Shown here in pieces: positions 1-64,000 of a stretch of 64,000 nt of DNA (position 1 is its first letter; each line of letters starts with the position of its first letter). The notes beneath the pieces were generated by a model that was not told the DNA's origin, made no database searches, and worked only from the letters and a program-made list of their open reading frames with translations. This DNA is from Acidobacteriota bacterium (GTDB taxonomy: Bacteria; Acidobacteriota; UBA6911; RPQK01; JAJDTT01), in contig OZ253580.1 in assembly GCA_965263035.1 (NCBI GenBank), positions 1,216,001-1,280,000 on the forward strand, in the 5' to 3' direction. A program made the translations under genes and the position numbers.

Positions 1-760
1 GGAAACCCGGTTGGAGAATCTGTCCCGGCAATGCCAGGAAGACCTCCAGGAACCGCTGGAATCGATCATGGAGGGGGTGACTCCGGCTGAGGACGGTGCC
101 CGGATCTCCAGCCGATACCGGGAACTCAGGTCCAAGCTGGAAAAATTCGGGCCGGTCAACATGACGGCTCTGGAGCAGTATCAGGACAACGAGGAGCGGC
201 ACAGCTACCTCAGCCGGCAACGGGAAGACCTGGAACGATCCATCGCCGACACGACCAAGGCGATCCAGGAAATCAACCGCCACAGCCGGGAGAAGTTCAA
301 AAAGGCCTTCGACTCCGTTAACGTCCACTTCCACGAAACCTTCCGCCAGCTGTTCGACGGCGGAAGCAGCGGCATGAAGCTCATCGACGAAGAGGACGTG
401 TTGGAGAGCGGCATCGACCTCTTCGCCCAACCGCCCGGCAAGAAGGTGCAGTACCTCTCACAGCTCTCGGGTGGAGAACAGACGCTCACCGGCGTTGCTT
501 TTCTGGTGGCTCTGTTCCGGTACCGTCCCAGCCGCTTCTGCGTCCTGGACGAAGTCGATGCCGCTCTGGACGATACCAACGTGGAGCGATTCGTCCGCCT
601 GATCCGGAACCTGTCCCAAGCGACTCAGTTCATCCTGGTGAGCCACAACAAGCGGACCATCGAAATGGCCGATTCACTCTATGGGGTCACGATGGAAGAA
701 CCTGGGATCTCTCAGGTCTTGGCGGTGCGCCTCAGGGAAGCCAAGACCCTGGCCGAGTAG
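1..760 (+). CDS. smc: Chromosome segregation protein SMC, C-terminal part (gene starts upstream of window)
   Basis: 'GPVNM.A..Y' coiled-coil end, 'QPPGKK', ABC signature LSGGE, Walker B/D-loop VLDEVDAALDD, 'QFILVSH', 'LYGVTMEEPGIS'. Confidence 0.95.
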   Translation, partial: ETRLENLSRQCQEDLQEPLESIMEGVTPAEDGARISSRYRELRSKLEKFGPVNMTALEQYQDNEERHSYLSRQREDLERSIADTTKAIQEINRHSREKFKKAFDSVNVHFHETFRQLFDGGSSGMKLIDEEDVLESGIDLFAQPPGKKVQYLSQLSGGEQTLTGVAFLVALFRYRPSRFCVLDEVDAALDDTNVERFVRLIRNLSQATQFILVSHNKRTIEMADSLYGVTMEEPGISQVLAVRLREAKTLAE

Positions 761-811
761 GAGGACGACATCCTTGTCCCCCATTCCCAGCCGGGACATC
801 CTCACCGCACA

Positions 812-1045
812 TCATTTCTTTTTCCTGATGACGTGCTGACGAATCTTGGCCGCGAGCGTGTTCCGGTGCATCCCCATCAGCCGGGCCGCGGAACCGATCC
901 TGCCGCCGGTCTGGTCCAGGGCGCGCTGGATGAAGAGCTTCTCGAACTGTCGCGCCGCCTCGTGCCAGAGAATCCCCTTGGCCACGAGTTCGTCGACGAT
1001 CGCTTCCAGCCTGTCCTTGATGGGGATCTGATCGCTGCTGGCCAT
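812..1045 (-). CDS. Small Fis-like helix-turn-helix (HTH_8) protein
   Basis: 'FEKLFIQRALDQTGGRIGSAARLMGMHRNTLAAKI' is a Fis/NtrC C-terminal HTH. Confidence 0.85.
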   Translation of the reverse strand: MASSDQIPIKDRLEAIVDELVAKGILWHEAARQFEKLFIQRALDQTGGRIGSAARLMGMHRNTLAAKIRQHVIRKKK

Positions 1046-1110
1046 TGGTCATGCCCGGACCGGTCGGGTCCGCCCTTCGTTCTGAACGAAACGCCGCCGA
1101 GGAGAATCCT

Positions 1111-1662
1111 TCACGATTTCTTGTCGGCGCTCCGCTGCAGCCAGTACCGGTAGATTCGATCGTACTCCTTCTGAAACCGCTCCCGGAAGGACTCCGGAGT
1201 CGAGAACTCCACGAGCTTTTGGGTGACCACGAGAAAATACTCGCCGGTCACCGTGCCGCTCACCAAGCCATTACTTACCGGAAAGACGGTCAGGGCCAGA
1301 AAGATCACGGCCACGATCAACCATCCTCTGAGCAGACCGAACACTCCTCCCAGGAGACGATCGATCCACTTCATGTTCAGAGCGGAAATGAATCGATTCA
1401 GGAGGGATGACAGAAGAGACCCGGCAATGATGCAGCCCAGGAAGATGCCCACGAAGGCCAGGAGTTCCGACAGGATCGTGCCGATGCCGATCCGTTCCAG
1501 CATCGGGGACACCGCCGCAAAGTAGTAGACCGCGAGCAGGAGACCCGATATGGCTGCCGCCAGGGCAATCAGTTCACGGATCAGCCCCTTCACCAAAGCG
1601 GTGACGAAGGAAACGGCCACGATGGCAAGGGCCAGGATATCCAGGATCTTGAGATCACCCAT
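1111..1662 (-). CDS. cvpA: CvpA family membrane protein
   Basis: 'KGLIREL' and 'IDRLLGGVFGLLRG' motifs with 4 TM segments; ATG at 1662 overlaps the PHP gene end. Confidence 0.85.
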   Translation of the reverse strand: MGDLKILDILALAIVAVSFVTALVKGLIRELIALAAAISGLLLAVYYFAAVSPMLERIGIGTILSELLAFVGIFLGCIIAGSLLSSLLNRFISALNMKWIDRLLGGVFGLLRGWLIVAVIFLALTVFPVSNGLVSGTVTGEYFLVVTQKLVEFSTPESFRERFQKEYDRIYRYWLQRSADKKS

Positions 1663-2548
1663 GGGCCACCCTCTCGCGGCGTTCCTTGAGTTGATCCAAT
1701 ATTTCAACGGGACTCTCGGGAACGTCTCCGAACGCTACGTGAGGTTTGAGACGGCCGTGGAAATCGCTTCCCGAAGTGACGGCCAGATCCAACCGGCGTG
1801 CGACCTCGACATAATAACGACAAGTCTCCTCGGTATGGTAGGAGCTGTAGGCCTCGATTCCTTCCAGACCCATCTCCCTCACGCCGCGGGTCCATTCCTC
1901 GTCAACCACGTCTCTCTTCAGGCCCGGATGGGCCAGAACCGGAACCCCGCCCGCAGCCCTGACGGTGGCGATCGCCCGGGACAGGGACACGGTCTCCTTG
2001 GCGGCGTAAGCCGGACCGCCGGGGAGGAAAAAGAGCTTGTAGAAGTCGATCTCCGGACTGTGAGCACTGCCGGCCGGAATCTGATCCATCAGGGCGTGGT
2101 TGCGGTTCGCCCCCTTGGAGAGGACCACCGAGGCGATGGCTGGACCGGTCACCGGGACCGATCCCAGAGCCTCCCGCACCTCCTCATATCGGATATCGAA
2201 TCCGAGAGCCTGGAGCTGGCCGACCCGGATCTCGTTTTGCCGAACGCGGCTCAGCCCTATGAGGGCCAGCAGATCCAGAAGCGGGCGGTCGTGCCAGTCC
2301 ACCAGAGGGGCAAGCAGGTGGAGCCCCACACCCTGGTGCCGGACGCTGATCTCGACGTTGGCCAGATACTCTCCCGGAAAGTCCTCGGCCAGGGTGAACG
2401 CCTCGTCCAAGGCAGCCACGGTATCGTGGTCTGAAATGGAGAAGACATCGAGGCCGACGCGGCGAGCCTGGGCAAAAATGCGGGGGACGGTCCACTCCCC
2501 GTCACTGGAGTGGTGGGAATGGATGTGAAGGTCGGCGAAAACCTTCAA
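1655..2548 (-). CDS. PHP-domain phosphoesterase (YciV/TrpH-like)
   Basis: DLHIHSHHSSDG, SISDHD, NVEIS, VLAHP, TSGSDFHG motifs. Confidence 0.92.
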   Translation of the reverse strand: MKVFADLHIHSHHSSDGEWTVPRIFAQARRVGLDVFSISDHDTVAALDEAFTLAEDFPGEYLANVEISVRHQGVGLHLLAPLVDWHDRPLLDLLALIGLSRVRQNEIRVGQLQALGFDIRYEEVREALGSVPVTGPAIASVVLSKGANRNHALMDQIPAGSAHSPEIDFYKLFFLPGGPAYAAKETVSLSRAIATVRAAGGVPVLAHPGLKRDVVDEEWTRGVREMGLEGIEAYSSYHTEETCRYYVEVARRLDLAVTSGSDFHGRLKPHVAFGDVPESPVEILDQLKERRERVAHG

Positions 2549-3438
2549 TTTGTCTTCAGATGCTCGCCGGTGAGCCGAAGGAAAGCCTCAAGATAGCGAT
2601 CCGAGGTCGCGGCTGCGATCCGGTCCGGAAGTGTGGGCCCGGGCGGAGTCTTGTCCCAATCCAGCGTCTCCAGGTAATCCCGGACGTATTGCTTGTCGAA
2701 CGAAGGTTGAGATCCTCCCGGCTGGTACGACTCGGCCGGCCAGAAGCGCGACGAATCGGGAGTCAGCACCTCGTCGATGAGGAGCAGGTCGGAACCGTCC
2801 AAGCCGAATTCGAACTTCGTGTCGCAAATGATGATGCCTCGTTCCAGGGCGTAGTCCCGGGCGCGGCTGTAGATGGCGAGACTCAGGTCCCGTACCCGGC
2901 AGGCCAGTTCCTCACCGATGATCTCGACGCACCTCTCGAACGTTATGTTTTCGTCGTGGCCCGTCTTCGCCTTGGTCGCCGGAGTGAAGATGGGCTCGGG
3001 AAGCTCGTCCGACTCCCCTAGGCCCGGGGGGAGCGGGATCCCACAGATGGTGCCGTCGACCTGGTACTCCTTCCAGCCCGATCCCGCCATGAAGCCTCGC
3101 ACCACGCACTCCACCGGCAACGGCTCGCACCGCCGAACCAGCATGGAACGGCCGCGCAGTTGATCCTGGAAGGGATGCAACTGGCGCGGAAACTCCCGGA
3201 CCGAGATCGACACCATGTGATTGTCCACCAGGTCGTCCAAGAGGGAAAACCAGAATGCGGACAGCTGGTTCAGGACCTTTCCCTTGTTGGGAATCACGGT
3301 GGGAAGCACCACGTCGAATGCCGATATGCGGTCGGTCGCCACCAGCAGCAGATGGCCGTCCAAGCCGAAGATTTCGCGAACCTTTCCACGGTTCACCTTG
3401 GTAACGCCTTTGAGATCCAGGGTCCTCATTTCAGCCAA
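2545..3438 (-). CDS. purC: SAICAR synthase
   Basis: GKVRE, TDRISAFD, ECVVRG, DTKFEFG, DEVLTPDSSRFW, DKQYVRDYL. Confidence 0.97.
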   Translation of the reverse strand: MAEMRTLDLKGVTKVNRGKVREIFGLDGHLLLVATDRISAFDVVLPTVIPNKGKVLNQLSAFWFSLLDDLVDNHMVSISVREFPRQLHPFQDQLRGRSMLVRRCEPLPVECVVRGFMAGSGWKEYQVDGTICGIPLPPGLGESDELPEPIFTPATKAKTGHDENITFERCVEIIGEELACRVRDLSLAIYSRARDYALERGIIICDTKFEFGLDGSDLLLIDEVLTPDSSRFWPAESYQPGGSQPSFDKQYVRDYLETLDWDKTPPGPTLPDRIAAATSDRYLEAFLRLTGEHLKTN

Positions 3439-3536
3439 AGCCGTTTCTCCTTCAGGGGTTCGCGGCCCCGAGGGCCGCCAGTCAACAGTTGCGTTCAGCG
3501 GTCGAGCCGGAAAGGCTCTGCCTCTCCGGCGAACAC

Positions 3537-3565
3537 ATTCTAGTCACATCTCGACATGCGTTCAA
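3537..3565 (-). promoter_or_regulatory. Sigma70-type promoter of purC operon
   Basis: Minus strand TTGAAC-N17-TAGAAT. Confidence 0.6.
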
Positions 3566-3639
3566 AGGGAACCCCTGCCGAAGGCCACTCGAGGGATTTC
3601 TCACAACAGATGCGAGCTTGGCAATTGTGGAACGCGCTC

Positions 3640-3669
3640 TTGACGAGCGAACGGCCGCCTTGCTATGAT
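3640..3669 (+). promoter_or_regulatory. Sigma70-type promoter of groESL
   Basis: TTGACG-N18-TATGAT with extended -10 TG. Confidence 0.7.
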
Positions 3670-3696
3670 CTGGCACTCTTAGAGTAAGAGTGCCAG
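3670..3696. promoter_or_regulatory. CIRCE element (HrcA operator)
   Basis: CTGGCACTC-N9-GAGTGCCAG immediately after the -10, upstream of groES. Confidence 0.92.
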
Positions 3697-3782
3697 AGTA
3701 AATCTCCAGACCATAGGGCCTCGAGTGGTTTGAGGCCCGAAATCCGAAAACCAAGGATACACGATTCAACAGGAGGGTACGG

Positions 3783-4073
3783 ATGTCAATCAAGCCATTG
3801 CAGGACCGGATACTGATCAGGCGCATCGAGGCGGAAGAAGCATTCCGCGGGGGCATCGTAATTCCCGATACGGCGAAGGAGAAGCCCCAGGAGGGTGAGA
3901 TTGTGGCGCTCGGTGACGGAAAGGTGCTCGACAACGGCCAGCGTCAGCCCATGTCGGTCAAGGTTGGCGATCGGGTCCTTTTCGGTAAGTACGCCGGAAC
4001 CGAGGTCACCCTCGACGACGAGGAATACCTGATCATGCGCGAGGACGAAGTCCTGGGCATCCTGGAGGGCTAG
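3783..4073 (+). CDS. groES: Co-chaperonin GroES
   Basis: [39 protein letters not shown]; RBS GGAGG. Confidence 0.98.
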
Positions 4074-4128
4074 GTTGCCTGAACCGGTCGCATTCACCGC
4101 AAGAAGCAACGATCCCCACAATTCTTAG

Positions 4129-5784
<1,656 letters not shown>

Positions 5785-5813
5785 TCCGCTGCAATCAAAT
5801 TTTCGGGTATCGG

Positions 5814-5847
5814 GAAAAGGGGTCCGACTGGACCCCTTTTCTTTTTT
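5814..5847 (+). terminator. Rho-independent terminator of groESL
   Basis: GAAAAGGGGTCC-GACT-GGACCCCTTTTC hairpin followed by T-run. Confidence 0.85.
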
Positions 5848-5876
5848 CCGCGGGTTCCGGCGCCGAGCCGGCATAT

Positions 5877-6035
5877 CAGTCCGTGGTGAAAGTCCCGCGA
5901 GCACCGAGACCGTTCCTGCGCCCGCCGGACCAGGCGCGATGAGGGAGCACACCGGGAATATGTGACCGAGTCGCAACGCAGTCCGCGCACGATGCAGGGA
6001 CGGTCGAATGCCGTGACCACTTTTGCCACGGGCTG
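5877..6035. repeat. ~160-bp dispersed MITE/ERIC-like element, copy 1
   Basis: Terminal inverted repeats CAGTCCGTGGTGAAA...TTTTGCCACGGGCTG; near-identical inverted copy at 9148-9307 and diverged copy at 19110-19267. Confidence 0.85.
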
Positions 6036-6070
6036 ATATACCCGTGCTCAATGCGGGTTAGAATGCCGCC

Positions 6071-7696
6071 GTGGGACGCCAACTCCATCTCATCGTCTTC
6101 GTCCTGCTGGCCGTCTACCTGACGATATTCTTCCAGTTGGGCGATCTTCCCTTCATGGGTGCCGACGAGCCCCGCTACGCTCGCATCTCCGAAGAGATGC
6201 TCCTGGGCGGCGACTACATCACACCTAAACTGGAAGGGGCTCCTTGGCTGGAGAAACCGCCGCTTCTCTTCTGGATCCAGGCCCTCAGCTTCCGCGTCTT
6301 CGGCGTGAGCGAGGCAGCGGCGCGCCTTCCGGTGGCGCTACTGGGCTTTCTTTGCGCACTTGCCATGGGAGGACTCGCCCGCCACTTGGCCGGTTTGCGT
6401 GCGGGGGTCCTGTCCATCCTCATCCTGTCGACCTCCACCCTGTTCTTCATCTTCGCCCGGGCCGGAAGTACCGACATGCCTCTTGCCGCCTGTCTCACCG
6501 TAGCCCTGGTCTGCGGTTATCGAGCCACCGGCAGCCGCAACCCTATCTGGTCACTGCTGTCGGGAACGGCCCTGGGAGCGGCGACGCTGGCCAAGGGACC
6601 GGTAGCCCTGATGCTGTTCGGCGGGATCTTCACGGTCTACTTCCTCTGGATCGAGAAGCCGGGATGGCACTGGAGACACCTGCTGTCGGGAACGGCGGCG
6701 TTCCTGGCGACGTCCATTCCCTGGTACTGGAGCGTCTGGGTCGAGAACGGGTACTCCTTCTTCGTGACCTTCTGGCTCAATCACCATTTGGCCCGTGTCA
6801 TGTCGGATCTCCACCACCATTCCCAACCGTTCTGGTACTACCTGGCGGTCCTCGCGGCGGGATTCCTCCCCTGGTCGCCCTTTCTCGCCGGTTCTTGCGC
6901 CCGCCTATGGCGCGCGCGGGGCGAGACCGGTCTGAACCGCGGCCAAGTCTTCCTCTGGATCTGGGCGGCGCTGCCCGTCCTCTTCTTCTCCCTCAGCGAG
7001 AGCAAGCTTCCCGGCTACGTCCTGCCGGTATTACCGGCACTTGCCCTGCTGGTGGCGCTGGAGTGGGACAGGGACCTGGCCGGTGAGGCGGCGGGGAGAA
7101 AATCGCTCAGGATCCCGTGGCTGGTGCTGCAGGGACTGGCGCTCCTGATGGCAGGAGCCATCGTCTACTTGAGCCGGACTTCCTACGCCTCCGACTCGGG
7201 ACTCTGGGTGGCGTTGCCCCTGGCCGGGGCCGCCCTCTGGGGAGCCCGGGAGTCACGGGCCGGCCGGCCGGAGCGGGCCTTTCTCTCGCTGGTCGGCGGA
7301 ATGGTGCTGGCAACGGCGGCCGCCTTGTCGTTCCTGGCCCCGGTGGTTGAGCACTACCATTCGGCCCGGGGTCTGGCCAGGGCGTCCCAGCCCTTGATCA
7401 GCGAGGACCGACCGCTGGTCCTCTACCGCTATTTCCATCACACGGCGCTCTACTACACCGGTTACCAGGCGACGCGGGAGGAGGTCCCGAGCCTGGCGCA
7501 CCTGCGGGACTATTCGTCCCAGCACCCGCAGCCTCACTACTATCTGCTTACCCAGGAGTCGGGAGGGAGGGAGCTGGAGACCCTTCCCGGATTCCAGTCG
7601 CTTCTGGAAGAGGGGAATCTGCGCCTGGTCCGGTTGCCGCGAGAGTCCCTGGTCCAGGAACCACCCGTCTCCCCGGCAACGGAGGACGAACTCTGA
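6071..7696 (+). CDS. ArnT/PMT-family glycosyltransferase (GT39/GT83)
   Basis: DEPRYA, 'G.PWLEKPPL', 'AARLP', 'STDMPL', 'LAKGP', 'SKLPGYVLP', many TM helices. Confidence 0.88.
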   Translation: MGRQLHLIVFVLLAVYLTIFFQLGDLPFMGADEPRYARISEEMLLGGDYITPKLEGAPWLEKPPLLFWIQALSFRVFGVSEAAARLPVALLGFLCALAMGGLARHLAGLRAGVLSILILSTSTLFFIFARAGSTDMPLAACLTVALVCGYRATGSRNPIWSLLSGTALGAATLAKGPVALMLFGGIFTVYFLWIEKPGWHWRHLLSGTAAFLATSIPWYWSVWVENGYSFFVTFWLNHHLARVMSDLHHHSQPFWYYLAVLAAGFLPWSPFLAGSCARLWRARGETGLNRGQVFLWIWAALPVLFFSLSESKLPGYVLPVLPALALLVALEWDRDLAGEAAGRKSLRIPWLVLQGLALLMAGAIVYLSRTSYASDSGLWVALPLAGAALWGARESRAGRPERAFLSLVGGMVLATAAALSFLAPVVEHYHSARGLARASQPLISEDRPLVLYRYFHHTALYYTGYQATREEVPSLAHLRDYSSQHPQPHYYLLTQESGGRELETLPGFQSLLEEGNLRLVRLPRESLVQEPPVSPATEDEL

Positions 7697-7748
7697 TCTT
7701 CGTTGCCTCGGTTTCGGTCTTCGACTAAGATCTCGCTGCAATTTTCCC

Positions 7749-9146
7749 ATGTCGCTACGTCTCTACAACACGCTGACCCGGACCACGGAGGAGGTCGTCC
7801 CCATCGAGGGCCGGGACCTGCGGCTCTACGCTTGCGGACCCACGGTCTACGACTTCGTTCACATCGGGAACTTCAGGACCTTCACCTTCCAGGACCTGCT
7901 CCGCCGCTACCTGCTCTACAAGGGCTTCGGACTCACCCACGTCATGAACATCACGGACGTGGACGACAAGATCATCAACGGCGCCGGAGCCCGGGGCGAG
8001 CCCATCCAGGAGTACACCAACCGCTACACCCAGGCCTTTCTGGACGATATGAAAGCCTTGCGGCTCCAGCGGCCGGAGATCATGCCCCGGGCGACCCGGC
8101 ATATTTCGCAGATGGTGGACCTGATCCTGCGCCTGCGCCGGAAGGGCCTGACCTACGAACAGGAGGGGTCGACCTACTACCGTATCGACCGGCTCCCCGC
8201 CTACGGCCGGCTCTCGCGTCTCGATCTGAATGAAGCGGAACGGGGAGACGCCACCGACGCCGACGACTACAGCAAGGACAATCCCCGGGACTTCGTGCTC
8301 TGGAAGGCGAGAAAGCCGGGAGAAGCCTATTGGGACACGGCACTGGGCCCGGGCCGGCCCGGCTGGCACATCGAGTGTTCGGCCATGAGCATGGAGTACC
8401 TGGGAGAATCGTTCGATCTGCATGCCGGGGGAATCGACTTGGTCTTTCCGCACCACGAGAACGAGATCGCCCAGAGCGAGGGCGCCACCGGCAGGCCCTT
8501 CGTCCGCCACTGGGTCCACAGCGCCCATCTGGTGGTGGAGGGAGAGAAGATGTCCAAGTCCCGGGGCAACTTCTACACCCTGCGAGATCTGTTGGAGAAG
8601 GGCTGGGACCCGTTGGCGGTCCGCTACCTGTTGCTGAGCGTCCACTACCGGAAGCAGCTCAACTTCAGCTTCCAGGGAATGACCCAGGCCCAGGCGGCCC
8701 TGCAGCGGGTCAACGACTTCATCCAGCGCCTCCGTGAGATTCCGGACGACCGGGAAGAAAACCGGGAGCTGACGGAGGCGGCCGCGCAAGCCGGCCGGAA
8801 CTTCGAGTCGAGCCTGGACGACGACCTGAATACGTCGGCCGCCCTGGCTTCCATCTTCGAACTGGTCCGGAAGGGAAACCTGCTCCTGCAGCAGAACCTG
8901 GTCGGCGGTCCCGACCGCGACGCCATTTTGAGTTTCTTCTCCAAGGCGAACCGGATATTCGAGACCTTCCAATTGGAAACCCTCGAGTTGGAGGACGACG
9001 AGATCGCCCGGCTCATCCAGGAAAGGACGAAGGCTCGCCAAACCCGGGACTACGCCCGAGCCGACCAGATCCGCAGCCTCTTGTCCGAAAAAGGGATCGT
9101 CCTGGAGGACACCCGAGAGGGAACAAGGTGGAAACGGGCGACCTGA
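7749..9146 (+). CDS. cysS: Cysteine--tRNA ligase
   Basis: CGPTVY..HIGN, NITDVDDKII, DFVLWK, GRPGWHIECSAM, FPHHENE, KMSKS. Confidence 0.99.
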   Translation: MSLRLYNTLTRTTEEVVPIEGRDLRLYACGPTVYDFVHIGNFRTFTFQDLLRRYLLYKGFGLTHVMNITDVDDKIINGAGARGEPIQEYTNRYTQAFLDDMKALRLQRPEIMPRATRHISQMVDLILRLRRKGLTYEQEGSTYYRIDRLPAYGRLSRLDLNEAERGDATDADDYSKDNPRDFVLWKARKPGEAYWDTALGPGRPGWHIECSAMSMEYLGESFDLHAGGIDLVFPHHENEIAQSEGATGRPFVRHWVHSAHLVVEGEKMSKSRGNFYTLRDLLEKGWDPLAVRYLLLSVHYRKQLNFSFQGMTQAQAALQRVNDFIQRLREIPDDREENRELTEAAAQAGRNFESSLDDDLNTSAALASIFELVRKGNLLLQQNLVGGPDRDAILSFFSKANRIFETFQLETLELEDDEIARLIQERTKARQTRDYARADQIRSLLSEKGIVLEDTREGTRWKRAT

Positions 9147-9147
9147 A

Positions 9148-9307
9148 CAGCCCGTGGCAAAAGTCGTCATGGCATTCGACCGTCCCTGCATCGTGCGCGG
9201 ACTGCGTTGCTATCGGCTCACATACTCCCGGTATGCTTCCTCATCGCGCCTGGTCCGGCGGGCGCAGGAACGGTTTCGGTGCTGCATGAGACTTTCACCA
9301 CGGACTG
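9148..9307. repeat. ~160-bp dispersed MITE/ERIC-like element, copy 2 (inverted relative to copy 1)
   Basis: CAGCCCGTGGCAAAA...TTTCACCACGGACTG; begins 2 nt after cysS stop and overlaps the start of the aminotransferase ORF. Confidence 0.85.
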
Positions 9308-10623
9308 TAAAGCTCGACGCCGGCGAAACGGCCGGCATACTCTCCCGCTATCTGCCCGCTTCCGGAGTGGAGATCGTCGCCGACCTGTCCCGAAGCCACG
9401 GATCCCGCCTCTGCGAATTCCAGACCAATCGTCTGTTTCTGGACTTCATGGCCTTCTTTGCCACCTCGCCCATCGGCTACAACCACCCTCGCATGACGCG
9501 TCCCGAAGTGGTGGAAGAAATGGGAGAGGCGGCCCTCCACAAACCGTCCAACTCGGACCTTTACACCCCCGAGATGGGGGCCTTCGTGGACACCTTTTCC
9601 CGCCTCGCGCTGCCTGATTCCATGAAGCACCTCTTCTTCGTGGAAGGCGGCGCCCCGGCGGTGGAAAACGCTCTCAAGGTGGCTTTCGACTGGAAGGCCC
9701 GGAAGAATCGCGCCCAAGGTCACCCGGAAGAGAAGGACCTTCAGGTGATCCATTTCAGGGAGGCCTTCCACGGACGGCTCGGCTACACCCTTTCCCTCAC
9801 CAACACCTTCGACCGGAACAAGACCCGGTATTTCCCCAAGTTCGGCTGGCCCCGGATCGAGAATCCCAAATGCCGCTTCCCCCTGACAGGAGACAACCTC
9901 AATTCAGTGCTGGAATCCGAGGAGCGAGCCCTGCGGCAGATCCGGCGGGTTCTGGAGAAGAATCCCTCGCAAGTCGCCTGCCTGATCCTGGAGCCGATCC
10001 AGGGGGAGGGCGGAGACAACCATTTCCGGCGGGAGTTCCACCGGGCTCTGCGGTCCGTCTGTGACGAGTTCGACCTCCTGTTCATCTACGACGAGGTGCA
10101 GACCGGCCTGGGCGGGACCGGAGAGATGTGGGCCATGGAGCATTACGCGGAGCCGGACCTGCTGGCCTTCGGCAAGAAGACCCAGGTCTGCGGGATCATG
10201 GCCAACGGCCGCATCGACGACGTCCCCGACAACGTCTTCCAGGTGCCGGGGCGGATCAATTCGACCTGGGGAGGGAGCCTCGTCGACATGGTCCGGTGCC
10301 GGATCTACCTGGAGATCTACGAGCGAGAGGGGATTCTGGCGCACGCCCGCAAGATGGGCCGTGTGCTGTTGGAGGGTCTTCACGAACTGATCGAGGAGAC
10401 GCCCGCCCTTTTCTCCAACGCCAGGGGCGTCGGTCCCTTTTGCGCCATCGACCTGCCCGACACTCCCAGCCGCGACCGGTTCGTGAGGAGCCTTCTACGC
10501 CGCCGCCTGCTCATCCTGCCCTCCGGCGAGCGGTCCATCCGCTTCCGACCCGCGCTGAACATGCCGGAAGAGGACGTGCAGGAGGGTCTGGAGATCTTCC
10601 GAAAGGCCACCCGGGAATTCTGA
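9286..10623 (+). CDS. lat: L-lysine 6-transaminase (class III aminotransferase); start uncertain (ATG 9286 or GTG 9154, both inside the repeat)
   Basis: KPSNSD, GAPAVENALKVAFDWK, AFHGR.GY, EPIQGEGGD, DEVQTG, AFGKKTQVCG, INSTWGG. Confidence 0.88.
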   Translation: MRLSPRTVKLDAGETAGILSRYLPASGVEIVADLSRSHGSRLCEFQTNRLFLDFMAFFATSPIGYNHPRMTRPEVVEEMGEAALHKPSNSDLYTPEMGAFVDTFSRLALPDSMKHLFFVEGGAPAVENALKVAFDWKARKNRAQGHPEEKDLQVIHFREAFHGRLGYTLSLTNTFDRNKTRYFPKFGWPRIENPKCRFPLTGDNLNSVLESEERALRQIRRVLEKNPSQVACLILEPIQGEGGDNHFRREFHRALRSVCDEFDLLFIYDEVQTGLGGTGEMWAMEHYAEPDLLAFGKKTQVCGIMANGRIDDVPDNVFQVPGRINSTWGGSLVDMVRCRIYLEIYEREGILAHARKMGRVLLEGLHELIEETPALFSNARGVGPFCAIDLPDTPSRDRFVRSLLRRRLLILPSGERSIRFRPALNMPEEDVQEGLEIFRKATREF

Positions 10624-10700
10624 CGTGCCGCCGGTCCGAAACCCCGGATCTATAGAGGACTCGGTAGCCGCTTGCCCCCGTGCCGTGAGTGCCAGCACAG

Positions 10701-13700
10701 CTAGCCCCAAAGCCAATCCAGTCCTGAGAAGGCCAGTTCCCGGTCGAAATTCTCGATATTGTCACGCACGTTCACGATCAGGCACCGGTCGTTGCCGCCA
10801 TTTCTCGGTCCTCTCAGACCTCTCCCGATCATCTGGAAATAGAGGTTCGGGCTGTAGACGGGACGGGCGACGATGATGACTCGCGTCTTGGGTGCGTCGA
10901 ATCCTTCGCGGAAGACGCCATAGTTGACCAAGACCCGGATCTCTCCCGCCCGGTATTCTTCGACGATCCTTCGTCGGACGGAGGACTCCGTTGCGCCGCT
11001 CACCACCCTGGACCTCACGCCTTGAGAGTTCAACAGCGCCGCCACCGTCAGAGCGTGTTCCACCGACGTGGCGAACACCAGCGTGGGCCACTCCGGGCTG
11101 ACATTACCAACGAGTCTTTCGTACGCGTGGACGATACGCTTGGTTCGATCCACGTCGCGAGCAATGCGATCCTCCATGCTGCGCGGCAACCAGGCGGGAA
11201 AACGCATCGCCTGCAATATTTTCAACTCCTCCCGGCTCAAGGAGAAATCGCCACCTTCGATGATTTCGTGGTCAGCGCGCGCCAGTACGCGCATCTCCTG
11301 CAGCTCGCGGACGACTTGCCCGGGTTCAGCGCTCGCCAACGCTCCGGCATCCAGGCGATTGGCACCGTAGCGACGCACCAGCCTTGCTGTTTCTCTCTCG
11401 TCATGCCCCCGGTAAGGCGTCGCGGTAAGGCCAATCAGAAACGGCTCCTCACTTCGCTGCCAACGGGTCAGCCCGATCTCTTCCATGACGGAAGTGAAGG
11501 TAGGCGCAATGGAACGGTGGGCTTCGTCGAAAACGACGAGTGTGAAATCCGAAAGGAAACTGTACTCACCGGGTTGTTTCGACAACTTGGCGTTGAGCGT
11601 CTGGATCGTCGCGACAATGACGTGGAGGTCGTTGCCAGGCAGGGGCCGCGGCTGGCCAGCCCACATCCTGGAAATGCGCAAGCGTTTCCCTTCAACGCCC
11701 ACGCTGGACCAGACTTGCCCCCACGCTTCCACAGCCTGCTCACACAGCTCGTCGCGGTCCGCCACCCACAGGACACCGCCATTGAAGCCGTCACGAATGG
11801 CTTCGACAATGGCCTGCACCGCGACGCGCGTCTTTCCTGACCCCGTAGGCAGACTGATCATCCCTCGACGCCCACCATTTCCCGCGAATCCATTGCAGAG
11901 CAGGTCTCGCACCCGGTCCACGATAGTGCGCTGGTAACCATGCGGTTCCGGAAGTGAGTGTGGCCCCTCCACATCAAGAAACGGCGGACGGCGAGAACTC
12001 CGTTGTCCGGCCCACTCCGCCGAGAACCCGAGCGATCGGACGAAGTCAACGGCGCGTTGTGATCCAGCCCAACGTTTCGGCGGGTCCAAGTGGTCCAAAG
12101 CCCATTTGTACTCTTTGAGAGCTGACGTGTGATACGTCGCAATGGCGATTTCTGCCAGCTCCATGCCGGTCATCGGTGTGCGGTCGACTTCAAGCACCTG
12201 AAGGAGGGACGTGGGCAAACCGGAACGCAGGGCATCCGCCCCCACGGCTTGGGCCAGCCTCTCGGCGTCCGATGCCAGACGCCGGATCGCCGCGTGCTGT
12301 CTTTCGACTTCCTCCGGGGCTGCGTACCGCAGTATGTGCTCGAGCTGGGTGTCACTCAGATCCAGACCCAACCGTTGCGTGACCAGCCGCAGCTCCCGAT
12401 CCTCGTCATCCGTCCTGACCAGGTAGACTTTGGAGTCCACCAATACACATTCGGGACCGCTGGCGCCGTCGGCGACCAGTTCCAGGCATCGGATGAGCGA
12501 CCAAGTCATCGAGTGCGCACTCAGGTGCGGCGCCAGACCGGGCCACACGTCGGTCAGCGGCACCGCGTCCTCCTCGCCGACAGGTTCCACCGCGGGCTCG
12601 GCAAGATCGAAGTCTTTCCTGATTCGGCTCGCCATCGGATGCGACAGCAGGACGCTCAGCGCGGCAGGATTGGCGGGGTGAGGACCGAGCGCATCCGCCA
12701 GGGGAACGATTTCACCGGCGCACCGGATACGCCCATGCTCCCTCAGCAACGCGACCGCCGGATTCGGACACGGAAGCTCCGGATAGATGCGCTGAGTTTC
12801 GTGGCGCAGGGTCCATCCGCCATACGTGGTCTCCAGGGAAAGCAAGGCGTCGGTATATCGTGCTCTGCCTTCATCGGAAAGCTGGGTCAGAACCTGCATG
12901 GGACCACTTCCGACCGTCGAGTCGAACTGCAGTCTGCGCCAATGCGGCTTCTTCGGAAGGTCCCGAGCCGTGAACTTCCGGCGACAGGTGTATACGAACC
13001 ACTCGAAAGCGGGGTCGCCCGACAATTGCCGATTCGGCCTCGGCCCATCCGTCACCCCGAGTCTCTCCAGCAACTTCAGGTCGGCACGATGGAAGTCGGT
13101 GTCGACCGTGACGTCGCTGTCGCGTGCGCCTGCCGAAGACACGATTTCACCGGGCAGGAGGGTCGAATACAGGCCCTGCCAATGGCCAGACCGCGTCCAC
13201 ACTTGAATCCGCCACGCCGAATCCCACCGGGCCTTGATCATCGCGTACGCCGTGTCCGTGCCCAAATCGCGCGAAGTGACCCAGAACTCGGTCCACCCCG
13301 TGCCACCCGATGCGCCGTTCCACCTGAACAACCGCCGGACCAGGGATTGGAAATGACTCTCAGCAGAGACGTACTTGATGCCAAGTTCCGTCAGAGCGGC
13401 CAAAGTGTCTGCGTCAGACACGAGCCGCGCATGAACCAGGAGGTCGTCAACATCCTGGTCGTCTTCGAACGATGACAGGAACACGCCATCCGGGTCAGGC
13501 GAGCACCAGTCCCCGCTCTGCGTCCGCAGAATGGCGCCAAGGTATGCTCCCTGCCTCAGCTCCTGCGGAATCGACGCAGCCACTTGGAGCGCCGTCATGG
13601 ACGCCTCGATCGCCTCATCTCCAACCGAGCCGTCGACCAGGGCATTCAGCCACTCTCCTATCGACGACCGAGGGGCCTGCGTCAAACTCCGCCGCTCCGG

Positions 13701-15152
13701 AGAAAACAGCCGGTTGACCCGGGCGATCCGATTCGTACGGAGTCCGCTGTGGTGAAGCCAGTCTGTTGGACGCTGACTGGCTTCTGCCCACTCTTGGAGC
13801 GATTCCGCCCCCGACAGATCTTGAGTCAGCGCTGACGGCGCGTAGGAAACGTCCCGTATCCTGCGCAGAGTTCCGACCTGATCGGGGACCACGGGCCGGC
13901 CGCGCAGTTCCTCATACAACCGATCGCGAAGGCGGTTGCTGTGCTCGGTGTCGCCAGCTTCATATCGGCGCGGGAGAGCATCCAGATGTCGTGCCGGATC
14001 CCGCTCGCTGGCCAGATCGGGCAAGCATCTCGCCACCATCCTCGCCGCGGCATCGATCAACTCGTCGTTGTACGGACCAGGCAACAGATTCTGCCGGTCT
14101 TCGTTGGTCTTCCAGGGTGCGTTCAGGATACCGGCCAGAAGACTTGCCGTCTTGGTCGGGAAGAAGTGCCAGAAATAACCCGGTTCGTTCAGTCGGTCCA
14201 ACGGCGCTGCCCACCAGACGGGCACCTCACCGCCGTCGTCGAGTGAACGTCTGTCCTCTTGGGCTTCGGCAGAAAGCTGGTGTGTGATCTTGAAGCACTT
14301 CCACCGCGAAGAACCTGAGCCGGTATCGAGGCGAAGCTTGCCGTTGAACCTTTCCAGAACGATTTTCCGAGACCGTTCCTCGCCTTCAAGGGTCAGATGC
14401 CGGACATGGTCAACAAACAGGAGAAACTCAGGCGGAAAATCGCGGACCTGTTGCGCAAGATCCTCCCATGCGCCCGGCTTCAGCGGCAGGCGGACGATGT
14501 TTGTGGCCCAAGTCATCAGATCGACCAGATCGTCGTCTCCTTCCGCCACTTTTCGAACATCAATGGGAACGGGCAACCGCAGGACCGGATAGCGTTCTCC
14601 TGGCACAAACTTGGCTATGCAGTCGGCCGCATATTCCCGGTCGAACCGAAAGGAGCCGGCGCGACTGTAGAACTCGGGTGCATCCGTGACACCCAGCACC
14701 GATTTGAAGCCCAGTCCAAACCGCCCGATCTCACTCGTGTTCCTCTTGCTCGACAGGTGGGAGAACATGAGTGCTCGGACCCCGTCCTGACTGATCGCGT
14801 CTCCATCGTCGGCGCAGTAGAGATGGTTTTCCGTCAGGCGGACCAGAATGCTCTGGCCGCAGAGTGCGTTGGCAAGCGCATCCGCACTGTTCTGGACCAG
14901 CTCGAAGAGCTGCCGATGAGCGTAACCGCCATGAGCGATATCATGCTCATGGTTTGCATGTTCGGTGATGAGATGCGGTTGCTCACGGTATGCCCGGAGC
15001 GTGTTCCTCGTCTGCTCCGCAATGAAACCGCAAATCGGATTATCGGAACCGGCCCAGCCGGGCTTTTCGATGGGTTGAGGCAGATTCAGCTTGGCATTCG
15101 GACGATAGAATCTACCGCGCTCACCCTTGGAGAAATCATACTCCTGTCTCAT
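10701..15152 (-). CDS. 1483-aa fusion: BrnA-like antitoxin N-terminal peptide + sacsin-like GHKL ATPase + SF2 (DEAH/ResIII-like) helicase
   Basis: N-term MRQEYDFSKGERGRFYRPNAKLNLP; GHKL boxes FELVQNSADA, DDG, IGRFGLGFKSV; helicase motifs LPTGSGKT, FDEAH, GLTATP, EGFDAP, QMIGRGLR. Confidence 0.85.
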   Translation of the reverse strand: MRQEYDFSKGERGRFYRPNAKLNLPQPIEKPGWAGSDNPICGFIAEQTRNTLRAYREQPHLITEHANHEHDIAHGGYAHRQLFELVQNSADALANALCGQSILVRLTENHLYCADDGDAISQDGVRALMFSHLSSKRNTSEIGRFGLGFKSVLGVTDAPEFYSRAGSFRFDREYAADCIAKFVPGERYPVLRLPVPIDVRKVAEGDDDLVDLMTWATNIVRLPLKPGAWEDLAQQVRDFPPEFLLFVDHVRHLTLEGEERSRKIVLERFNGKLRLDTGSGSSRWKCFKITHQLSAEAQEDRRSLDDGGEVPVWWAAPLDRLNEPGYFWHFFPTKTASLLAGILNAPWKTNEDRQNLLPGPYNDELIDAAARMVARCLPDLASERDPARHLDALPRRYEAGDTEHSNRLRDRLYEELRGRPVVPDQVGTLRRIRDVSYAPSALTQDLSGAESLQEWAEASQRPTDWLHHSGLRTNRIARVNRLFSPERRSLTQAPRSSIGEWLNALVDGSVGDEAIEASMTALQVAASIPQELRQGAYLGAILRTQSGDWCSPDPDGVFLSSFEDDQDVDDLLVHARLVSDADTLAALTELGIKYVSAESHFQSLVRRLFRWNGASGGTGWTEFWVTSRDLGTDTAYAMIKARWDSAWRIQVWTRSGHWQGLYSTLLPGEIVSSAGARDSDVTVDTDFHRADLKLLERLGVTDGPRPNRQLSGDPAFEWFVYTCRRKFTARDLPKKPHWRRLQFDSTVGSGPMQVLTQLSDEGRARYTDALLSLETTYGGWTLRHETQRIYPELPCPNPAVALLREHGRIRCAGEIVPLADALGPHPANPAALSVLLSHPMASRIRKDFDLAEPAVEPVGEEDAVPLTDVWPGLAPHLSAHSMTWSLIRCLELVADGASGPECVLVDSKVYLVRTDDEDRELRLVTQRLGLDLSDTQLEHILRYAAPEEVERQHAAIRRLASDAERLAQAVGADALRSGLPTSLLQVLEVDRTPMTGMELAEIAIATYHTSALKEYKWALDHLDPPKRWAGSQRAVDFVRSLGFSAEWAGQRSSRRPPFLDVEGPHSLPEPHGYQRTIVDRVRDLLCNGFAGNGGRRGMISLPTGSGKTRVAVQAIVEAIRDGFNGGVLWVADRDELCEQAVEAWGQVWSSVGVEGKRLRISRMWAGQPRPLPGNDLHVIVATIQTLNAKLSKQPGEYSFLSDFTLVVFDEAHRSIAPTFTSVMEEIGLTRWQRSEEPFLIGLTATPYRGHDERETARLVRRYGANRLDAGALASAEPGQVVRELQEMRVLARADHEIIEGGDFSLSREELKILQAMRFPAWLPRSMEDRIARDVDRTKRIVHAYERLVGNVSPEWPTLVFATSVEHALTVAALLNSQGVRSRVVSGATESSVRRRIVEEYRAGEIRVLVNYGVFREGFDAPKTRVIIVARPVYSPNLYFQMIGRGLRGPRNGGNDRCLIVNVRDNIENFDRELAFSGLDWLWG

Positions 15153-15454
15153 CGTACAGATTCGTCGTCGCGTCGCTCGTTTCGCCTTGCCGGCCGCGCC
15201 GAAATGATCCGCGTCGGGGTCCTGTCGCGGGCCTGACGGGAAGTGTGGCTCACGACCAACTAACGACCGTCCCGGGTCAGTCCAATCGTCAAATAGCGCC
15301 TCTCATCCTCACTGTGGTCTTCGTCAGCTATCGTCAATTCGAGCGGATCCTCGAACCCAGTGGCGGCATCACGAAAGTCGACGCCGTGCTTGCGCAAATT
15401 GCTTTCTGCCTCGCTCGGATCCCAATCGAAGTCGAACAAGCTATTCCTATCCAC
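15149..15454 (-). pseudogene. brnT: BrnT family (DUF497) RNase toxin with internal TAG stop at 15260-15262
   Basis: FDWDPSEAESNLRKHGVDF...HSEDERRYLTIG..GR*LVVSHT...RIISARPA...ERR; frame continues past TAG to a TGA overlapping the next ATG (ATGA). Confidence 0.85.
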
Positions 15455-15619
15455 TCGTTCAACAGCCAGGGTATGCCTTCATTTTCGAGGGGATGAAACA
15501 ATCCGGGTAAGTGCAACATTGACCAGCGGTCGGGCATCGACCATGCCAAAGCCACGCGAGCATCATAGGGCAGAATCAATCAGGTATTTGTCTGTTTCAA
15601 ATAGCCGACCATCGACCTC

Positions 15620-16009
15620 TCAAAGCACGTAGTGCCGGAGCCGGAAGCGAACCTGGTCGCGGGTCTCGACGGCGATGACGTCCAATCGCACCGGCGCCTC
15701 CTCCAACTCGTGGCGCCAGATGAACTCGCAGGCGAGGCGCTCCAGCCGGCGTTGCTTCTCCGGGTCCACGCGCTCCTCCGGCAGAAATGGTGAGGGAAGA
15801 AGACTCGTCTTCACCTCGACGAAGACGAGCCAGGAATCGTTCCAGGCGATCAGGTCCACCTCGCCCCGCCGGCTCCTCCAATTCCGGGCCACCACGTCCC
15901 ATCCCATCGCCAGCAGGTGCCGCAGTGCGATCCACTCGCCCCAGCGGCCCAAGTCGCCGCGAGAGGGGTTGAAGCGCCGATTCCAGAGCCAGGCGAGGAT
16001 CGGGGACAC
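15620..16009 (-). CDS. yraN: YraN family (UPF0102) PD-(D/E)XK protein
   Basis: GRWGE..A, ARNWRSRRGEVDLIA, LVFVEVKT, RLDVIAV; GTG start with GAGGG RBS chosen. Confidence 0.88.
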   Translation of the reverse strand: MSPILAWLWNRRFNPSRGDLGRWGEWIALRHLLAMGWDVVARNWRSRRGEVDLIAWNDSWLVFVEVKTSLLPSPFLPEERVDPEKQRRLERLACEFIWRHELEEAPVRLDVIAVETRDQVRFRLRHYVL

Positions 16010-16130
16010 CCGTCCCTCACGCACCCAACCACCGCTTGCAGTCGTGCGAAGCATCCCTCGAACAGAACGTCTCGGGATCAAAAAACACGGGAAGACCCGG
16101 CGCCGCAGGAGGGTAAGCTGGAAGACTCGG

Positions 16131-16586
16131 TTATTTGCCTGGTTTATCCTTGAAGTCCAGGGCCGCCGAATTGATACAGAAGCGAAGGCCGGTGGGACGG
16201 GGGCCGTCATCGAAGACGTGTCCCAGGTGAGACCCGCAACCGCGGCACAGGACCTCGACTCTCCTCATCCCGTAGCTGTCGTCCGTCTCCATGGCGACCC
16301 GCTCTTTCTCGACGGGAGCCCAGAAGCTGGGCCAACCGGTCCCCGAATCGAACTTGGTGTCCGAGCTGAAGAGCTCGCTGCCGCAGGCCACGCAAAGATA
16401 GGAGCCGTCGGCCTTGTTGGCGTCGTACTTGCCGGAAAAGGGTGGCTCGGTTCCCTTCATCCTGCAGACGTAGAACTGCGCTGCGCTGAGGGTCTTTCTC
16501 CACTCCTCCTCGGTGGTGGCAGTGGGTGTTTCCGAACGTTCATCCTCGTCCCGAGCCCCGTCGGGGTCTCTCCGCCAGTTCGCCAT
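16131..16586 (-). CDS. msrB: Peptide-methionine (R)-S-oxide reductase
   Basis: GTEPPFSG, CVACG, KFDSGTGWPSF, CGSHLGHVFDDGP, RFCINSAAL. Confidence 0.97.
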   Translation of the reverse strand: MANWRRDPDGARDEDERSETPTATTEEEWRKTLSAAQFYVCRMKGTEPPFSGKYDANKADGSYLCVACGSELFSSDTKFDSGTGWPSFWAPVEKERVAMETDDSYGMRRVEVLCRGCGSHLGHVFDDGPRPTGLRFCINSAALDFKDKPGK

Positions 16587-16619
16587 GAGGTCTCCTTTCC
16601 GGTCCTTTTTCGCTCAACC

Positions 16620-18206
16620 AGAGCGTCGCTTTGATCCCAAGACAACTTGACTCCTGCATTTCCTGAAAAGTGCCGCAAGAGATTGCCGCCAAAACCACGG
16701 CTGCTGCGAATCCGACGGAGATCTCCGTTTCTGGATACTGGCTTCGATGCTGGCCGAAATTTCCTACGGAGTGTAGGTGGTCCACCAACAGAGAAGTCGT
16801 CTTCGTAACGTATTTGCTTTGTCGAGAAATACGATCCGACCCCGTTATCAGGCGAAGAACATGGCATTGCCTTCCGAACCCACGAGGTAGCCTACCTTGT
16901 TCTTCCGGAAAGTTCGTTATACGTCCGTGTCCCCACTCGGCAAGCCAATGTGGGGGTAGCGTCCTTTGGGGCGGCAACTCGGCTTTCCAGATCAGTACGA
17001 GAGCACGTTCGACTATGCCCCTGATTCCGTAGATCGTGAGTTCCGGATCGTCAATCTCTTTGACGGCACGGTTGACGAAGTTTTTGAGGATGCTGTCTAC
17101 ATCCTGGCCTGCAATTTGCCTGAGGCGGAGTTCCAGTAAGGGTCCAACGTGCGTTTCGAAGTCGGAAGCAGTGCCGAAAAGGCGCGTGAGGTTGGTGAGA
17201 GCCGGCGCCTGTCGTCTCGCGTACCTCTGAATGAGTCGGCACGAGCCTCTGATACGGTTTTTCGAAACGCGGCCAAATCCTCGTTCCTCAAGTGTGCGGC
17301 GACGGCGGTCAGAAATGTCAGTTAGCGGAATATCGGCGTCGGCAAGCGCGCCGAGGTCGGCGCGTATGTCGACATCGCAGTCCTCCCACAGAGCGGCAAG
17401 GAGTTCAAGCCGTCCCTCCAATATAGTTTCAGCGGCTGCATCAATCTCCGGTTTGGAGACGCGGGCTCCGCGATGTCGATCCCATAACTCCTGGAGGAGC
17501 GCGCAAATCAGCACAGGAGCGCCTCCTGTCCAGTTGGTGATCTCCTTTCGAGCCGAAACATCCGGCTCGCAGCCGACGTCCAGGAGCGGCTGCAGGAACG
17601 GATCCCAATCAGCGTCGTCGAGCGCACCGACCCGGACCGGGGTGTCGTAAAAGATCTCCCAGAAGTCAGAGGTTCGAGGCTCCTCGGTCCGGCAGAGCTC
17701 GCGCAACGGCCGGCGACTTCCGGTGACGAGTCTGAGACTGGTCTTCTGGGCCAGCGAACGAAGCTGACCCCACAGGTTGCGCGTCAATCCCGGACCGTCG
17801 AGCACCACGAGTATCCGCGCACACTCGCCTACAAGCTCCCCGAGAACCAGTCCCAATAGATCATGAACCGCTGGATCCTCGACATCGATCCACTCGGAAA
17901 GCTCCTCGCGGTACGGTTGCAGAGCTTTTTTGATTTCTTCCCCCAACCGCTGCTTGAATGCACCGTCCGACCTGGGAGTCCCATGCCTAAGATCGACGTG
18001 GACCGTGGTCAGGTACCCACTCGACTTCGAGGTGTACTCTTTGGCGAGATGGCGCAGCAGGACGGATTTGCCGTAGTGCGCCGGACCCACAACCGATACG
18101 TGATCCGGCGAGGGTTTCTCCGAGTGGCGCTTGATGCGCCGGAGGAGGGCCTTTCTTCCCAAAAGGGGAGGTGGAATCCCAGAACACGATAAGGATTTTT
18201 CGTCAT
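16620..18206 (-). pseudogene. STAND/AAA-type ATPase, frameshifted and internally deleted (3' end approximate)
   Basis: Start MTKNPYRVLG (18206) is out of frame with the body (GRKALL...SVVGPAHYGKS); Walker B region looks shortened (LVVLDGPGLTRNLW); WTGG.P motif; C-terminus runs into msrB. Confidence 0.6.
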
Positions 18207-18755
18207 GGCTGAGCCTCCACTGCCTCCTGCTATGCGCGCAAGACGAGGTCGTCGAAATCCACGTGCTTCCACGACCACTTCGCCATCAACGGCACCGCAA
18301 GCCGGTAGCTGCGTCCACGGTATCCTTCGCCGAGGTCGAGCAACTCGAGTTCCTGGAGTTCCGCAATGTCATCGGCAAGATCGCTGACTTGTCGATAGGG
18401 AACTTTCCTCTCACGAAGTTTCATCGCGAGCAGGTCGAGGTTCACCGGATCCGGTCCATCCGTCAGTTGGTCCCAGAGCGTCAGCAGGAGTCTGCGCCGC
18501 GTGCTTCCGGCGTAGTCCCAGAGCGTCCGGAAGTGCTCGTTGTCTTCTACCATCTCGGTTGCTGCTCGCTCCACGATGCCAAGCGTGATCGTCCGGCTGC
18601 TCCCCGTCGCCGCGTGGTCAAACACGCGGTTGCACAGCGACTGGATCAGGAACGGATGACGGGCGCACAACTCCACGATCCGGTCCCGCGCCTGCGGCAG
18701 GTAGCGCACCCGACCTTCAACCGGTTCGGTGACGAGCCGCCGTGCATCCTCCGGA
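18203..18755 (-). pseudogene. C-terminal remnant of a second STAND/AAA ATPase
   Basis: EDARRLVTEPV...IVELCARHPFLIQSLC...HFRTLWD...L.ELELL; no Walker A; internal TAG at 18230 before a TGA coupled to the next ATG. Confidence 0.6.
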
Positions 18756-19015
18756 TGATCCACACCGCCGCCATGGCCGGTGTCCCCGGGCTCAGGTGGA
18801 AGGTGAGCGAGGCGTCTTTGGCGCCTTCGCTCAATGCCGTCCCGCACCCGCGGACCGCCGCTGCGTAGATCTCGCCGAACGCCGTGGGGCTGCTGAGACC
18901 CTCCGCGAGAACATGAACCCGGCACCCATGATTTCGCTCCTCGATCCATGGAATGTAACGGTGAACGACATCATCTTCGTGGTCGGTGAGGAGGAACAGT
19001 CTTGAGTGCCGGGGA
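18756..19015 (-). pseudogene. Fragment of RtcR-like CARF N-terminal domain of a sigma54 activator
   Basis: 'LSSPTAFGEIY...LTFHLSPGTPAMAAVWII' motif; no start and no AAA domain. Confidence 0.6.
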
Positions 19016-19109
19016 GCACGAACGCATGAACTCATCTCCGGATGCCAATGACCCGCCACCCGAACTGGAAGACACCTTGGCACGAATAGGTCTGGACAAG
19101 GAGAACCAT

Positions 19110-19267
19110 CAGTCCGTGGTGAAAATCCCGTAGCACCGAGAACGGAGCCGGGCCCGCCGGACAAGTCGCGACGAGGGAGCATATTCGACATTATGTGACC
19201 GAGGAGCAACGCAGTCCGCCGCGATGCAGATCGGGTCGAATGCCGCGATGACTTTCGCCACGGGCTA
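19110..19267. repeat. ~160-bp dispersed MITE/ERIC-like element, copy 3 (diverged)
   Basis: CAGTCCGTGGTGAAA...TTTCGCCACGGGCTA; abuts the abiEii stop codon. Confidence 0.8.
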
Positions 19268-20089
19268 TCATGCCTCGATTCCCCCTTTCCACGCCTCGCC
19301 CGGAAGGAGCCGGATCAGCCGCTCGGAGACCGTTCGCGCCGCTTCCGCCGGCCGCCACTCGTAACCTCGTGTGAGAAGAGCGCTCATGTCGGCGCCGAAT
19401 TGCGGATCATCCAGCTTTCCCGCGAGATTCCTCTCGAACATGGCACGCGTCACCAGGTGGCCGTCGCGGTCCATATATGTCCGGAAGGCGTACACGATCC
19501 GTCCAGGATCGCTCCGCGCATCGCCGAGTCCCGTCGCCACGTCGAACAGATCCCGGCCCTTCCTGCGCTGATAGAGCGCTCTCAGCTTCGTCGCCAGCAG
19601 CTCGTCGAGTTCGAAGGTTTTGACATCCGCGGTTCCGGAATACCACCTCGATTCCACCGAGAACGGGCATCCAGTGAACCCAAACACCGCAAAGTGCTCT
19701 CGTGTATTGATCTCGATCTTGAGCCGCAGCCGCATCGGCGGCACGCCCTCCGACATGAAACGGTAGCCGAACGTCACCCGGCCTTTCGACTGCTTCCATC
19801 GCGCTTCGCCAAGCCATGGATCGAGAATGCTGCGCAGGGCGTCCATCAGGGAACCGGCAGATCCGGGCGCGACCTGGACCAGATCGATGTCCTCCGAGTA
19901 GCGAGCCGGCGGAGTCAGGTAGAGCTTGTAGAGCGCCGACCCGCCCCGGAAGGCCAGCGCCCCGGCGAGAACAGGATCGGAGAATATCCCGGCCAGGGCG
20001 CGGCTGATGACGAGGTCCTGCTCGACCTGGAAATCCTCGATCCACGGCGCCCGCACCCGCCATTCTGTGATGTAGTCCCGCGGGATCAC
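19268..20089 (-). CDS. abiEii: Type IV TA toxin AbiEii (nucleotidyltransferase)
   Basis: QVEQDL.ISRAL, LAFRGGSAL.K, RYSEDIDL, KIEINTRE, KLRALYQR.KGRDLFD; GTG overlaps abiEi stop. Confidence 0.92.
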   Translation of the reverse strand: MIPRDYITEWRVRAPWIEDFQVEQDLVISRALAGIFSDPVLAGALAFRGGSALYKLYLTPPARYSEDIDLVQVAPGSAGSLMDALRSILDPWLGEARWKQSKGRVTFGYRFMSEGVPPMRLRLKIEINTREHFAVFGFTGCPFSVESRWYSGTADVKTFELDELLATKLRALYQRRKGRDLFDVATGLGDARSDPGRIVYAFRTYMDRDGHLVTRAMFERNLAGKLDDPQFGADMSALLTRGYEWRPAEAARTVSERLIRLLPGEAWKGGIEA

Positions 20090-20886
20090 GCTTCCATCTC
20101 GATGGTTGCGTTGACATACAACCGCCAATCCTTCGACCGCGGCGCATTCTCCGCATTCGCGGCCGGCAGGAGTTTCGTGAAGTTTCGCGCCCGCTCTTGC
20201 ACATGCTCCTTGAGGAGCACGGCCCTGTCTCCCGCTCCGACATGTTCGAGCAGGTAGCCCAGACGCTGCGCCCACGGGATCGACGCCGATTTCGAGGCGT
20301 CGACGAGGCGTCGCGGGTCCATCCCCTCGCCGAGTTCGGAAAGAAGACCTGCCACCCGGTCCACGCCGCCCGCGTGATGCATGTATCCGACGAGATCGAC
20401 TGCCGTTGCCTCCACCGTTGAGACCCGAACGGTTCCGCGCGGATTGTTGAATCTCCGGACCGGCACGTCGCCCACGTTCCAGCGAGCGACGAATGACACC
20501 TTCACGGATCCGCACGAGATCGACGGCCTGTTCCTGCCGAGGATGACCTGGAACGCTTGCGGCCGATGATGCGCGGCGCCGTGGTATTGTGCGGCCGACA
20601 GGAGCGCCGCATAGTACGGCACCTTCCGGTGCTCCATGAGGGCCGGGATGAACTGGTCCGCCGGCAGGCAACCGAGCCTTCTGTATTCGGGCGGCACGAT
20701 GACGTAGAATCCGCGCGCGGGGCTGGCGATCTCACCCTTGGCCGCCAGACGGCTCAACGCCTGCCTCGCGGCGGCGGCGGAAACGCCGAGCGCCGAGCGA
20801 AGCTCCCCCGACGTGAAGTGATGCCGGCCGCGAGCAGCCAGATCCATGATGACATCGCGGGCGCGTGGCGCGGCAGATCCATACAT
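20086..20886 (-). CDS. abiEi: Type IV TA antitoxin AbiEi
   Basis: N-terminal wHTH, RGFYVIVPPEY, YY.ALLSAA.YHGAAH, VSTVEATAVDL, QRLGYLLE. Confidence 0.9.
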   Translation of the reverse strand: MYGSAAPRARDVIMDLAARGRHHFTSGELRSALGVSAAAARQALSRLAAKGEIASPARGFYVIVPPEYRRLGCLPADQFIPALMEHRKVPYYAALLSAAQYHGAAHHRPQAFQVILGRNRPSISCGSVKVSFVARWNVGDVPVRRFNNPRGTVRVSTVEATAVDLVGYMHHAGGVDRVAGLLSELGEGMDPRRLVDASKSASIPWAQRLGYLLEHVGAGDRAVLLKEHVQERARNFTKLLPAANAENAPRSKDWRLYVNATIEMEA

Positions 20887-21009
20887 GACGCCAACAAAGT
20901 ATCATTTTTCGTCACATAATGAGAGCGTATATGTCAGAATGGGGAGCGCACGCCCTTTTCGGTGCTCCCGTTTCATGGCCCGGCATCGCCGGACGCCGCG
21001 CCTCCACCC

Positions 21010-21038
21010 TTGACATCTTCAGGTCGAATTCCTAAGAT
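21010..21038 (+). promoter_or_regulatory. Sigma70 promoter of tRNA-Gly
   Basis: TTGACA-N17-TAAGAT. Confidence 0.75.
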
Positions 21039-21053
21039 TTGGGCACGTTTGGC

Positions 21054-21128
<75 letters not shown>

Positions 21129-21376
21129 TTTAACCCCCGCAATTGAGAATCAACTGTCCAGACTCAACCGGAGGTCTGGAGAGTTTCCCGTTCCTCCATA
21201 CCCATCCGCACCTGATACGTGAGGAATTCCGCCCACCTCCGACCGGTTCCCGGTGACTTCCGTCACCCACCGTCCCGTAGTTCCCGATGGGGCCAACGTC
21301 AGTGAGCCGGTTTCGGCAGGAAATTCACATTCCATTGCAGGTACCGGCTATTCACGACTCCAACGGGAGGAGGACC

Positions 21377-21979
21377 ATGAGAAATCTCTTTAGAAGCGAC
21401 GTGAGGTTCTTCAAAACATGGACGGCAACTGGACTCATGCCCGTCGTGCTTCTGATGGGACTGCCGGGATGCGTGGCGAGGCACATGCCCGACTGGTCCA
21501 GGGTGCAAGCCGTTGCCCCCGAAACCAAGACCGAGCTGCAGCTATACGAGGATGAGGCCGTCCCGGGCGGCCGACGGCGAAAGCTCAAGGGACGATTCAT
21601 CTCGGCCACCGCCGACTCCATCACGCTACAGCTAACGGATCGCAACTACACGGATGACCCGACTCGCACGTTGCAGAAATCGGCAGTCCGCAAGGTCCTC
21701 ACCCGTCGCCCATTCTTGAAACGATGGCCTGGTTGGGTCGCTTTGGGGATTTTCGGCCTATTAAACGCGGGGATTGCGGCCGGGGCTGCAGACGGCGGCG
21801 AGGACTCCCTTCCAGGGCACTTGGTTCTCCAAGGTGGCGTCACCCTCCCGCTCGCAATCGGCTTCTTCTTCGGTTCAAGAATGGAGGGAGTTTACGAAGT
21901 CCCTCCCAAACACAGAGATTCGTCGTGGTGGACTGGGACACCGGCAGGCGGGACGAAGAAACCGAAAGCCTCGCCGTGA
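21377..21979 (+). CDS. Hypothetical membrane/lipoprotein
   Basis: GGAGGAGG RBS, hydrophobic stretch ending LPGC, two C-terminal hydrophobic segments. Confidence 0.6.
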   Translation: MRNLFRSDVRFFKTWTATGLMPVVLLMGLPGCVARHMPDWSRVQAVAPETKTELQLYEDEAVPGGRRRKLKGRFISATADSITLQLTDRNYTDDPTRTLQKSAVRKVLTRRPFLKRWPGWVALGIFGLLNAGIAAGAADGGEDSLPGHLVLQGGVTLPLAIGFFFGSRMEGVYEVPPKHRDSSWWTGTPAGGTKKPKASP

Positions 21980-22148
21980 CCGGGAACTCTGAGGACAACC
22001 AAAGGTTTTCACCAATCACGATCGGAGACAGTGGGAAAATCGAATCCGGGTGATCAGATGGCATCCCATCCGAGCGGGATTTTGGTAGACTTGCCCTGTC
22101 CCGAACCCTCTCGAAATACTGTTAACCTCAATCATATCAGTGGATTGA

Positions 22149-25100
22149 GTGGATTCGGGATTTCTGGTGATGACTGGAAATCTCCCGAAACACACCGATT
22201 CAGTTCTGAATTTCCGCTTCGCGCCGTTGTTCCTCTGCGGATGCCTCGCCTTGCTCCTCGCGAGCCAATGGGCCAGAGGACAGGCGGAGAGCGCCACTCT
22301 GCTGGGTACGGTCCGGCTGGAAGACGGCGGCCACGCCGGGAACGTGGAGATCACGATTCGCCGCCCGGACACCAATGAGACCTACTCCCTCCTGACCGGC
22401 TCCAGCGGCAACTACCGCCGGGACGGCCTGGCCCCCGGGGCCTACGAGATCCAGGTGGCGGCTCGCGGCCACGCCGGTCTGCTTCGGGTCGGAGTCCAAC
22501 TCCTGGTGGGCCAGGTCCTCCGGGAGGACTTTGTCCTGATTCCGGGCGACGAAAACGAAGTTCGGGTTCAGGAGAGCGGGTGGGTCCCCAGCGGCTCGGA
22601 CCGGGACGACCGGGGCCTGGTCATCGACCGGGAGAAACTGGAAACGCTCCCGGTGGCCTCCCGCGACATCGGCCAATTGGTGGACATGGCTCCGGGCGCC
22701 TCCCGCACCAGCAGCGGGCGGCGCCGGGGCGTGAAGGTCATGGGCATGAGACGGAGGGACAACCTGCTCTATATCGACGGGACCCTCTTTACCCATGGCG
22801 ACGGCGGAACCACCTTCCAGGCCAGTACCGACGCGCTCCAGGAGTTCGACATCAAGAGCGGACTCTACTCGGCCGAGTACGGGATTCGTCCCGGGGCGCA
22901 GATCGTGGCGGTGACCAAGAGCGGAACCAACGCCTATCACGGCAGCCTCTACTGGTTTCACCGAAACGACAATCTGGACGCCCGGAACTTCTTCGAGCAG
23001 GAGAAGAAGGAGTTCAAGCGGAATCAGATGGGTGCCACCCTGGGCGGCCCCATCCTCCTTCCGGGGTTGTTCAAGGGCACGGATCGAGCCTGGTTCTTCC
23101 TCTCCCACCAATACCGGTCCATACGGGAGACCAAGCCGCTCACGGGCGTGGTCCCGACGCGAGACGAGAAGAAGGGACTCTTTTCGTCTCCGATTACGGA
23201 CCCCTCCACGGGTGCTCCTTTCCCCAACAACCGCATCCCCAAAAACCGGTTCGACCCGGTGGCGCTGAAGCTGCTTCCCATTTGGCCGGATCCCAACACC
23301 GTGGGCCCCCTGAACTTCACCAGCCCCGACTCGGTTTCTCCCACCGACAACCCCCAGATCATCGCCCGCGTGGACCTGAAGACCTCCGACGTCAGCCGTT
23401 GGAGCGGCCGCTTCGTCTGGGACTCGCGGCCCATCACTTCGGCCCGGGCCGTCAGCATCTTCTCGTCCACCAGCCCCCTGTCCACCTATGGACAGTCCAT
23501 CTCCTACAGCCGGAACCTGGGCTCCCGGGACATCAACGTGGCCAGCATTCACTTGTTCCGGCGGCCTTACGAGTCGGTTCCCTCCAACCCTCTGCCCAAC
23601 CTGGCGGGCAGACTGGGCATCGACGAACTGCTCCTGGCCGAGGTGGACCGTCACGGGGTCCCCAGGACCCGAATCACTGGGTTTGCCGGCATCGGCGACC
23701 AGATTCTGGCCGGCAGGGCGGCGCTGGGAAACTGGCAGGTGAAGGACGATCTGGTCCTTCCCCGGGGCAACCACACCCTGAAGCTGGGTCTGGAATACCG
23801 ACAGCACTTCAACCAGTATGGCCAGCACCGCCGATCCGAATTCGACTTCTACAATCGGTACACGGGGAACGGCTGGGGGGACTTTCTCCTGGGACATCTG
23901 GCCCAGAGCCAATTGGGAGGCGAGATCAATAGGGGCCGTTTCCACCAGAACAGCATCTACGCCTACCTTTCCGACGAGTGGCGGGTGACTCCGGGGCTGG
24001 ATCTGAACCTGGGTCTCCGGTACGAGCTCCGGTTGCCCTGGGTGGACCTGCGGGGCTTCATGGCCAACTTCGATCCGGCCACCGGCCGCCTTCATCCGGA
24101 ATTGCTGGACCTGGATCTGGCGCCCGGCGAGACGGGACGATTCAGGCCCCGCATGCCCCTCATCCAGTGGAACCGCTTGGGTGGAATCCAGCCCCGACTG
24201 GGGCTGGCGCTACGGTTGGGGGAGCGCACGGTGCTGCACACCGGAGCTGGCCTGTATTCCAACGAACCGGACGTGGGCATGGTTTCCCGGCTGGGAAGAA
24301 ACCCGCGGCCCGGGGCCGAGCGGCTGATCTTCGAATCCGATCTGGAAACACCTCTCCTGTCGCTGTCCGACCCCTTTCCCGAGACCGGCAGGGCTGCGGC
24401 CGTGCCGGATCACTATGGCGTCGAGACTCCCCTGCCCCTGGCCACGACCCAGTCGTGGGGTCTGAGCTTGCAGCACCGGCTCTTCAGAGAACTCATGATC
24501 AATGCGGGATATCACGGATCCCACACCATCCACCGCATGGAGACGGTCTCCTTGAACGACGCGGCTCCGGGCACCGGCGACCGGCAGCAGCGTCGGCCCT
24601 TTGGCGATCTGCAGAACGTCCAGGTGCCTCAGGCCGACGGCGGGGCCTGGTATCACGGCCTGCAACTGCAGGTGGAAAAAGCTCCCGGAGCGCACGGCCT
24701 ATCCTTGCTGGCCTCCTTCAGCTGGTCGCGGCTGATCGAGATCGGAGCCAGCGACATCGGATCACACCACCCCACTTTCTTTCGCTCCCGAAACATGGAC
24801 TTGGAGGCCACCCGGGGACTGGCCGACTTTCACGTGCCGCGCAGACTCCTTATGAGCGTGGGCTACGATCTTCCCTTCGGGTCGGATGGAACGCTCTCCG
24901 GGCCGGAGTGGATCTCCAATCTGGTCCGCAACTGGTCGCTACGGGTGATCTCCAGCGCTCAGGACGGCCCCTGGATCACCATCAATCTTCCTGGAGATCC
25001 GTTGGACGTGGGTTCGGTGGCCTCCCAGTGGCCCGACCGCATCCGCGACGCCAACCTGCCCGAGAGCCGACGCGTGCCGACCCGTTGGTTCGACACCGAG

Positions 25101-25382
25101 GCCTTCCGCCTGCCCCGGGCCTTCCACTATGGAGACGCAGGGAAGTCCACGGTGGAAGGCCCGGGCCTCATCAATCTGGACGTCTCCCTGAGGCGGACCT
25201 TTCGGTTGGAGGAGGAACGCCGCATCGAGCTACGACTCGAAGCCTTCAATGCCGCCAACCGCGCCAATTTCGCCGTCGGCCGGAGTGACCCGGCCATCGA
25301 GTTCGGCACCACGGGCTTCGGAAGCATCGGCCGTGCGCTTCCTGGCCGTCAGATCCAACTGGGATTCAAGGCCTATTTCTGA
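22149..25382 (+). CDS. TonB-dependent receptor, Oar-like with carboxypeptidase-regulatory-like N-domain (start uncertain)
   Basis: YSAEYG, TKSGTN..HG, RNDNLDARNFF, RNQ.G.TLGGP, LNLGLRYE, R.EAFNA.N..NF, terminal RQIQLGFKAYF. Confidence 0.92.
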   Translation: MDSGFLVMTGNLPKHTDSVLNFRFAPLFLCGCLALLLASQWARGQAESATLLGTVRLEDGGHAGNVEITIRRPDTNETYSLLTGSSGNYRRDGLAPGAYEIQVAARGHAGLLRVGVQLLVGQVLREDFVLIPGDENEVRVQESGWVPSGSDRDDRGLVIDREKLETLPVASRDIGQLVDMAPGASRTSSGRRRGVKVMGMRRRDNLLYIDGTLFTHGDGGTTFQASTDALQEFDIKSGLYSAEYGIRPGAQIVAVTKSGTNAYHGSLYWFHRNDNLDARNFFEQEKKEFKRNQMGATLGGPILLPGLFKGTDRAWFFLSHQYRSIRETKPLTGVVPTRDEKKGLFSSPITDPSTGAPFPNNRIPKNRFDPVALKLLPIWPDPNTVGPLNFTSPDSVSPTDNPQIIARVDLKTSDVSRWSGRFVWDSRPITSARAVSIFSSTSPLSTYGQSISYSRNLGSRDINVASIHLFRRPYESVPSNPLPNLAGRLGIDELLLAEVDRHGVPRTRITGFAGIGDQILAGRAALGNWQVKDDLVLPRGNHTLKLGLEYRQHFNQYGQHRRSEFDFYNRYTGNGWGDFLLGHLAQSQLGGEINRGRFHQNSIYAYLSDEWRVTPGLDLNLGLRYELRLPWVDLRGFMANFDPATGRLHPELLDLDLAPGETGRFRPRMPLIQWNRLGGIQPRLGLALRLGERTVLHTGAGLYSNEPDVGMVSRLGRNPRPGAERLIFESDLETPLLSLSDPFPETGRAAAVPDHYGVETPLPLATTQSWGLSLQHRLFRELMINAGYHGSHTIHRMETVSLNDAAPGTGDRQQRRPFGDLQNVQVPQADGGAWYHGLQLQVEKAPGAHGLSLLASFSWSRLIEIGASDIGSHHPTFFRSRNMDLEATRGLADFHVPRRLLMSVGYDLPFGSDGTLSGPEWISNLVRNWSLRVISSAQDGPWITINLPGDPLDVGSVASQWPDRIRDANLPESRRVPTRWFDTEAFRLPRAFHYGDAGKSTVEGPGLINLDVSLRRTFRLEEERRIELRLEAFNAANRANFAVGRSDPAIEFGTTGFGSIGRALPGRQIQLGFKAYF

Positions 25383-25577
25383 TCGCCGGAAGCAATCGCT
25401 GATCGTTATTGGCAATTACTAGTGGAAGTCTTTTTTCTCAAATACGTTACGATGGTTGCAGCTGAATTGGTACGGGAGATCCCGACCCACGAAAATTGAC
25501 GGGAAACGAGCGTTTTTCCTCGACCGGGGTGACAGGCAATTGTGTCTTTCCCTCGCCGCGGGCAGAATGGAATTCCA

Positions 25578-26990
25578 TTGATTGATCTGGACCTGTTCGT
25601 CATCGGCACCGGACCCGCAGGTCAAAGGGCCGCCATCCAGGCGGCCAAGCTGGGCAAGAGAGTCGGGATCTGCGACCGGCGCGATGTGGTGGGCGGTGTC
25701 TGCGTGAACACCGGAACCATCCCCTCCAAGACTTTCCGCGAGGCCCTCCTCTATTTGACGGGTTACCGGCAGCGCCCTGTCTACGGAGAATCGTATACGC
25801 TCAAGGAAGACTTGGAGATGCAGGATCTCCTCTTCCGTTGCCAGCACGTCGTCCAACAGCAGATTCACGTGATTCGGCAACAGATGCGCCGTAACGGGGT
25901 GACGATCCTTTCGGGCACGGCGTCATTCAGGAGCCCCCACGAAGTGGAAGTCCGCGGGTCCCGGAGGGTGACGCGGGTCCGGTCGAAACACTTTGTCATC
26001 GCCACCGGCAGCGAGCCGGCCGCTCCCGACGGCGTGGCGGTGGACGGAGCCACGGTGATCACGGCCGACGAGATCCTGAGCATGGACTCCCTGCCCCGAT
26101 CCATGACGGTCGTGGGAGCAGGTGTGATCGGTCTGGAGTACGCCTCCATGTTCGGTGCGCTCGACACCGAGGTGACCATCATCGACAAGCGACCGCGGCC
26201 TCTCGAGTTCGTCGACTCGGAAATCATCGATTCCTTGCTGTATCAGATGCGGAACAAGAATTGCGTCTTCCGGCTGGGCGAGGAGGTGGAGTCGATCCAC
26301 CTGAGGAACGGCGGCGCCGAGGCCCGGCTCAAATCCGGAAAACGGGTCCAATCCGAGGTCCTGTTCTATTCCATCGGCCGGGTCGGGGCCACGGCATCCC
26401 TGAATCTGGAAGCCGCCGGCCTGGAGAGCGACCATCGGGGACGCATCCCGGTCGGCGTCACCTTCCAGACCCGGCAGCGTCACATCTACGCCGTGGGTGA
26501 CGTCATCGGCTTTCCGGCCCTCGCCTCCACCTCCATGGAGCAGGGACGCATGGCGGCCTGCCATGCGTTCCAGGTGCCCTGCGAATCGATCCCGGAACTC
26601 TTTCCCTACGGAATCTATTCCATCCCGGAGATGTCCATGGTCGGAAGCACCGAGGAAGAGCTGACCCGGAATAAGGTTCCCTACGAAGTGGGTACCGCCC
26701 GTTACCGGGAGATCGCGCGAGGCGTCATCATGGGAGACGATTCGGGTCTGCTCAAGATCCTCTTTCACCGGGACACGCGAAAAATCCTGGGGGTCCACAT
26801 CATCGGAACCGGCGCTGCGGAACTGATCCACATCGGCCAGGCCGTGCTCGCCCTGGGCGGGACCATCGACTACTTCGTCGACACGGTGTTCAATTATCCG
26901 ACTTTTGCCGAGTGCTACAAGGTGGCGGGACTGGACGGCTTCAACAAGGTCGGCCCTCCGAAGACGTTGCCGTTTGGCCAGCAGCCGTGA
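25578..26990 (+). CDS. sthA: Soluble pyridine nucleotide transhydrogenase
   Basis: IGTGPAGQRAA, GGVCVNTGTIPSKT (second Cys replaced by Thr), GDVIGFPALAS, FNYPT.AECYKVA; start may be 25542. Confidence 0.92.
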   Translation: MIDLDLFVIGTGPAGQRAAIQAAKLGKRVGICDRRDVVGGVCVNTGTIPSKTFREALLYLTGYRQRPVYGESYTLKEDLEMQDLLFRCQHVVQQQIHVIRQQMRRNGVTILSGTASFRSPHEVEVRGSRRVTRVRSKHFVIATGSEPAAPDGVAVDGATVITADEILSMDSLPRSMTVVGAGVIGLEYASMFGALDTEVTIIDKRPRPLEFVDSEIIDSLLYQMRNKNCVFRLGEEVESIHLRNGGAEARLKSGKRVQSEVLFYSIGRVGATASLNLEAAGLESDHRGRIPVGVTFQTRQRHIYAVGDVIGFPALASTSMEQGRMAACHAFQVPCESIPELFPYGIYSIPEMSMVGSTEEELTRNKVPYEVGTARYREIARGVIMGDDSGLLKILFHRDTRKILGVHIIGTGAAELIHIGQAVLALGGTIDYFVDTVFNYPTFAECYKVAGLDGFNKVGPPKTLPFGQQP

Positions 26991-27724
26991 CTCGCCTTCT
27001 CCTCCTCCCGGTCACTTTTCTGTTACTCGCTGCCGCATGGTCCTGCGGAGAACTGCATCTGCAGGGACGCACCGACGAGGAACTGGTCGAGCTGCTCTCC
27101 AATGAGCAGTGGCGGACCCGGGAGGAAGCCCGGCAGGAGTTGGTCGCCCGGGGACCGGATCGGGTGGTTCGGCTTCTACTGGAGGAATGGGAGCGAACGG
27201 GGGATCCCCGGGTTCGCGACCGGATCGCCATCATCCTGCATCCCTGGGGCGCCTTCGCCATCGGAGACCGGTCGGTCCCGGTCCTGACGGAACTCGTCGT
27301 CTTCAACCGCCACTTGAGAGAGGCGCTCCCGGAGATCCGGACCGCACCGGAGCCGGCCCTTCAGGAGATCTCCGAGGGAATCGTCCGCCGTTTCGGAACC
27401 CTGATGGAGGCCTTGAGAATGGAGATCGACGCGGAGCTGGTCCGATATCGGGACAATCTCGTCTCTTCGGTCATTCACCTCCGACTGCTCTTTAACCGGG
27501 GAAACCGAGCCCGGGCCATCGGCGCCGTCGCCGAGATGAGCCGGAAGATCGCCGCACGGGTCGAAGCCCACGGCGACTTGGACCGGGACGGGTTGTCCAC
27601 CTCGTGGGAGTTGGAGCACGATCTGGACCCGCTCCAGGACGATTCGCAAGAAGACCCCGACGGCGACGGCCGGTCCAACCTGGAAGAGTACCGGCAGAAT
27701 CGAGATCCTGGGGTTTCGGACTGA
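26987..27724 (+). CDS. Hypothetical lipoprotein, HEAT-like region plus TSP3-like Ca-binding motifs
   Basis: Signal peptide ending AWSC; DLDRDGLS..WE..DP and DPDGDGRSNLEEY..DP; GTG overlaps sthA stop. Confidence 0.65.
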   Translation: MTRLLLLPVTFLLLAAAWSCGELHLQGRTDEELVELLSNEQWRTREEARQELVARGPDRVVRLLLEEWERTGDPRVRDRIAIILHPWGAFAIGDRSVPVLTELVVFNRHLREALPEIRTAPEPALQEISEGIVRRFGTLMEALRMEIDAELVRYRDNLVSSVIHLRLLFNRGNRARAIGAVAEMSRKIAARVEAHGDLDRDGLSTSWELEHDLDPLQDDSQEDPDGDGRSNLEEYRQNRDPGVSD

Positions 27725-27750
27725 GTAGGGGCGCCCCTTGTGGGCGCCCT
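27725..27750 (+). repeat. GTAG-type REP palindrome
   Basis: GTAGGGGCGCCCCTTGTGGGCGCCCT immediately after a stop codon. Confidence 0.6.
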
Positions 27751-27894
27751 CTTCGGTCCAAAGCGGAGCAAGACGGGGCTAGACGAAGAGTCGGCAACTA
27801 TAAAGCCGCCGCTCCGGCAAAGAAAATTTGGTTCCAACTATGCCGGATTAGGAACGGACCCTAATACTCCCAAATATGAGCTTGCGAAGGCAAA

Positions 27895-28299
27895 CTACTC
27901 AAACAATCCCAAGCCTTCATTCACAGCCGCCGCGCCGAGAGCGCCGTCCAGCGTAGCCAGGGGCAAACTCCTCCGACGAGCCAATTCCAAGTAAAGGGCA
28001 TCGTAGAAGGACAGGCCATGAACTCTGGCTAAGGATAACGCAGCGTCGAAGTTCGGGTCTGAGTCAGTTCGAACCGGCAAAATCCTAAGGTCGATCAACC
28101 GATCATCGACTTCATCCGGACGGATACGGCCCCGTCGTTCACCCACGATTAGCGCGTTGCGAACCTCCAGATGCCAGTGTTGGGGGACAAGAGCCTCCCA
28201 TTCCGCGAGTCTTGTCAATACGGAGTCCGCTCTCGGTTCGGACTCGTCGTCGAAGAGCCACGCAGCCGCAATCGACGCATCGAGGATTAAAGCGTTCAG
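27895..28299 (-). CDS. vapC: VapC (PIN) toxin
   Basis: ILDASIAAAW, EVRNAL, LSFYDALYLELA, LATLD; start probably CTG overlapping the antitoxin stop. Confidence 0.88.
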   Translation of the reverse strand: MNALILDASIAAAWLFDDESEPRADSVLTRLAEWEALVPQHWHLEVRNALIVGERRGRIRPDEVDDRLIDLRILPVRTDSDPNFDAALSLARVHGLSFYDALYLELARRRSLPLATLDGALGAAAVNEGLGLFE

Positions 28300-28547
28300 A
28301 ACCGATGTCCTTCGTGCCGGGCAGCGAGGATTTCCTCTGTAGACATGTCGATCTTCCTCCACTTGCGCCGTCGTTCTCGAAACCGCGCCACCGCCGCTCT
28401 TCGTCGGGCGACCTCGTTGTCTTGTGCCGGAACCAAGTGCGCTACCGTTTGTCCATGACGGGTGATCGCAATACTCTCGCCGCGTTCGACCGTCCGAAGC
28501 AGTTCGGCCAGCTTCGATTTGGCTTCGGTTGCTTGTATTTCGCGCAT
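28296..28547 (-). CDS. Phd/YefM family antitoxin
   Basis: MREIQATEAKSKLAELLRTVERGESIAITRHGQTVAHLVP. Confidence 0.9.
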   Translation of the reverse strand: MREIQATEAKSKLAELLRTVERGESIAITRHGQTVAHLVPAQDNEVARRRAAVARFRERRRKWRKIDMSTEEILAARHEGHRF

Positions 28548-28559
28548 GATGGCAATCTC

Positions 28560-28582
28560 TAACCGGTTAATATAACCGGATT
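28560..28582. promoter_or_regulatory. Putative TA autoregulatory operator
   Basis: Palindrome TAACCGGTTA plus near copy TAACCGGATT just upstream of the antitoxin. Confidence 0.55.
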
Positions 28583-28741
28583 GCATCTATTATAGTCTGG
28601 GATCGAGTGGAGAGGCAAACAGACCAGATGGGATTGAGCCTCCTTTTTTCGCCGGCGTAAACAATGCAGAGTTTGATTTGAGAGGTAGAGTAGTCGCACA
28701 CCCGCGACCGAGGTGTTGCGCGTGATTTTCGCTTCGAATTG

Positions 28742-29272
28742 CTACGGCCGATCCCCGTTTCGGACTCTTTCCAAAAACAGAATGAAACCGGCGCGGGTCT
28801 GCTCTCCGTCGTCTCCGATCTTCTGGAACACGAAGCGAACTCCTTCATCACCCGGACGGACCGACCTGTAGGCCCTCAACGTCGCCTTCCAATTTCGCTT
28901 TTCGTACTCGTACTGGGCCTGACCCGTCTCGCTGTAGTGGCGCTCCTCATCAGTCCCGATGGGATCTGCCGTGGAGCGTAGGAAAAGGGTTCCCAGCACC
29001 GGCACGACCCAGTTCTCAGCGGTCCGCTCGTCGTAGGGACGCCCAGCGACGACGGCAACCGGTCGTTCCTCCTTGAGAAACGCCAGAGAGGACTGCCCGT
29101 TCTCCAACCGCAGTTGCAGGTCGTAGTTTCCTTCTTCGAGCACTATCCCTTTAGCGGTGTAGAGATCTCCGGGAAGGCGAAGCTGGGTGACGTAGGACGC
29201 TGCCTCCTGACCGGGTAGGAACTCGGTGAAGAGGACGAACATCAGCAACGGAAGCGGAATCATCGTTCTCAT
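28742..29272 (-). CDS. Hypothetical secreted protein
   Basis: Signal-peptide-like N-terminus, GGGAG RBS. Confidence 0.6.
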   Translation of the reverse strand: MRTMIPLPLLMFVLFTEFLPGQEAASYVTQLRLPGDLYTAKGIVLEEGNYDLQLRLENGQSSLAFLKEERPVAVVAGRPYDERTAENWVVPVLGTLFLRSTADPIGTDEERHYSETGQAQYEYEKRNWKATLRAYRSVRPGDEGVRFVFQKIGDDGEQTRAGFILFLERVRNGDRP

Positions 29273-29317
29273 TGCGGTCGCGCCACTACTCCCGTTCAGA
29301 ACGCCGACCTTTCGCCG

Positions 29318-30775
29318 TCAGGCCCGGGTGAGCCGCTCGGACAGGTCATTGTAGCCGCCGACGTCGGTCAGCCTCATGTCGCGGCCCTGGGTGAGATAGG
29401 TCAGCTTGGTATGGTCGAGTCCCAGCAACGACAGCATGGTGGCGTGCAGATCATGCACGTGGACCCGGTCCTCAATGGCCCGGCAGCCGAGTTCGTCGGT
29501 GGCGCCGATGACCTTTCCGCCCCGGATGCCGGCTCCGGCCATCCAGCAACTGAAGCCGTGAGGGTTGTGGTCCCGGCCGCCGTCGCCCTGGACGACGGGA
29601 GTCCGCCCGAACTCGCCGATCCAGACCACCAACGTGCTCTCCAGCAGCCCCCGCACCTTGAGGTCGGTCAGCAGCCCTGCCATGGGCTTGTCGATGGCGC
29701 CGGCGTTGTCGACATGGTTCCGGTCGCACTGGGCATGCCCGTCCCAGTTCCCCTTGTAGAGCTGGACGAATCGAACCCCGCGTTCCACCATGCGCCGCGC
29801 CAGCAGACAGACCCGGCCGAACTTGGCGGTCCGGTCCTCGTCCAAGCCGTACATTCTCCGGACCGATTCGGGCTCACCGGCCAGGTTGGTCAGTTCCGGC
29901 GCCGCCGCCTGCATGCGGAAGGCCAGCTCGTAGTTCGCGATGCGGGCGGCCAGACGGCTGTCGTCCCGCCGCGTTTCAAAGTGCCGGCGGTTCCACGACT
30001 GGAGCTGTTTCAGCATTCGGGACTGGGCGCCATGGGTGATGTCAGGCGGCGGATCCAGATTCTCGAACGCCGTCCCCTGGTGCCGGGCTCGAGTGGCCTG
30101 GTACACGGCGGGCAGGAACCCCGAGCCGTGCAGGGATTCGTCGCTTGCGGTCACGTTCCCTTCGGACATGGCGATGAAGCCGGGGAAATTCTCACTCTCG
30201 CTTCCCAGGCCGTAGACGATCCAGGAACCGAGCGTCGGATGACCCAGGCGCACGGAACCACTGAAGAGCAGATTGATGGCGGGTCCGTGAATGAGGGAAT
30301 CGTGATAGCAGGAGCGGATGACCGCCAGGTCATCGGCGCATCCGCCAAGGTTCTCGAAGAGATCCGAGATTTCGATGCCCGACTGCCCGTATCTCGTGAA
30401 CCTTCGGGGAGAGGCCATCAACTTCGCTTCATGGGCCTTGACGAACTGGAGACTCAGGTCCTCGGGCCGGAAGCTGGGCGGCAGGAGCTGGCCGTCGAGA
30501 CGGGCCAGTGCCGGCTTGGGATCGAACGTGTCGATATGGGAGGGTCCTCCCTTCATGAACATGAAGATGACGTTCCTGGCTTTGCCCGGGAAGTGGGGTG
30601 TTCCGGGTGCGAGCGGGTTGGGGAAGCTTGCCCCCTGCCGAGCAGCAGCGAATGCGGCTTCCTCCTCATGCAGGCAACCCAGGGCCACGGCGCCAAAGCC
30701 GAAACCGGATCGGGCCAGGAATTCCCGCCGGGAATGGACCTGTTCGTTCAAGTTACAGGAATGGAAATCCATCAT
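29318..30775 (-). CDS. DUF1501 family protein (Tat-exported)
   Basis: SRREFL, FM.GGPSHIDTFDPKP, LARRMVERGVRFVQ, WDGH, GEFGRTP, GRDH, DLHAT. Confidence 0.92.
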   Translation of the reverse strand: MMDFHSCNLNEQVHSRREFLARSGFGFGAVALGCLHEEEAAFAAARQGASFPNPLAPGTPHFPGKARNVIFMFMKGGPSHIDTFDPKPALARLDGQLLPPSFRPEDLSLQFVKAHEAKLMASPRRFTRYGQSGIEISDLFENLGGCADDLAVIRSCYHDSLIHGPAINLLFSGSVRLGHPTLGSWIVYGLGSESENFPGFIAMSEGNVTASDESLHGSGFLPAVYQATRARHQGTAFENLDPPPDITHGAQSRMLKQLQSWNRRHFETRRDDSRLAARIANYELAFRMQAAAPELTNLAGEPESVRRMYGLDEDRTAKFGRVCLLARRMVERGVRFVQLYKGNWDGHAQCDRNHVDNAGAIDKPMAGLLTDLKVRGLLESTLVVWIGEFGRTPVVQGDGGRDHNPHGFSCWMAGAGIRGGKVIGATDELGCRAIEDRVHVHDLHATMLSLLGLDHTKLTYLTQGRDMRLTDVGGYNDLSERLTRA

Positions 30776-30901
30776 GAACCATGACCCTTTCCACGACGCC
30801 TCTCCGAAGACACATCAATAACATAAGAATATGCCATAATTATATTAATATATTGCTATAAATGTATCATTATAATTAATGTGTAAATATTTTGCGGCCC
30901 G

Positions 30902-33532
30902 CTAGTCAATATAGACGAACTCGTTCAAATTGAATATGGTCAAACAGAGTTGCGTCAAGGCCGCGGCCCGGGCCCGGCCGATCGACGAGAGCCCGGCCGG
31001 AACCTCCATTTCCTTCGTTGCCGTGGGCTCCTCCCGGGACAGAGCCTCCAGCAGGGCCAGGGCTTCACGCTTTTCCTCCGCAGAGGGAGGACGGCTCAGG
31101 GCGATCCTCCAGGCATGCTCCACCCAGGCGGACGGGTTGTCCCCGTGGCCGGCCACCAGGCGTTCGGCCAGCTTTCGGGCCTGCCGCAGACCGATCCTGT
31201 GGTTGAGAAACCAGAGGGCCTGGGGCGCCACCGTGGTCACTTGGCGGCGCGGGCAGCTGAGGGAGGAATCGGGCCGGTCGAAGGTCCGGAACATGGGAAA
31301 CGTGAAGCTTCTCCGGGACAGGATGTAGATCCCCCGGCGGGTGTGCTCGGCCGGATCGCCCGAAACCGGCCAGAGGAACGGGGCCGGCAACACGTCCAAC
31401 TCCTCGTCGGTCAAGGGGGGAACCGCGGGGCGTCCGCCCATTTTCAGGTTCAGCGTCCCCGCCACCGAGTGCAGCGTGTCCCACATGACTTCCGCCTCCA
31501 GACGGCGCCGGTTCATGCGCCAGAGGTTGAGGTTGCCGCGGTCCAGTTCGCTGTTTTGCCGGTTGGAATAGCGGCTGGCCATCCGGTAGGTGCTGGAGGA
31601 CATGATCAACCGGTGCATCGATTTGATGTCCCAGCCCCGGGCCACGAACTCCAGGGCCAGCCAATCCAGCAGCTCCGGATGCGTGGGAGGCTCCCCCTGG
31701 GCGCCGTAGTCGTTGGAGGTGTGGACGATTCCCTGCCCGAAGTGCCATTGCCAGAGCCGGTTGACCATCACCCTTGCCGTGAGAGGATGATCGGGACGGC
31801 TCAGCCAGAGGGCCAGTTGCCTGCGCGTCCGCGGAATCGGGTTCTCGGAGGACCCCGGTTCCCAACCGTCCCACTCCCCCAGGTAGTCGAATACGGCCGG
31901 GACGCCGGGAGTCACCCGATCCAGCCGGCGGCCCAGCTCGCCCCGGTCCAGGACGTGAACGTCTGGGATCAGCTCGACCTCCCGGTGACCGAGCACGGAA
32001 GCCTTGGGCACGTCGTAGAGACCGTCGAAATTCACCAGGTGCGAAGCGTCGACTTCGGGCAGGAGCACGACCAGCTTTCCCATTTTCTCCAGGAGCCGCT
32101 TCTTCTCCTCCTTCTCCTCGGGGGTCATCCGATCTTCCCAATCCTTGTCCAGGGCCTTCAGCGCCTTGACCAAGGGTGCGGCGAGCTCAACCTGCTGAGG
32201 AGTCCTCTTCTCGTCCGGAACCCCATGGGCCGAGACCACCTCGGGTGGGAACTCCGATTTGGTGGCCGTAATCATCCGCTTCTTGGTGCCGTCGAGGTAC
32301 AGCTTGTAGACCCTTCTGGCTTCGTCCACGGCGATCATCCGGGAATAGGTCTCGTTCCGGTGGAACCTGGACATCCGCGTCACCACCGGGATCTCCACCG
32401 AATCGCTGGCGGCGAAGACGGCCTGCAGGCGAAAGTAGTCCCGTTGCGAGACGGGATCGAACTTGTGGTCGTGACAGCGGGCGCAGGCCAGAGTCAACCC
32501 CATGAAGACCGCGCCCGTGGTGTCGACCCAGTCGGTCATTCTCTCGTACGCCAGCTTGGGGGCGTCGAGCAGGGATTCGACGATCTCGGGACCGAAGGTA
32601 TAGAGACCGGTGCCGATACGGGCCTCCAAGTGCTCCAGCTTCTCCGGGGAAATGCCGTAGTAGTTGTCGTGGAGTTCCAGATCGTCGGGCCACAGCTCAT
32701 CCCCGGCGATCTGCTCCTGCAGGAACCGGTCGTAGGGTTTGTTCTCGTTCAGGGACTTGATGACGTAGTCGCGATAACGCCAGGAGTTGGGGAAGTACTC
32801 GTCGGTCTCGTAGCCGCCGCTGTCAGCGTAGCGCACCAAGTCCAGCCAGTGTCTGGCCCAGCGCTCACCGTAGCGGGGCGAGGCCAGCAGGTCGCGGATG
32901 AGAATGTCGTAGGCGTGGGGAGAGGAGTCTTGCAGAAAACGGTCCACCTGTTCGGGCGTGGGCGGCAGGCCGGTCAGATCGAAAGCGGCTCTGCGGATCA
33001 GGGTCCGGCTGTCCGCCTCGGGTGCCGGCTCCAGTCCGTGGCTCTCCAGCTTCTCCAGGATGAACGCATCGATGGGATTTCTGACCCGACTCTGGTTCTT
33101 GACCGTGGGAACGGGGGGGAGTCGGGGTCTTCGGAGCGACCACCAAGCCGGTTCGGCAGAACCGGCAGCGGCGGCCGCCGAGTCCCAGGGAGCGCCTCCG
33201 TCGATCCAGTCCCGTAAGGCGTCCAGGTCCCGGGAGGGAAGCGGCGGTTTGCCCGGGGGCATCTTCAACTCCCCGGCGTGAGAGGCCGCCAGGAAGAGCA
33301 GGCTCTCGTCCGACTTGCCGGGAACCAGTGCCGGCCCCTTCCCGCCGCCCGCCAGCATCGCCTCGCGATGCCGCAGGTCCAAGCCGGACATCCGCTGCTC
33401 CCCGTGGCAGGAAACACAGTTGCGCTGCAGGATTCTCCTGGCCGTTTCCTGGAGCGGGGACCCCGATTGCGCGGAGAAGGAGGACAACGTCAGGAACAGG
33501 ATGGATATCGCGGCGGCAATTGTATTCAACAC
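30902..33532 (-). CDS. Planctomycete cytochrome c / DUF1549 / DUF1553 (PSCyt2-PSD1) protein
   Basis: CVSCH, YGERWARHWLD, CARCHDHKFDP, TARVMVNRLWQWHFG, PTHPELLDWLA, NEFVYID. Confidence 0.93.
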   Translation of the reverse strand: MLNTIAAAISILFLTLSSFSAQSGSPLQETARRILQRNCVSCHGEQRMSGLDLRHREAMLAGGGKGPALVPGKSDESLLFLAASHAGELKMPPGKPPLPSRDLDALRDWIDGGAPWDSAAAAAGSAEPAWWSLRRPRLPPVPTVKNQSRVRNPIDAFILEKLESHGLEPAPEADSRTLIRRAAFDLTGLPPTPEQVDRFLQDSSPHAYDILIRDLLASPRYGERWARHWLDLVRYADSGGYETDEYFPNSWRYRDYVIKSLNENKPYDRFLQEQIAGDELWPDDLELHDNYYGISPEKLEHLEARIGTGLYTFGPEIVESLLDAPKLAYERMTDWVDTTGAVFMGLTLACARCHDHKFDPVSQRDYFRLQAVFAASDSVEIPVVTRMSRFHRNETYSRMIAVDEARRVYKLYLDGTKKRMITATKSEFPPEVVSAHGVPDEKRTPQQVELAAPLVKALKALDKDWEDRMTPEEKEEKKRLLEKMGKLVVLLPEVDASHLVNFDGLYDVPKASVLGHREVELIPDVHVLDRGELGRRLDRVTPGVPAVFDYLGEWDGWEPGSSENPIPRTRRQLALWLSRPDHPLTARVMVNRLWQWHFGQGIVHTSNDYGAQGEPPTHPELLDWLALEFVARGWDIKSMHRLIMSSSTYRMASRYSNRQNSELDRGNLNLWRMNRRRLEAEVMWDTLHSVAGTLNLKMGGRPAVPPLTDEELDVLPAPFLWPVSGDPAEHTRRGIYILSRRSFTFPMFRTFDRPDSSLSCPRRQVTTVAPQALWFLNHRIGLRQARKLAERLVAGHGDNPSAWVEHAWRIALSRPPSAEEKREALALLEALSREEPTATKEMEVPAGLSSIGRARAAALTQLCLTIFNLNEFVYID

Positions 33533-33833
33533 TGACCTAACGCGCTAATGCTTCCCCTTCGCAGCAGGAAATCGACTTAGATTCATGTCCAACGACTATT
33601 GTTTCCGCATCCGGAGTTCACATTCTCACCTGTGACAGAATCGTGAGCAACATTGCCGCATAGTGGGCTCTTCGATTGAAACGTCGCAGCCGGCCGTCCG
33701 CAGCCGGACCCAATCCCGATAGGTGATCGAGGCGTTCCGACTTCTGGGATCCGGCGGCCTTCCCCGGCCAGTTTTCGAGTCCCATACACCCCCGAATCCG
33801 GCGGCCGGAGAGCCCGTGCTCCCGTCTCAGCTC

Positions 33834-34226
33834 TTACGGCGTCGGCCGGCGGGTTACGGCCCGCAGAGTTCGATCGAAGGTCATGACCTCGCTGACGCCG
33901 CGCCTGCGACAGCTGGCAAAATGGCAGAGGTCTCGGGCTCCCAGCATAGGATATTGCTCATGGAGTTGCCTGGCCAACGTGACATCCTCCTCCTCCAGCG
34001 GCCACACCTGCACCCGGGACCGGGCCACCAGCGCCATCGCCGCATCGAGCGCCTCCACTCTCGCGACCGGAAGATACGCATGGACCAATTCCTGCAAGAC
34101 CTCCGTCGACGTACACAGGGGAGTCCGATTCCCGTTGCACATGAGGAAGAATTCCCGGGCTATCCTCCGAAGTGGATGTGGCCGTCCTACCGCGTACACG
34201 AAGACATTGGTGTCGACGAAGATCAT
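33834..34226 (-). CDS. vapC: VapC (PIN) toxin
   Basis: MIFVDTNVFVYAVG.PHP, EVLQE, ARD..H, TFD; ATGA coupling with upstream antitoxin. Confidence 0.9.
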   Translation of the reverse strand: MIFVDTNVFVYAVGRPHPLRRIAREFFLMCNGNRTPLCTSTEVLQELVHAYLPVARVEALDAAMALVARSRVQVWPLEEEDVTLARQLHEQYPMLGARDLCHFASCRRRGVSEVMTFDRTLRAVTRRPTP

Positions 34227-34498
34227 GTTCCGCCAATACCGCTTCTCCGCGATTCGTTGATGACCTCCAGGTGCTCCTCCCAGTCCGGTTCCACCTTGGG
34301 ACCTTCCAATGCGTCGCACTCCCGGAAGAATCGGTGCAGGTCCTCCGCCGATTCGAAGGGTACGGAACGCTGTTTTTCCGCGAGCCGCTGGCGCGCGGCG
34401 GCTCTCAGCCAACCACTCAACGACATGCCCTCTATTCGCGCCTGGTGGCGGAAACGGTCGCGGTCTTCATCGGGGATCAGGAGCTGAACTCTGGCCAT
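34223..34498 (-). CDS. RHH-type antitoxin
   Basis: MARVQLLIPDED...EGMSLSGWLRAAA; directly upstream of PIN gene. Confidence 0.8.
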   Translation of the reverse strand: MARVQLLIPDEDRDRFRHQARIEGMSLSGWLRAAARQRLAEKQRSVPFESAEDLHRFFRECDALEGPKVEPDWEEHLEVINESRRSGIGGT

Positions 34499-34522
34499 GG
34501 CACTAACCTGTATCTGCGATAG

Positions 34523-34547
34523 GGATGTGTATGAAATATACACATCC
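34523..34547. promoter_or_regulatory. Putative TA operator
   Basis: GGATGTGTAT-N5-ATACACATCC perfect inverted repeat. Confidence 0.6.
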
Positions 34548-34668
34548 TGTTCCTAGTCGACAAGTGTGTGGCCAGGCTGCAAACGCTGACTGTGACGAAT
34601 CTCCCAGCGCTACGCCTCATACTGGTCGGATGTGCTGGCGTCGGCGTTGATCCATCGTCCGGGGTTCG

Positions 34669-35073
34669 TCAGAACAATTCGCTGATTGCCTCTTGGGGGC
34701 TGATCGCCGGGATCGGCGAGCGCCGGAAGTCCTTCATGTTCCTCGTCACGATGTACCGAGCCCCGCAGGCATCGGCGGCGGCGACTTGCATAGCGTCCTC
34801 GAAGTCGGTCATTGGAAGCGCGGCCGCGTAACGAATCGCTTCAGTACCAGTTTCTGCGACCTCCACGAAGCGGGTCAGTTCCAGGATGAAATCGCGCGCC
34901 GTTTTCTCTCCATGTGAGGGAGCCACCATGTAGAAGAAGTTCGAGACCGAATGCCATGCGATAAACGCTTTTTGATAGCCATGCTCAAGCCGGTCGAGAA
35001 TCTCCGAGGCCAAGTCCGAGTGGGGGCTCCTGTCGAGCGCGACGTCGATGAGGACATCGGTGTCGAGGAGCAT
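34669..35073 (-). CDS. PIN domain toxin
   Basis: LLDTDVLIDVALDR.PH, DFEDAMQVAAA, IVTRN.KDF. Confidence 0.9.
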   Translation of the reverse strand: MLLDTDVLIDVALDRSPHSDLASEILDRLEHGYQKAFIAWHSVSNFFYMVAPSHGEKTARDFILELTRFVEVAETGTEAIRYAAALPMTDFEDAMQVAAADACGARYIVTRNMKDFRRSPIPAISPQEAISELF

Positions 35074-35294
35074 CAGAGGTACTTCCTGGCCAGCCTTTCG
35101 TAGCGCAGGTCGTCACGGTGTGCGGCCTGGAAACGACCCCTCCACCGCGAGGCGAAGGAGGGTGTGTCCTCCCCTGTCATATCTCGGAGCGATTGTTCGA
35201 TGAGGGACGACAGCGACACCCGGCGAGACCGGGCATAACGCTTGGCCCTGGGGATCAACTCGGCATCCACCGTGATCGTCAGCTTTTTCTTCAT
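35073..35294 (-). CDS. DUF6364-type RHH antitoxin
   Basis: MKKKLTITVD...AKRYA....SLSSLIE...YERLARKYL; TGATG coupling. Confidence 0.85.
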   Translation of the reverse strand: MKKKLTITVDAELIPRAKRYARSRRVSLSSLIEQSLRDMTGEDTPSFASRWRGRFQAAHRDDLRYERLARKYL

Positions 35295-35321
35295 CTCTGA
35301 TCGTCGTCCTCCCTGGAAACG

Positions 35322-35353
35322 ACTATACGTATAGTATCCACTAGTATACGTAT
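35322..35353. promoter_or_regulatory. Putative TA operator pair
   Basis: Palindrome ACTATACGTATAGT and a second TATACGTAT upstream of the antitoxin. Confidence 0.55.
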
Positions 35354-35480
35354 TACCCTCTTGCGTTCAAAGTCTGACGAATCCGCGCGTTGCCCATACG
35401 CCGGCAAGTGTGAGGTACACGGAGGCTGGGGTTTGACCAGTTACTCCATATAACGATGATTACAGCGGAAGGACGATCCA

Positions 35481-35708
35481 GTGCTCTCTTTCAAGGTAAC
35501 CTCCATCGGCTCCTCGTCCGGCATCATTGTGACCAAGGTGGCAAGGGCACGGCTCAGGGTGAAAAAGGGCGACACTCTCTATCTCACTGAAGCCCTGCAC
35601 GGGGCCTGGCGAATGACGCCCTACAACGCCGAACTCACGAGCGAGATGAAACTGGCTGAAGAGATCATGCATGAAGATCGCGAGGTTTTGAGGGCGCTGG
35701 CGAAGTGA
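35481..35708 (+). CDS. AbrB/MazE-like antitoxin (Doc partner type), orphan
   Basis: KVTSIGSSSGII...KGDTLYLTE...TPY...AEEIMHEDREVLRALAK; no toxin follows. Confidence 0.75.
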   Translation: MLSFKVTSIGSSSGIIVTKVARARLRVKKGDTLYLTEALHGAWRMTPYNAELTSEMKLAEEIMHEDREVLRALAK

Positions 35709-35811
35709 CTCCGATTGACGTTTTTGCCTGAGACGGTCCGGGCGGGCGAATGGCCGGATCGCCAGAATCCGGTCAAGACTTCCGCCGATTTTTGGTTTAG
35801 ACTACGCGCCA

Positions 35812-36747
35812 ATGTGCGGCATTGTCGGGTACCTGAACCGTAGCGGCTCCGGGGCCGGCGCCCCCATCGGGTCGATTCTCCTGGGGATGCTCAAGAGCCT
35901 GGACTGCCGGGGGCCCGACTCGGCCGGCGTCGCCATCTTCGGCCCCACCCGGACACCGAATCTCAAGCTGCGGATCAAGTTGAACGGTGCGAGCGACCTC
36001 CGCGACTCGGCGGACCGGGCGCGCGGGATCGTGTCCCGCCGGCTTCCCGTCCTGGAAGCGGACGTCGTCCACGAGTACCTGCAACTGCTCGTGGGACCGG
36101 TGGAAGACCCCGAGTCCGTTCTGCCTCGGCTGGAGCGGGACCTGGAGGACTTCGAACTGGTCAGCGGCGGCCGCCAGTTGGAAATCGTCAAGCAGGTCGG
36201 GTCGCCCACCCGTCTGGACACCGGCTACGGGATCTCCCAACTGACCGGGACCCACGGCATCGGCCACACCCGCCTCTCCACCGAGAGCCGTGTCGACCTG
36301 AGCCACTCCCAGCCCTTCGGAGTCCACGGCGTCGCCGATCTGGCCACGGTCCACAACGGACACATCACCAACTACCACAAGCTGCGGGGCCGCTACGAAC
36401 AGATGGGCGTCCGCTTCTTCACCGCGAACGACTCGGAGGTCATCGGCGTCTACCTGGCCCATCAGATGTCCCTGGGCCGGACCTTCCGGGAGGCGCTGGA
36501 GTCCTCGCTGGACGACTTCGACGGCTCCTTCTCCTACTTGGCCGCCTCCGGCAACGAGTTCGCCTACGCCAAGGACCGGTTCGGATTCAAGCCGCTGCTG
36601 GTGGCCGAGTCGGAGGACTGGGTTGCCATCGCCACCGAAGAGATCGCCCTCCGGTCCACCCTGACCGGAGATTTCGACGCCTTGGAGCCGGGGGTGAACC
36701 AAATCCGAATCTGGTCCCTGCCCCAGCCGGACGCAGAGACGGTGTAA
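35812..36747 (+). CDS. mgsA: N-methylglutamate synthase subunit A (class II glutamine amidotransferase)
   Basis: MCGIVG, RGPDSAG, IGHTRLSTES, VHNG.ITNY, NDSEV, D.FGFKP; followed by GXGXG and FMN subunits. Confidence 0.8.
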   Translation: MCGIVGYLNRSGSGAGAPIGSILLGMLKSLDCRGPDSAGVAIFGPTRTPNLKLRIKLNGASDLRDSADRARGIVSRRLPVLEADVVHEYLQLLVGPVEDPESVLPRLERDLEDFELVSGGRQLEIVKQVGSPTRLDTGYGISQLTGTHGIGHTRLSTESRVDLSHSQPFGVHGVADLATVHNGHITNYHKLRGRYEQMGVRFFTANDSEVIGVYLAHQMSLGRTFREALESSLDDFDGSFSYLAASGNEFAYAKDRFGFKPLLVAESEDWVAIATEEIALRSTLTGDFDALEPGVNQIRIWSLPQPDAETV

Positions 36748-37439
36748 TGGGAGTCGAGGTGAGGGCCGACGATCGGAGTTCCCGGGAGATCAACGATCAG
36801 ATCAAGGATCTGATCCGATCGGGAGAGACACGGATCCGGGTCCTGGGGACCCAGGCCCAGCACAATCTGGCCGTGGGGATCCTGTCTCAGGTCTCCATCT
36901 CCTTCGAAGGCAGCGTGGGCTACTATTGCGGCGGCCTCATGGACGGACCGGACCTGGAGATCCTGGGCAGCGCGGGATGGGGTCTCGGGGAGTCCATGGC
37001 TTCGGGCACCATCCAGGTCACGGGAAACGCCGGCAACGGCTGCGGCGCCTCCATTCGCGGGGGCACACTGGCGGTCCGCGGCAGCACGGCGGCCCGGGCA
37101 GGCATCAGCATGAAGGGGGGGCTCCTCATCATCGGCGGCAGCTGCGGGTACATGACCGGATTCATGAGTCAGAAGGGAACGGTGATCGTCTGCGGGAACG
37201 CGGGCCCCGGCCTGGGCGACTCCATGTATGAAGGCCGGATCTTCGTCGGGGGCGAGATCCAGGAACTGGGCAACGACGCCGTGGTCGAAGAACCGGACCA
37301 GGAGGACTGGGACTTCCTGACCCGGAATTTGGAGCCCCGGGGCTTCCCGGTCCCCGCCTCCTTCAAGAAAGTCGTCTCCGGCCGGCGCCTCTGGAACTTC
37401 AACCGCAAGGAGCGGGATCTCTGGAAGGAGGTCTTGTGA
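36747..37439 (+). CDS. mgsB: N-methylglutamate synthase subunit B (GXGXG domain)
   Basis: HNLAVG, GSVGYYCGG, ARAGISMKGG, LGDSMYEG. Confidence 0.82.
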   Translation: MGVEVRADDRSSREINDQIKDLIRSGETRIRVLGTQAQHNLAVGILSQVSISFEGSVGYYCGGLMDGPDLEILGSAGWGLGESMASGTIQVTGNAGNGCGASIRGGTLAVRGSTAARAGISMKGGLLIIGGSCGYMTGFMSQKGTVIVCGNAGPGLGDSMYEGRIFVGGEIQELGNDAVVEEPDQEDWDFLTRNLEPRGFPVPASFKKVVSGRRLWNFNRKERDLWKEVL

Positions 37440-38776
37440 CGGAACCGAGAGCTACCCGGCAGAGCGGAATCTACAGCCCCGACGTGATCGAGGACATCCA
37501 GACCAAGGCGGAGCTGGGACGCTACCGAATACGCGGTTTCGGAACCTTGCGGACCCGTCCCATGCCCACCCTGGACGATCTGGTGTTCATCCCCTGCACC
37601 CTGACCCGGATTCCGCTGGAGGGGTACCGGGAGAGGTGCAGCACCCGCACCGTCCTGGGGGCGCGCCACGCCCGCAAGCCCATCGTCCTGGACACCCCGG
37701 TCATGGTGACGGGGATGAGCTACGGCGCCCTCTCCTACAACGCCAAGGTGGCCCTGGCCCAGGGAGCGTCCCGGGTCGGCTCCTCCACCACCACCGGAGA
37801 CGGGGGCATGCTTCCGGCCGAACGGGAACACTCCAAGGTCCTGATCTACGAGGTTCTCCCCAGCCGCTACGGCATCGACGTCCATCACATGAAGATGGCC
37901 GACGGCATCGAGCTGACCATCGGCCAGGGCGCCAAGCCGGGAACCGGAGGAATGCTGCTGGGCTCCAAGGTTTCCAGCGAGATCGCCGGAATGCGGGACC
38001 TTCCCGACGGAGTCGATCAGCGGAGCCCCTGCCGGCACCCCGACTTCCTGGGTCCCGACGACATGATCATCAAGATCGAGGAGCTGCGGGAGGCCACCGA
38101 CTGGCAGGTGCCCATCTTCGTCAAGATGGGGGCCACGCGGGTCTTCGACGACGTCAAGCTGGCGGCCAAGGCCGGAGCCGACGTGGTGGTGGTCGACGGC
38201 ATGGAGGGAGGGACCGGCGCCTCGCCCGACATGCTCATGGACCACACCGGCATCCCCACGCTGGCCGCGGTCTGTGAGGCCCGCGCCGCCCTGGAGGACC
38301 TGGGCCTCTTCGGAGAGGTGCAGCTGATCATGGCCGGGGGCATCCGCAGCGGCACCGACGTGGCCAAAGCCCTGGCTCTGGGCGCCGATGCCGTCTATAT
38401 GGGGACGGCCTTCCTGATCGCCCTCAACTGCAACAAGCCCATCTACGTGGAGGACTACCACCAGTTGGGGACCGAGCCCTACGCGTGCCACCACTGCCAC
38501 ACCGGGCTCTGCCCCGTGGGGATCACCACCCAGGATCCGGAACTCGTGGCCCGTTTGCCCATCGACGAAGCGGCCGACCGGGTGGCCAACTTCTTCCAGG
38601 CCATGAACTCGGAGATCCAGATGCTGGCGCGAGCCTGCGGCAAGTCCGACATCCACGACCTGGACCCGGAGGACCTTCGGGCGCTGACTCTGGAGTCCTC
38701 CATGATCGCCGAAGTGCCTCTGGTGGGAACCCGCCGGGTCTTCGGAGGAGGAGCCGGTTGGAAGGAATCCCATTGA
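37436..38776 (+). CDS. mgsC: N-methylglutamate synthase subunit C (FMN-binding glutamate synthase family)
   Basis: GMSYGALS, TTGDGGM, GQGAKPG.GG, RSPCRHPD, GGIRSGTD, CHHCHTGLCPVGITTQ. Confidence 0.85.
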   Translation: MTEPRATRQSGIYSPDVIEDIQTKAELGRYRIRGFGTLRTRPMPTLDDLVFIPCTLTRIPLEGYRERCSTRTVLGARHARKPIVLDTPVMVTGMSYGALSYNAKVALAQGASRVGSSTTTGDGGMLPAEREHSKVLIYEVLPSRYGIDVHHMKMADGIELTIGQGAKPGTGGMLLGSKVSSEIAGMRDLPDGVDQRSPCRHPDFLGPDDMIIKIEELREATDWQVPIFVKMGATRVFDDVKLAAKAGADVVVVDGMEGGTGASPDMLMDHTGIPTLAAVCEARAALEDLGLFGEVQLIMAGGIRSGTDVAKALALGADAVYMGTAFLIALNCNKPIYVEDYHQLGTEPYACHHCHTGLCPVGITTQDPELVARLPIDEAADRVANFFQAMNSEIQMLARACGKSDIHDLDPEDLRALTLESSMIAEVPLVGTRRVFGGGAGWKESH

Positions 38777-38849
38777 GCGGCCACTCCTGCGTACGACTCG
38801 GCCGGACCGTCTCGAGATCGCACCTCCATTTCCCTGCCGGGAGTCTTCC

Positions 38850-39149
38850 GTGTCCTTTCTGATGAGCTGCCCCAACTGCGGCCCCCGCTCCGCCTACGAG
38901 TTCCACTGCGCGGGGGAGTACCAGAAGCGGCCCGCGCAAGGGGCGCCGGAGCGGGAATGGGCCCGCTACCGCTATTTCCGGAAGAACCACCCCGGGGAGC
39001 AGCTGGAGTGGTGGCTTCACTCCACGGGCTGCCGTTGCTGGTTCCTGGCCAGGCGCGTCGCCGCCTCCAATAAAGTGATCTCCAGCTTCTGGCCCCACGA
39101 GCTGGGCGGGTCCCAGGCCGGACCGGACGGAGGCGGACAGGCGTCATGA
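38850..39149 (+). CDS. soxD: Sarcosine oxidase/N-methylglutamate dehydrogenase delta subunit (MgdB)
   Basis: CPNCGPR...EF, RKN..G...EWWLH..GC..W. Confidence 0.88.
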   Translation: MSFLMSCPNCGPRSAYEFHCAGEYQKRPAQGAPEREWARYRYFRKNHPGEQLEWWLHSTGCRCWFLARRVAASNKVISSFWPHELGGSQAGPDGGGQAS

Positions 39150-42058
39150 AGCGACTGGGCCCGAAACCGGGGGAGATCCTGGACCGCAGCCGCCGGCTCT
39201 CCTTCCGCTTCGACGGCAAGACCTGTGAAGCCTACCCGGGGGACACGGTGGCTTCGGCCCTGCTGGCATCCGGCGTGAAGATCTTCTCCCGCAGCTTCAA
39301 GTACCACCGTCCCCGCGGGCTGCTCTGCGTCTCGGGCAACTGTCCCAACTGCCTCATGAACGTCAACGGGACACCCAACGTGCGCACCTGCACCCGACCC
39401 GTCCAAGAGGGAGACCAAGTAACGTCCCAGCACTGCTGGCCGTCGCCTCGCTGGGACCTGCTGTCCCTGATTGAGCGGCTGGATGCCCTGATGCCCGTGG
39501 GCTTCTACTACAAGACCCTGATCCGTCCCCGGCTCATGTGGCGGCTGGCGGAACCGGTCATCCGGCGCCTCGCCGGGCTGGGCAGCCTCAAGCATTCGAC
39601 GGGGGAGCCGGCCCATTACGAACACGAGCACCGGCACACCGAAATCGTCGTGGCGGGAGGCGGAGCCACCGGGATGGCGGCGGCGCTGGCGGCCGCCGAA
39701 GCCGGTGCCCAAGTGGTCCTGGTGGAGAGCGAAACCAACCTGGGAGGCCGGCTCAGGTCCCAGTCGGTTCCGGTCGTCGATCCGGACACCGGCACCTCCC
39801 TTCCCGGCTTCGAGTTAGCTCGCGTCTGGGCCCGAAAGGTCCAGGACCATCCCGGCATCCAGGTCCTGACCGGGTCACTGGCCTTCGGTGCCTACGAAGG
39901 ACGGCTCCTGAGCATCGTCCGGAAAAACCGTCTCGTCCAGCTCCGGTACGATCAGTTGGTGGCCGCGACGGGCAGCAATGAGTACCCCCTCCTGTTCGCC
40001 GGCAACGACCTGCCGGGCGTCATGCTCGGCTCCGGCGTTCGGAAGCTCTTGAATCTATACCGGATTCGGCCCGGGACCCGGGCTGCCGTAGTGGTTTCGG
40101 ACGACGAAGGACTGGATCTGGCGTTGGAACTGCACGACTCGGGCATCGAGTTGTCGGTGGTGGTGGATCGGCGCTCGGACCCGCCCCGCAGCCCCGCCGC
40201 CCGCCGCCTCGCAGCCTTGGGTGTTCCCCATCTCGACTCCTCGTACCCCGCAGCCGCTCAGGGACGCCGGAAAGTGGAGGCGCTGAGGGTCGCCACCGGC
40301 CTGGCCGAAGACGGATCGAACGGGCAACGGGTGTCCACCTACAGCTGCGACCTGGTGTGCCTCTGCTCTCCCTGGTCCCCGGCCATCGAACTGCCCCGGC
40401 AGGAAGGCGGCAAGGCCCGGTTCGACACCCACAGCAACCAGCACGTCTGCGAGTCCCTTCCGGACCACGTTCACGCAGCGGGCCACCTGGAGGGCGTCCG
40501 GGATCTGACCTCCCGTCTCGGCCAGGGCCGGGCCGCCGGGTTGAGGGCCGCAGCCGCCGTCCGGTCGCTGGAAGGGGAGGCCGCCCGGCATCTGGAGAAT
40601 CTCGACCGGCAGTTGCGGGAGGAGGCTCGGTCCAGGAAACCCCGGGAGGAGATTCCCTTCCCGCGCCAGAACCCGGCGGGAGAAAAGGCCTTCGTCTGCC
40701 TCTGCGAGGACGTGACCGACAAGGACGTGGTCAACGCGGTGCAGGAAGGGTTCCGCGAGATGGAACTGCTCAAGCGCTACACCACGGCCACCATGGGCCC
40801 CTGTCAGGGCAAGATGTGCCAGATGCTGCTGGCCGGCGCCTGTGCCCGGGAGACCGGCCGCACGCTGCACGAGACCGGCAGAACCACTTCCCGTCCCCCG
40901 GTGGCCCCCATCTCCCTGGGGGTCCTGGCGGGTCCCCACCACCACCCGGTCAAGTTGACGCCGCTTCACGATCGGCACCAGGCGGCCGGCGCCAAACAAA
41001 TGGCCATGGGGGAATGGATGCGTCCCTTCAGTTATGGGAACCCGGAGGAGGAATGGAAGGCGGTCCGGGAGCGGGTGGGTGTCATCGACGTGAGCACCCT
41101 GGGGAAACTGGAGGTCCAGGGCGCCGATGCCGGCAAGCTGCTGGACCTGGTCTACACCCACCACTTCTCCAACCTGAAGCCGGGACGGATCCGCTACGGC
41201 GTCCTCTGCGGAGAGGACGGCATCATCCTGGACGACGGCACCGTCAGCCACCTGGCCGAGGACCACTTCTACATCACCACCACCACGGGCAACATCTCCT
41301 TCGTGGAGCAGTGGCTGGACTGGTGGGCCGTGGTGTCCGGCTTCTGCGCCCACGTCACCGAGGTCACGGCAAACTTCGCGGCCGTGAACCTGGCCGGCCC
41401 CCAGGCCCGGCAGGTCCTCTCCCGGCTGACCGACCTGGACCTCTCCAACGAGTCGTTCCGCTACATGCGCTGCCGCACGGCGACGGTGGCGGGGGTGCCG
41501 GCGCGGCTGCTCCGGATCGGGTTCGTGGGGGAGACCGGCTGGGAGATTCACGTCCCCGCCTCCTACGGGGCGCATCTCTGGGACACGCTACTGGAAGTCG
41601 GAGCCGATCAGGGGATCGCTCCCTTCGGTGTCGAGGCCCAGAGGATCCTGCGGCTGGAGAAGAAGCATTTCATCGTGGGGCAGGACACCGACGCCCTGAG
41701 CAATCCCATCGAGTCGAACATGGGATGGGTGGTGAAAATGGAGAAGCCGGACTTCATCGGCCGCCAGGCTCTCCAGAAGGCCCGGGAGGAGGGCGCGTAC
41801 AATCGTCTGGTCGGTTTCGTGACCTCCCGGCGGGTCCAGGAGGGGGCCGCCGTGGTTCGGGACCAGCAGCCGGTGGGGCGCGTGACCAGCGCCCGGTGGA
41901 TCCCCCATCAGAACCGCTGCATCGGACTGGCGTGGGTCCCGGAAGAAGATTCCGCCGACGGCTCGGCGATCCGGATCAGTCACGACGGGTCGCTGCTTCC
42001 GGGAAGGGTGCACGCCGCACCGTTCTACGATCCGAAAGGCTCACGGCTGCGAGGTTGA
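39146..42058 (+). CDS. soxA: Sarcosine oxidase/N-methylglutamate dehydrogenase alpha subunit (MgdC) with Fe-S domains and GcvT-like C-terminus
   Basis: GDTVASAL, RSFKYHRPRG, GFYYKT, GGGATG, KRYTT..MGPCQG, DVSTLGK, LRLEK, PFYDP. Confidence 0.88.
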   Translation: MKRLGPKPGEILDRSRRLSFRFDGKTCEAYPGDTVASALLASGVKIFSRSFKYHRPRGLLCVSGNCPNCLMNVNGTPNVRTCTRPVQEGDQVTSQHCWPSPRWDLLSLIERLDALMPVGFYYKTLIRPRLMWRLAEPVIRRLAGLGSLKHSTGEPAHYEHEHRHTEIVVAGGGATGMAAALAAAEAGAQVVLVESETNLGGRLRSQSVPVVDPDTGTSLPGFELARVWARKVQDHPGIQVLTGSLAFGAYEGRLLSIVRKNRLVQLRYDQLVAATGSNEYPLLFAGNDLPGVMLGSGVRKLLNLYRIRPGTRAAVVVSDDEGLDLALELHDSGIELSVVVDRRSDPPRSPAARRLAALGVPHLDSSYPAAAQGRRKVEALRVATGLAEDGSNGQRVSTYSCDLVCLCSPWSPAIELPRQEGGKARFDTHSNQHVCESLPDHVHAAGHLEGVRDLTSRLGQGRAAGLRAAAAVRSLEGEAARHLENLDRQLREEARSRKPREEIPFPRQNPAGEKAFVCLCEDVTDKDVVNAVQEGFREMELLKRYTTATMGPCQGKMCQMLLAGACARETGRTLHETGRTTSRPPVAPISLGVLAGPHHHPVKLTPLHDRHQAAGAKQMAMGEWMRPFSYGNPEEEWKAVRERVGVIDVSTLGKLEVQGADAGKLLDLVYTHHFSNLKPGRIRYGVLCGEDGIILDDGTVSHLAEDHFYITTTTGNISFVEQWLDWWAVVSGFCAHVTEVTANFAAVNLAGPQARQVLSRLTDLDLSNESFRYMRCRTATVAGVPARLLRIGFVGETGWEIHVPASYGAHLWDTLLEVGADQGIAPFGVEAQRILRLEKKHFIVGQDTDALSNPIESNMGWVVKMEKPDFIGRQALQKAREEGAYNRLVGFVTSRRVQEGAAVVRDQQPVGRVTSARWIPHQNRCIGLAWVPEEDSADGSAIRISHDGSLLPGRVHAAPFYDPKGSRLRG

Positions 42059-42060
42059 CC

Positions 42061-42744
42061 ATGCCGGACGCTTGGAATCCACTCCGCCGATCGCCGCTCC
42101 ATGCCCGGCTGCACGAGGCCGGGGCCGTCTTCGAATCTGAGTCGGGTTGGGCCCTGGCCCGGCATTTCGGGGACCCGGACGCGGAGTTTCAGGCCGGCAG
42201 CACAAGTGTCGCGCTCTCGGACCTGAGCTGGACCGGCAAGTGGCAGGCCAAGGGGCGGGACCTGGACCGAGATCTCGGGCCCAGCGTTTCCGGGGAAGTC
42301 CCGGCGCCCGGCCGGGTGGCCGGAACGCGGACCGGTTGCCTCTGTCGGCTCACCCCAGGAGAGGCCCTGTTTCTCTGCCAGAACGGACGGCCGGAACCTC
42401 ACCCGGCGTCCGGGGAGAGTGGCGACGGCTGCCTCCACCTGTTGGAGCGAACCGACGGACTCGCCCTGATGGCGCTATGGGGACCCGATTCCCGGCGGGT
42501 CCTGGCCAAGCTGAGCAGTCTCGACCTGCGAGAGCGAACCCGTCCCCACGGGACCTGCGCCGCGGCGCCCATGGCGGGCGTTCGAGTTCTGCTGGTCCGT
42601 TGGGACCGGGGCCGAGTGCCGGCCTACCAGATCGTGGTGAGCGCCGAGTACGGCGCCTATCTCTGGGACACGGTCCTGGATGCGGGGCGGGAGTACGGCC
42701 TCCGGCTCTGCGGTCTGGATTCCTGGACACGATTGGAGGGATAG
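42061..42744 (+). CDS. soxG: Sarcosine oxidase/N-methylglutamate dehydrogenase gamma subunit (MgdD)
   Basis: RRSPLH, LSDLS, LWGP.SR.VLAKL..LDL, YLWD.VLDAG; position in cluster. Confidence 0.78.
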   Translation: MPDAWNPLRRSPLHARLHEAGAVFESESGWALARHFGDPDAEFQAGSTSVALSDLSWTGKWQAKGRDLDRDLGPSVSGEVPAPGRVAGTRTGCLCRLTPGEALFLCQNGRPEPHPASGESGDGCLHLLERTDGLALMALWGPDSRRVLAKLSSLDLRERTRPHGTCAAAPMAGVRVLLVRWDRGRVPAYQIVVSAEYGAYLWDTVLDAGREYGLRLCGLDSWTRLEG

Positions 42745-42749
42745 CGAGA

Positions 42750-43961
42750 GTGTCACGCCTGTTTCGCTTCGATCCCATGTGGGAGAGCCACCCCCTCCGG
42801 GACCGCTACGACGTGGTGGTGATCGGCGCCGGCGTCCACGGACTGGCCACCGCCTACTATCTGGCCCACCGGGGGATCACCGACGTCGCCGTCCTGGAGA
42901 AGGGCTACCTGGGATCGGGAAACAGCGGGCGCAACACGGCCATCCTCCGGGCCAACTACCGGACCCCCGAAGCCATTCCCTTCTATGCCGAGAGTCTGGC
43001 GCTCTACGAGGAACTCTCCGACGACCTGGACTACAACCTGCTGTTCTCCCAGCAGGGCCACCTGACCCTGGCCCACACGGAAGCCGCCGTCAACGGACTC
43101 TGGGTGCGGGCCGAGGCCAACCGCATCATGGGGGTCAAGAGCCGAATCATCGGTCCGGGCGAGATCAAGCGAATGGTCCCGGCTATCGACACCTCTTCCG
43201 CCACCCGGTATCCGATCATGGCCGCCCTCTATCATGCGCCGGGTGGGATCATCCGCCACGACGCCGTCGTGTGGGGGTACGCCCACCAGGCCAGCCGGCT
43301 GGGCGTCGAGGTCCATCCCCATACCGAGGTCCTGGACCTGGGACTTGAGGGAGGCCGGATTGCCACCGTCCACACCAACCGGGGAACGATCAAGACCGGC
43401 GCCGTGGTCAACGCCACCTCCGGCTGGTGCTCCCTGATCGCCGCCATGGCCGGGGTGGAGCTGCCCGTGATCAGCCACCCGCTTCAGGCCTGCGTGACCG
43501 AGCCTATGGAACCCATCCTGGACAAGGTCATCGTCTCGGCCAATCTCCACGTCTACGTGAACCAGACCCCACGGGGAGAGTTCGTGATCGGGGCCGAGAT
43601 CGACCCCTATCCCTCCTACCACCTGGGGTCCACCCTGCCGACGCTCAAGTCGATGGCGTTCCACACGCTGGAGTTGTTCCCGGACCTGCACCAAGTCAAA
43701 ATCCTGCGCCAATGGGGCGGGATCTGCGACATGACGCCCGACTACAGTCCCATCATCGACGAACATCCGGAAGTCGGAGGATTCTTCATGGATGTGGGGT
43801 GGGGCACGTACGGATTCAAGGCGGGTCCGGCGGGCGGCAAATGCCTGGCGGAGTTGATCGCCACCGGACGGACGCCCGATCTGATCCAACCCTTCCGCCT
43901 GAGCCGGTTTCACGAGAATCGGCTGGTCGGAGAGAAGGCCTCCGCCGCCGTCTCTCACTGA
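42750..43961 (+). CDS. soxB: Sarcosine oxidase/N-methylglutamate dehydrogenase beta subunit (MgdA, FAD)
   Basis: IGAGVHGLATAYYLA, GNSGRNTAILRANY, RHDAVVWGYA, LQACVTEP, DMTPDYSPI, GWGTYGFKA, AAVSH. Confidence 0.9.
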   Translation: MSRLFRFDPMWESHPLRDRYDVVVIGAGVHGLATAYYLAHRGITDVAVLEKGYLGSGNSGRNTAILRANYRTPEAIPFYAESLALYEELSDDLDYNLLFSQQGHLTLAHTEAAVNGLWVRAEANRIMGVKSRIIGPGEIKRMVPAIDTSSATRYPIMAALYHAPGGIIRHDAVVWGYAHQASRLGVEVHPHTEVLDLGLEGGRIATVHTNRGTIKTGAVVNATSGWCSLIAAMAGVELPVISHPLQACVTEPMEPILDKVIVSANLHVYVNQTPRGEFVIGAEIDPYPSYHLGSTLPTLKSMAFHTLELFPDLHQVKILRQWGGICDMTPDYSPIIDEHPEVGGFFMDVGWGTYGFKAGPAGGKCLAELIATGRTPDLIQPFRLSRFHENRLVGEKASAAVSH

Positions 43962-44105
43962 TCCCTGGCGACAGGCAGGGCTTGCAACGAGAGCCCCCTG
44001 GGGCGTACTCTCCGCACTGCTCCGGGGGCCTACGGGAGGGATTCTCAGGTCAGAGCGCCTCGGCGTGAAATAGGTCCGAAACACAACTGAATCAGGGGAG
44101 AAGTC

Positions 44106-45443
44106 ATGAGCGGACTGGACGAGACTCGAAGACTGGTGGACGAGGGCGAACTCGAATTCTTTCTCTGTTCCTTCGTGGAGATGGGGGGCATGCCCAAGGC
44201 CAAGCTGGTGCCGGCCAAGTGCATCGACGACATGGCCGCCGGCAGCGCCGGATTCGCCGGCTTCGCGGCCGGGAACATGGGCCAGGGTCCGCACGACACC
44301 GACATGATCGCCATCCCCGACTTCTCCAGCGTGACCCGGATTCCCTGGCGCTCCAATCTGGCGTGGGTCGCTTCCAACATCGAGGTGGACGAGAAACCGT
44401 GGCCCTACTGTCCCAGAACCATCCTGCAGGACAACCTGGAGCAGGCGCGCCAAAAGGGATACGTCCTCAAGGTGGGAGTCGAGCCCGAGTTCATGCTGCT
44501 CCGGAGGGGTGAGGACGGTGGCTACGCCCCCTTCGATCCCTTGGACCGCTTGGACAAGCCCTGTTACGACCTGACGGCCCTCAACCGGAGCCTGGACCTG
44601 ATGACGACCCTGGTCCGGTACCTGGACCAGTTGGGCTGGGGCCCCTACGCCAACGACCACGAGGACGCCAACTGCCAGTTCGAGATCAACTGGACCTATT
44701 CCACCGCTCTCCGGACCGCCGACCGCCACACCTTCTATCGCTGGATGGTCAAGGCGCTGGCCGAGGAACGGGGGATGACGGCCACCTTCATGCCCAAGCC
44801 CTTCTCCCATCTGACCGGCAACGGCGCCCACTTCCACATCAGCCTGTGGGACGCCGAGACCGACGAGAACCTGTTTCTGGACGAATCCGACGAGAACGGG
44901 CTGTCCCAACTGGCCTATCACTTCATCGGGGGACTCAAGAAGCATGCCCGGGCCGTGACGGCGGTGACCGCCCCCACGGTCAACTCCTACAAGCGGCTGA
45001 TCCGGGGCGCTCCCCGGTCGGGCGCGACCTGGGCTCCCGTGTTCGTCACCTACGGCGCCAGCAACCGGACGCAGATGATTCGGATCCCGGGTCCGGGACG
45101 AATCGAGAACCGGACCGTGGACGGCGCCGTGAACCCCTACCTGGCCGCGTCCGTCACGCTGGCCGCCGGCCTGGACGGGATCGCGAACGAGTTGCCGGCC
45201 GGCACCCGAAACGATCGCAACCTGTATCAGGTCCCCCGCGAACAGTTGAGGGCCGAGGGGATCGACCTGTTGCCTGAAAACCTGTCCGACGCCATCGACG
45301 CCCTGGAACAGGACCCGGTGGTCCTTGGGGCCCTGGGATCCCCCTACGGCGAATACTACGTCCAGATGAAGCGGGAGGAGTGGAAGGCATACCACGACTC
45401 GGTCTCGCAGTGGGAGGTCGACAGATACCTGGGGCAGTTCTGA
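44106..45443 (+). CDS. gmaS: Gamma-glutamylmethylamide synthetase (type III GS, GlnT)
   Basis: KAKLVPA, GFAGFA, DKPCYD, NDHEDAN.QFE.NW, ATFMPKPF..LTGNG.H, SGATWAP; adjacent to mgs/sox. Confidence 0.85.
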   Translation: MSGLDETRRLVDEGELEFFLCSFVEMGGMPKAKLVPAKCIDDMAAGSAGFAGFAAGNMGQGPHDTDMIAIPDFSSVTRIPWRSNLAWVASNIEVDEKPWPYCPRTILQDNLEQARQKGYVLKVGVEPEFMLLRRGEDGGYAPFDPLDRLDKPCYDLTALNRSLDLMTTLVRYLDQLGWGPYANDHEDANCQFEINWTYSTALRTADRHTFYRWMVKALAEERGMTATFMPKPFSHLTGNGAHFHISLWDAETDENLFLDESDENGLSQLAYHFIGGLKKHARAVTAVTAPTVNSYKRLIRGAPRSGATWAPVFVTYGASNRTQMIRIPGPGRIENRTVDGAVNPYLAASVTLAAGLDGIANELPAGTRNDRNLYQVPREQLRAEGIDLLPENLSDAIDALEQDPVVLGALGSPYGEYYVQMKREEWKAYHDSVSQWEVDRYLGQF

Positions 45444-45528
45444 ACCTCGTCTCCCGCCCAGGGCCTTCGAAATCTCAATTCAGGATTGACCTGGCGGCGC
45501 CCGACCGCCTACGGAACCAGAAAATCTC

Positions 45529-46431
45529 ATGCAGGGTCTGACGCTGGCGCTTTTGGCGTGTCTGTGCGTCTCCGTCAATTACATCACCGGGAAGTTCGGC
45601 GTCACCGGCTTCGGTCCGGACAGCTTCAGCCTGGTCTGGATCACGGCGGCCACCGTCTACACTCTGGCGGCCGTCTTGGCGACGGGGCGCTCCAGCCAGT
45701 TGAAGCTGCCTCGAGCGGTCCGGGGACGGATCCTGGCCATGGGCATTCTCACCGGGCTGCAGATGATCCTGTTCTGGTGGAGTCTGGACCTGCTCGACGC
45801 CCCGTTTGCCGCGTTCCTGGGCCGGTTCGAACCGGCCCTGACCATCCTGCTGGCCGGGCTCCTGCTGGGCGAGCGGCTCCGGTTACGCGAGGGACTGGCC
45901 ATAGGCGTCATGATCGTGGGCGGGTGTCTCAGCACTGCCGGCGTCTGGCAGGAGGTGGGATTGGGCGTCCTGCTGGTGATGCTGGCCTCCCTGACCATGT
46001 CATTGCAGTTCGTCCTGGGTAAGAACCTGGCGGGAAAGGTCCATCCCGGCATCATGGTCTTCTACCGCGCGGCCTGCGCGTCGGCGATGATGTTTCTGTG
46101 GGTCGCGGGTCCGGGAGAAGCCCGCTTCGACGTTGATCCCTTCTACTGGGGGATGACCCTGTTCGGGGCGTTTCTGGGTCCCTTCGTCGGATACACGCTG
46201 CTGTTTCACTCCTACCGCTTCTGGGACCTGACCCGCACGTCCATGGTCATGACCCTTCAGCCCCTCTTCGTGCTCCCCCTGGGCCTGATCTTCCTTCCGG
46301 AGCAGGGTCTGTCCCCGCAGCAGCTGCTGGGAGGGCTCCTGATCCTGGCCGGGGCGCTCTGGCTGATCGCGATCCACCGGGGCCACCGGACTGCCGGCCG
46401 CCGAGTCCCGGTTACGGTCCCGGAAGATTGA
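45529..46431 (+). CDS. EamA/DMT family transporter
   Basis: Two EamA repeats, ~10 TM, 'EP..TILLA.LLLGERL', 'LQPLF'. Confidence 0.85.
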   Translation: MQGLTLALLACLCVSVNYITGKFGVTGFGPDSFSLVWITAATVYTLAAVLATGRSSQLKLPRAVRGRILAMGILTGLQMILFWWSLDLLDAPFAAFLGRFEPALTILLAGLLLGERLRLREGLAIGVMIVGGCLSTAGVWQEVGLGVLLVMLASLTMSLQFVLGKNLAGKVHPGIMVFYRAACASAMMFLWVAGPGEARFDVDPFYWGMTLFGAFLGPFVGYTLLFHSYRFWDLTRTSMVMTLQPLFVLPLGLIFLPEQGLSPQQLLGGLLILAGALWLIAIHRGHRTAGRRVPVTVPED

Positions 46432-46490
46432 CTCTCTCAGGTCCTTTGGATAGTTTCGACCCAAATGGAGAACTGGAAAGGAGCCATTTC

Positions 46491-48095
46491 ATGACCTCAA
46501 ACAGTGCCGCGTCCCCCCCGGTGAGAACCTCAGTGATTGCCCTGCTCTTCTGCCTGCTCGTATTGTCTCAGGCACCCGCCGCTCCGCCCGGAGACAGCGC
46601 CGGCCTCACCCATATCGGCAGTAACAAGCAGCTGTTCATCGACGACTACGTCATCCAACGGATGGACCACGTCAAGCGGATGCTGAATCCGGCAGTCAAG
46701 GCGCCCAACAATCCCATCATCGAAGCCGACCGGCCCTGGGAGAGCAACTACCTGCGGTGCAACCAGGTGCTCTACGACCCCAAGGACGGGCTGTTCAAGA
46801 TGTGGTACACCTCGTACCGGGAATTCCGGGGCACCAAGGATGCGGGAGACGGCTACCGGACCCAATGGAGCCGGGACGGAGACGGCTACGCGAGGGAAAG
46901 AGTTCCGGACCCCTACCACTATTTCAACGACCCCAACGGCTCCCTCCAGGCTTTTTGTTTCGCCACTTCCAAGGACGGGTTCAACTGGGAGAAACCCAAC
47001 TTGGGCAAGGTGGAGTTCCAGGGCTCCCGGGACAACAACATCCTGCCTCCGGGAACCCGCTTTCCCAACATGCTGGATCCCAACGAGAAAGACCCCTCCC
47101 GCCGCTACAAGTCCGCGGCCGACGACTACAAGTACCACGGTTACCATTTCGGACGGATCAACCTCTACCACTCACCCGACGGGATCGAGTGGACCACGGC
47201 GCCCGAGAACCGGGAGATGGACATCTCCGACAAGCAGGGCCGCTGGGGACCCAACAGTTTCATGGGCTGGGATCCCATCAAGGGAGTCTACGTGACCCAC
47301 ATCGAGAGCTGTCTGCACCGGCGCTGCCCCCTGGGAAAACGGATCACGGGACGGTCCGAGAGCCCGGACTTCATCCGCTGGTCGGAGGTGGAGACCATCA
47401 TGATCCCCGATGACCGGGATGCGCCGGACGTCGAGTTCTACGCCTTCCCGGCCTTTACCTACGAAGGGATCTACATCGGCGTCCCCTGGATCTTCCAGAC
47501 CACCGAGGGGCTTCACTATCCCCAACTGGCGTTCAGCCGCGACGGCATCACCTACCAGCGCCCCTTCCGGGAAGCCCTGGTCAAACTGGGAGACCACGGG
47601 GATTTCGACGAGACGACCCTCTACCTGAGAAACCCGTTTTTCCAGAATGGGCGGATCTGGTTCTACTATTCGGGTGGCAACTGGAGAGGTCCGGAGCCGC
47701 TGTACGACCGGGGCGACAAGCAACTTTTCGCCATCGGTCTGGCCACCCTTCCCGAGGACGGGTTCGTCTCCCTCATCGCCGGCAAGCTGGATCCCGGCAA
47801 GGTGCTGACACGCGTCATCACCTTCACCGGAAACCGACTCTACGTGAGCATGCAGGCCGCCAAGCACACCTGGGGATCGGGACCGGCCCAGGTGAAGGTG
47901 GAGATCCTGAATTCGGCCCACACTCCCATCTCGGGATTCACGCTTCAGGATGCCGACAACCTGGATTCCACGGGCAAGCACCTGGTGACCTGGGGAGGCA
48001 AGAACGACGTGGGACACTTGGCGGGGAAACCGGTGCAGCTTCGCTTCACCGTGCGCAACGCCAAGCTCAACGCCTTCCAGTTCCTGGAGAAGTGA
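46491..48095 (+). CDS. Secreted five-bladed beta-propeller glycoside-hydrolase-like protein
   Basis: Signal peptide; QLFIDD, FKMWY, ATSKDG.NWEKP.LG, S.DGI.W repeats, LATL..DGFVS, LRF. Confidence 0.65.
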   Translation: MTSNSAASPPVRTSVIALLFCLLVLSQAPAAPPGDSAGLTHIGSNKQLFIDDYVIQRMDHVKRMLNPAVKAPNNPIIEADRPWESNYLRCNQVLYDPKDGLFKMWYTSYREFRGTKDAGDGYRTQWSRDGDGYARERVPDPYHYFNDPNGSLQAFCFATSKDGFNWEKPNLGKVEFQGSRDNNILPPGTRFPNMLDPNEKDPSRRYKSAADDYKYHGYHFGRINLYHSPDGIEWTTAPENREMDISDKQGRWGPNSFMGWDPIKGVYVTHIESCLHRRCPLGKRITGRSESPDFIRWSEVETIMIPDDRDAPDVEFYAFPAFTYEGIYIGVPWIFQTTEGLHYPQLAFSRDGITYQRPFREALVKLGDHGDFDETTLYLRNPFFQNGRIWFYYSGGNWRGPEPLYDRGDKQLFAIGLATLPEDGFVSLIAGKLDPGKVLTRVITFTGNRLYVSMQAAKHTWGSGPAQVKVEILNSAHTPISGFTLQDADNLDSTGKHLVTWGGKNDVGHLAGKPVQLRFTVRNAKLNAFQFLEK

Positions 48096-49345
48096 TGCGC
48101 GTGAAGAGCACGACTCTCCGAAAGCCCACGTTGTTGGCTGCAGCCGCGTTGCTGCTTTTGTCGGCATCGGGACAGGCCCAGCAGAGCGAGGCTCCGAAGG
48201 GGCCGGCCGCGGTCGTCGACGCCGGCAAATTCGACTCCCTCCAGGAGGCTCTGGATGCGGTCCCCGAGGCGGGCGGGATCGTTCGGCTGCCGCCAGGAGA
48301 CTTCCCTTTGGAGCAGCCGTTGATCCTGGCCCGGGAGAATACCCGGGTCGTGGGTTCGGGCGCCGCAACCCACCTGATCAACAAGAACACCCAGGGGAAA
48401 CCGGCGTTCATCGTGCGCTCTCCGAAACGGGACCTGGAGCCCAAAGCGCGGCTCTGGCGGGTGCAGCTGGCCGACTTCCGGATCAGCGGCAACCCCGAAA
48501 GTGGCGACGGCCTGCAGGTGGAGGGCGCCAACGAAATCTACATCGACGGGCTCTCCATAGACCGCAACGGCGGCCACGGCATGAACCTCATCGACTGTTA
48601 CGAGGATCCCCGGATCGTCAACTCCATCGTCACCTACAACGGCAAGGCGGGGATGAACGTGCTGGGAGCCCACGACATGCTGGTGAACGCCAACCAGTTC
48701 GAGGAGAACCAGGACGGCCTGCGCTACATCAACGGCTTCAACCTCTGCATGACGGGGAATGTCCTGGACGATCACCTGGGCGACGGCGTCGTCATCGAAC
48801 GGACCTACGGGTCGGTAGTCTCGGGCAACATGATCGAGGAGTGCCGGGGCACGGCCATCATTCTGGACCGGGACTGCTACGGCATCACCTTGAGCTCCAA
48901 CGTGATCGCCCACAACCAGAAGGGGGGCATCGACCTGCGGGACGCCTGGGGCTGCACCGTCTCGGCCAACACCTTCACCCTGATTCCGAAACAGGCCGTG
49001 CGGGTGGGTCCCAATGCCGGCCGGATCGCCATCACCGGCAACGCCTTCTCCAACAGCTACCTGGGCGGGAAGACCAAGTACCACGAGCGGCTGGACGGCG
49101 AGTGGCCCAACGTCACTCTGGGAAGCGGAATCCTGCTGGAAGGAACGTCGGACATCGCCATCACCGGCAACACCTTCACCGGTCTCCAGGAACACGCCGT
49201 CCAGACCCTGGGCGAATGCCAGAGAATCACCGTTACCGGCAACGTGGCCACCGACCTGGGACGGTCCGGGTCCCAGAAGATCCCGGCCTTCGACTTGCAG
49301 AACGTGCGGGGGTTGGTCCGTGGCAACAACGCCGTCGACGACTGA
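48095..49345 (+). CDS. Secreted right-handed parallel beta-helix protein
   Basis: SLQEALD..P..GG.V.LPPG followed by many I(T/S)GN repeats. Confidence 0.8.
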   Translation: MRVKSTTLRKPTLLAAAALLLLSASGQAQQSEAPKGPAAVVDAGKFDSLQEALDAVPEAGGIVRLPPGDFPLEQPLILARENTRVVGSGAATHLINKNTQGKPAFIVRSPKRDLEPKARLWRVQLADFRISGNPESGDGLQVEGANEIYIDGLSIDRNGGHGMNLIDCYEDPRIVNSIVTYNGKAGMNVLGAHDMLVNANQFEENQDGLRYINGFNLCMTGNVLDDHLGDGVVIERTYGSVVSGNMIEECRGTAIILDRDCYGITLSSNVIAHNQKGGIDLRDAWGCTVSANTFTLIPKQAVRVGPNAGRIAITGNAFSNSYLGGKTKYHERLDGEWPNVTLGSGILLEGTSDIAITGNTFTGLQEHAVQTLGECQRITVTGNVATDLGRSGSQKIPAFDLQNVRGLVRGNNAVDD

Positions 49346-49401
49346 ACCGGGACACCCTTCGATCTCTCATTTGACAGACTGAATACCCGGAGGAAAGAAG
49401 G

Positions 49402-51048
49402 ATGGGTGGATTCCAACACCAGGAGATTTTCGAGCACGCCGGCCAGAACGTGGAATACCGGAAGCTCGGCGATCATGTCTCCACGGTGGAGTTCGACGGC
49501 CGGCAACTGCTCAAGATCGGACCCGAGGCGCTGCCCCTCCTGGCCCAGACCGCCATCGACGACGTCTCCCACCTCCTGCGGACGAGCCACCTGGAACAGC
49601 TCGCTCGCATCCTGGAGGATCCCGAGGCGTCCGAGAACGACCGGTTCGTGGCACTGGAGCTGCTGAAGAACGCCAACATCGCGGCCGGACGCGTCCTGCC
49701 CGGCTGCCAGGACACGGGCACCGCCATCGTCATCGGCCACAAGGGTCAGAATGTCTGGACCGAAGGGGACGACGGCGAGGCCCTGTCCCACGGCATCTAC
49801 AACGCCTACCAGGAGGGGAACCTGCGCTACTCCCAGTTGGCTCCCCTGAGCATGTACAAGGAGAAGAACACGCGGACCAACCTCCCGGCCCAGATCGAGC
49901 TCTACGCCGAACCGGGAGACGAATACCACTTCCTCTTCATCGCCAAAGGCGGGGGCTCGGCCAACAAGATGTTCCTCTACCAGCAGACCAAGGCCCTGCT
50001 GAATCCCGATTCCCTCATGCGCTTCGTGGAAGAGAAGCTCCATTCCCTGGGGACGGCCGCCTGCCCTCCCTATCACCTGGCCCTGGTGATCGGTGGAATG
50101 TCGGCCGAGTTCACCATGAAGACCCTGAAGCTGGCCAGCGCCCACTACCTGGACGATCTGCCCACCTCGGGGAACGAGCTGGGCCGGGCCTTCCGGGACC
50201 GGGAACTGGAGCAGCAGATCTTCGACCTCTCCACCCGGATCGGCATCGGCGCCCAGTTCGGCGGCAAGTATTTCGCCCATGATGTCCGGGTCATCCGGCT
50301 GCCCCGTCACGGAGCCTCCTGCCCGGTGGGCCTGGGGGTCTCCTGCTCGGCGGACCGGCAGGTGCTGGGCACGATCAACCGGGACGGGATCTTCGTGGAG
50401 CAGTTGGAGACCAACCCGGCCCGCTTTCTGCCCGAAGTGACCGAAGACGACCTGGACGACGACGTGGCGCAGATCGATCTGAACCGGCCCATGCCCCAGA
50501 TCCTCGACGACCTGCGGCATTACCCGGTGGCCTCGCGCCTCTCGCTGACCGGGCCCGTGATCGTGGCCCGCGACATCGCCCATGCCCGGCTCAAGAAGGA
50601 TCTGGACAACGGCCGTGCGCTGCCCCAGTACTTCAAGGACCATGTGGTCTACTACGCCGGACCGGCCAAGACGCCCCAGGGCTATGCCTCAGGCTCCTTC
50701 GGCCCCACCACCGCCGGCAGGATGGATCCTTATGTGGATCTCTTCCAGAGCCAGGGCGCCAGCATGGTCATGTTGGCCAAGGGCAACCGGTCCCGTCAGG
50801 TGAGCCAGGCCTGCGCCCGTCACGGCGGCTTCTACCTGGGCTCCATCGGGGGCCCCGCCGCGGTCCTGGCCGAGCACAGCATCAAGAAGGTGGAGGTGGT
50901 GGATTATGAGGATCTGGGGATGGAGGCCATCTGGAAAATCCAGGTGGAGGACTTCCCCGCCTTCGTCATCATCAACCACGAGGGCCGCGACTTCTACACC
51001 GAACTCCCCGGCGGCAAGAGCGGCGGGTTGATTTCGCTGAAGTCGTGA
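49402..51048 (+). CDS. fumA: Fumarate hydratase class I
   Basis: [52 protein letters not shown]. Confidence 0.96.
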
Positions 51049-51111
51049 CGGATGTCTCGCGACTTCTAGATGAGCACGGTGATCCGATGGAGGTCCTTCA
51101 CGCGGGTTTAG

Positions 51112-51441
51112 TCACCTTCTCTCCGCCACTATAGAGACCCCTGCACGGTCACTATCGGTAAAGACCCGCTCACCGTCGACGAACGGCTTTTGGTCGGACG
51201 ACAACTTCAATCGGGGCCGCCGCGACAACGCGTACGCAATATCCGCCACGGTCCGAAGAGTCAGATTTCTTCCTCCGCCGAGCACTTGGGACACGAAACC
51301 TGGGCTCTTCCCCAGACGCTTGGCCAACTCTACCCTCGTCATCTCGGCATCTTCGAGAGCCTGCGTCAGAGTCTCGGTCACCTGAAGGATCAATTCTTCT
51401 TGACGCACTAGTTGGTCGAACTCCTTGTCAGATCGATTCAT
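51112..51441 (-). CDS. XRE-family HTH regulator/orphan antitoxin
   Basis: MTRVELAKRLGKSPGFVSQVLGGGRNLTLRTVADIA; AAGGAGG RBS before ATG 51441. Confidence 0.85.
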   Translation of the reverse strand: MNRSDKEFDQLVRQEELILQVTETLTQALEDAEMTRVELAKRLGKSPGFVSQVLGGGRNLTLRTVADIAYALSRRPRLKLSSDQKPFVDGERVFTDSDRAGVSIVAERR

Positions 51442-51462
51442 GAGTTCATCCTCCTTAAGTCT

Positions 51463-51488
51463 CATAGTTTACATATATGTAAACTATG
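51463..51488. promoter_or_regulatory. Perfect 26-bp palindromic operator overlapping the HTH gene promoter
   Basis: CATAGTTTACATATATGTAAACTATG; minus strand TTGAAC-N16-TAAACT overlaps it. Confidence 0.7.
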
Positions 51489-51713
51489 TTCAAGTGGATT
51501 CTGAATACTGCCTCATCCCCCACCTCCTCAAGTGGGTAGATGCGCACATTTCACGCCTATACCTCCAAGACCTGCTACTTCGGCAGCCCCGTCTTTCCCA
51601 CGATCTCCCTGGCTGCTAGAATTCCTGTCGGCGGGGCGGGCGTTCCGCAGATCGCCTGATCCGGAAGGGACGAGTGGTTCGTCCCCTTGAGTTCAAACGA
51701 AAGTGACTTCCTG

Positions 51714-52493
51714 ATGGGCAAAGTCGACCTCAACTTCAAGCCTGCGGTTCCCGTGTTCGATGCCAACGCGGAGCTGGGGCGCCGGCATGACCGGCGCAAC
51801 CTCATGGACACTCCGGAGCAGCTCTTCGAGGAGATGGCCCGCGCCGGCGTGGATCGGGCGCTGGTCTGGCATCCCAACGGCGCCGCCTACGATTCCATGG
51901 AGGGGAACCTGATCCTCCAGGAGTTGATCCACGGCGACTCGAGACTGGTTCCCCAGTTCTTCTGCAATCCGTCTTTCGACGATTTCGACGTCTTCACCCG
52001 AAGCGTCAAGGACGCGGCCGTCCGGTCCATTCGCATGGTCCCCCAGTACCAGCATTACCCCTTCCGGGAGTGGGTGGTGGGTCCCTGGCTCGATTGGATG
52101 GAGCGGGCAGGATTGGCGCTCTGGCTGCCCGCGACCTACACGGTCTTCGGCAACACGACCGAACTCGATGCTGCGGACGTGTACGACACCGTCCGCGAGC
52201 ATCCACATCTCAACGTCGTCCTGAGCGAGATCCACTACTCCAACATCTCCTGGGCCGTTCCTCTGCTCAAGAGCCTCCCCAACGTCTACGTGGAGACCTC
52301 CAAGCTCACCATCGCAGATCCCATCAACCGCTTCCTGGAGTTCATGGACGACTCGCGCATCCTCTTCGGCTCCCGCTACCCCAACTCCGCCATGGGCGTC
52401 CACATCTATGCCCTGCATCACATGGGGCTGCCCGAGTCCACTGTTCGCGCCATCTGCGCCGGCAACCTGGAACGTCTCCTGGGAATGGGATAG
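51714..52493 (+). CDS. Amidohydrolase_2-fold protein A1 (degenerate metal site)
   Basis: VFDAN in place of DxHxH; NVYVETS; RILFGSRYP; GNLERLL. Confidence 0.75.
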   Translation: MGKVDLNFKPAVPVFDANAELGRRHDRRNLMDTPEQLFEEMARAGVDRALVWHPNGAAYDSMEGNLILQELIHGDSRLVPQFFCNPSFDDFDVFTRSVKDAAVRSIRMVPQYQHYPFREWVVGPWLDWMERAGLALWLPATYTVFGNTTELDAADVYDTVREHPHLNVVLSEIHYSNISWAVPLLKSLPNVYVETSKLTIADPINRFLEFMDDSRILFGSRYPNSAMGVHIYALHHMGLPESTVRAICAGNLERLLGMG

Positions 52494-52504
52494 AGGTCGA
52501 AGAA

Positions 52505-53263
52505 ATGCAAGACTTTCCCGTCGTCGATTTTCACGCACACCTGGGAAACTGGGGCCGCTTCGGCATGCTGGACACGCCCGAGCTCTTCTTGAGCTGCATG
52601 GACAACGCCGGCATCGACGTGGCCTGCCTCAACTGCATCTTCCATGGAGATTCGGACCGGGGCAACGACCGGGTGGCGGAATATGTCCGCAAATGGCCCA
52701 AGCGCTTCGTGGGCGCCGCCTTCATCAGCGCCAACTACCCCGATGAGATGGTTCCCGAGCTGGAGCGCTGCTTCGGGAGCCTGGGGATGAAATTCATCAA
52801 GATCTATCCCCACTACGTCCGCGTCGCCCATGACGACCCCCTCTACTTTCCCATCTACGAGTTCGCCAACGAGCGGGGCCTGGCGGTCATGTCCCACGCC
52901 AGGCACTACTTCGACCCGGCTTCGGTTTCCGTCTACAAACGTTACGAGAGCCTGGTGAAGCGATTCCCCCGAATCAACTGGGTGATGGCCCACGCCGGCG
53001 GCGGCACGAGTGCCGAGGCCGCGCGCACAGTGCGGGACTTTCCCACCATTTACGTGGAGACCTGCAGCTCCGGACTGCGCTACGGCGGCATCGAATACGC
53101 CGTCAAGAACGGGAGGGCCGACCGGGTCCTCTTCGGCACCGACATGCCGCTGTTGGATGCCTCTCAACAACTGGCCAAGGTGATCGTCTGCCAGATCACC
53201 GACGAAGAGAAAAAGATGGTCCTGGGCGGCAACGCCATCCGGCTTCTGAACCTGAAGCTCTGA
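52505..53263 (+). CDS. Amidohydrolase_2 family protein B1
   Basis: VDFHAH, IKIYP, MSH, AHAGG, RVLFGTDMP, GGNAIRLL. Confidence 0.88.
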   Translation: MQDFPVVDFHAHLGNWGRFGMLDTPELFLSCMDNAGIDVACLNCIFHGDSDRGNDRVAEYVRKWPKRFVGAAFISANYPDEMVPELERCFGSLGMKFIKIYPHYVRVAHDDPLYFPIYEFANERGLAVMSHARHYFDPASVSVYKRYESLVKRFPRINWVMAHAGGGTSAEAARTVRDFPTIYVETCSSGLRYGGIEYAVKNGRADRVLFGTDMPLLDASQQLAKVIVCQITDEEKKMVLGGNAIRLLNLKL

Positions 53264-53316
53264 GCTTCATCGAGCCTCCACCAGTACCTGTCGGCACCAG
53301 CGAAAGTGACTTCCTG

Positions 53317-54096
53317 ATGGGCAAAGTCGACTTCAACTTCAAACCTGCGGTTCCGGTGTTCGATGCCAACGTGGAGCTGGGGCGCCGGCACGACCAGCGC
53401 AACCTCAAGGACACTCCGGAGCAGCTCTTCGAGGAGATGTCCCAAGCCGGCGTGGACCGGGCGCTGGTCTGGCATCCCAACGGCGCCACCTACGATTCCA
53501 TGGAGGGGAATCTGATCCTCCAAGAGTTGATCCACGGGGATTCGAGACTGGTTCCCCAGTTCTTCTGCAATCCGTCCTTCGACGATTTCGACGTCTTCAC
53601 CCAAAGCGTCAAGGACGCAGCCGTCCGGTCCATCCGCATGGTCCCGCAGTACCAGCATTACCCCTTCCGGGAGTGGGTGGTGGGCCCCTGGCTCAATTGG
53701 ATGGAGCGGGAAGGACTGGCGCTCTGGCTGCCGACAACTTACACGGTCTTCGGCAACACGACGGAGCTCGACGCTTCAGACGTGTACGACACTCTTCGGG
53801 AGCATCCCCATCTCAACGTGGTCCTGAGCGAGATCGACTACCGCAACGTCTCCTGGGCGGTTCCTCTGCTCAAGAGCCTCCGCAATCTCCACATGGAGAT
53901 CTCCAGACTCACCATCGCCGATCCCATCAACCGCTTCCTGGAGTTCATGGACGACTCGCGCATCCTCTTCGGCTCCCGCTACCCCAAGTCGGCAATGGCC
54001 ATCCACCTCTATGCGCTGCATCACATGGGGCTGCCCGAGTCCACCGTCCGAGCCATCTGCTCCGGCAATCTGGAACATCTCCTGGGAATGGGATAG
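53317..54096 (+). CDS. Amidohydrolase_2-fold protein A2 (paralog of A1)
   Basis: Near-identical to 51714-52493. Confidence 0.75.
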   Translation: MGKVDFNFKPAVPVFDANVELGRRHDQRNLKDTPEQLFEEMSQAGVDRALVWHPNGATYDSMEGNLILQELIHGDSRLVPQFFCNPSFDDFDVFTQSVKDAAVRSIRMVPQYQHYPFREWVVGPWLNWMEREGLALWLPTTYTVFGNTTELDASDVYDTLREHPHLNVVLSEIDYRNVSWAVPLLKSLRNLHMEISRLTIADPINRFLEFMDDSRILFGSRYPKSAMAIHLYALHHMGLPESTVRAICSGNLEHLLGMG

Positions 54097-54107
54097 AGAT
54101 CGAAAAC

Positions 54108-54866
54108 ATGCAGGATGTCCCCGTCGTCGATTTTCACGCACATCTGGGAAACTGGGGCCGCTTCGGCATGCTGGACACGCCCGAGCTCTTCCTGAGCTGC
54201 ATGGACAACGCCGGCATCGACGTCGCCTGCCTCAACTGCATCTTCCACGGAGACTCGGACCGGGGCAACGACCGGGTCGCCGAGTACGTCCGCAAGTGGC
54301 CCAAACGCTTCGTGGGCGCCGCCTTCGTCAGCGCCAACTACCCGGAAGAGATGGTTGCCGAACTGGAACGATGCTTCGGCACCCTGGGGATGAAGTTCAT
54401 CAAGATCTATCCCCACTACGTCCGCGTCGCCCATGACGACCCCCTCTACTTCCCCATCTACGAGTTCGCCAACGAGCGGGGCCTGGCGATCATGTCCCAC
54501 GCCACGCACAATTTCGACCCGCCGTCCGTTTCCGTCTACAAGCGTTACGAGGGCCTGGTGAAGCGATTCCCCAAGATCAACTGGGTGATGGCCCACGCCG
54601 GAGGCGGGAAGAGCGGAGAGATCATGCGCGCCGTGAGGGACTTCCCCACCATCTACGTGGAGACCTGCGGCTCCCGCCTGCGCAACGGCAGTGTCGAATA
54701 CGCCGTCAAGCACGGACGGGCCGACCGGGTCCTCTTCGGCACCGACATGCCCCTGTTTGACGCCTCTCAGCAACTGGCCAAGGTGATGGTCTGCCAGATC
54801 AACGACGAAGAGAAGAAGCTGGTCCTGGGCGGCAACGCCATCCGGCTGCTGAATCTGAAGCTGTGA
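54108..54866 (+). CDS. Amidohydrolase_2 family protein B2 (paralog of B1)
   Basis: Near-identical to 52505-53263. Confidence 0.88.
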   Translation: MQDVPVVDFHAHLGNWGRFGMLDTPELFLSCMDNAGIDVACLNCIFHGDSDRGNDRVAEYVRKWPKRFVGAAFVSANYPEEMVAELERCFGTLGMKFIKIYPHYVRVAHDDPLYFPIYEFANERGLAIMSHATHNFDPPSVSVYKRYEGLVKRFPKINWVMAHAGGGKSGEIMRAVRDFPTIYVETCGSRLRNGSVEYAVKHGRADRVLFGTDMPLFDASQQLAKVMVCQINDEEKKLVLGGNAIRLLNLKL

Positions 54867-55225
54867 CAGCCCGCAGACTGAGACTCGGGCCGCACTCCCG
54901 TACTCTTGAAGGAGGAAAGTCGCTGATGTCTTCCCAGAGTCTCCAGCCATCCAGACAGTCGCGTGAACTGGAACTCGCCCCGGCATCGAAGCCGCCCTGC
55001 GCAGAGCTGGCGAACGAGCCCGGCGCAGGCGTGTACGTGTAGAAGCAGCCCGTCGCGTAGCCGAGTCCAATGAGAGCAGGACGAACCCGAAGAAGACAGC
55101 GAGCGGAACGTAGAGCTGTTTTGAATCCAAACGGATACGGAGGAAAACCGGCTCGGCAGTGGAAATACCGGCTACCGGAAATCCCAGACGCTTGATCCCG
55201 GCCGGGCGAGGCCGAAGTCAGTCCG

Positions 55226-56725
55226 CTATGCCCCGTCCTCTCCCGTATGGATCTGCTGCATGAGTCCGTCGATCTCCCGCGGCGGCGCGGGAGTCAGGTG
55301 GGAGACCACGATGATGGTCAGGAAGGCCACCGGAGCCCCGATCAATGCCGACGAGGTGGCGGGAATCCACGAAGCCAACGCCGTGTCGCCCCAAAAGAGG
55401 GCGCCGATGGAGATCAGCCCCCCCACCAGCATGCCGGCGATGCCCCCCTCGCGGGTGGCGCGGCTCCACCAGATCCCCAGGACGAACACGGGGAAAATGG
55501 TGCAGCCGGCGATGGCGAAGGCCATGGCCACGATTTGTCCGATGAGGGCCGGCGGTTCCAGGGCCACGACCATGATGGCGAAACCCAGGAACACGGCGCC
55601 CAGGCGCGCCACAACGACGCGCTCCTTGTTGGAGGCGGTGGGCTTGAAAAGTCCGAAATAGAGGTCGTGCGCAAAGGCCGCCGAAGCGGCCATCAACAGT
55701 CCCGCCACTGTGCTGAAGGCGGCGGACACGGCCCCCGCGGCCAGGAGGCCGGTGAACCATTCGGGAAGTCCCGCGTTCTCGGCGGCATTGATGATGATCA
55801 CATCGGCCACTTCCCTGCCCCCGTCCGGATTGAGGATCCTGCCGAATGCGGAGAAAGCGGGTGAACTCCAATAGAGGATACCGATGAAGAAGAGTCCCCA
55901 GACCACCGACTTGCGGGCGTCGCGGGCGTTGGGGACCAGGTAGAAGCGCTGGATGACGTGGGGCAGCCCCGCCGTCCCCACCATCAGAGTGAAGCAGAGG
56001 GCGATCCACTGATAGATCCCCTCATCCCCCCAGGGAAGGACGAACTGGGGATGGGTCTCCTGGAGCTGGGCCACAGCTTCCCCGTAGCCCACCTGCGGGA
56101 CCAGGTAGAAGAACCCCAGCTTCTTGGCGATGAAGAAGAGCGGCAGCAGGAAGGCCGTGATGAGGACGATGTACTGCACCTGCTGGTTGCGGACCACCCC
56201 CATCATTCCCGAGAGGAGCACGTAGGAGACGACCACGATGGTCCCGGTGATGATGGACAGCTTGTAGTCCATGCCGAAGATCCACTTGAACATCTCTCCG
56301 ATACCCTTGTACTGGCCCACGGCATAGACGAAGGAGATGACCAACGTGATGATGGCGGCCAGAAAACGGGCCGTCTTGGAGTAGTACCGGTCGCCGATGA
56401 AGTCGGGAGCGGTGAACTTGCCGTAATTTCGGATCTGGGCCGCCATCAGGACCAGCAGCAGGACGTAGCCCCCGGACCAGCCCAGAACGTAGGCCAATCC
56501 GAAATATCCCTGCAGGTAGAGGAGCCCCGCCATCCCCAGAAAACTGGCGGCGCTCATCCAGTTGCTGGCGATGGCCATCCCCGAGGAGACGGGGCCGATC
56601 CGGCGGCCGGCCACCCAGTACTCCTCCAGGTTGCGGACCCGGGTCAGGATCCCCACCAGCACGAACAGGAGCAGGGTCGCCGCCAGGATCAGGGCGGGTC
56701 CGGTTCTCACTCCGATTTCTTCCAT
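55226..56725 (-). CDS. Sodium:solute symporter, ActP-like (VC_2705 type)
   Basis: GMAIASNWMSAASFLG, GKFTAPDFIGDRY, GTAGLPH...RF, AA.ST.AGLL, HDLY. Confidence 0.9.
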   Translation of the reverse strand: MEEIGVRTGPALILAATLLLFVLVGILTRVRNLEEYWVAGRRIGPVSSGMAIASNWMSAASFLGMAGLLYLQGYFGLAYVLGWSGGYVLLLVLMAAQIRNYGKFTAPDFIGDRYYSKTARFLAAIITLVISFVYAVGQYKGIGEMFKWIFGMDYKLSIITGTIVVVSYVLLSGMMGVVRNQQVQYIVLITAFLLPLFFIAKKLGFFYLVPQVGYGEAVAQLQETHPQFVLPWGDEGIYQWIALCFTLMVGTAGLPHVIQRFYLVPNARDARKSVVWGLFFIGILYWSSPAFSAFGRILNPDGGREVADVIIINAAENAGLPEWFTGLLAAGAVSAAFSTVAGLLMAASAAFAHDLYFGLFKPTASNKERVVVARLGAVFLGFAIMVVALEPPALIGQIVAMAFAIAGCTIFPVFVLGIWWSRATREGGIAGMLVGGLISIGALFWGDTALASWIPATSSALIGAPVAFLTIIVVSHLTPAPPREIDGLMQQIHTGEDGA

Positions 56726-56726
56726 T

Positions 56727-57032
56727 CTATTCCTGACCCCGCCGGGCGTCCTCGCCGGAATCGACCACGCGATCGAAGAGCCGGTTGAACCAGAGGCAAA
56801 GGAGCAGGAAGCCGATGATGGAAAACTGGCCCGTGAACCAGTAATGGAAGGGGAAACCCAGGAACCGGGCGTCGGTGAGGAAACTGGACCCCATGGGATC
56901 TCGCTGAACCAGAAACAGGAGGATCTGGAATCCGAAGACCATCAAGGCCCAGAGGCCCACAATCAGAAAGATGATCCGGCGGACTGCCTTGAAGTAGCGG
57001 CCGCGGGGACGGACAAGGTTGACTTCCGACAT
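56727..57032 (-). CDS. DUF4212 small membrane partner of the symporter
   Basis: Two TM segments, 'FLGFPFHYWFTGQ'; directly upstream of SSS gene. Confidence 0.8.
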   Translation of the reverse strand: MSEVNLVRPRGRYFKAVRRIIFLIVGLWALMVFGFQILLFLVQRDPMGSSFLTDARFLGFPFHYWFTGQFSIIGFLLLCLWFNRLFDRVVDSGEDARRGQE

Positions 57033-57055
57033 GGGCGTTTCCCAAAGGGCGCCGC

Positions 57056-57084
57056 ACTATACAGGATGGTCACCCGACGGTCAA
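57056..57084 (-). promoter_or_regulatory. Sigma70 promoter of DUF4212-symporter operon
   Basis: Minus strand TTGACC-N17-TATAGT. Confidence 0.7.
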
Positions 57085-57225
57085 CGAACCGGGAAGTCCG
57101 GAAACCCTGGCTCTCTCTTTCTTCTTTTTCCCTTTTCTCTTTCCCCCTTTCCGGTGGTAAATTGATTCGCCGGATGTTGCTTACCTTTGTCCCAGGCATT
57201 TCGAAACTGGAAGCCCCGTTTTAGC

Positions 57226-58953
57226 ATGCGCTTCCCATGGAGTGATCTGGCAGACGTCTTCGGCGCGGGGGAATTACGCCAGAACATTCTGGCGCTCCTT
57301 CACTATATCGTCTTTCTCTGCGTCGTCATCCTTCTGTTCGCTGTCCTCTTCCAAGCGATCATGGTTCACGTGGAGGGCCAGTCTCATTCCTGGATCACGG
57401 CCGTCTACTGGGTGTTGATCACCATGAGCACTCTCGGTTTCGGCGACGTGGTCTTTGCCTCGGATCTGGGACGGCTCTTCAGCGTCTTCGTGCTGATCTC
57501 GGGGGTCGTGCTGATGTTGGTGGTGTTGCCCTTCACCTTCATTCGTTTTTTCTACGCACCCTGGCTGGAGGCCCAGGTGCGGCTCCGGGCTCCCCGGCGG
57601 GTGCCCCTGAACGTGCGGGACCACGTCATCATCAGCCGCCACGATGAGATTGCGGCCGGGATCAGCGAACAGCTTCGGCTCCGAGGGATTTCGTGCTACA
57701 TCATCGAGCCGGATCCCGAAAAAGCCGCCCGGCTCCTGCACGAGGGGGCTTCCGTCGTCACTGGTGATCTGGACAACAAGGAGACCTACGCCGGGTTGCA
57801 GGCGCAAAAGGCTCGCCTGCTCCTCGCCAACTGTGAGGACACGACGAACACCAACATCACCTTGACCGTCCGCGAGATGTGCGGCGACCTGCCCATCGTC
57901 GGCATCGTCGAGCACCCCGACTCCACCGACATCCTGGAACTGAGCGGATGCACCCACGTCCTGCCGTTGAAAGTGCGTCTGGGCGAGGCTCTGGCCAACC
58001 GGGTCGGCGCCGGCCTTGGGGAGTTGGACATCATCGGAAGTTTTGCAGGCCTGCAGATCGCCGAGTTCTCAGCCCGGGACACTCCACTGGCCGGAGTCGA
58101 GACGCGCGAGACCCAGCTTCGAGAACGGACCGGGCTGAACATCGTCGGCGTCTGGGATCATGGTCACTTGATTCCCGCTTTCCCGCAGACTCCCATCACC
58201 CACGACAGCATCGTGGTGGTCGTGGGCACGCCGGACCAGTTGTCCATACTCGGCCGAATGCTGCCGGGACACCAGCCCCATTCCGGTGCCCCTGGTCTCA
58301 TCATCGGAACTGGAACCGTGGGCGCCACCGCCACCCGCACCCTCAAGCGAAAAGGCCTTCGCGTTCACGCCCTGGACCGGGACCCCCAAGCCGCGGAACA
58401 GGTGCGAGGCATCGCCGATCATGTCTTTGTCGGAGACGCCAACGACCGCGAAGTCCTGGAGCGGGCCGGACTGGACGAGATCTCTTCCGTGCTTCTGAGC
58501 ACTGCCGACGACGCCATGAACGTCTACCTGGCCGTCTACTTGCGACGGCTCAAACCGGAACTCCGCATCGTGAGCCGGATCACCCACGACCGGAACCTGG
58601 AAGCCATCCATCGCGCCGGGGCCGACTTCGTGCTGAGCTACTCCTCCCTGGGAACGGAAGCCGTGGTGTCGCTCATCGAAGGGCATGACCTCGTGATGCT
58701 GGGAGAAGGGGTCGACCTGTTCTCCGTACCCCTACCGCCGTCCCTGGAGAACAAACTCCTGTCAGAGAGCCGAATCGGCTCTCTGACAGGCCTGAGCGTG
58801 GTTGCGATACAGCAAAACGGCGAAACCGTGACCAAGTTGCGGTCCGAGATGAAGCTCGAGCCTGGAGCGCAACTGGTCATGCTCGGCGACGCCGAGCAGC
58901 GAACCCTGTTCAGCAAAGCCTTCGGAGGCCAGTACTCCAGCAGTCCGTGGTGA
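57226..58953 (+). CDS. Potassium channel with tandem TrkA-N/TrkA-C (RCK) domains (start uncertain)
   Basis: 2TM pore with TMSTLGFGD filter; two RCK N/C pairs (LSG...V, IIGTGTVG, AGADFV). Confidence 0.9.
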   Translation: MRFPWSDLADVFGAGELRQNILALLHYIVFLCVVILLFAVLFQAIMVHVEGQSHSWITAVYWVLITMSTLGFGDVVFASDLGRLFSVFVLISGVVLMLVVLPFTFIRFFYAPWLEAQVRLRAPRRVPLNVRDHVIISRHDEIAAGISEQLRLRGISCYIIEPDPEKAARLLHEGASVVTGDLDNKETYAGLQAQKARLLLANCEDTTNTNITLTVREMCGDLPIVGIVEHPDSTDILELSGCTHVLPLKVRLGEALANRVGAGLGELDIIGSFAGLQIAEFSARDTPLAGVETRETQLRERTGLNIVGVWDHGHLIPAFPQTPITHDSIVVVVGTPDQLSILGRMLPGHQPHSGAPGLIIGTGTVGATATRTLKRKGLRVHALDRDPQAAEQVRGIADHVFVGDANDREVLERAGLDEISSVLLSTADDAMNVYLAVYLRRLKPELRIVSRITHDRNLEAIHRAGADFVLSYSSLGTEAVVSLIEGHDLVMLGEGVDLFSVPLPPSLENKLLSESRIGSLTGLSVVAIQQNGETVTKLRSEMKLEPGAQLVMLGDAEQRTLFSKAFGGQYSSSPW

Positions 58954-58959
58954 CGGCCT

Positions 58960-59823
58960 TCATTGTGCCGAAGCCGGTGATGGGGCCGCGGCCGGCAACC
59001 GCGGCCAGGCCATGACGGTCATGGGCAGGGCGATCGGGGACTTTGTCGCGACCACGTCTGCCCGGAGCCGCTCCGGCAGTGTCGCCACGTCCACCTCTTC
59101 GGCGGTCGCGATTCCGAAATGCTCCAAAAGGGGAAGCACACTCTGCACGCTGTCGGCAACGTATTGGTATCCCGGCCATCCGGGCCAACCGCCGGCCAAA
59201 GCCGTGTATTCCAGGTGAGGCTCGGGCAGACCGGCATCGATATAGGTGCGGTACAGACGGTAAGCCAGATCGGCATGGGCACCCGACTGGTTGAACACAC
59301 CGACCGTCCAATCGACCAGCACGTCCGCCAATGGAGTATCCAGAACATGCGGTAGGCGATTCGGACTGAAACTGATCTCGTGGAAGGCCACGATGCCTCC
59401 CGGGCGAACGCGGGTGGCCAGATGCTTGAGAGCTTCGGCCGGATCGGCCAGGTACATGAGCACGAACCGGCCGATCAAGGCGTCGAAGTCGTTCCCCAGG
59501 TCCAGGGTCCGCGCGTCCCCGGCCACGAACTCGACATTGTTGTGCCCGGCTCCCTCGACGCGAGCCCGAGCCGTTTCCAAGATCCCCGGGTTGACGTCCA
59601 CGCCCACGACTTGGCCTTCCGAGCCTACCAGTTCGGCCGCGGCCATCGCCACGTCGCCCGCTCCACTGCCGATATCCAGGACCCTCATTCCACCGGCCAG
59701 GCCCGCTTCCGAAAGCATGCGCCGGGTCATGCCCGAATAGAGTTTCGATTGACGGACCAAGCGGTCCGTCTCGGCCTGGGTGCGGCCCATGGTGTAGGTT
59801 GCGCCTTCTTTTCGGTTGCTCAT
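58960..59823 (-). CDS. Class I SAM-dependent methyltransferase
   Basis: RVLDIGSGAGDV, VVGVD, FD...GRFVLMYLADP, RPGG. Confidence 0.9.
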   Translation of the reverse strand: MSNRKEGATYTMGRTQAETDRLVRQSKLYSGMTRRMLSEAGLAGGMRVLDIGSGAGDVAMAAAELVGSEGQVVGVDVNPGILETARARVEGAGHNNVEFVAGDARTLDLGNDFDALIGRFVLMYLADPAEALKHLATRVRPGGIVAFHEISFSPNRLPHVLDTPLADVLVDWTVGVFNQSGAHADLAYRLYRTYIDAGLPEPHLEYTALAGGWPGWPGYQYVADSVQSVLPLLEHFGIATAEEVDVATLPERLRADVVATKSPIALPMTVMAWPRLPAAAPSPASAQ

Positions 59824-59927
59824 ATCTCTCCCAGTGGGTCACTTGGACCGCGTTGGCGAGGGTTTCGTGGTGTCGCGGGTTGAAAGCGGCTGTCCATGCT
59901 GCCGCAAGGAGACAACGGCGGGTCCGA

Positions 59928-61271
59928 CTAGATCAGCTCGGGGAGCGGTTCTCCCGTGAGGTCGTCGAGGGCGTTGGCGATCTTGAGAGGGCGTCCGACG
60001 GGCGTCATGTATTCCTTGTGCCAGTCGATCCCCAGGGCCTTGTAGACGGTGGCGAAGATGTCGCCGATGCTGACCTCGCGCTCCACGATGAACGCCCCCC
60101 GGTCGTCGCTCCGGCCCACAACCGTACCGGTCTGCAGGCCCCCGCCACCGAGCGCTATGGACCAGCACTGGGGCCAATGGTCCCGGCCCAAACCGGGATT
60201 GAGGTGGGGAGTCCGCCCGAACTCTCCCATGACCAGCACCACGGTCGAATCGTAGAGGCCCCGTTCGCTGAGGTCGTCGATAAGGGCGGAAAGGGAGCGG
60301 TCCAACGGCGGCGTCAGGCGGTCCCGGTGTCCCTCGTCGTTCTTGCCGTGGGTATCCCAGGAATTGCCGTGAAAACCGGCCGCGGTGACGAACCGGCTGC
60401 CCGCCTCCACCAGACGCCGGGCCAGCAGCATGCTCTGCCCCACCGAATCGCGCCCATACACATCGCGCGTCTTTTCCGACTCCTTGGACAGGTCGAAGGC
60501 ATCGCGCACCTGGGGCGCCAGGATCATCTCCCAGGCCTTGTCCATGAAGGCGTCCATGCTGGCGTGTTTCAGGCTTTCCACCCGCTTTCGGTAGATCCGG
60601 TCCACCGAGTCCAGGAACAGGCGACGATTCTCCAACACGGCCGGACTCAGCGACTTGGGCAGGGTCAGGTTCGGGACCTGGAAATCCTCCTTGGAGGGGT
60701 CCGGGATGGTCATGGGCATGTAATCCGGCCCCAGGAACGCGGAACGGAAGAAATCCTGGTACTGGCGGTTGCGCTCCCAACGCGGGACGATGACGTACGG
60801 AGGCAGTCCGTTGGAAGGTCCCATCTCCTTGGCCACGATGGACCCCAGGCTGGGAAACTCCATGGCCGGATTGTGGCGGTGGCCCGTGATGGAGTAGTGG
60901 ACCGCCTGGGGATGGTCGTTGCCGAAAGACTTGATGGAACGAACCAGCGCCAGCTTGTCCATCCGCTGGGCCAGCCGGGGCAGCAGCTCCGAGATCTGGA
61001 TGCCGTCGACGTTGGTGGCAATGGGGCGGAAGGAACTGTTGGTCTTGGGGTCCCAGGTGTCGATCTGGCTGGGACCTCCCTCCAGCCACACCAGAATGCA
61101 GGCCTTGGCCTTCGCCTCGGACAGATCTGCGCCGGCCGTCTTGAGAGCCGCCTCGAGCTGCAGGAACTGGCTCAGATGGGCGCCCAGAAACCCCAGCGAG
61201 CCGACCCGGATGAAGTCACGCCGACTCCAGTAACCCTGGGGTCTTCTTAGGCATCCAACCTGTTTCAACAT
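59928..61271 (-). CDS. DUF1501 family protein (Tat-exported)
   Basis: SRRDF, WLEGGPSQIDTWDPK, LLARRLVEAG, WDTH, GEFGRTP, GRDHWP. Confidence 0.92.
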   Translation of the reverse strand: MLKQVGCLRRPQGYWSRRDFIRVGSLGFLGAHLSQFLQLEAALKTAGADLSEAKAKACILVWLEGGPSQIDTWDPKTNSSFRPIATNVDGIQISELLPRLAQRMDKLALVRSIKSFGNDHPQAVHYSITGHRHNPAMEFPSLGSIVAKEMGPSNGLPPYVIVPRWERNRQYQDFFRSAFLGPDYMPMTIPDPSKEDFQVPNLTLPKSLSPAVLENRRLFLDSVDRIYRKRVESLKHASMDAFMDKAWEMILAPQVRDAFDLSKESEKTRDVYGRDSVGQSMLLARRLVEAGSRFVTAAGFHGNSWDTHGKNDEGHRDRLTPPLDRSLSALIDDLSERGLYDSTVVLVMGEFGRTPHLNPGLGRDHWPQCWSIALGGGGLQTGTVVGRSDDRGAFIVEREVSIGDIFATVYKALGIDWHKEYMTPVGRPLKIANALDDLTGEPLPELI

Positions 61272-61322
61272 GGGAGTACCCTTGCCGCCACTTTACACGC
61301 TACGTCCCGATTGTCGCAATTC

Positions 61323-63938
61323 TCAGTGGTTCTCCGCAAACTCCCGCGAGCTGAGAATGGCCCACTGGAGGTCCCGAAGGGCCTGTCCGCGATCGGGGGT
61401 CCGGGCGATCAGAGTGGACAGTTCGTCCGATTCGGCCCGAATGGGATACCGGCTGAAGGCGGCCAGATAAAGATCCGCGATGATTTCGCCGTCGGAGGTC
61501 CCTCTCTGGAAATGGTCGTACACGCGGGACCCCTCGGCCCACAGCTTGTCGTTGTAGGTCGATCCCACCAGGATGTGCAGCGCCTGGCTCAGCATCGGCT
61601 CCGAGTCCCGCTCGGGTACCGAAAAGCGGGTGGGGCGTCCAAAAATATCCAGAAAGGAGGAGGCGTAGACGTCCGGTTCCTTCAGCTGAACCGCACGAGC
61701 GCCGCGGGGGGCCGCTCCGTCTCCGACGCCGGAGAAGGCGGGGACGGGAAAATGCTCCGGAACCCCCGTCACGTCGCAAATGGCGTCCAGCAGGATTTCG
61801 GCTTCCAAGGGACGCGAAGGGGCGTAAGCATAGGTCGGCAGGTCGGCCGGTTGCGTTCCCCGGTTGGAGCTGGAGAGTTGATAGGTCCGGGAACGCACGA
61901 TCATCCGGAACAGTTGTTTCAGATCGTAGTCGTTCTCTTCGAAGTACCGGGCCAGTTGCCTCAGCAGCTTCGGGTGGCTCGGCGGATTGTTGCTGCGGAA
62001 GTCGTCCACCGGCTCCACCAGGCCCCGGCCGAAGAAGTAGCTCCACATCCGATTGACGGCGGCCTCGGCGAAGTAGGGGTGGGAGGTCATCCAGCGGGCC
62101 AATTCGCCGCGGGGGTAGTTGGTGGGCGTGTGCGCCACCCGGGTCCCGTCCAGCAGCACCGGGTCGATCTCCTCGCCCGTGCGCGGGTTGCGCACGCGCT
62201 TGTCGTTGGGGCTGGGAACGTCCGGGGCCACTTCCATGCCGTTGGGGTGATCGAAAATCACCGACTCCGGATTCCCGCCCAGCTTGAACATGGAGCCGAA
62301 GAAGGCCGTCATCCCCCAGAACTGATTCTGGGTCCAACGCTCGTAGGGGTGATCATGGCACTGAGCGCAGTCCAGCCGGCGCCCCAGGAACACCCGCACC
62401 TGCTCACCCATCATGTTCTCCGGAGGGGGCACCACCAGGTAGGGCAGATAGTGGCGGGAAGCCGCACTGTACCCCTGGGACGAGACGCGCTCCCGGGCCA
62501 CCTCGTCATAGGGCCGGTTGCGCTCGACGGCATCCCGGATCCACTCCCAGTACGCCTGACTCCACTTGGCGTTGATGCCCAGGGCGAAGACCGACACGCG
62601 GAAGAGGTCGGCAAAACGAAAGGTCCAATAGTCCACGTACTCGGGAGACGCCAACAGAGCCTCGACGACTTGCTCCCGCTTGAGGGGGTCCGGGTCGGCC
62701 AGGAATTCCCGGACCCGGGCCACGGGAGGAATCCGGCCGGTCAGGTCGAGGCAGACCCGGCGCAGGAACTCCGAGTCGCTCGACGGCTCCGAGGGGACGA
62801 TATTGAACCGGCGGAGCTTGGCGAAGACCCGCTCATCGATGAAGTTGTGGGGGCGGAGTTCCGGATAGTCCGCCACCCGGTCGCCCACCACACCGATGTT
62901 CCCCAGGACCTCCTGGCCCGCTCCGCGCACCAGGACCGCCGTCTCGCCGCCGTTGCGAGCCGTCACCAGGCCGCTGGGAGAGATCGCGGCCACGGAACCG
63001 TGATTCACGTCGAATCGGACCCGGCCCGTGTAGTCCTCGACACTCCCGTCCGACAGATGGGCGCTCACCACCAGTTGCTGCCGCTCTCCCTGCCGCAGAA
63101 TCGCCTCCCGGGGGTACACCTCCATCTTGACCACCTTCACCCGTTCGGAGTCCTTCTCTCCGTAGGGGGAACCCTGGCGGATCCAGTCCATAAGCAGCGC
63201 GTATTCCTTCGACTCCGGGTCGATTAGCGGCCCGCCGACATGGGGGACCTGCATGGTGGGCTTCTGCAGGAGAAGGCTCTTCTCGGGCCGGTCCAGATCA
63301 ATTCGGGGGATTCTCGGCTCACCCGGCTCGTCGGTCAGGACCTGATACATCCCTCCTTGGACGATCCACTCGTAGTCCTGCCTGGGATGGGATCCGTTCA
63401 TCGACAGCTTGAAGCCCCCCCGGCCCTTGAGCCCGGAATGACATTCGGTCTGGTTGCAACCTCGCCGGGTCAGGACGGGGAGCACGTCGCGTGAGAAATG
63501 GAACGGCCTCGTCCGGTTCGAGTCCTCCACCCGTAGCCGGGCCTTGGCTTCATGTGTCCCGAGGACGGCCGTGACTTCGGTCTCACCGTCGGCGACGGCG
63601 ACGATCCGCCCCCCCTCCTGCGGCTGCGCCACGTTGGGGTCCGAGAGAGAAAACGAGGCCTGAGCCGTCAGGTCCTTCCGGCTGCCGTCGGACAGCGTGC
63701 CCATCAGCAGGTACTGCTGAATGGCGTTCTCGCCTCGCAGAGTCCGCTCTTCGGGATACAGGTGCACACCGACGATCGAGGCGTCGAACGAAGCCTCGGC
63801 CGCTGGAGACCCGACGGCGGCGAAGACCGCGGGTGGGGGTCCCGTCCCGCCGGCCGCGGACAGACCTGCAGCCATGCTCACGATCCAGCAGAGGCCGCGG
63901 CGGCCAACCCAACCATTCAAGCCCGGGGATGAACTCAT
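61323..63938 (-). CDS. DUF1549/DUF1553 protein with Ig-like (Big_2) domains
   Basis: GCN...CH..KG.GGFKLS, FLRRVCLDLTG, CAQCHDHPY, VNRMW..FFGRGLVEPVDD, SREF..NH. Confidence 0.9.
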   Translation of the reverse strand: MSSSPGLNGWVGRRGLCWIVSMAAGLSAAGGTGPPPAVFAAVGSPAAEASFDASIVGVHLYPEERTLRGENAIQQYLLMGTLSDGSRKDLTAQASFSLSDPNVAQPQEGGRIVAVADGETEVTAVLGTHEAKARLRVEDSNRTRPFHFSRDVLPVLTRRGCNQTECHSGLKGRGGFKLSMNGSHPRQDYEWIVQGGMYQVLTDEPGEPRIPRIDLDRPEKSLLLQKPTMQVPHVGGPLIDPESKEYALLMDWIRQGSPYGEKDSERVKVVKMEVYPREAILRQGERQQLVVSAHLSDGSVEDYTGRVRFDVNHGSVAAISPSGLVTARNGGETAVLVRGAGQEVLGNIGVVGDRVADYPELRPHNFIDERVFAKLRRFNIVPSEPSSDSEFLRRVCLDLTGRIPPVARVREFLADPDPLKREQVVEALLASPEYVDYWTFRFADLFRVSVFALGINAKWSQAYWEWIRDAVERNRPYDEVARERVSSQGYSAASRHYLPYLVVPPPENMMGEQVRVFLGRRLDCAQCHDHPYERWTQNQFWGMTAFFGSMFKLGGNPESVIFDHPNGMEVAPDVPSPNDKRVRNPRTGEEIDPVLLDGTRVAHTPTNYPRGELARWMTSHPYFAEAAVNRMWSYFFGRGLVEPVDDFRSNNPPSHPKLLRQLARYFEENDYDLKQLFRMIVRSRTYQLSSSNRGTQPADLPTYAYAPSRPLEAEILLDAICDVTGVPEHFPVPAFSGVGDGAAPRGARAVQLKEPDVYASSFLDIFGRPTRFSVPERDSEPMLSQALHILVGSTYNDKLWAEGSRVYDHFQRGTSDGEIIADLYLAAFSRYPIRAESDELSTLIARTPDRGQALRDLQWAILSSREFAENH

Positions 63939-63942
63939 TCCC

Positions 63943-64000
63943 TCACTCCTCTCGGTGCGCCTCTCTGGTGGGGAGCACCATGACGAACAGGTCCTTGACC
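63943..64000 (-). CDS. 3' end of an upstream gene (truncated by window)
   Basis: Open frame VKDLFVMVLPTREAHREE* ending a few nt before the next ATG. Confidence 0.4.
   Translation of the reverse strand, partial: VKDLFVMVLPTREAHREE

Follow-up and report, generated by a model that had tools for sequence, protein, structure and literature searches.

We found a two-gene module, shared across phyla, in which the gene of a BrnT-type toxin is followed by the gene of a large ATPase-helicase that begins with the N-terminal end of a BrnT-partner antitoxin. The combination of an ATPase-helicase, an antitoxin end and the matching RNase toxin suggests a defence enzyme carrying its own poison. Judged by comparison of the loci, a functional coupling of toxin to enzyme is well supported because the peptide and brnT are co-conserved across phyla and because a second toxin/antidote pair is built alike. 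Most likely, the peptide neutralises BrnT on a Tiamat-like sensor-helicase, and we put the probability that the peptide binds BrnT at roughly 0.75. The locus from which we started lies in a window of 64,000 nucleotides (positions 1,216,001 to 1,280,000 of contig OZ253580.1, assembly GCA_965263035.1, Acidobacteriota bacterium). An earlier sequence-only reading of this window had proposed a helicase-tethered antitoxin; the coupling of toxin to enzyme stood, through co-conservation and the second pair, and a working system in the window did not, as its brnT is a pseudogene.

An antitoxin-like end on a 1483-residue protein

Both genes and all of their regions given below are on the minus strand of the window. 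The brnT pseudogene (15149..15454; 101 codons with a single in-frame TAG) matched Pfam BrnT_toxin over the whole profile (7.2e-25), and its TGA stop (15149-15151) overlaps the ATG of a 1483-aa ORF (10701..15152) as ATGA, so both the BrnT-like gene and the overlap described by the sequence-only reading are present. From the ORF and its family matches, the product is a Tiamat-like protein composed of the peptide, a sacsin/GHKL ATPase, a central region and an SF2 helicase. A promoter/terminator scan of the locus returned no more than chance, and a sharp island signature was absent from the composition profile. Contigs of two RNA libraries (X17 and X18) span parts of both genes; DNA carry-over is possible and these contigs were not counted as expression.

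The large ORF starts with MRQEYDFSKGERGRFYRPNAKLNLP, and its first 25 residues (15078..15152), a putative BrnT-neutralising tether, correspond to the N-terminal end of free BrnA-like antitoxins of 66 aa. With the first 50 residues of the ORF as the search profile, we found 2967 proteins of 27-88 aa (E<=10); the best 120 matches (E<=4.5e-10) were mostly 66-aa proteins, and the short antitoxin-like matches at E<=0.001 formed 925 clusters at 50% identity. The best full-length short matches were 66 aa long and had residues 1-25 in common, then a ribbon-helix-helix (RHH) domain; likeness to the enzyme ends at residue 25, where LP precedes the RHH beta-strand of the free antitoxins. In Acidobacteriota, such antitoxins follow brnT in 20 of 25 loci (19/23 without two unpublished genomes), RefSeq plasmid annotation calls relatives BrnA/BrnT, and one relative (L109) matches PF14384 at 1e-14. 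Hence, the large ORF carries an N-terminal segment common to antitoxins encoded after brnT, and the earlier view that this N-terminus is typical of small BrnT-partner antitoxins holds. The RHH domain is missing from the fusion, as had also been claimed: the first 60-80 residues hit no antitoxin or RHH family in either Pfam or NCBIfam, and Pfam BrnA_antitoxin and CopG_antitoxin (PF14384, PF12441) did not match the large ORF.

Within 32 fusion proteins, M1, Y5, D6, F7, G13 and P25 are invariant and E4, S8, R12 and F15 are near-invariant, and eight of these positions (Y5, D6, F7, G13, E4, S8, R12 and F15) fall within the antitoxin-shared segment. A monomer model gave pLDDT <50 for residues 1-28 and a confident fold for residues ~30-330. 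A crude count of synonymous vs non-synonymous differences gave 61/79 for the peptide, 66/94 for the next 28 codons and 22/46 for the linker, and shows, at this crude level, a peptide apparently under no stronger constraint than the 28 codons after it. We found no solved complex for this BrnA-like antitoxin type, and a literature search for the motif 'EYDFS' returned unrelated texts only.

A Tiamat-like ATPase-helicase body

Residues 43-477 of the large ORF (13722..15026) were covered by PADLOC TmtA (1.6e-64), and residues 80-162 by NCBIfam P_loop_sacsin (65.6 bits, cut-off 50), within a GHKL/sacsin ATP-binding domain (residues ~80-166; 14655-14915). The SF2 helicase core (residues 1069-1447; 10812..11948) was covered by Pfam ResIII (residues 1069-1248, 2e-25) and Helicase_C (residues 1347-1447, 3.6e-13). 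These four matches confirm the earlier description of a GHKL ATPase followed by an SF2 helicase. Across 56 homologues, the GHKL residues E84, N88, D91, D115, G117, G143, G146 and G148 are invariant, and so are helicase motifs I (T1103, G1104, G1106, K1107, T1108), II (D1209, E1210, A1211, H1212), III (T1243, A1244, T1245, P1246) and VI (Q1440, G1443, R1444, G1445, R1447); the protein has the two RecA-like domains with motifs I, II, III and VI of an SF2 helicase. The central region (residues 478-1068; 11949..13721) gave no Pfam match at E<=1 over residues 480-1060, DUF3684 included, and lies beyond the end of the TmtA match; it is conserved across homologues.

Like Tiamat (TmtA), the window enzyme has an N-terminal Hsp90/sacsin-like GHKL ATPase region that matches PADLOC TmtA models; unlike Tiamat proper, it has no C-terminal PD-(D/E)xK nuclease, an SF2 helicase standing there instead. 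A preprint describes bacterial Tiamat-like proteins with a UvrB-like SF2 helicase in place of the PD-(D/E)xK nuclease, and its Type III-A has the same body plan as the window enzyme (bioRxiv 10.64898/2026.09.30.754977). By its predicted domains, the enzyme body fits this Tiamat-like Type III-A class of the 2026 preprint, not Tiamat proper. In the main text of that preprint, supplements aside, BrnT does not occur, antitoxins appear once in a general remark on PIN toxins, and an N-terminal antitoxin peptide with an upstream toxin is not described. Toxin coupling of a Tiamat-like enzyme was not found in print.

The brnT gene of the window is dead

With X placed at the TAG, the window brnT scored 87.5 bits against Pfam BrnT_toxin PF04365 (cut-off 34.5) and aligned to profile positions 1-77 of 77. 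It keeps 25 of the 27 positions that are conserved at >=90% among 25 intact relatives; the two lost positions are the TAG itself (codon 65, 15260..15262; Leu in 23/25 relatives) and a Lys to Glu change (Lys in 25/25). The amber codon reported from the sequence is real: three studies contributed runs (X3, X10 and X18) whose contigs carry it, and a search of the genome for a tRNA with the anticodon CUA gave none. An assembly error at the TAG was ruled out since independent runs keep it, and amber read-through or recoding was ruled out by the lack of a CUA tRNA together with the second defect in brnT. The intact reading frame and conserved residues expected of a working brnT were not found in the window, and the genome held no other brnT locus for comparison. 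Hence, brnT is a pseudogene in the window, and it is a pseudogene or gone in its genus. For this reason, the window locus cannot now work as a toxin-releasing system, and only the enzyme and a vestigial tether are left.

Peptide and toxin are conserved together

Full-length homologues of the large ORF have 57-99% identity, and the peptide stands at the start of 104 of the 120 best protein homologues in this range. At the genomic level, we used 80 of 568 relatives, from many phyla, and found the peptide kept in 33 of these loci. Using the BrnT HMM, brnT was found to end at the start of the large gene in 32/33 peptide-bearing loci, and no brnT was found within +/-4 kb in the 47 peptide-less loci (0/47). 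The toxin gene is full-length and intact in 26 peptide-bearing loci, 23 of which have the 4-nt start-codon overlap; it is broken or missing in 7/33 and in the window, and the large gene is intact there. The trees of BrnT and of the enzyme have corresponding clades, which speaks for co-inheritance. Close homologues therefore have both the peptide and an upstream brnT, and the fusion is not private to this genome. In G148, brnT is undetectable and the peptide is still well conserved; similarly, L087 has the peptide and no detectable brnT. Hence, as G148 shows, peptide retention is not strictly toxin-dependent, or there was too little time for decay.

In four loci (L044, L067, L070 and L075), the same enzyme begins with profile positions 2-46 of 90 of the HI1420 antidote (PF21716), and a Gp49 toxin (PF05973) lies 10 nt upstream of it. 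These HI1420-type adaptors define a second clade of the enzyme, and L089 has a toxin remnant without the antidote N-half. Both kinds of antitoxin segment stand at one position, directly ahead of the GHKL domain. In L116, the BrnA segment is found on an unrelated 243-aa protein behind brnT. Searching longer proteins with the 50-aa profile returned mostly the same family and fragments, and no other types of cargo were seen.

The module moves as one unit

We found that the module is a clean 5-kb indel. A same-genus genome joins the flanking aminotransferase and UPF0102 genes with few bases between them and without the module; by blastn of this locus (L125 of G088) against the window, positions 9310-10624 are followed directly by 15613-16624, which leaves 10625..15612 as the indel. 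The module occurs under record titles of >=6 phylum-level groups, and the sequence comparison indicates that the two genes move between phyla as one unit and spread by horizontal transfer. Many record titles bear names used for sponge-associated lineages. PADLOC models matched 10 of 116 flanking ORFs, in 7/26 loci; hence, most loci lie outside recognisable defence islands. Among the best 80 matches in viral contigs, there was no family member, with matches of the helicase domain at 25-30% only; this absence has no bearing on a defence role either way.

Proposed mechanism and alternatives

The module would have originated from an ordinary toxin-first brnT-brnA module by replacement of the RHH DNA-binding domain of the antitoxin with a body of ~1450 aa (sacsin/GHKL ATPase, central region and SF2 helicase). 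The N-terminal ~25 residues, the sole part of the free antitoxin outside the RHH, would have been kept, and the toxin and enzyme genes would have stayed translationally coupled via the ATGA overlap. The disordered N-terminal peptide would fold onto BrnT, so that the RNase is held inactive on the enzyme. The ATPase/helicase may be triggered by foreign nucleic acid or by a phage factor attacking the enzyme; the N-terminal stretch that immediately precedes the GHKL domain would then be re-arranged or occupied, and the freed BrnT would cleave RNA and the infected cell would stop. In other GHKL ATPases, the protomers exchange their N-terminal strap regions when ATP drives them to dimerise.

Several observations weigh against the proposal: the toxin is dispensable to judge by its repeated loss beside an intact large gene, 47 of 80 relatives have no brnT partner, the peptide codons show no special constraint, and few loci have defence-related neighbours. 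The steps of this proposal differ in strength. That the module serves in defence is somewhat probable, with indirect pointers in the TmtA match and the PADLOC-positive neighbours of 7/26 loci, and trigger-dependent release of BrnT, i.e. abortive infection, is plausible at slightly less than even odds. A wider version is tentative and on balance doubtful: exchangeable N-terminal antitoxin adaptors (the BrnA segment for BrnT, the HI1420 half for Gp49) would arm Tiamat-like ATPase-helicases, and closure of the clamp on a foreign substrate would strip off the toxin, leading to abortive infection. The BrnA segment would then be a portable toxin-docking tag, as may also be seen on the 243-aa protein behind brnT.

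Of the alternatives, addiction survives best, and we consider it unlikely. Here, the peptide also neutralises BrnT, and the sole role of the pair would be to protect the large gene from loss or silencing: once the enzyme is lost, truncated or degraded, a stable toxin would be set free, with no trigger-dependent release. The co-occurrence and coupled-loss data fit this equally, and it would suit a mobile 5-kb module that sits amid housekeeping genes, has the majority of its loci outside defence islands and has a core enzyme without a brnT partner in 47/80 relatives. However, repeated decay of brnT has left the enzyme gene in place, hence addiction would be weak in practice, and two different toxin families came to be used at one and the same site directly ahead of the GHKL domain, a placement that mere addiction does not need.

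It is improbable, to a greater degree, that the enzyme gene took the promoter, ribosome-binding context and first codons of brnA for its expression, which would make the peptide a relic that no longer binds BrnT, with BrnT otherwise checked or mildly toxic. The fusion-invariant and near-invariant residues lie in the very segment shared with the antitoxins, and the free 66-aa antitoxin offers no other non-RHH part for binding a toxin. In addition, the lack of brnT in all peptide-less loci would be explained by an unneutralised toxin, and an unrelated antidote/toxin pair has a like design. In its favour, such hitch-hiking accommodates the persistence of the peptide in G148 and L087, peptide codons not visibly more constrained than their neighbours, and the failure of Pfam antitoxin models to match the peptide. 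Lastly, a private, one-off deletion that put the helicase gene under the TA promoter in this genome, the alternative offered by the sequence-only reading, would agree with a brnT pseudogene here, as expected after real antitoxin loss, but we rejected it because the peptide and brnT are co-conserved across phyla (26 loci, whose record titles name several phyla, have the same fusion with an intact brnT, and most of the best protein homologues have the peptide) and because a second toxin/antitoxin pair is on the same enzyme.

Comparison with known systems

The favoured reading, neutralisation of BrnT by the peptide on a sensor-helicase, has parallels among known defence systems. In PARIS (AriA/AriB), Hachiman (HamB/HamA) and Lamassu, a large NTPase/helicase keeps a nuclease in check and lets it go once infection is sensed, and the effectors are dedicated partners. 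The working principle proposed here is similar; unlike in those systems, a stock type II TA RNase would serve as the effector and would be held via a vestigial antitoxin peptide in cis, with an exchangeable adaptor.

Like the type II pair BrnT/BrnA (Brucella abortus prototype), the module has a BrnT_toxin member, the toxin gene first, a start/stop overlap and the N-terminus of the partner. BrnA carries a C-terminal RHH that controls transcription (PMC11980606), whereas the partner here is a 1483-aa ATPase-helicase without an RHH or other TA-type DNA-binding domain; hence, TA-style autoregulation is not expected. In the toxin-first HigBA2 of Vibrio cholerae, the disordered N-terminal peptide of the antitoxin alone neutralises the toxin (PMC5416850), and the order of a disordered, neutralising N-terminal segment and then a C-terminal domain is alike, so the same logic may apply to both adaptor classes. 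Unlike the window fusion, HigA2 is a small antitoxin of the usual kind, which has an HTH and no fused enzyme (PMC5416850).

BrnT-like toxins are found upstream of RtcR-associated CoCoNuT systems (PMC11090510), and single-chain BrnT-BrnA fusions exist (PMC11980606). As in our module, the BrnT family is thus recruited beside large defence systems, and brnTA genes enter fusions. The differences are that no antitoxin-peptide fusion to a large protein is described for CoCoNuTs in the available text (PMC11090510), and that in the BrnT-BrnA fusions an entire RHH/HTH antitoxin is linked to the toxin (PMC11980606), whereas here a fragment of the antitoxin is joined to an enzyme.

Implications

If true, this reading links type II TA pairs, whose role is debated, with large anti-phage sensor enzymes, whose effectors are often unknown. 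The antitoxin would have become a sensor, its DNA-binding half exchanged for a Tiamat-like ATPase-helicase and its toxin-docking end kept, which would show a route for the domestication of TA toxins as effectors. It would also give a testable model for how a nuclease-less Tiamat-like protein kills or arrests the cell. The second, unrelated toxin/antidote pair of the same design suggests a general modular rule that could be used to find toxin-armed defence enzymes. Given the sponge-associated lineage names, the family may contribute notably to the defences of those communities.

The two-gene module in the window

The large ORF (1483 aa; 15152 to 10701, minus strand) begins MRQEYDFSKGERGRFYRPNAKLNLP and is preceded directly by a 101-codon brnT reading with one in-frame TAG (15454-15149, minus strand); in the ATGA overlap between them, the TGA stop of brnT shares bases with the ATG of the large ORF. 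With the TAG read as X, the small gene covered the whole Pfam BrnT_toxin profile (87.5 bits vs a cut-off of 34.5). The large protein matched NCBIfam P_loop_sacsin above its cut-off (residues 80-162), the PADLOC models of the Tiamat anti-phage protein TmtA (residues 43-477, 1.6e-64) and ResIII plus Helicase_C (residues 1069-1447); a Pfam search of residues 480-1060 matched no family. Coordinates and family matches bear out every element that the sequence-only reading had observed: the brnT-like gene, the ATGA overlap, the 1483-aa ORF, the peptide, the GHKL ATPase and the SF2 helicase.

Across 56 aligned full-length homologues, GHKL residues E84, N88, D91, D115, G117, G143, G146 and G148 are invariant, as are residues of helicase motifs I, II, III and VI. 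Hence, the ATPase-helicase of the window looks active. Two genes upstream of the module, a 540-aa ORF (16540-18162, minus strand) matched AAA_16 and further STAND-type NTPase models weakly, below the cut-off, and may be another conflict-related ATPase.

The peptide matches the N-terminal end of free antitoxins

A profile (A2) of the N-terminal 50 residues, built from 32 family members, matched 2967 small proteins of 27-88 aa at E<=10, the best 120 at E<=4.5e-10, and an exhaustive search with it yielded 925 clusters at 50% identity (E<=0.001). The typical match is a free 66-aa protein that has residues 1-25 in common with the fusion and continues, after a conserved Leu-Pro, into a beta-strand and two helices. 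Since residues 25-58 of this protein align with ribbon-helix-helix (RHH) domains of solved antitoxins and with Pfam RHH models, its N-terminal ~24 residues are, by alignment, the sole part of the free antitoxin outside the RHH domain.

We found brnT directly ahead of the free 66-aa-type protein in 20 of 25 free-standing Acidobacteriota loci (19/23 minus two unpublished genomes). The peptide had been called typical of the small antitoxins that partner BrnT, and the 66-aa proteins with this upstream brnT confirm it; the noted absence of an RHH domain from the large protein also held, its likeness to free antitoxins covering residues 1-25 only. RefSeq labels two plasmid relatives 'BrnA antitoxin family protein', adjoining 'BrnT family toxin'. 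Pfam antitoxin models did not match the peptide of the large protein, so by this test the protein is not a BrnA family member and has only the docking end in common.

An AlphaFold2 model built for residues 1-500 from a 30-sequence alignment gave pLDDT <50 for residues 1-28 and a confident fold for about 30-330; a low-confidence stretch before a confident fold is what a tether that folds upon binding would look like. We also made a crude count of synonymous/non-synonymous differences (pair L021/L031 left out for an offset), which gave 61/79 for the peptide, 66/94 for the next 28 codons and 22/46 for the linker. Taken as a crude count, this points to no particular constraint on the peptide and counts against the toxin-release reading proposed below.

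Peptide and brnT occur together

Among the best 120 protein homologues, with 57-99% identity and lengths of about 1440-1560 aa, 104 carry the peptide at their N-terminus. A genome scan with one genome per species returned 568 relatives, whose best 80 loci were analysed: the peptide is present in 33 and absent in 47, the latter including two genes cut by a contig end (L074, L091) and two broken genes (L055, L066). Using a BrnT HMM in all six frames within +/-4 kb of the large gene, we found a match ending at the large-gene start in every peptide-bearing locus except L087, which has none (32 of 33), and no match in the 47 peptide-less loci. Twenty-six of the 32 matches are full-length in one frame, and the toxin stop overlaps the large-gene start codon by 4 nt in 23 of these 26 intact pairs. 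Homologues elsewhere therefore keep both the peptide and, mostly intact, the upstream brnT, and the suggested alternative of a one-off fusion private to the window genome is ruled out by the 104 homologues with the peptide and the 32 loci with brnT.

By record title, the loci with the peptide fall under Acidobacteriota/Vicinamibacteria, Binatia, Spirochaetia, Alpha- and Gammaproteobacteria, Gemmatimonadota and Latescibacterota, with 53-92% identity in the large protein. Because the pair appears at such identity under the titles of many phyla, we read brnT and the enzyme gene as having spread horizontally as one unit. In a midpoint-rooted FastTree topology of 79 enzymes (L055 and L066 dropped as broken), the peptide-bearing proteins form three clades interleaved with peptide-less ones; hence, the 33 loci are not independent, and by this topology toxin and peptide were jointly gained or lost more than once. 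A BrnT tree, of low resolution for such short proteins, shows the same clades and places fusion-linked BrnTs beside partners of the 66-aa antitoxin type, apart from partners of PF14384-type BrnA.

Many of the best 80 loci (L014-L093) are from MAGs titled with sponge-associated lineage names (Candidatus Poriferihabitaceae, Poriferisodalis, Spongiisocius and others). Since 50-70% identity crosses phyla, the family appears to be a trait exchanged horizontally within one type of community. A ~1200-aa protein matching the PADLOC candidate system PDC-S68 over its full length directly adjoins the module in two loci (L021:34-3654 and L054:8968-12483), upstream in one and downstream in the other.

The toxin decays in the window and its genus

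The amber codon, brnT codon 65 (15260-15262, minus strand), was checked in contigs of sequencing runs from three different studies. The run X3 contig had no differences to the window across 10849-15700, amber codon included; the X10 contig had 10, none at the amber codon; and an X18 RNA-library contig spanning 15176-15403 differed solely at 15266, leaving the amber codon unchanged. The amber codon is real. Among the 63 tRNA genes that aragorn found in the genome, none has a CUA anticodon. Conservation among 25 intact relatives reaches 90% or more at 27 positions, and the window BrnT retains 25 of these; the exceptions are the TAG, where 23/25 have Leu, and a Glu replacing a Lys invariant in all 25. 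Judged by sequence, the toxin gene is decaying, and the window copy is a toxin-dead example.

Six further loci carry a broken brnT: frameshifts in L016 and L029, a 5' deletion in L036 that fuses brnT to an acetyl-CoA-synthetase fragment and, in the same genus as the window, two fragments in L017 and a C-terminal remnant in L014 and L015. In the congeneric genome G148, BrnT was looked for and undetectable, with large gene and peptide intact. Another, G088, is without the whole module, its flanking aminotransferase and UPF0102 genes joined with few bases between. By this junction, the module is an indel of 5.0 kb (about 10625-15612 of the window) containing only brnT and the large gene.

A second adaptor on the same enzyme

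Loci L044, L067, L070 and L075, all from Dehalococcoidia, make up one clade with L089; in these four, the enzyme begins with a ~50-aa segment matching positions 2-46 (to 54) of 90 in Pfam dnstrm_HI1420 ('probable addiction module antidote protein'), the half ahead of the antidote's DNA-binding part. A Gp49-family toxin gene (PF05973) lies 10 nt upstream in all four and is full-length in three. In L075, an IS3-like transposase ORF (L075:2626-3570) sits in its 5' end, with the fusion gene behind intact; this insertion is another route of toxin loss. L089 retains only the N-terminal half of the Gp49 toxin, and the antidote piece is absent. The junction with the enzyme is the same for both adaptors, that is, antitoxin-derived N-terminal segments, and lies immediately before a conserved Trp-x-Gly-Pro motif. 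The HI1420/Gp49 adaptor is, on sequence, a second, independent case on the same enzyme.

Other N-termini were also seen. At L116:977-2232, in the Acidobacteriota genome G110, a 243-aa ORF is overlapped by an intact brnT. This ORF begins with the same peptide and is otherwise unrelated to the enzyme, with no Pfam family matched; it may be a third cargo carried by this docking tag, or a product of recombination. A third N-terminal type, in Chloroflexota relatives, is a 30-80-aa extension very rich in Lys/Arg, counted in 13 loci with a simple pattern; it could be a tail that binds nucleic acid, and loci of this type (L047-L050, L056-L058, L061-L065, L073, L076, L092) have no toxin gene upstream. 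Homologues P0089 and P0117 carry a different ~75-aa extension with an acidic Asp-Glu-Ser-x-Glu-Asp-Tyr-Leu-Tyr-Pro stretch, which matched no Pfam family and occurs in none of the best 80 loci. In two short database proteins (P0407, P0425), the same peptide is followed by RadC-like or HigA-like HTH sequence; these could represent additional natural chimeras or errors of gene calling.

Proposed working of the module

Architecture, long-term conservation, translational coupling and intact catalytic motifs were seen directly, and each toxin co-occurs exclusively, and is lost together, with its own antitoxin piece. The peptide probably binds and neutralises BrnT, because the free antitoxin has no other part that could, because the toxin is never retained where the peptide is lacking and because precedent exists: in toxin-first HigBA2, a disordered N-terminal antitoxin segment neutralises the toxin and a short peptide of this segment suffices, and brnTA is counted among toxin-first modules in the same account (PMC5416850). 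We propose that BrnT would be held by the N-terminal peptide on the enzyme and that activation of the ATPase/helicase would free it; to this reading as a whole we give a probability of roughly 45%.

Several results count against toxin release: the toxin is lost or broken while the enzyme stays in 7/33 peptide-bearing loci and in the window, G148, which has no brnT, nevertheless conserves the peptide, over half the relatives manage with no toxin, and only 10 of 116 flanking ORFs (in 7/26 loci) are PADLOC-positive. The main rival is addiction, in which the peptide would likewise bind the toxin, with the sole effect that the enzyme gene is difficult to lose; we consider it unlikely. That the peptide is a relic kept for expression signals only is less likely than addiction, and we hold it improbable.

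We lean towards the two-gene module being a defence system, because of the TmtA match and the Tiamat preprint (bioRxiv 10.64898/2026.09.30.754977), which shows Bacillus cereus Tiamat to be an ATPase/DNase and describes 'Tiamat-like Type III-A' proteins of bacteria, where an SF2 helicase takes the nuclease's place. Its main text has neither BrnT nor N-terminal antitoxin pieces; its supplements may list such neighbourhoods. Single-chain BrnT-BrnA fusions (PMC11980606) and BrnT-like genes upstream of some CoCoNuT systems (PMC11090510) have been reported; unlike the present case, neither account has an antitoxin fragment fused to an ATPase-helicase, and here too supplements may list such neighbourhoods. 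Among the papers searched, none links BrnT with sacsin. Known kinds, namely type II toxin-antitoxin modules, Tiamat-like defence enzymes and sensor-held effectors, appear to be combined here in a variant that is itself new. The value of the finding lies at the level of the family.
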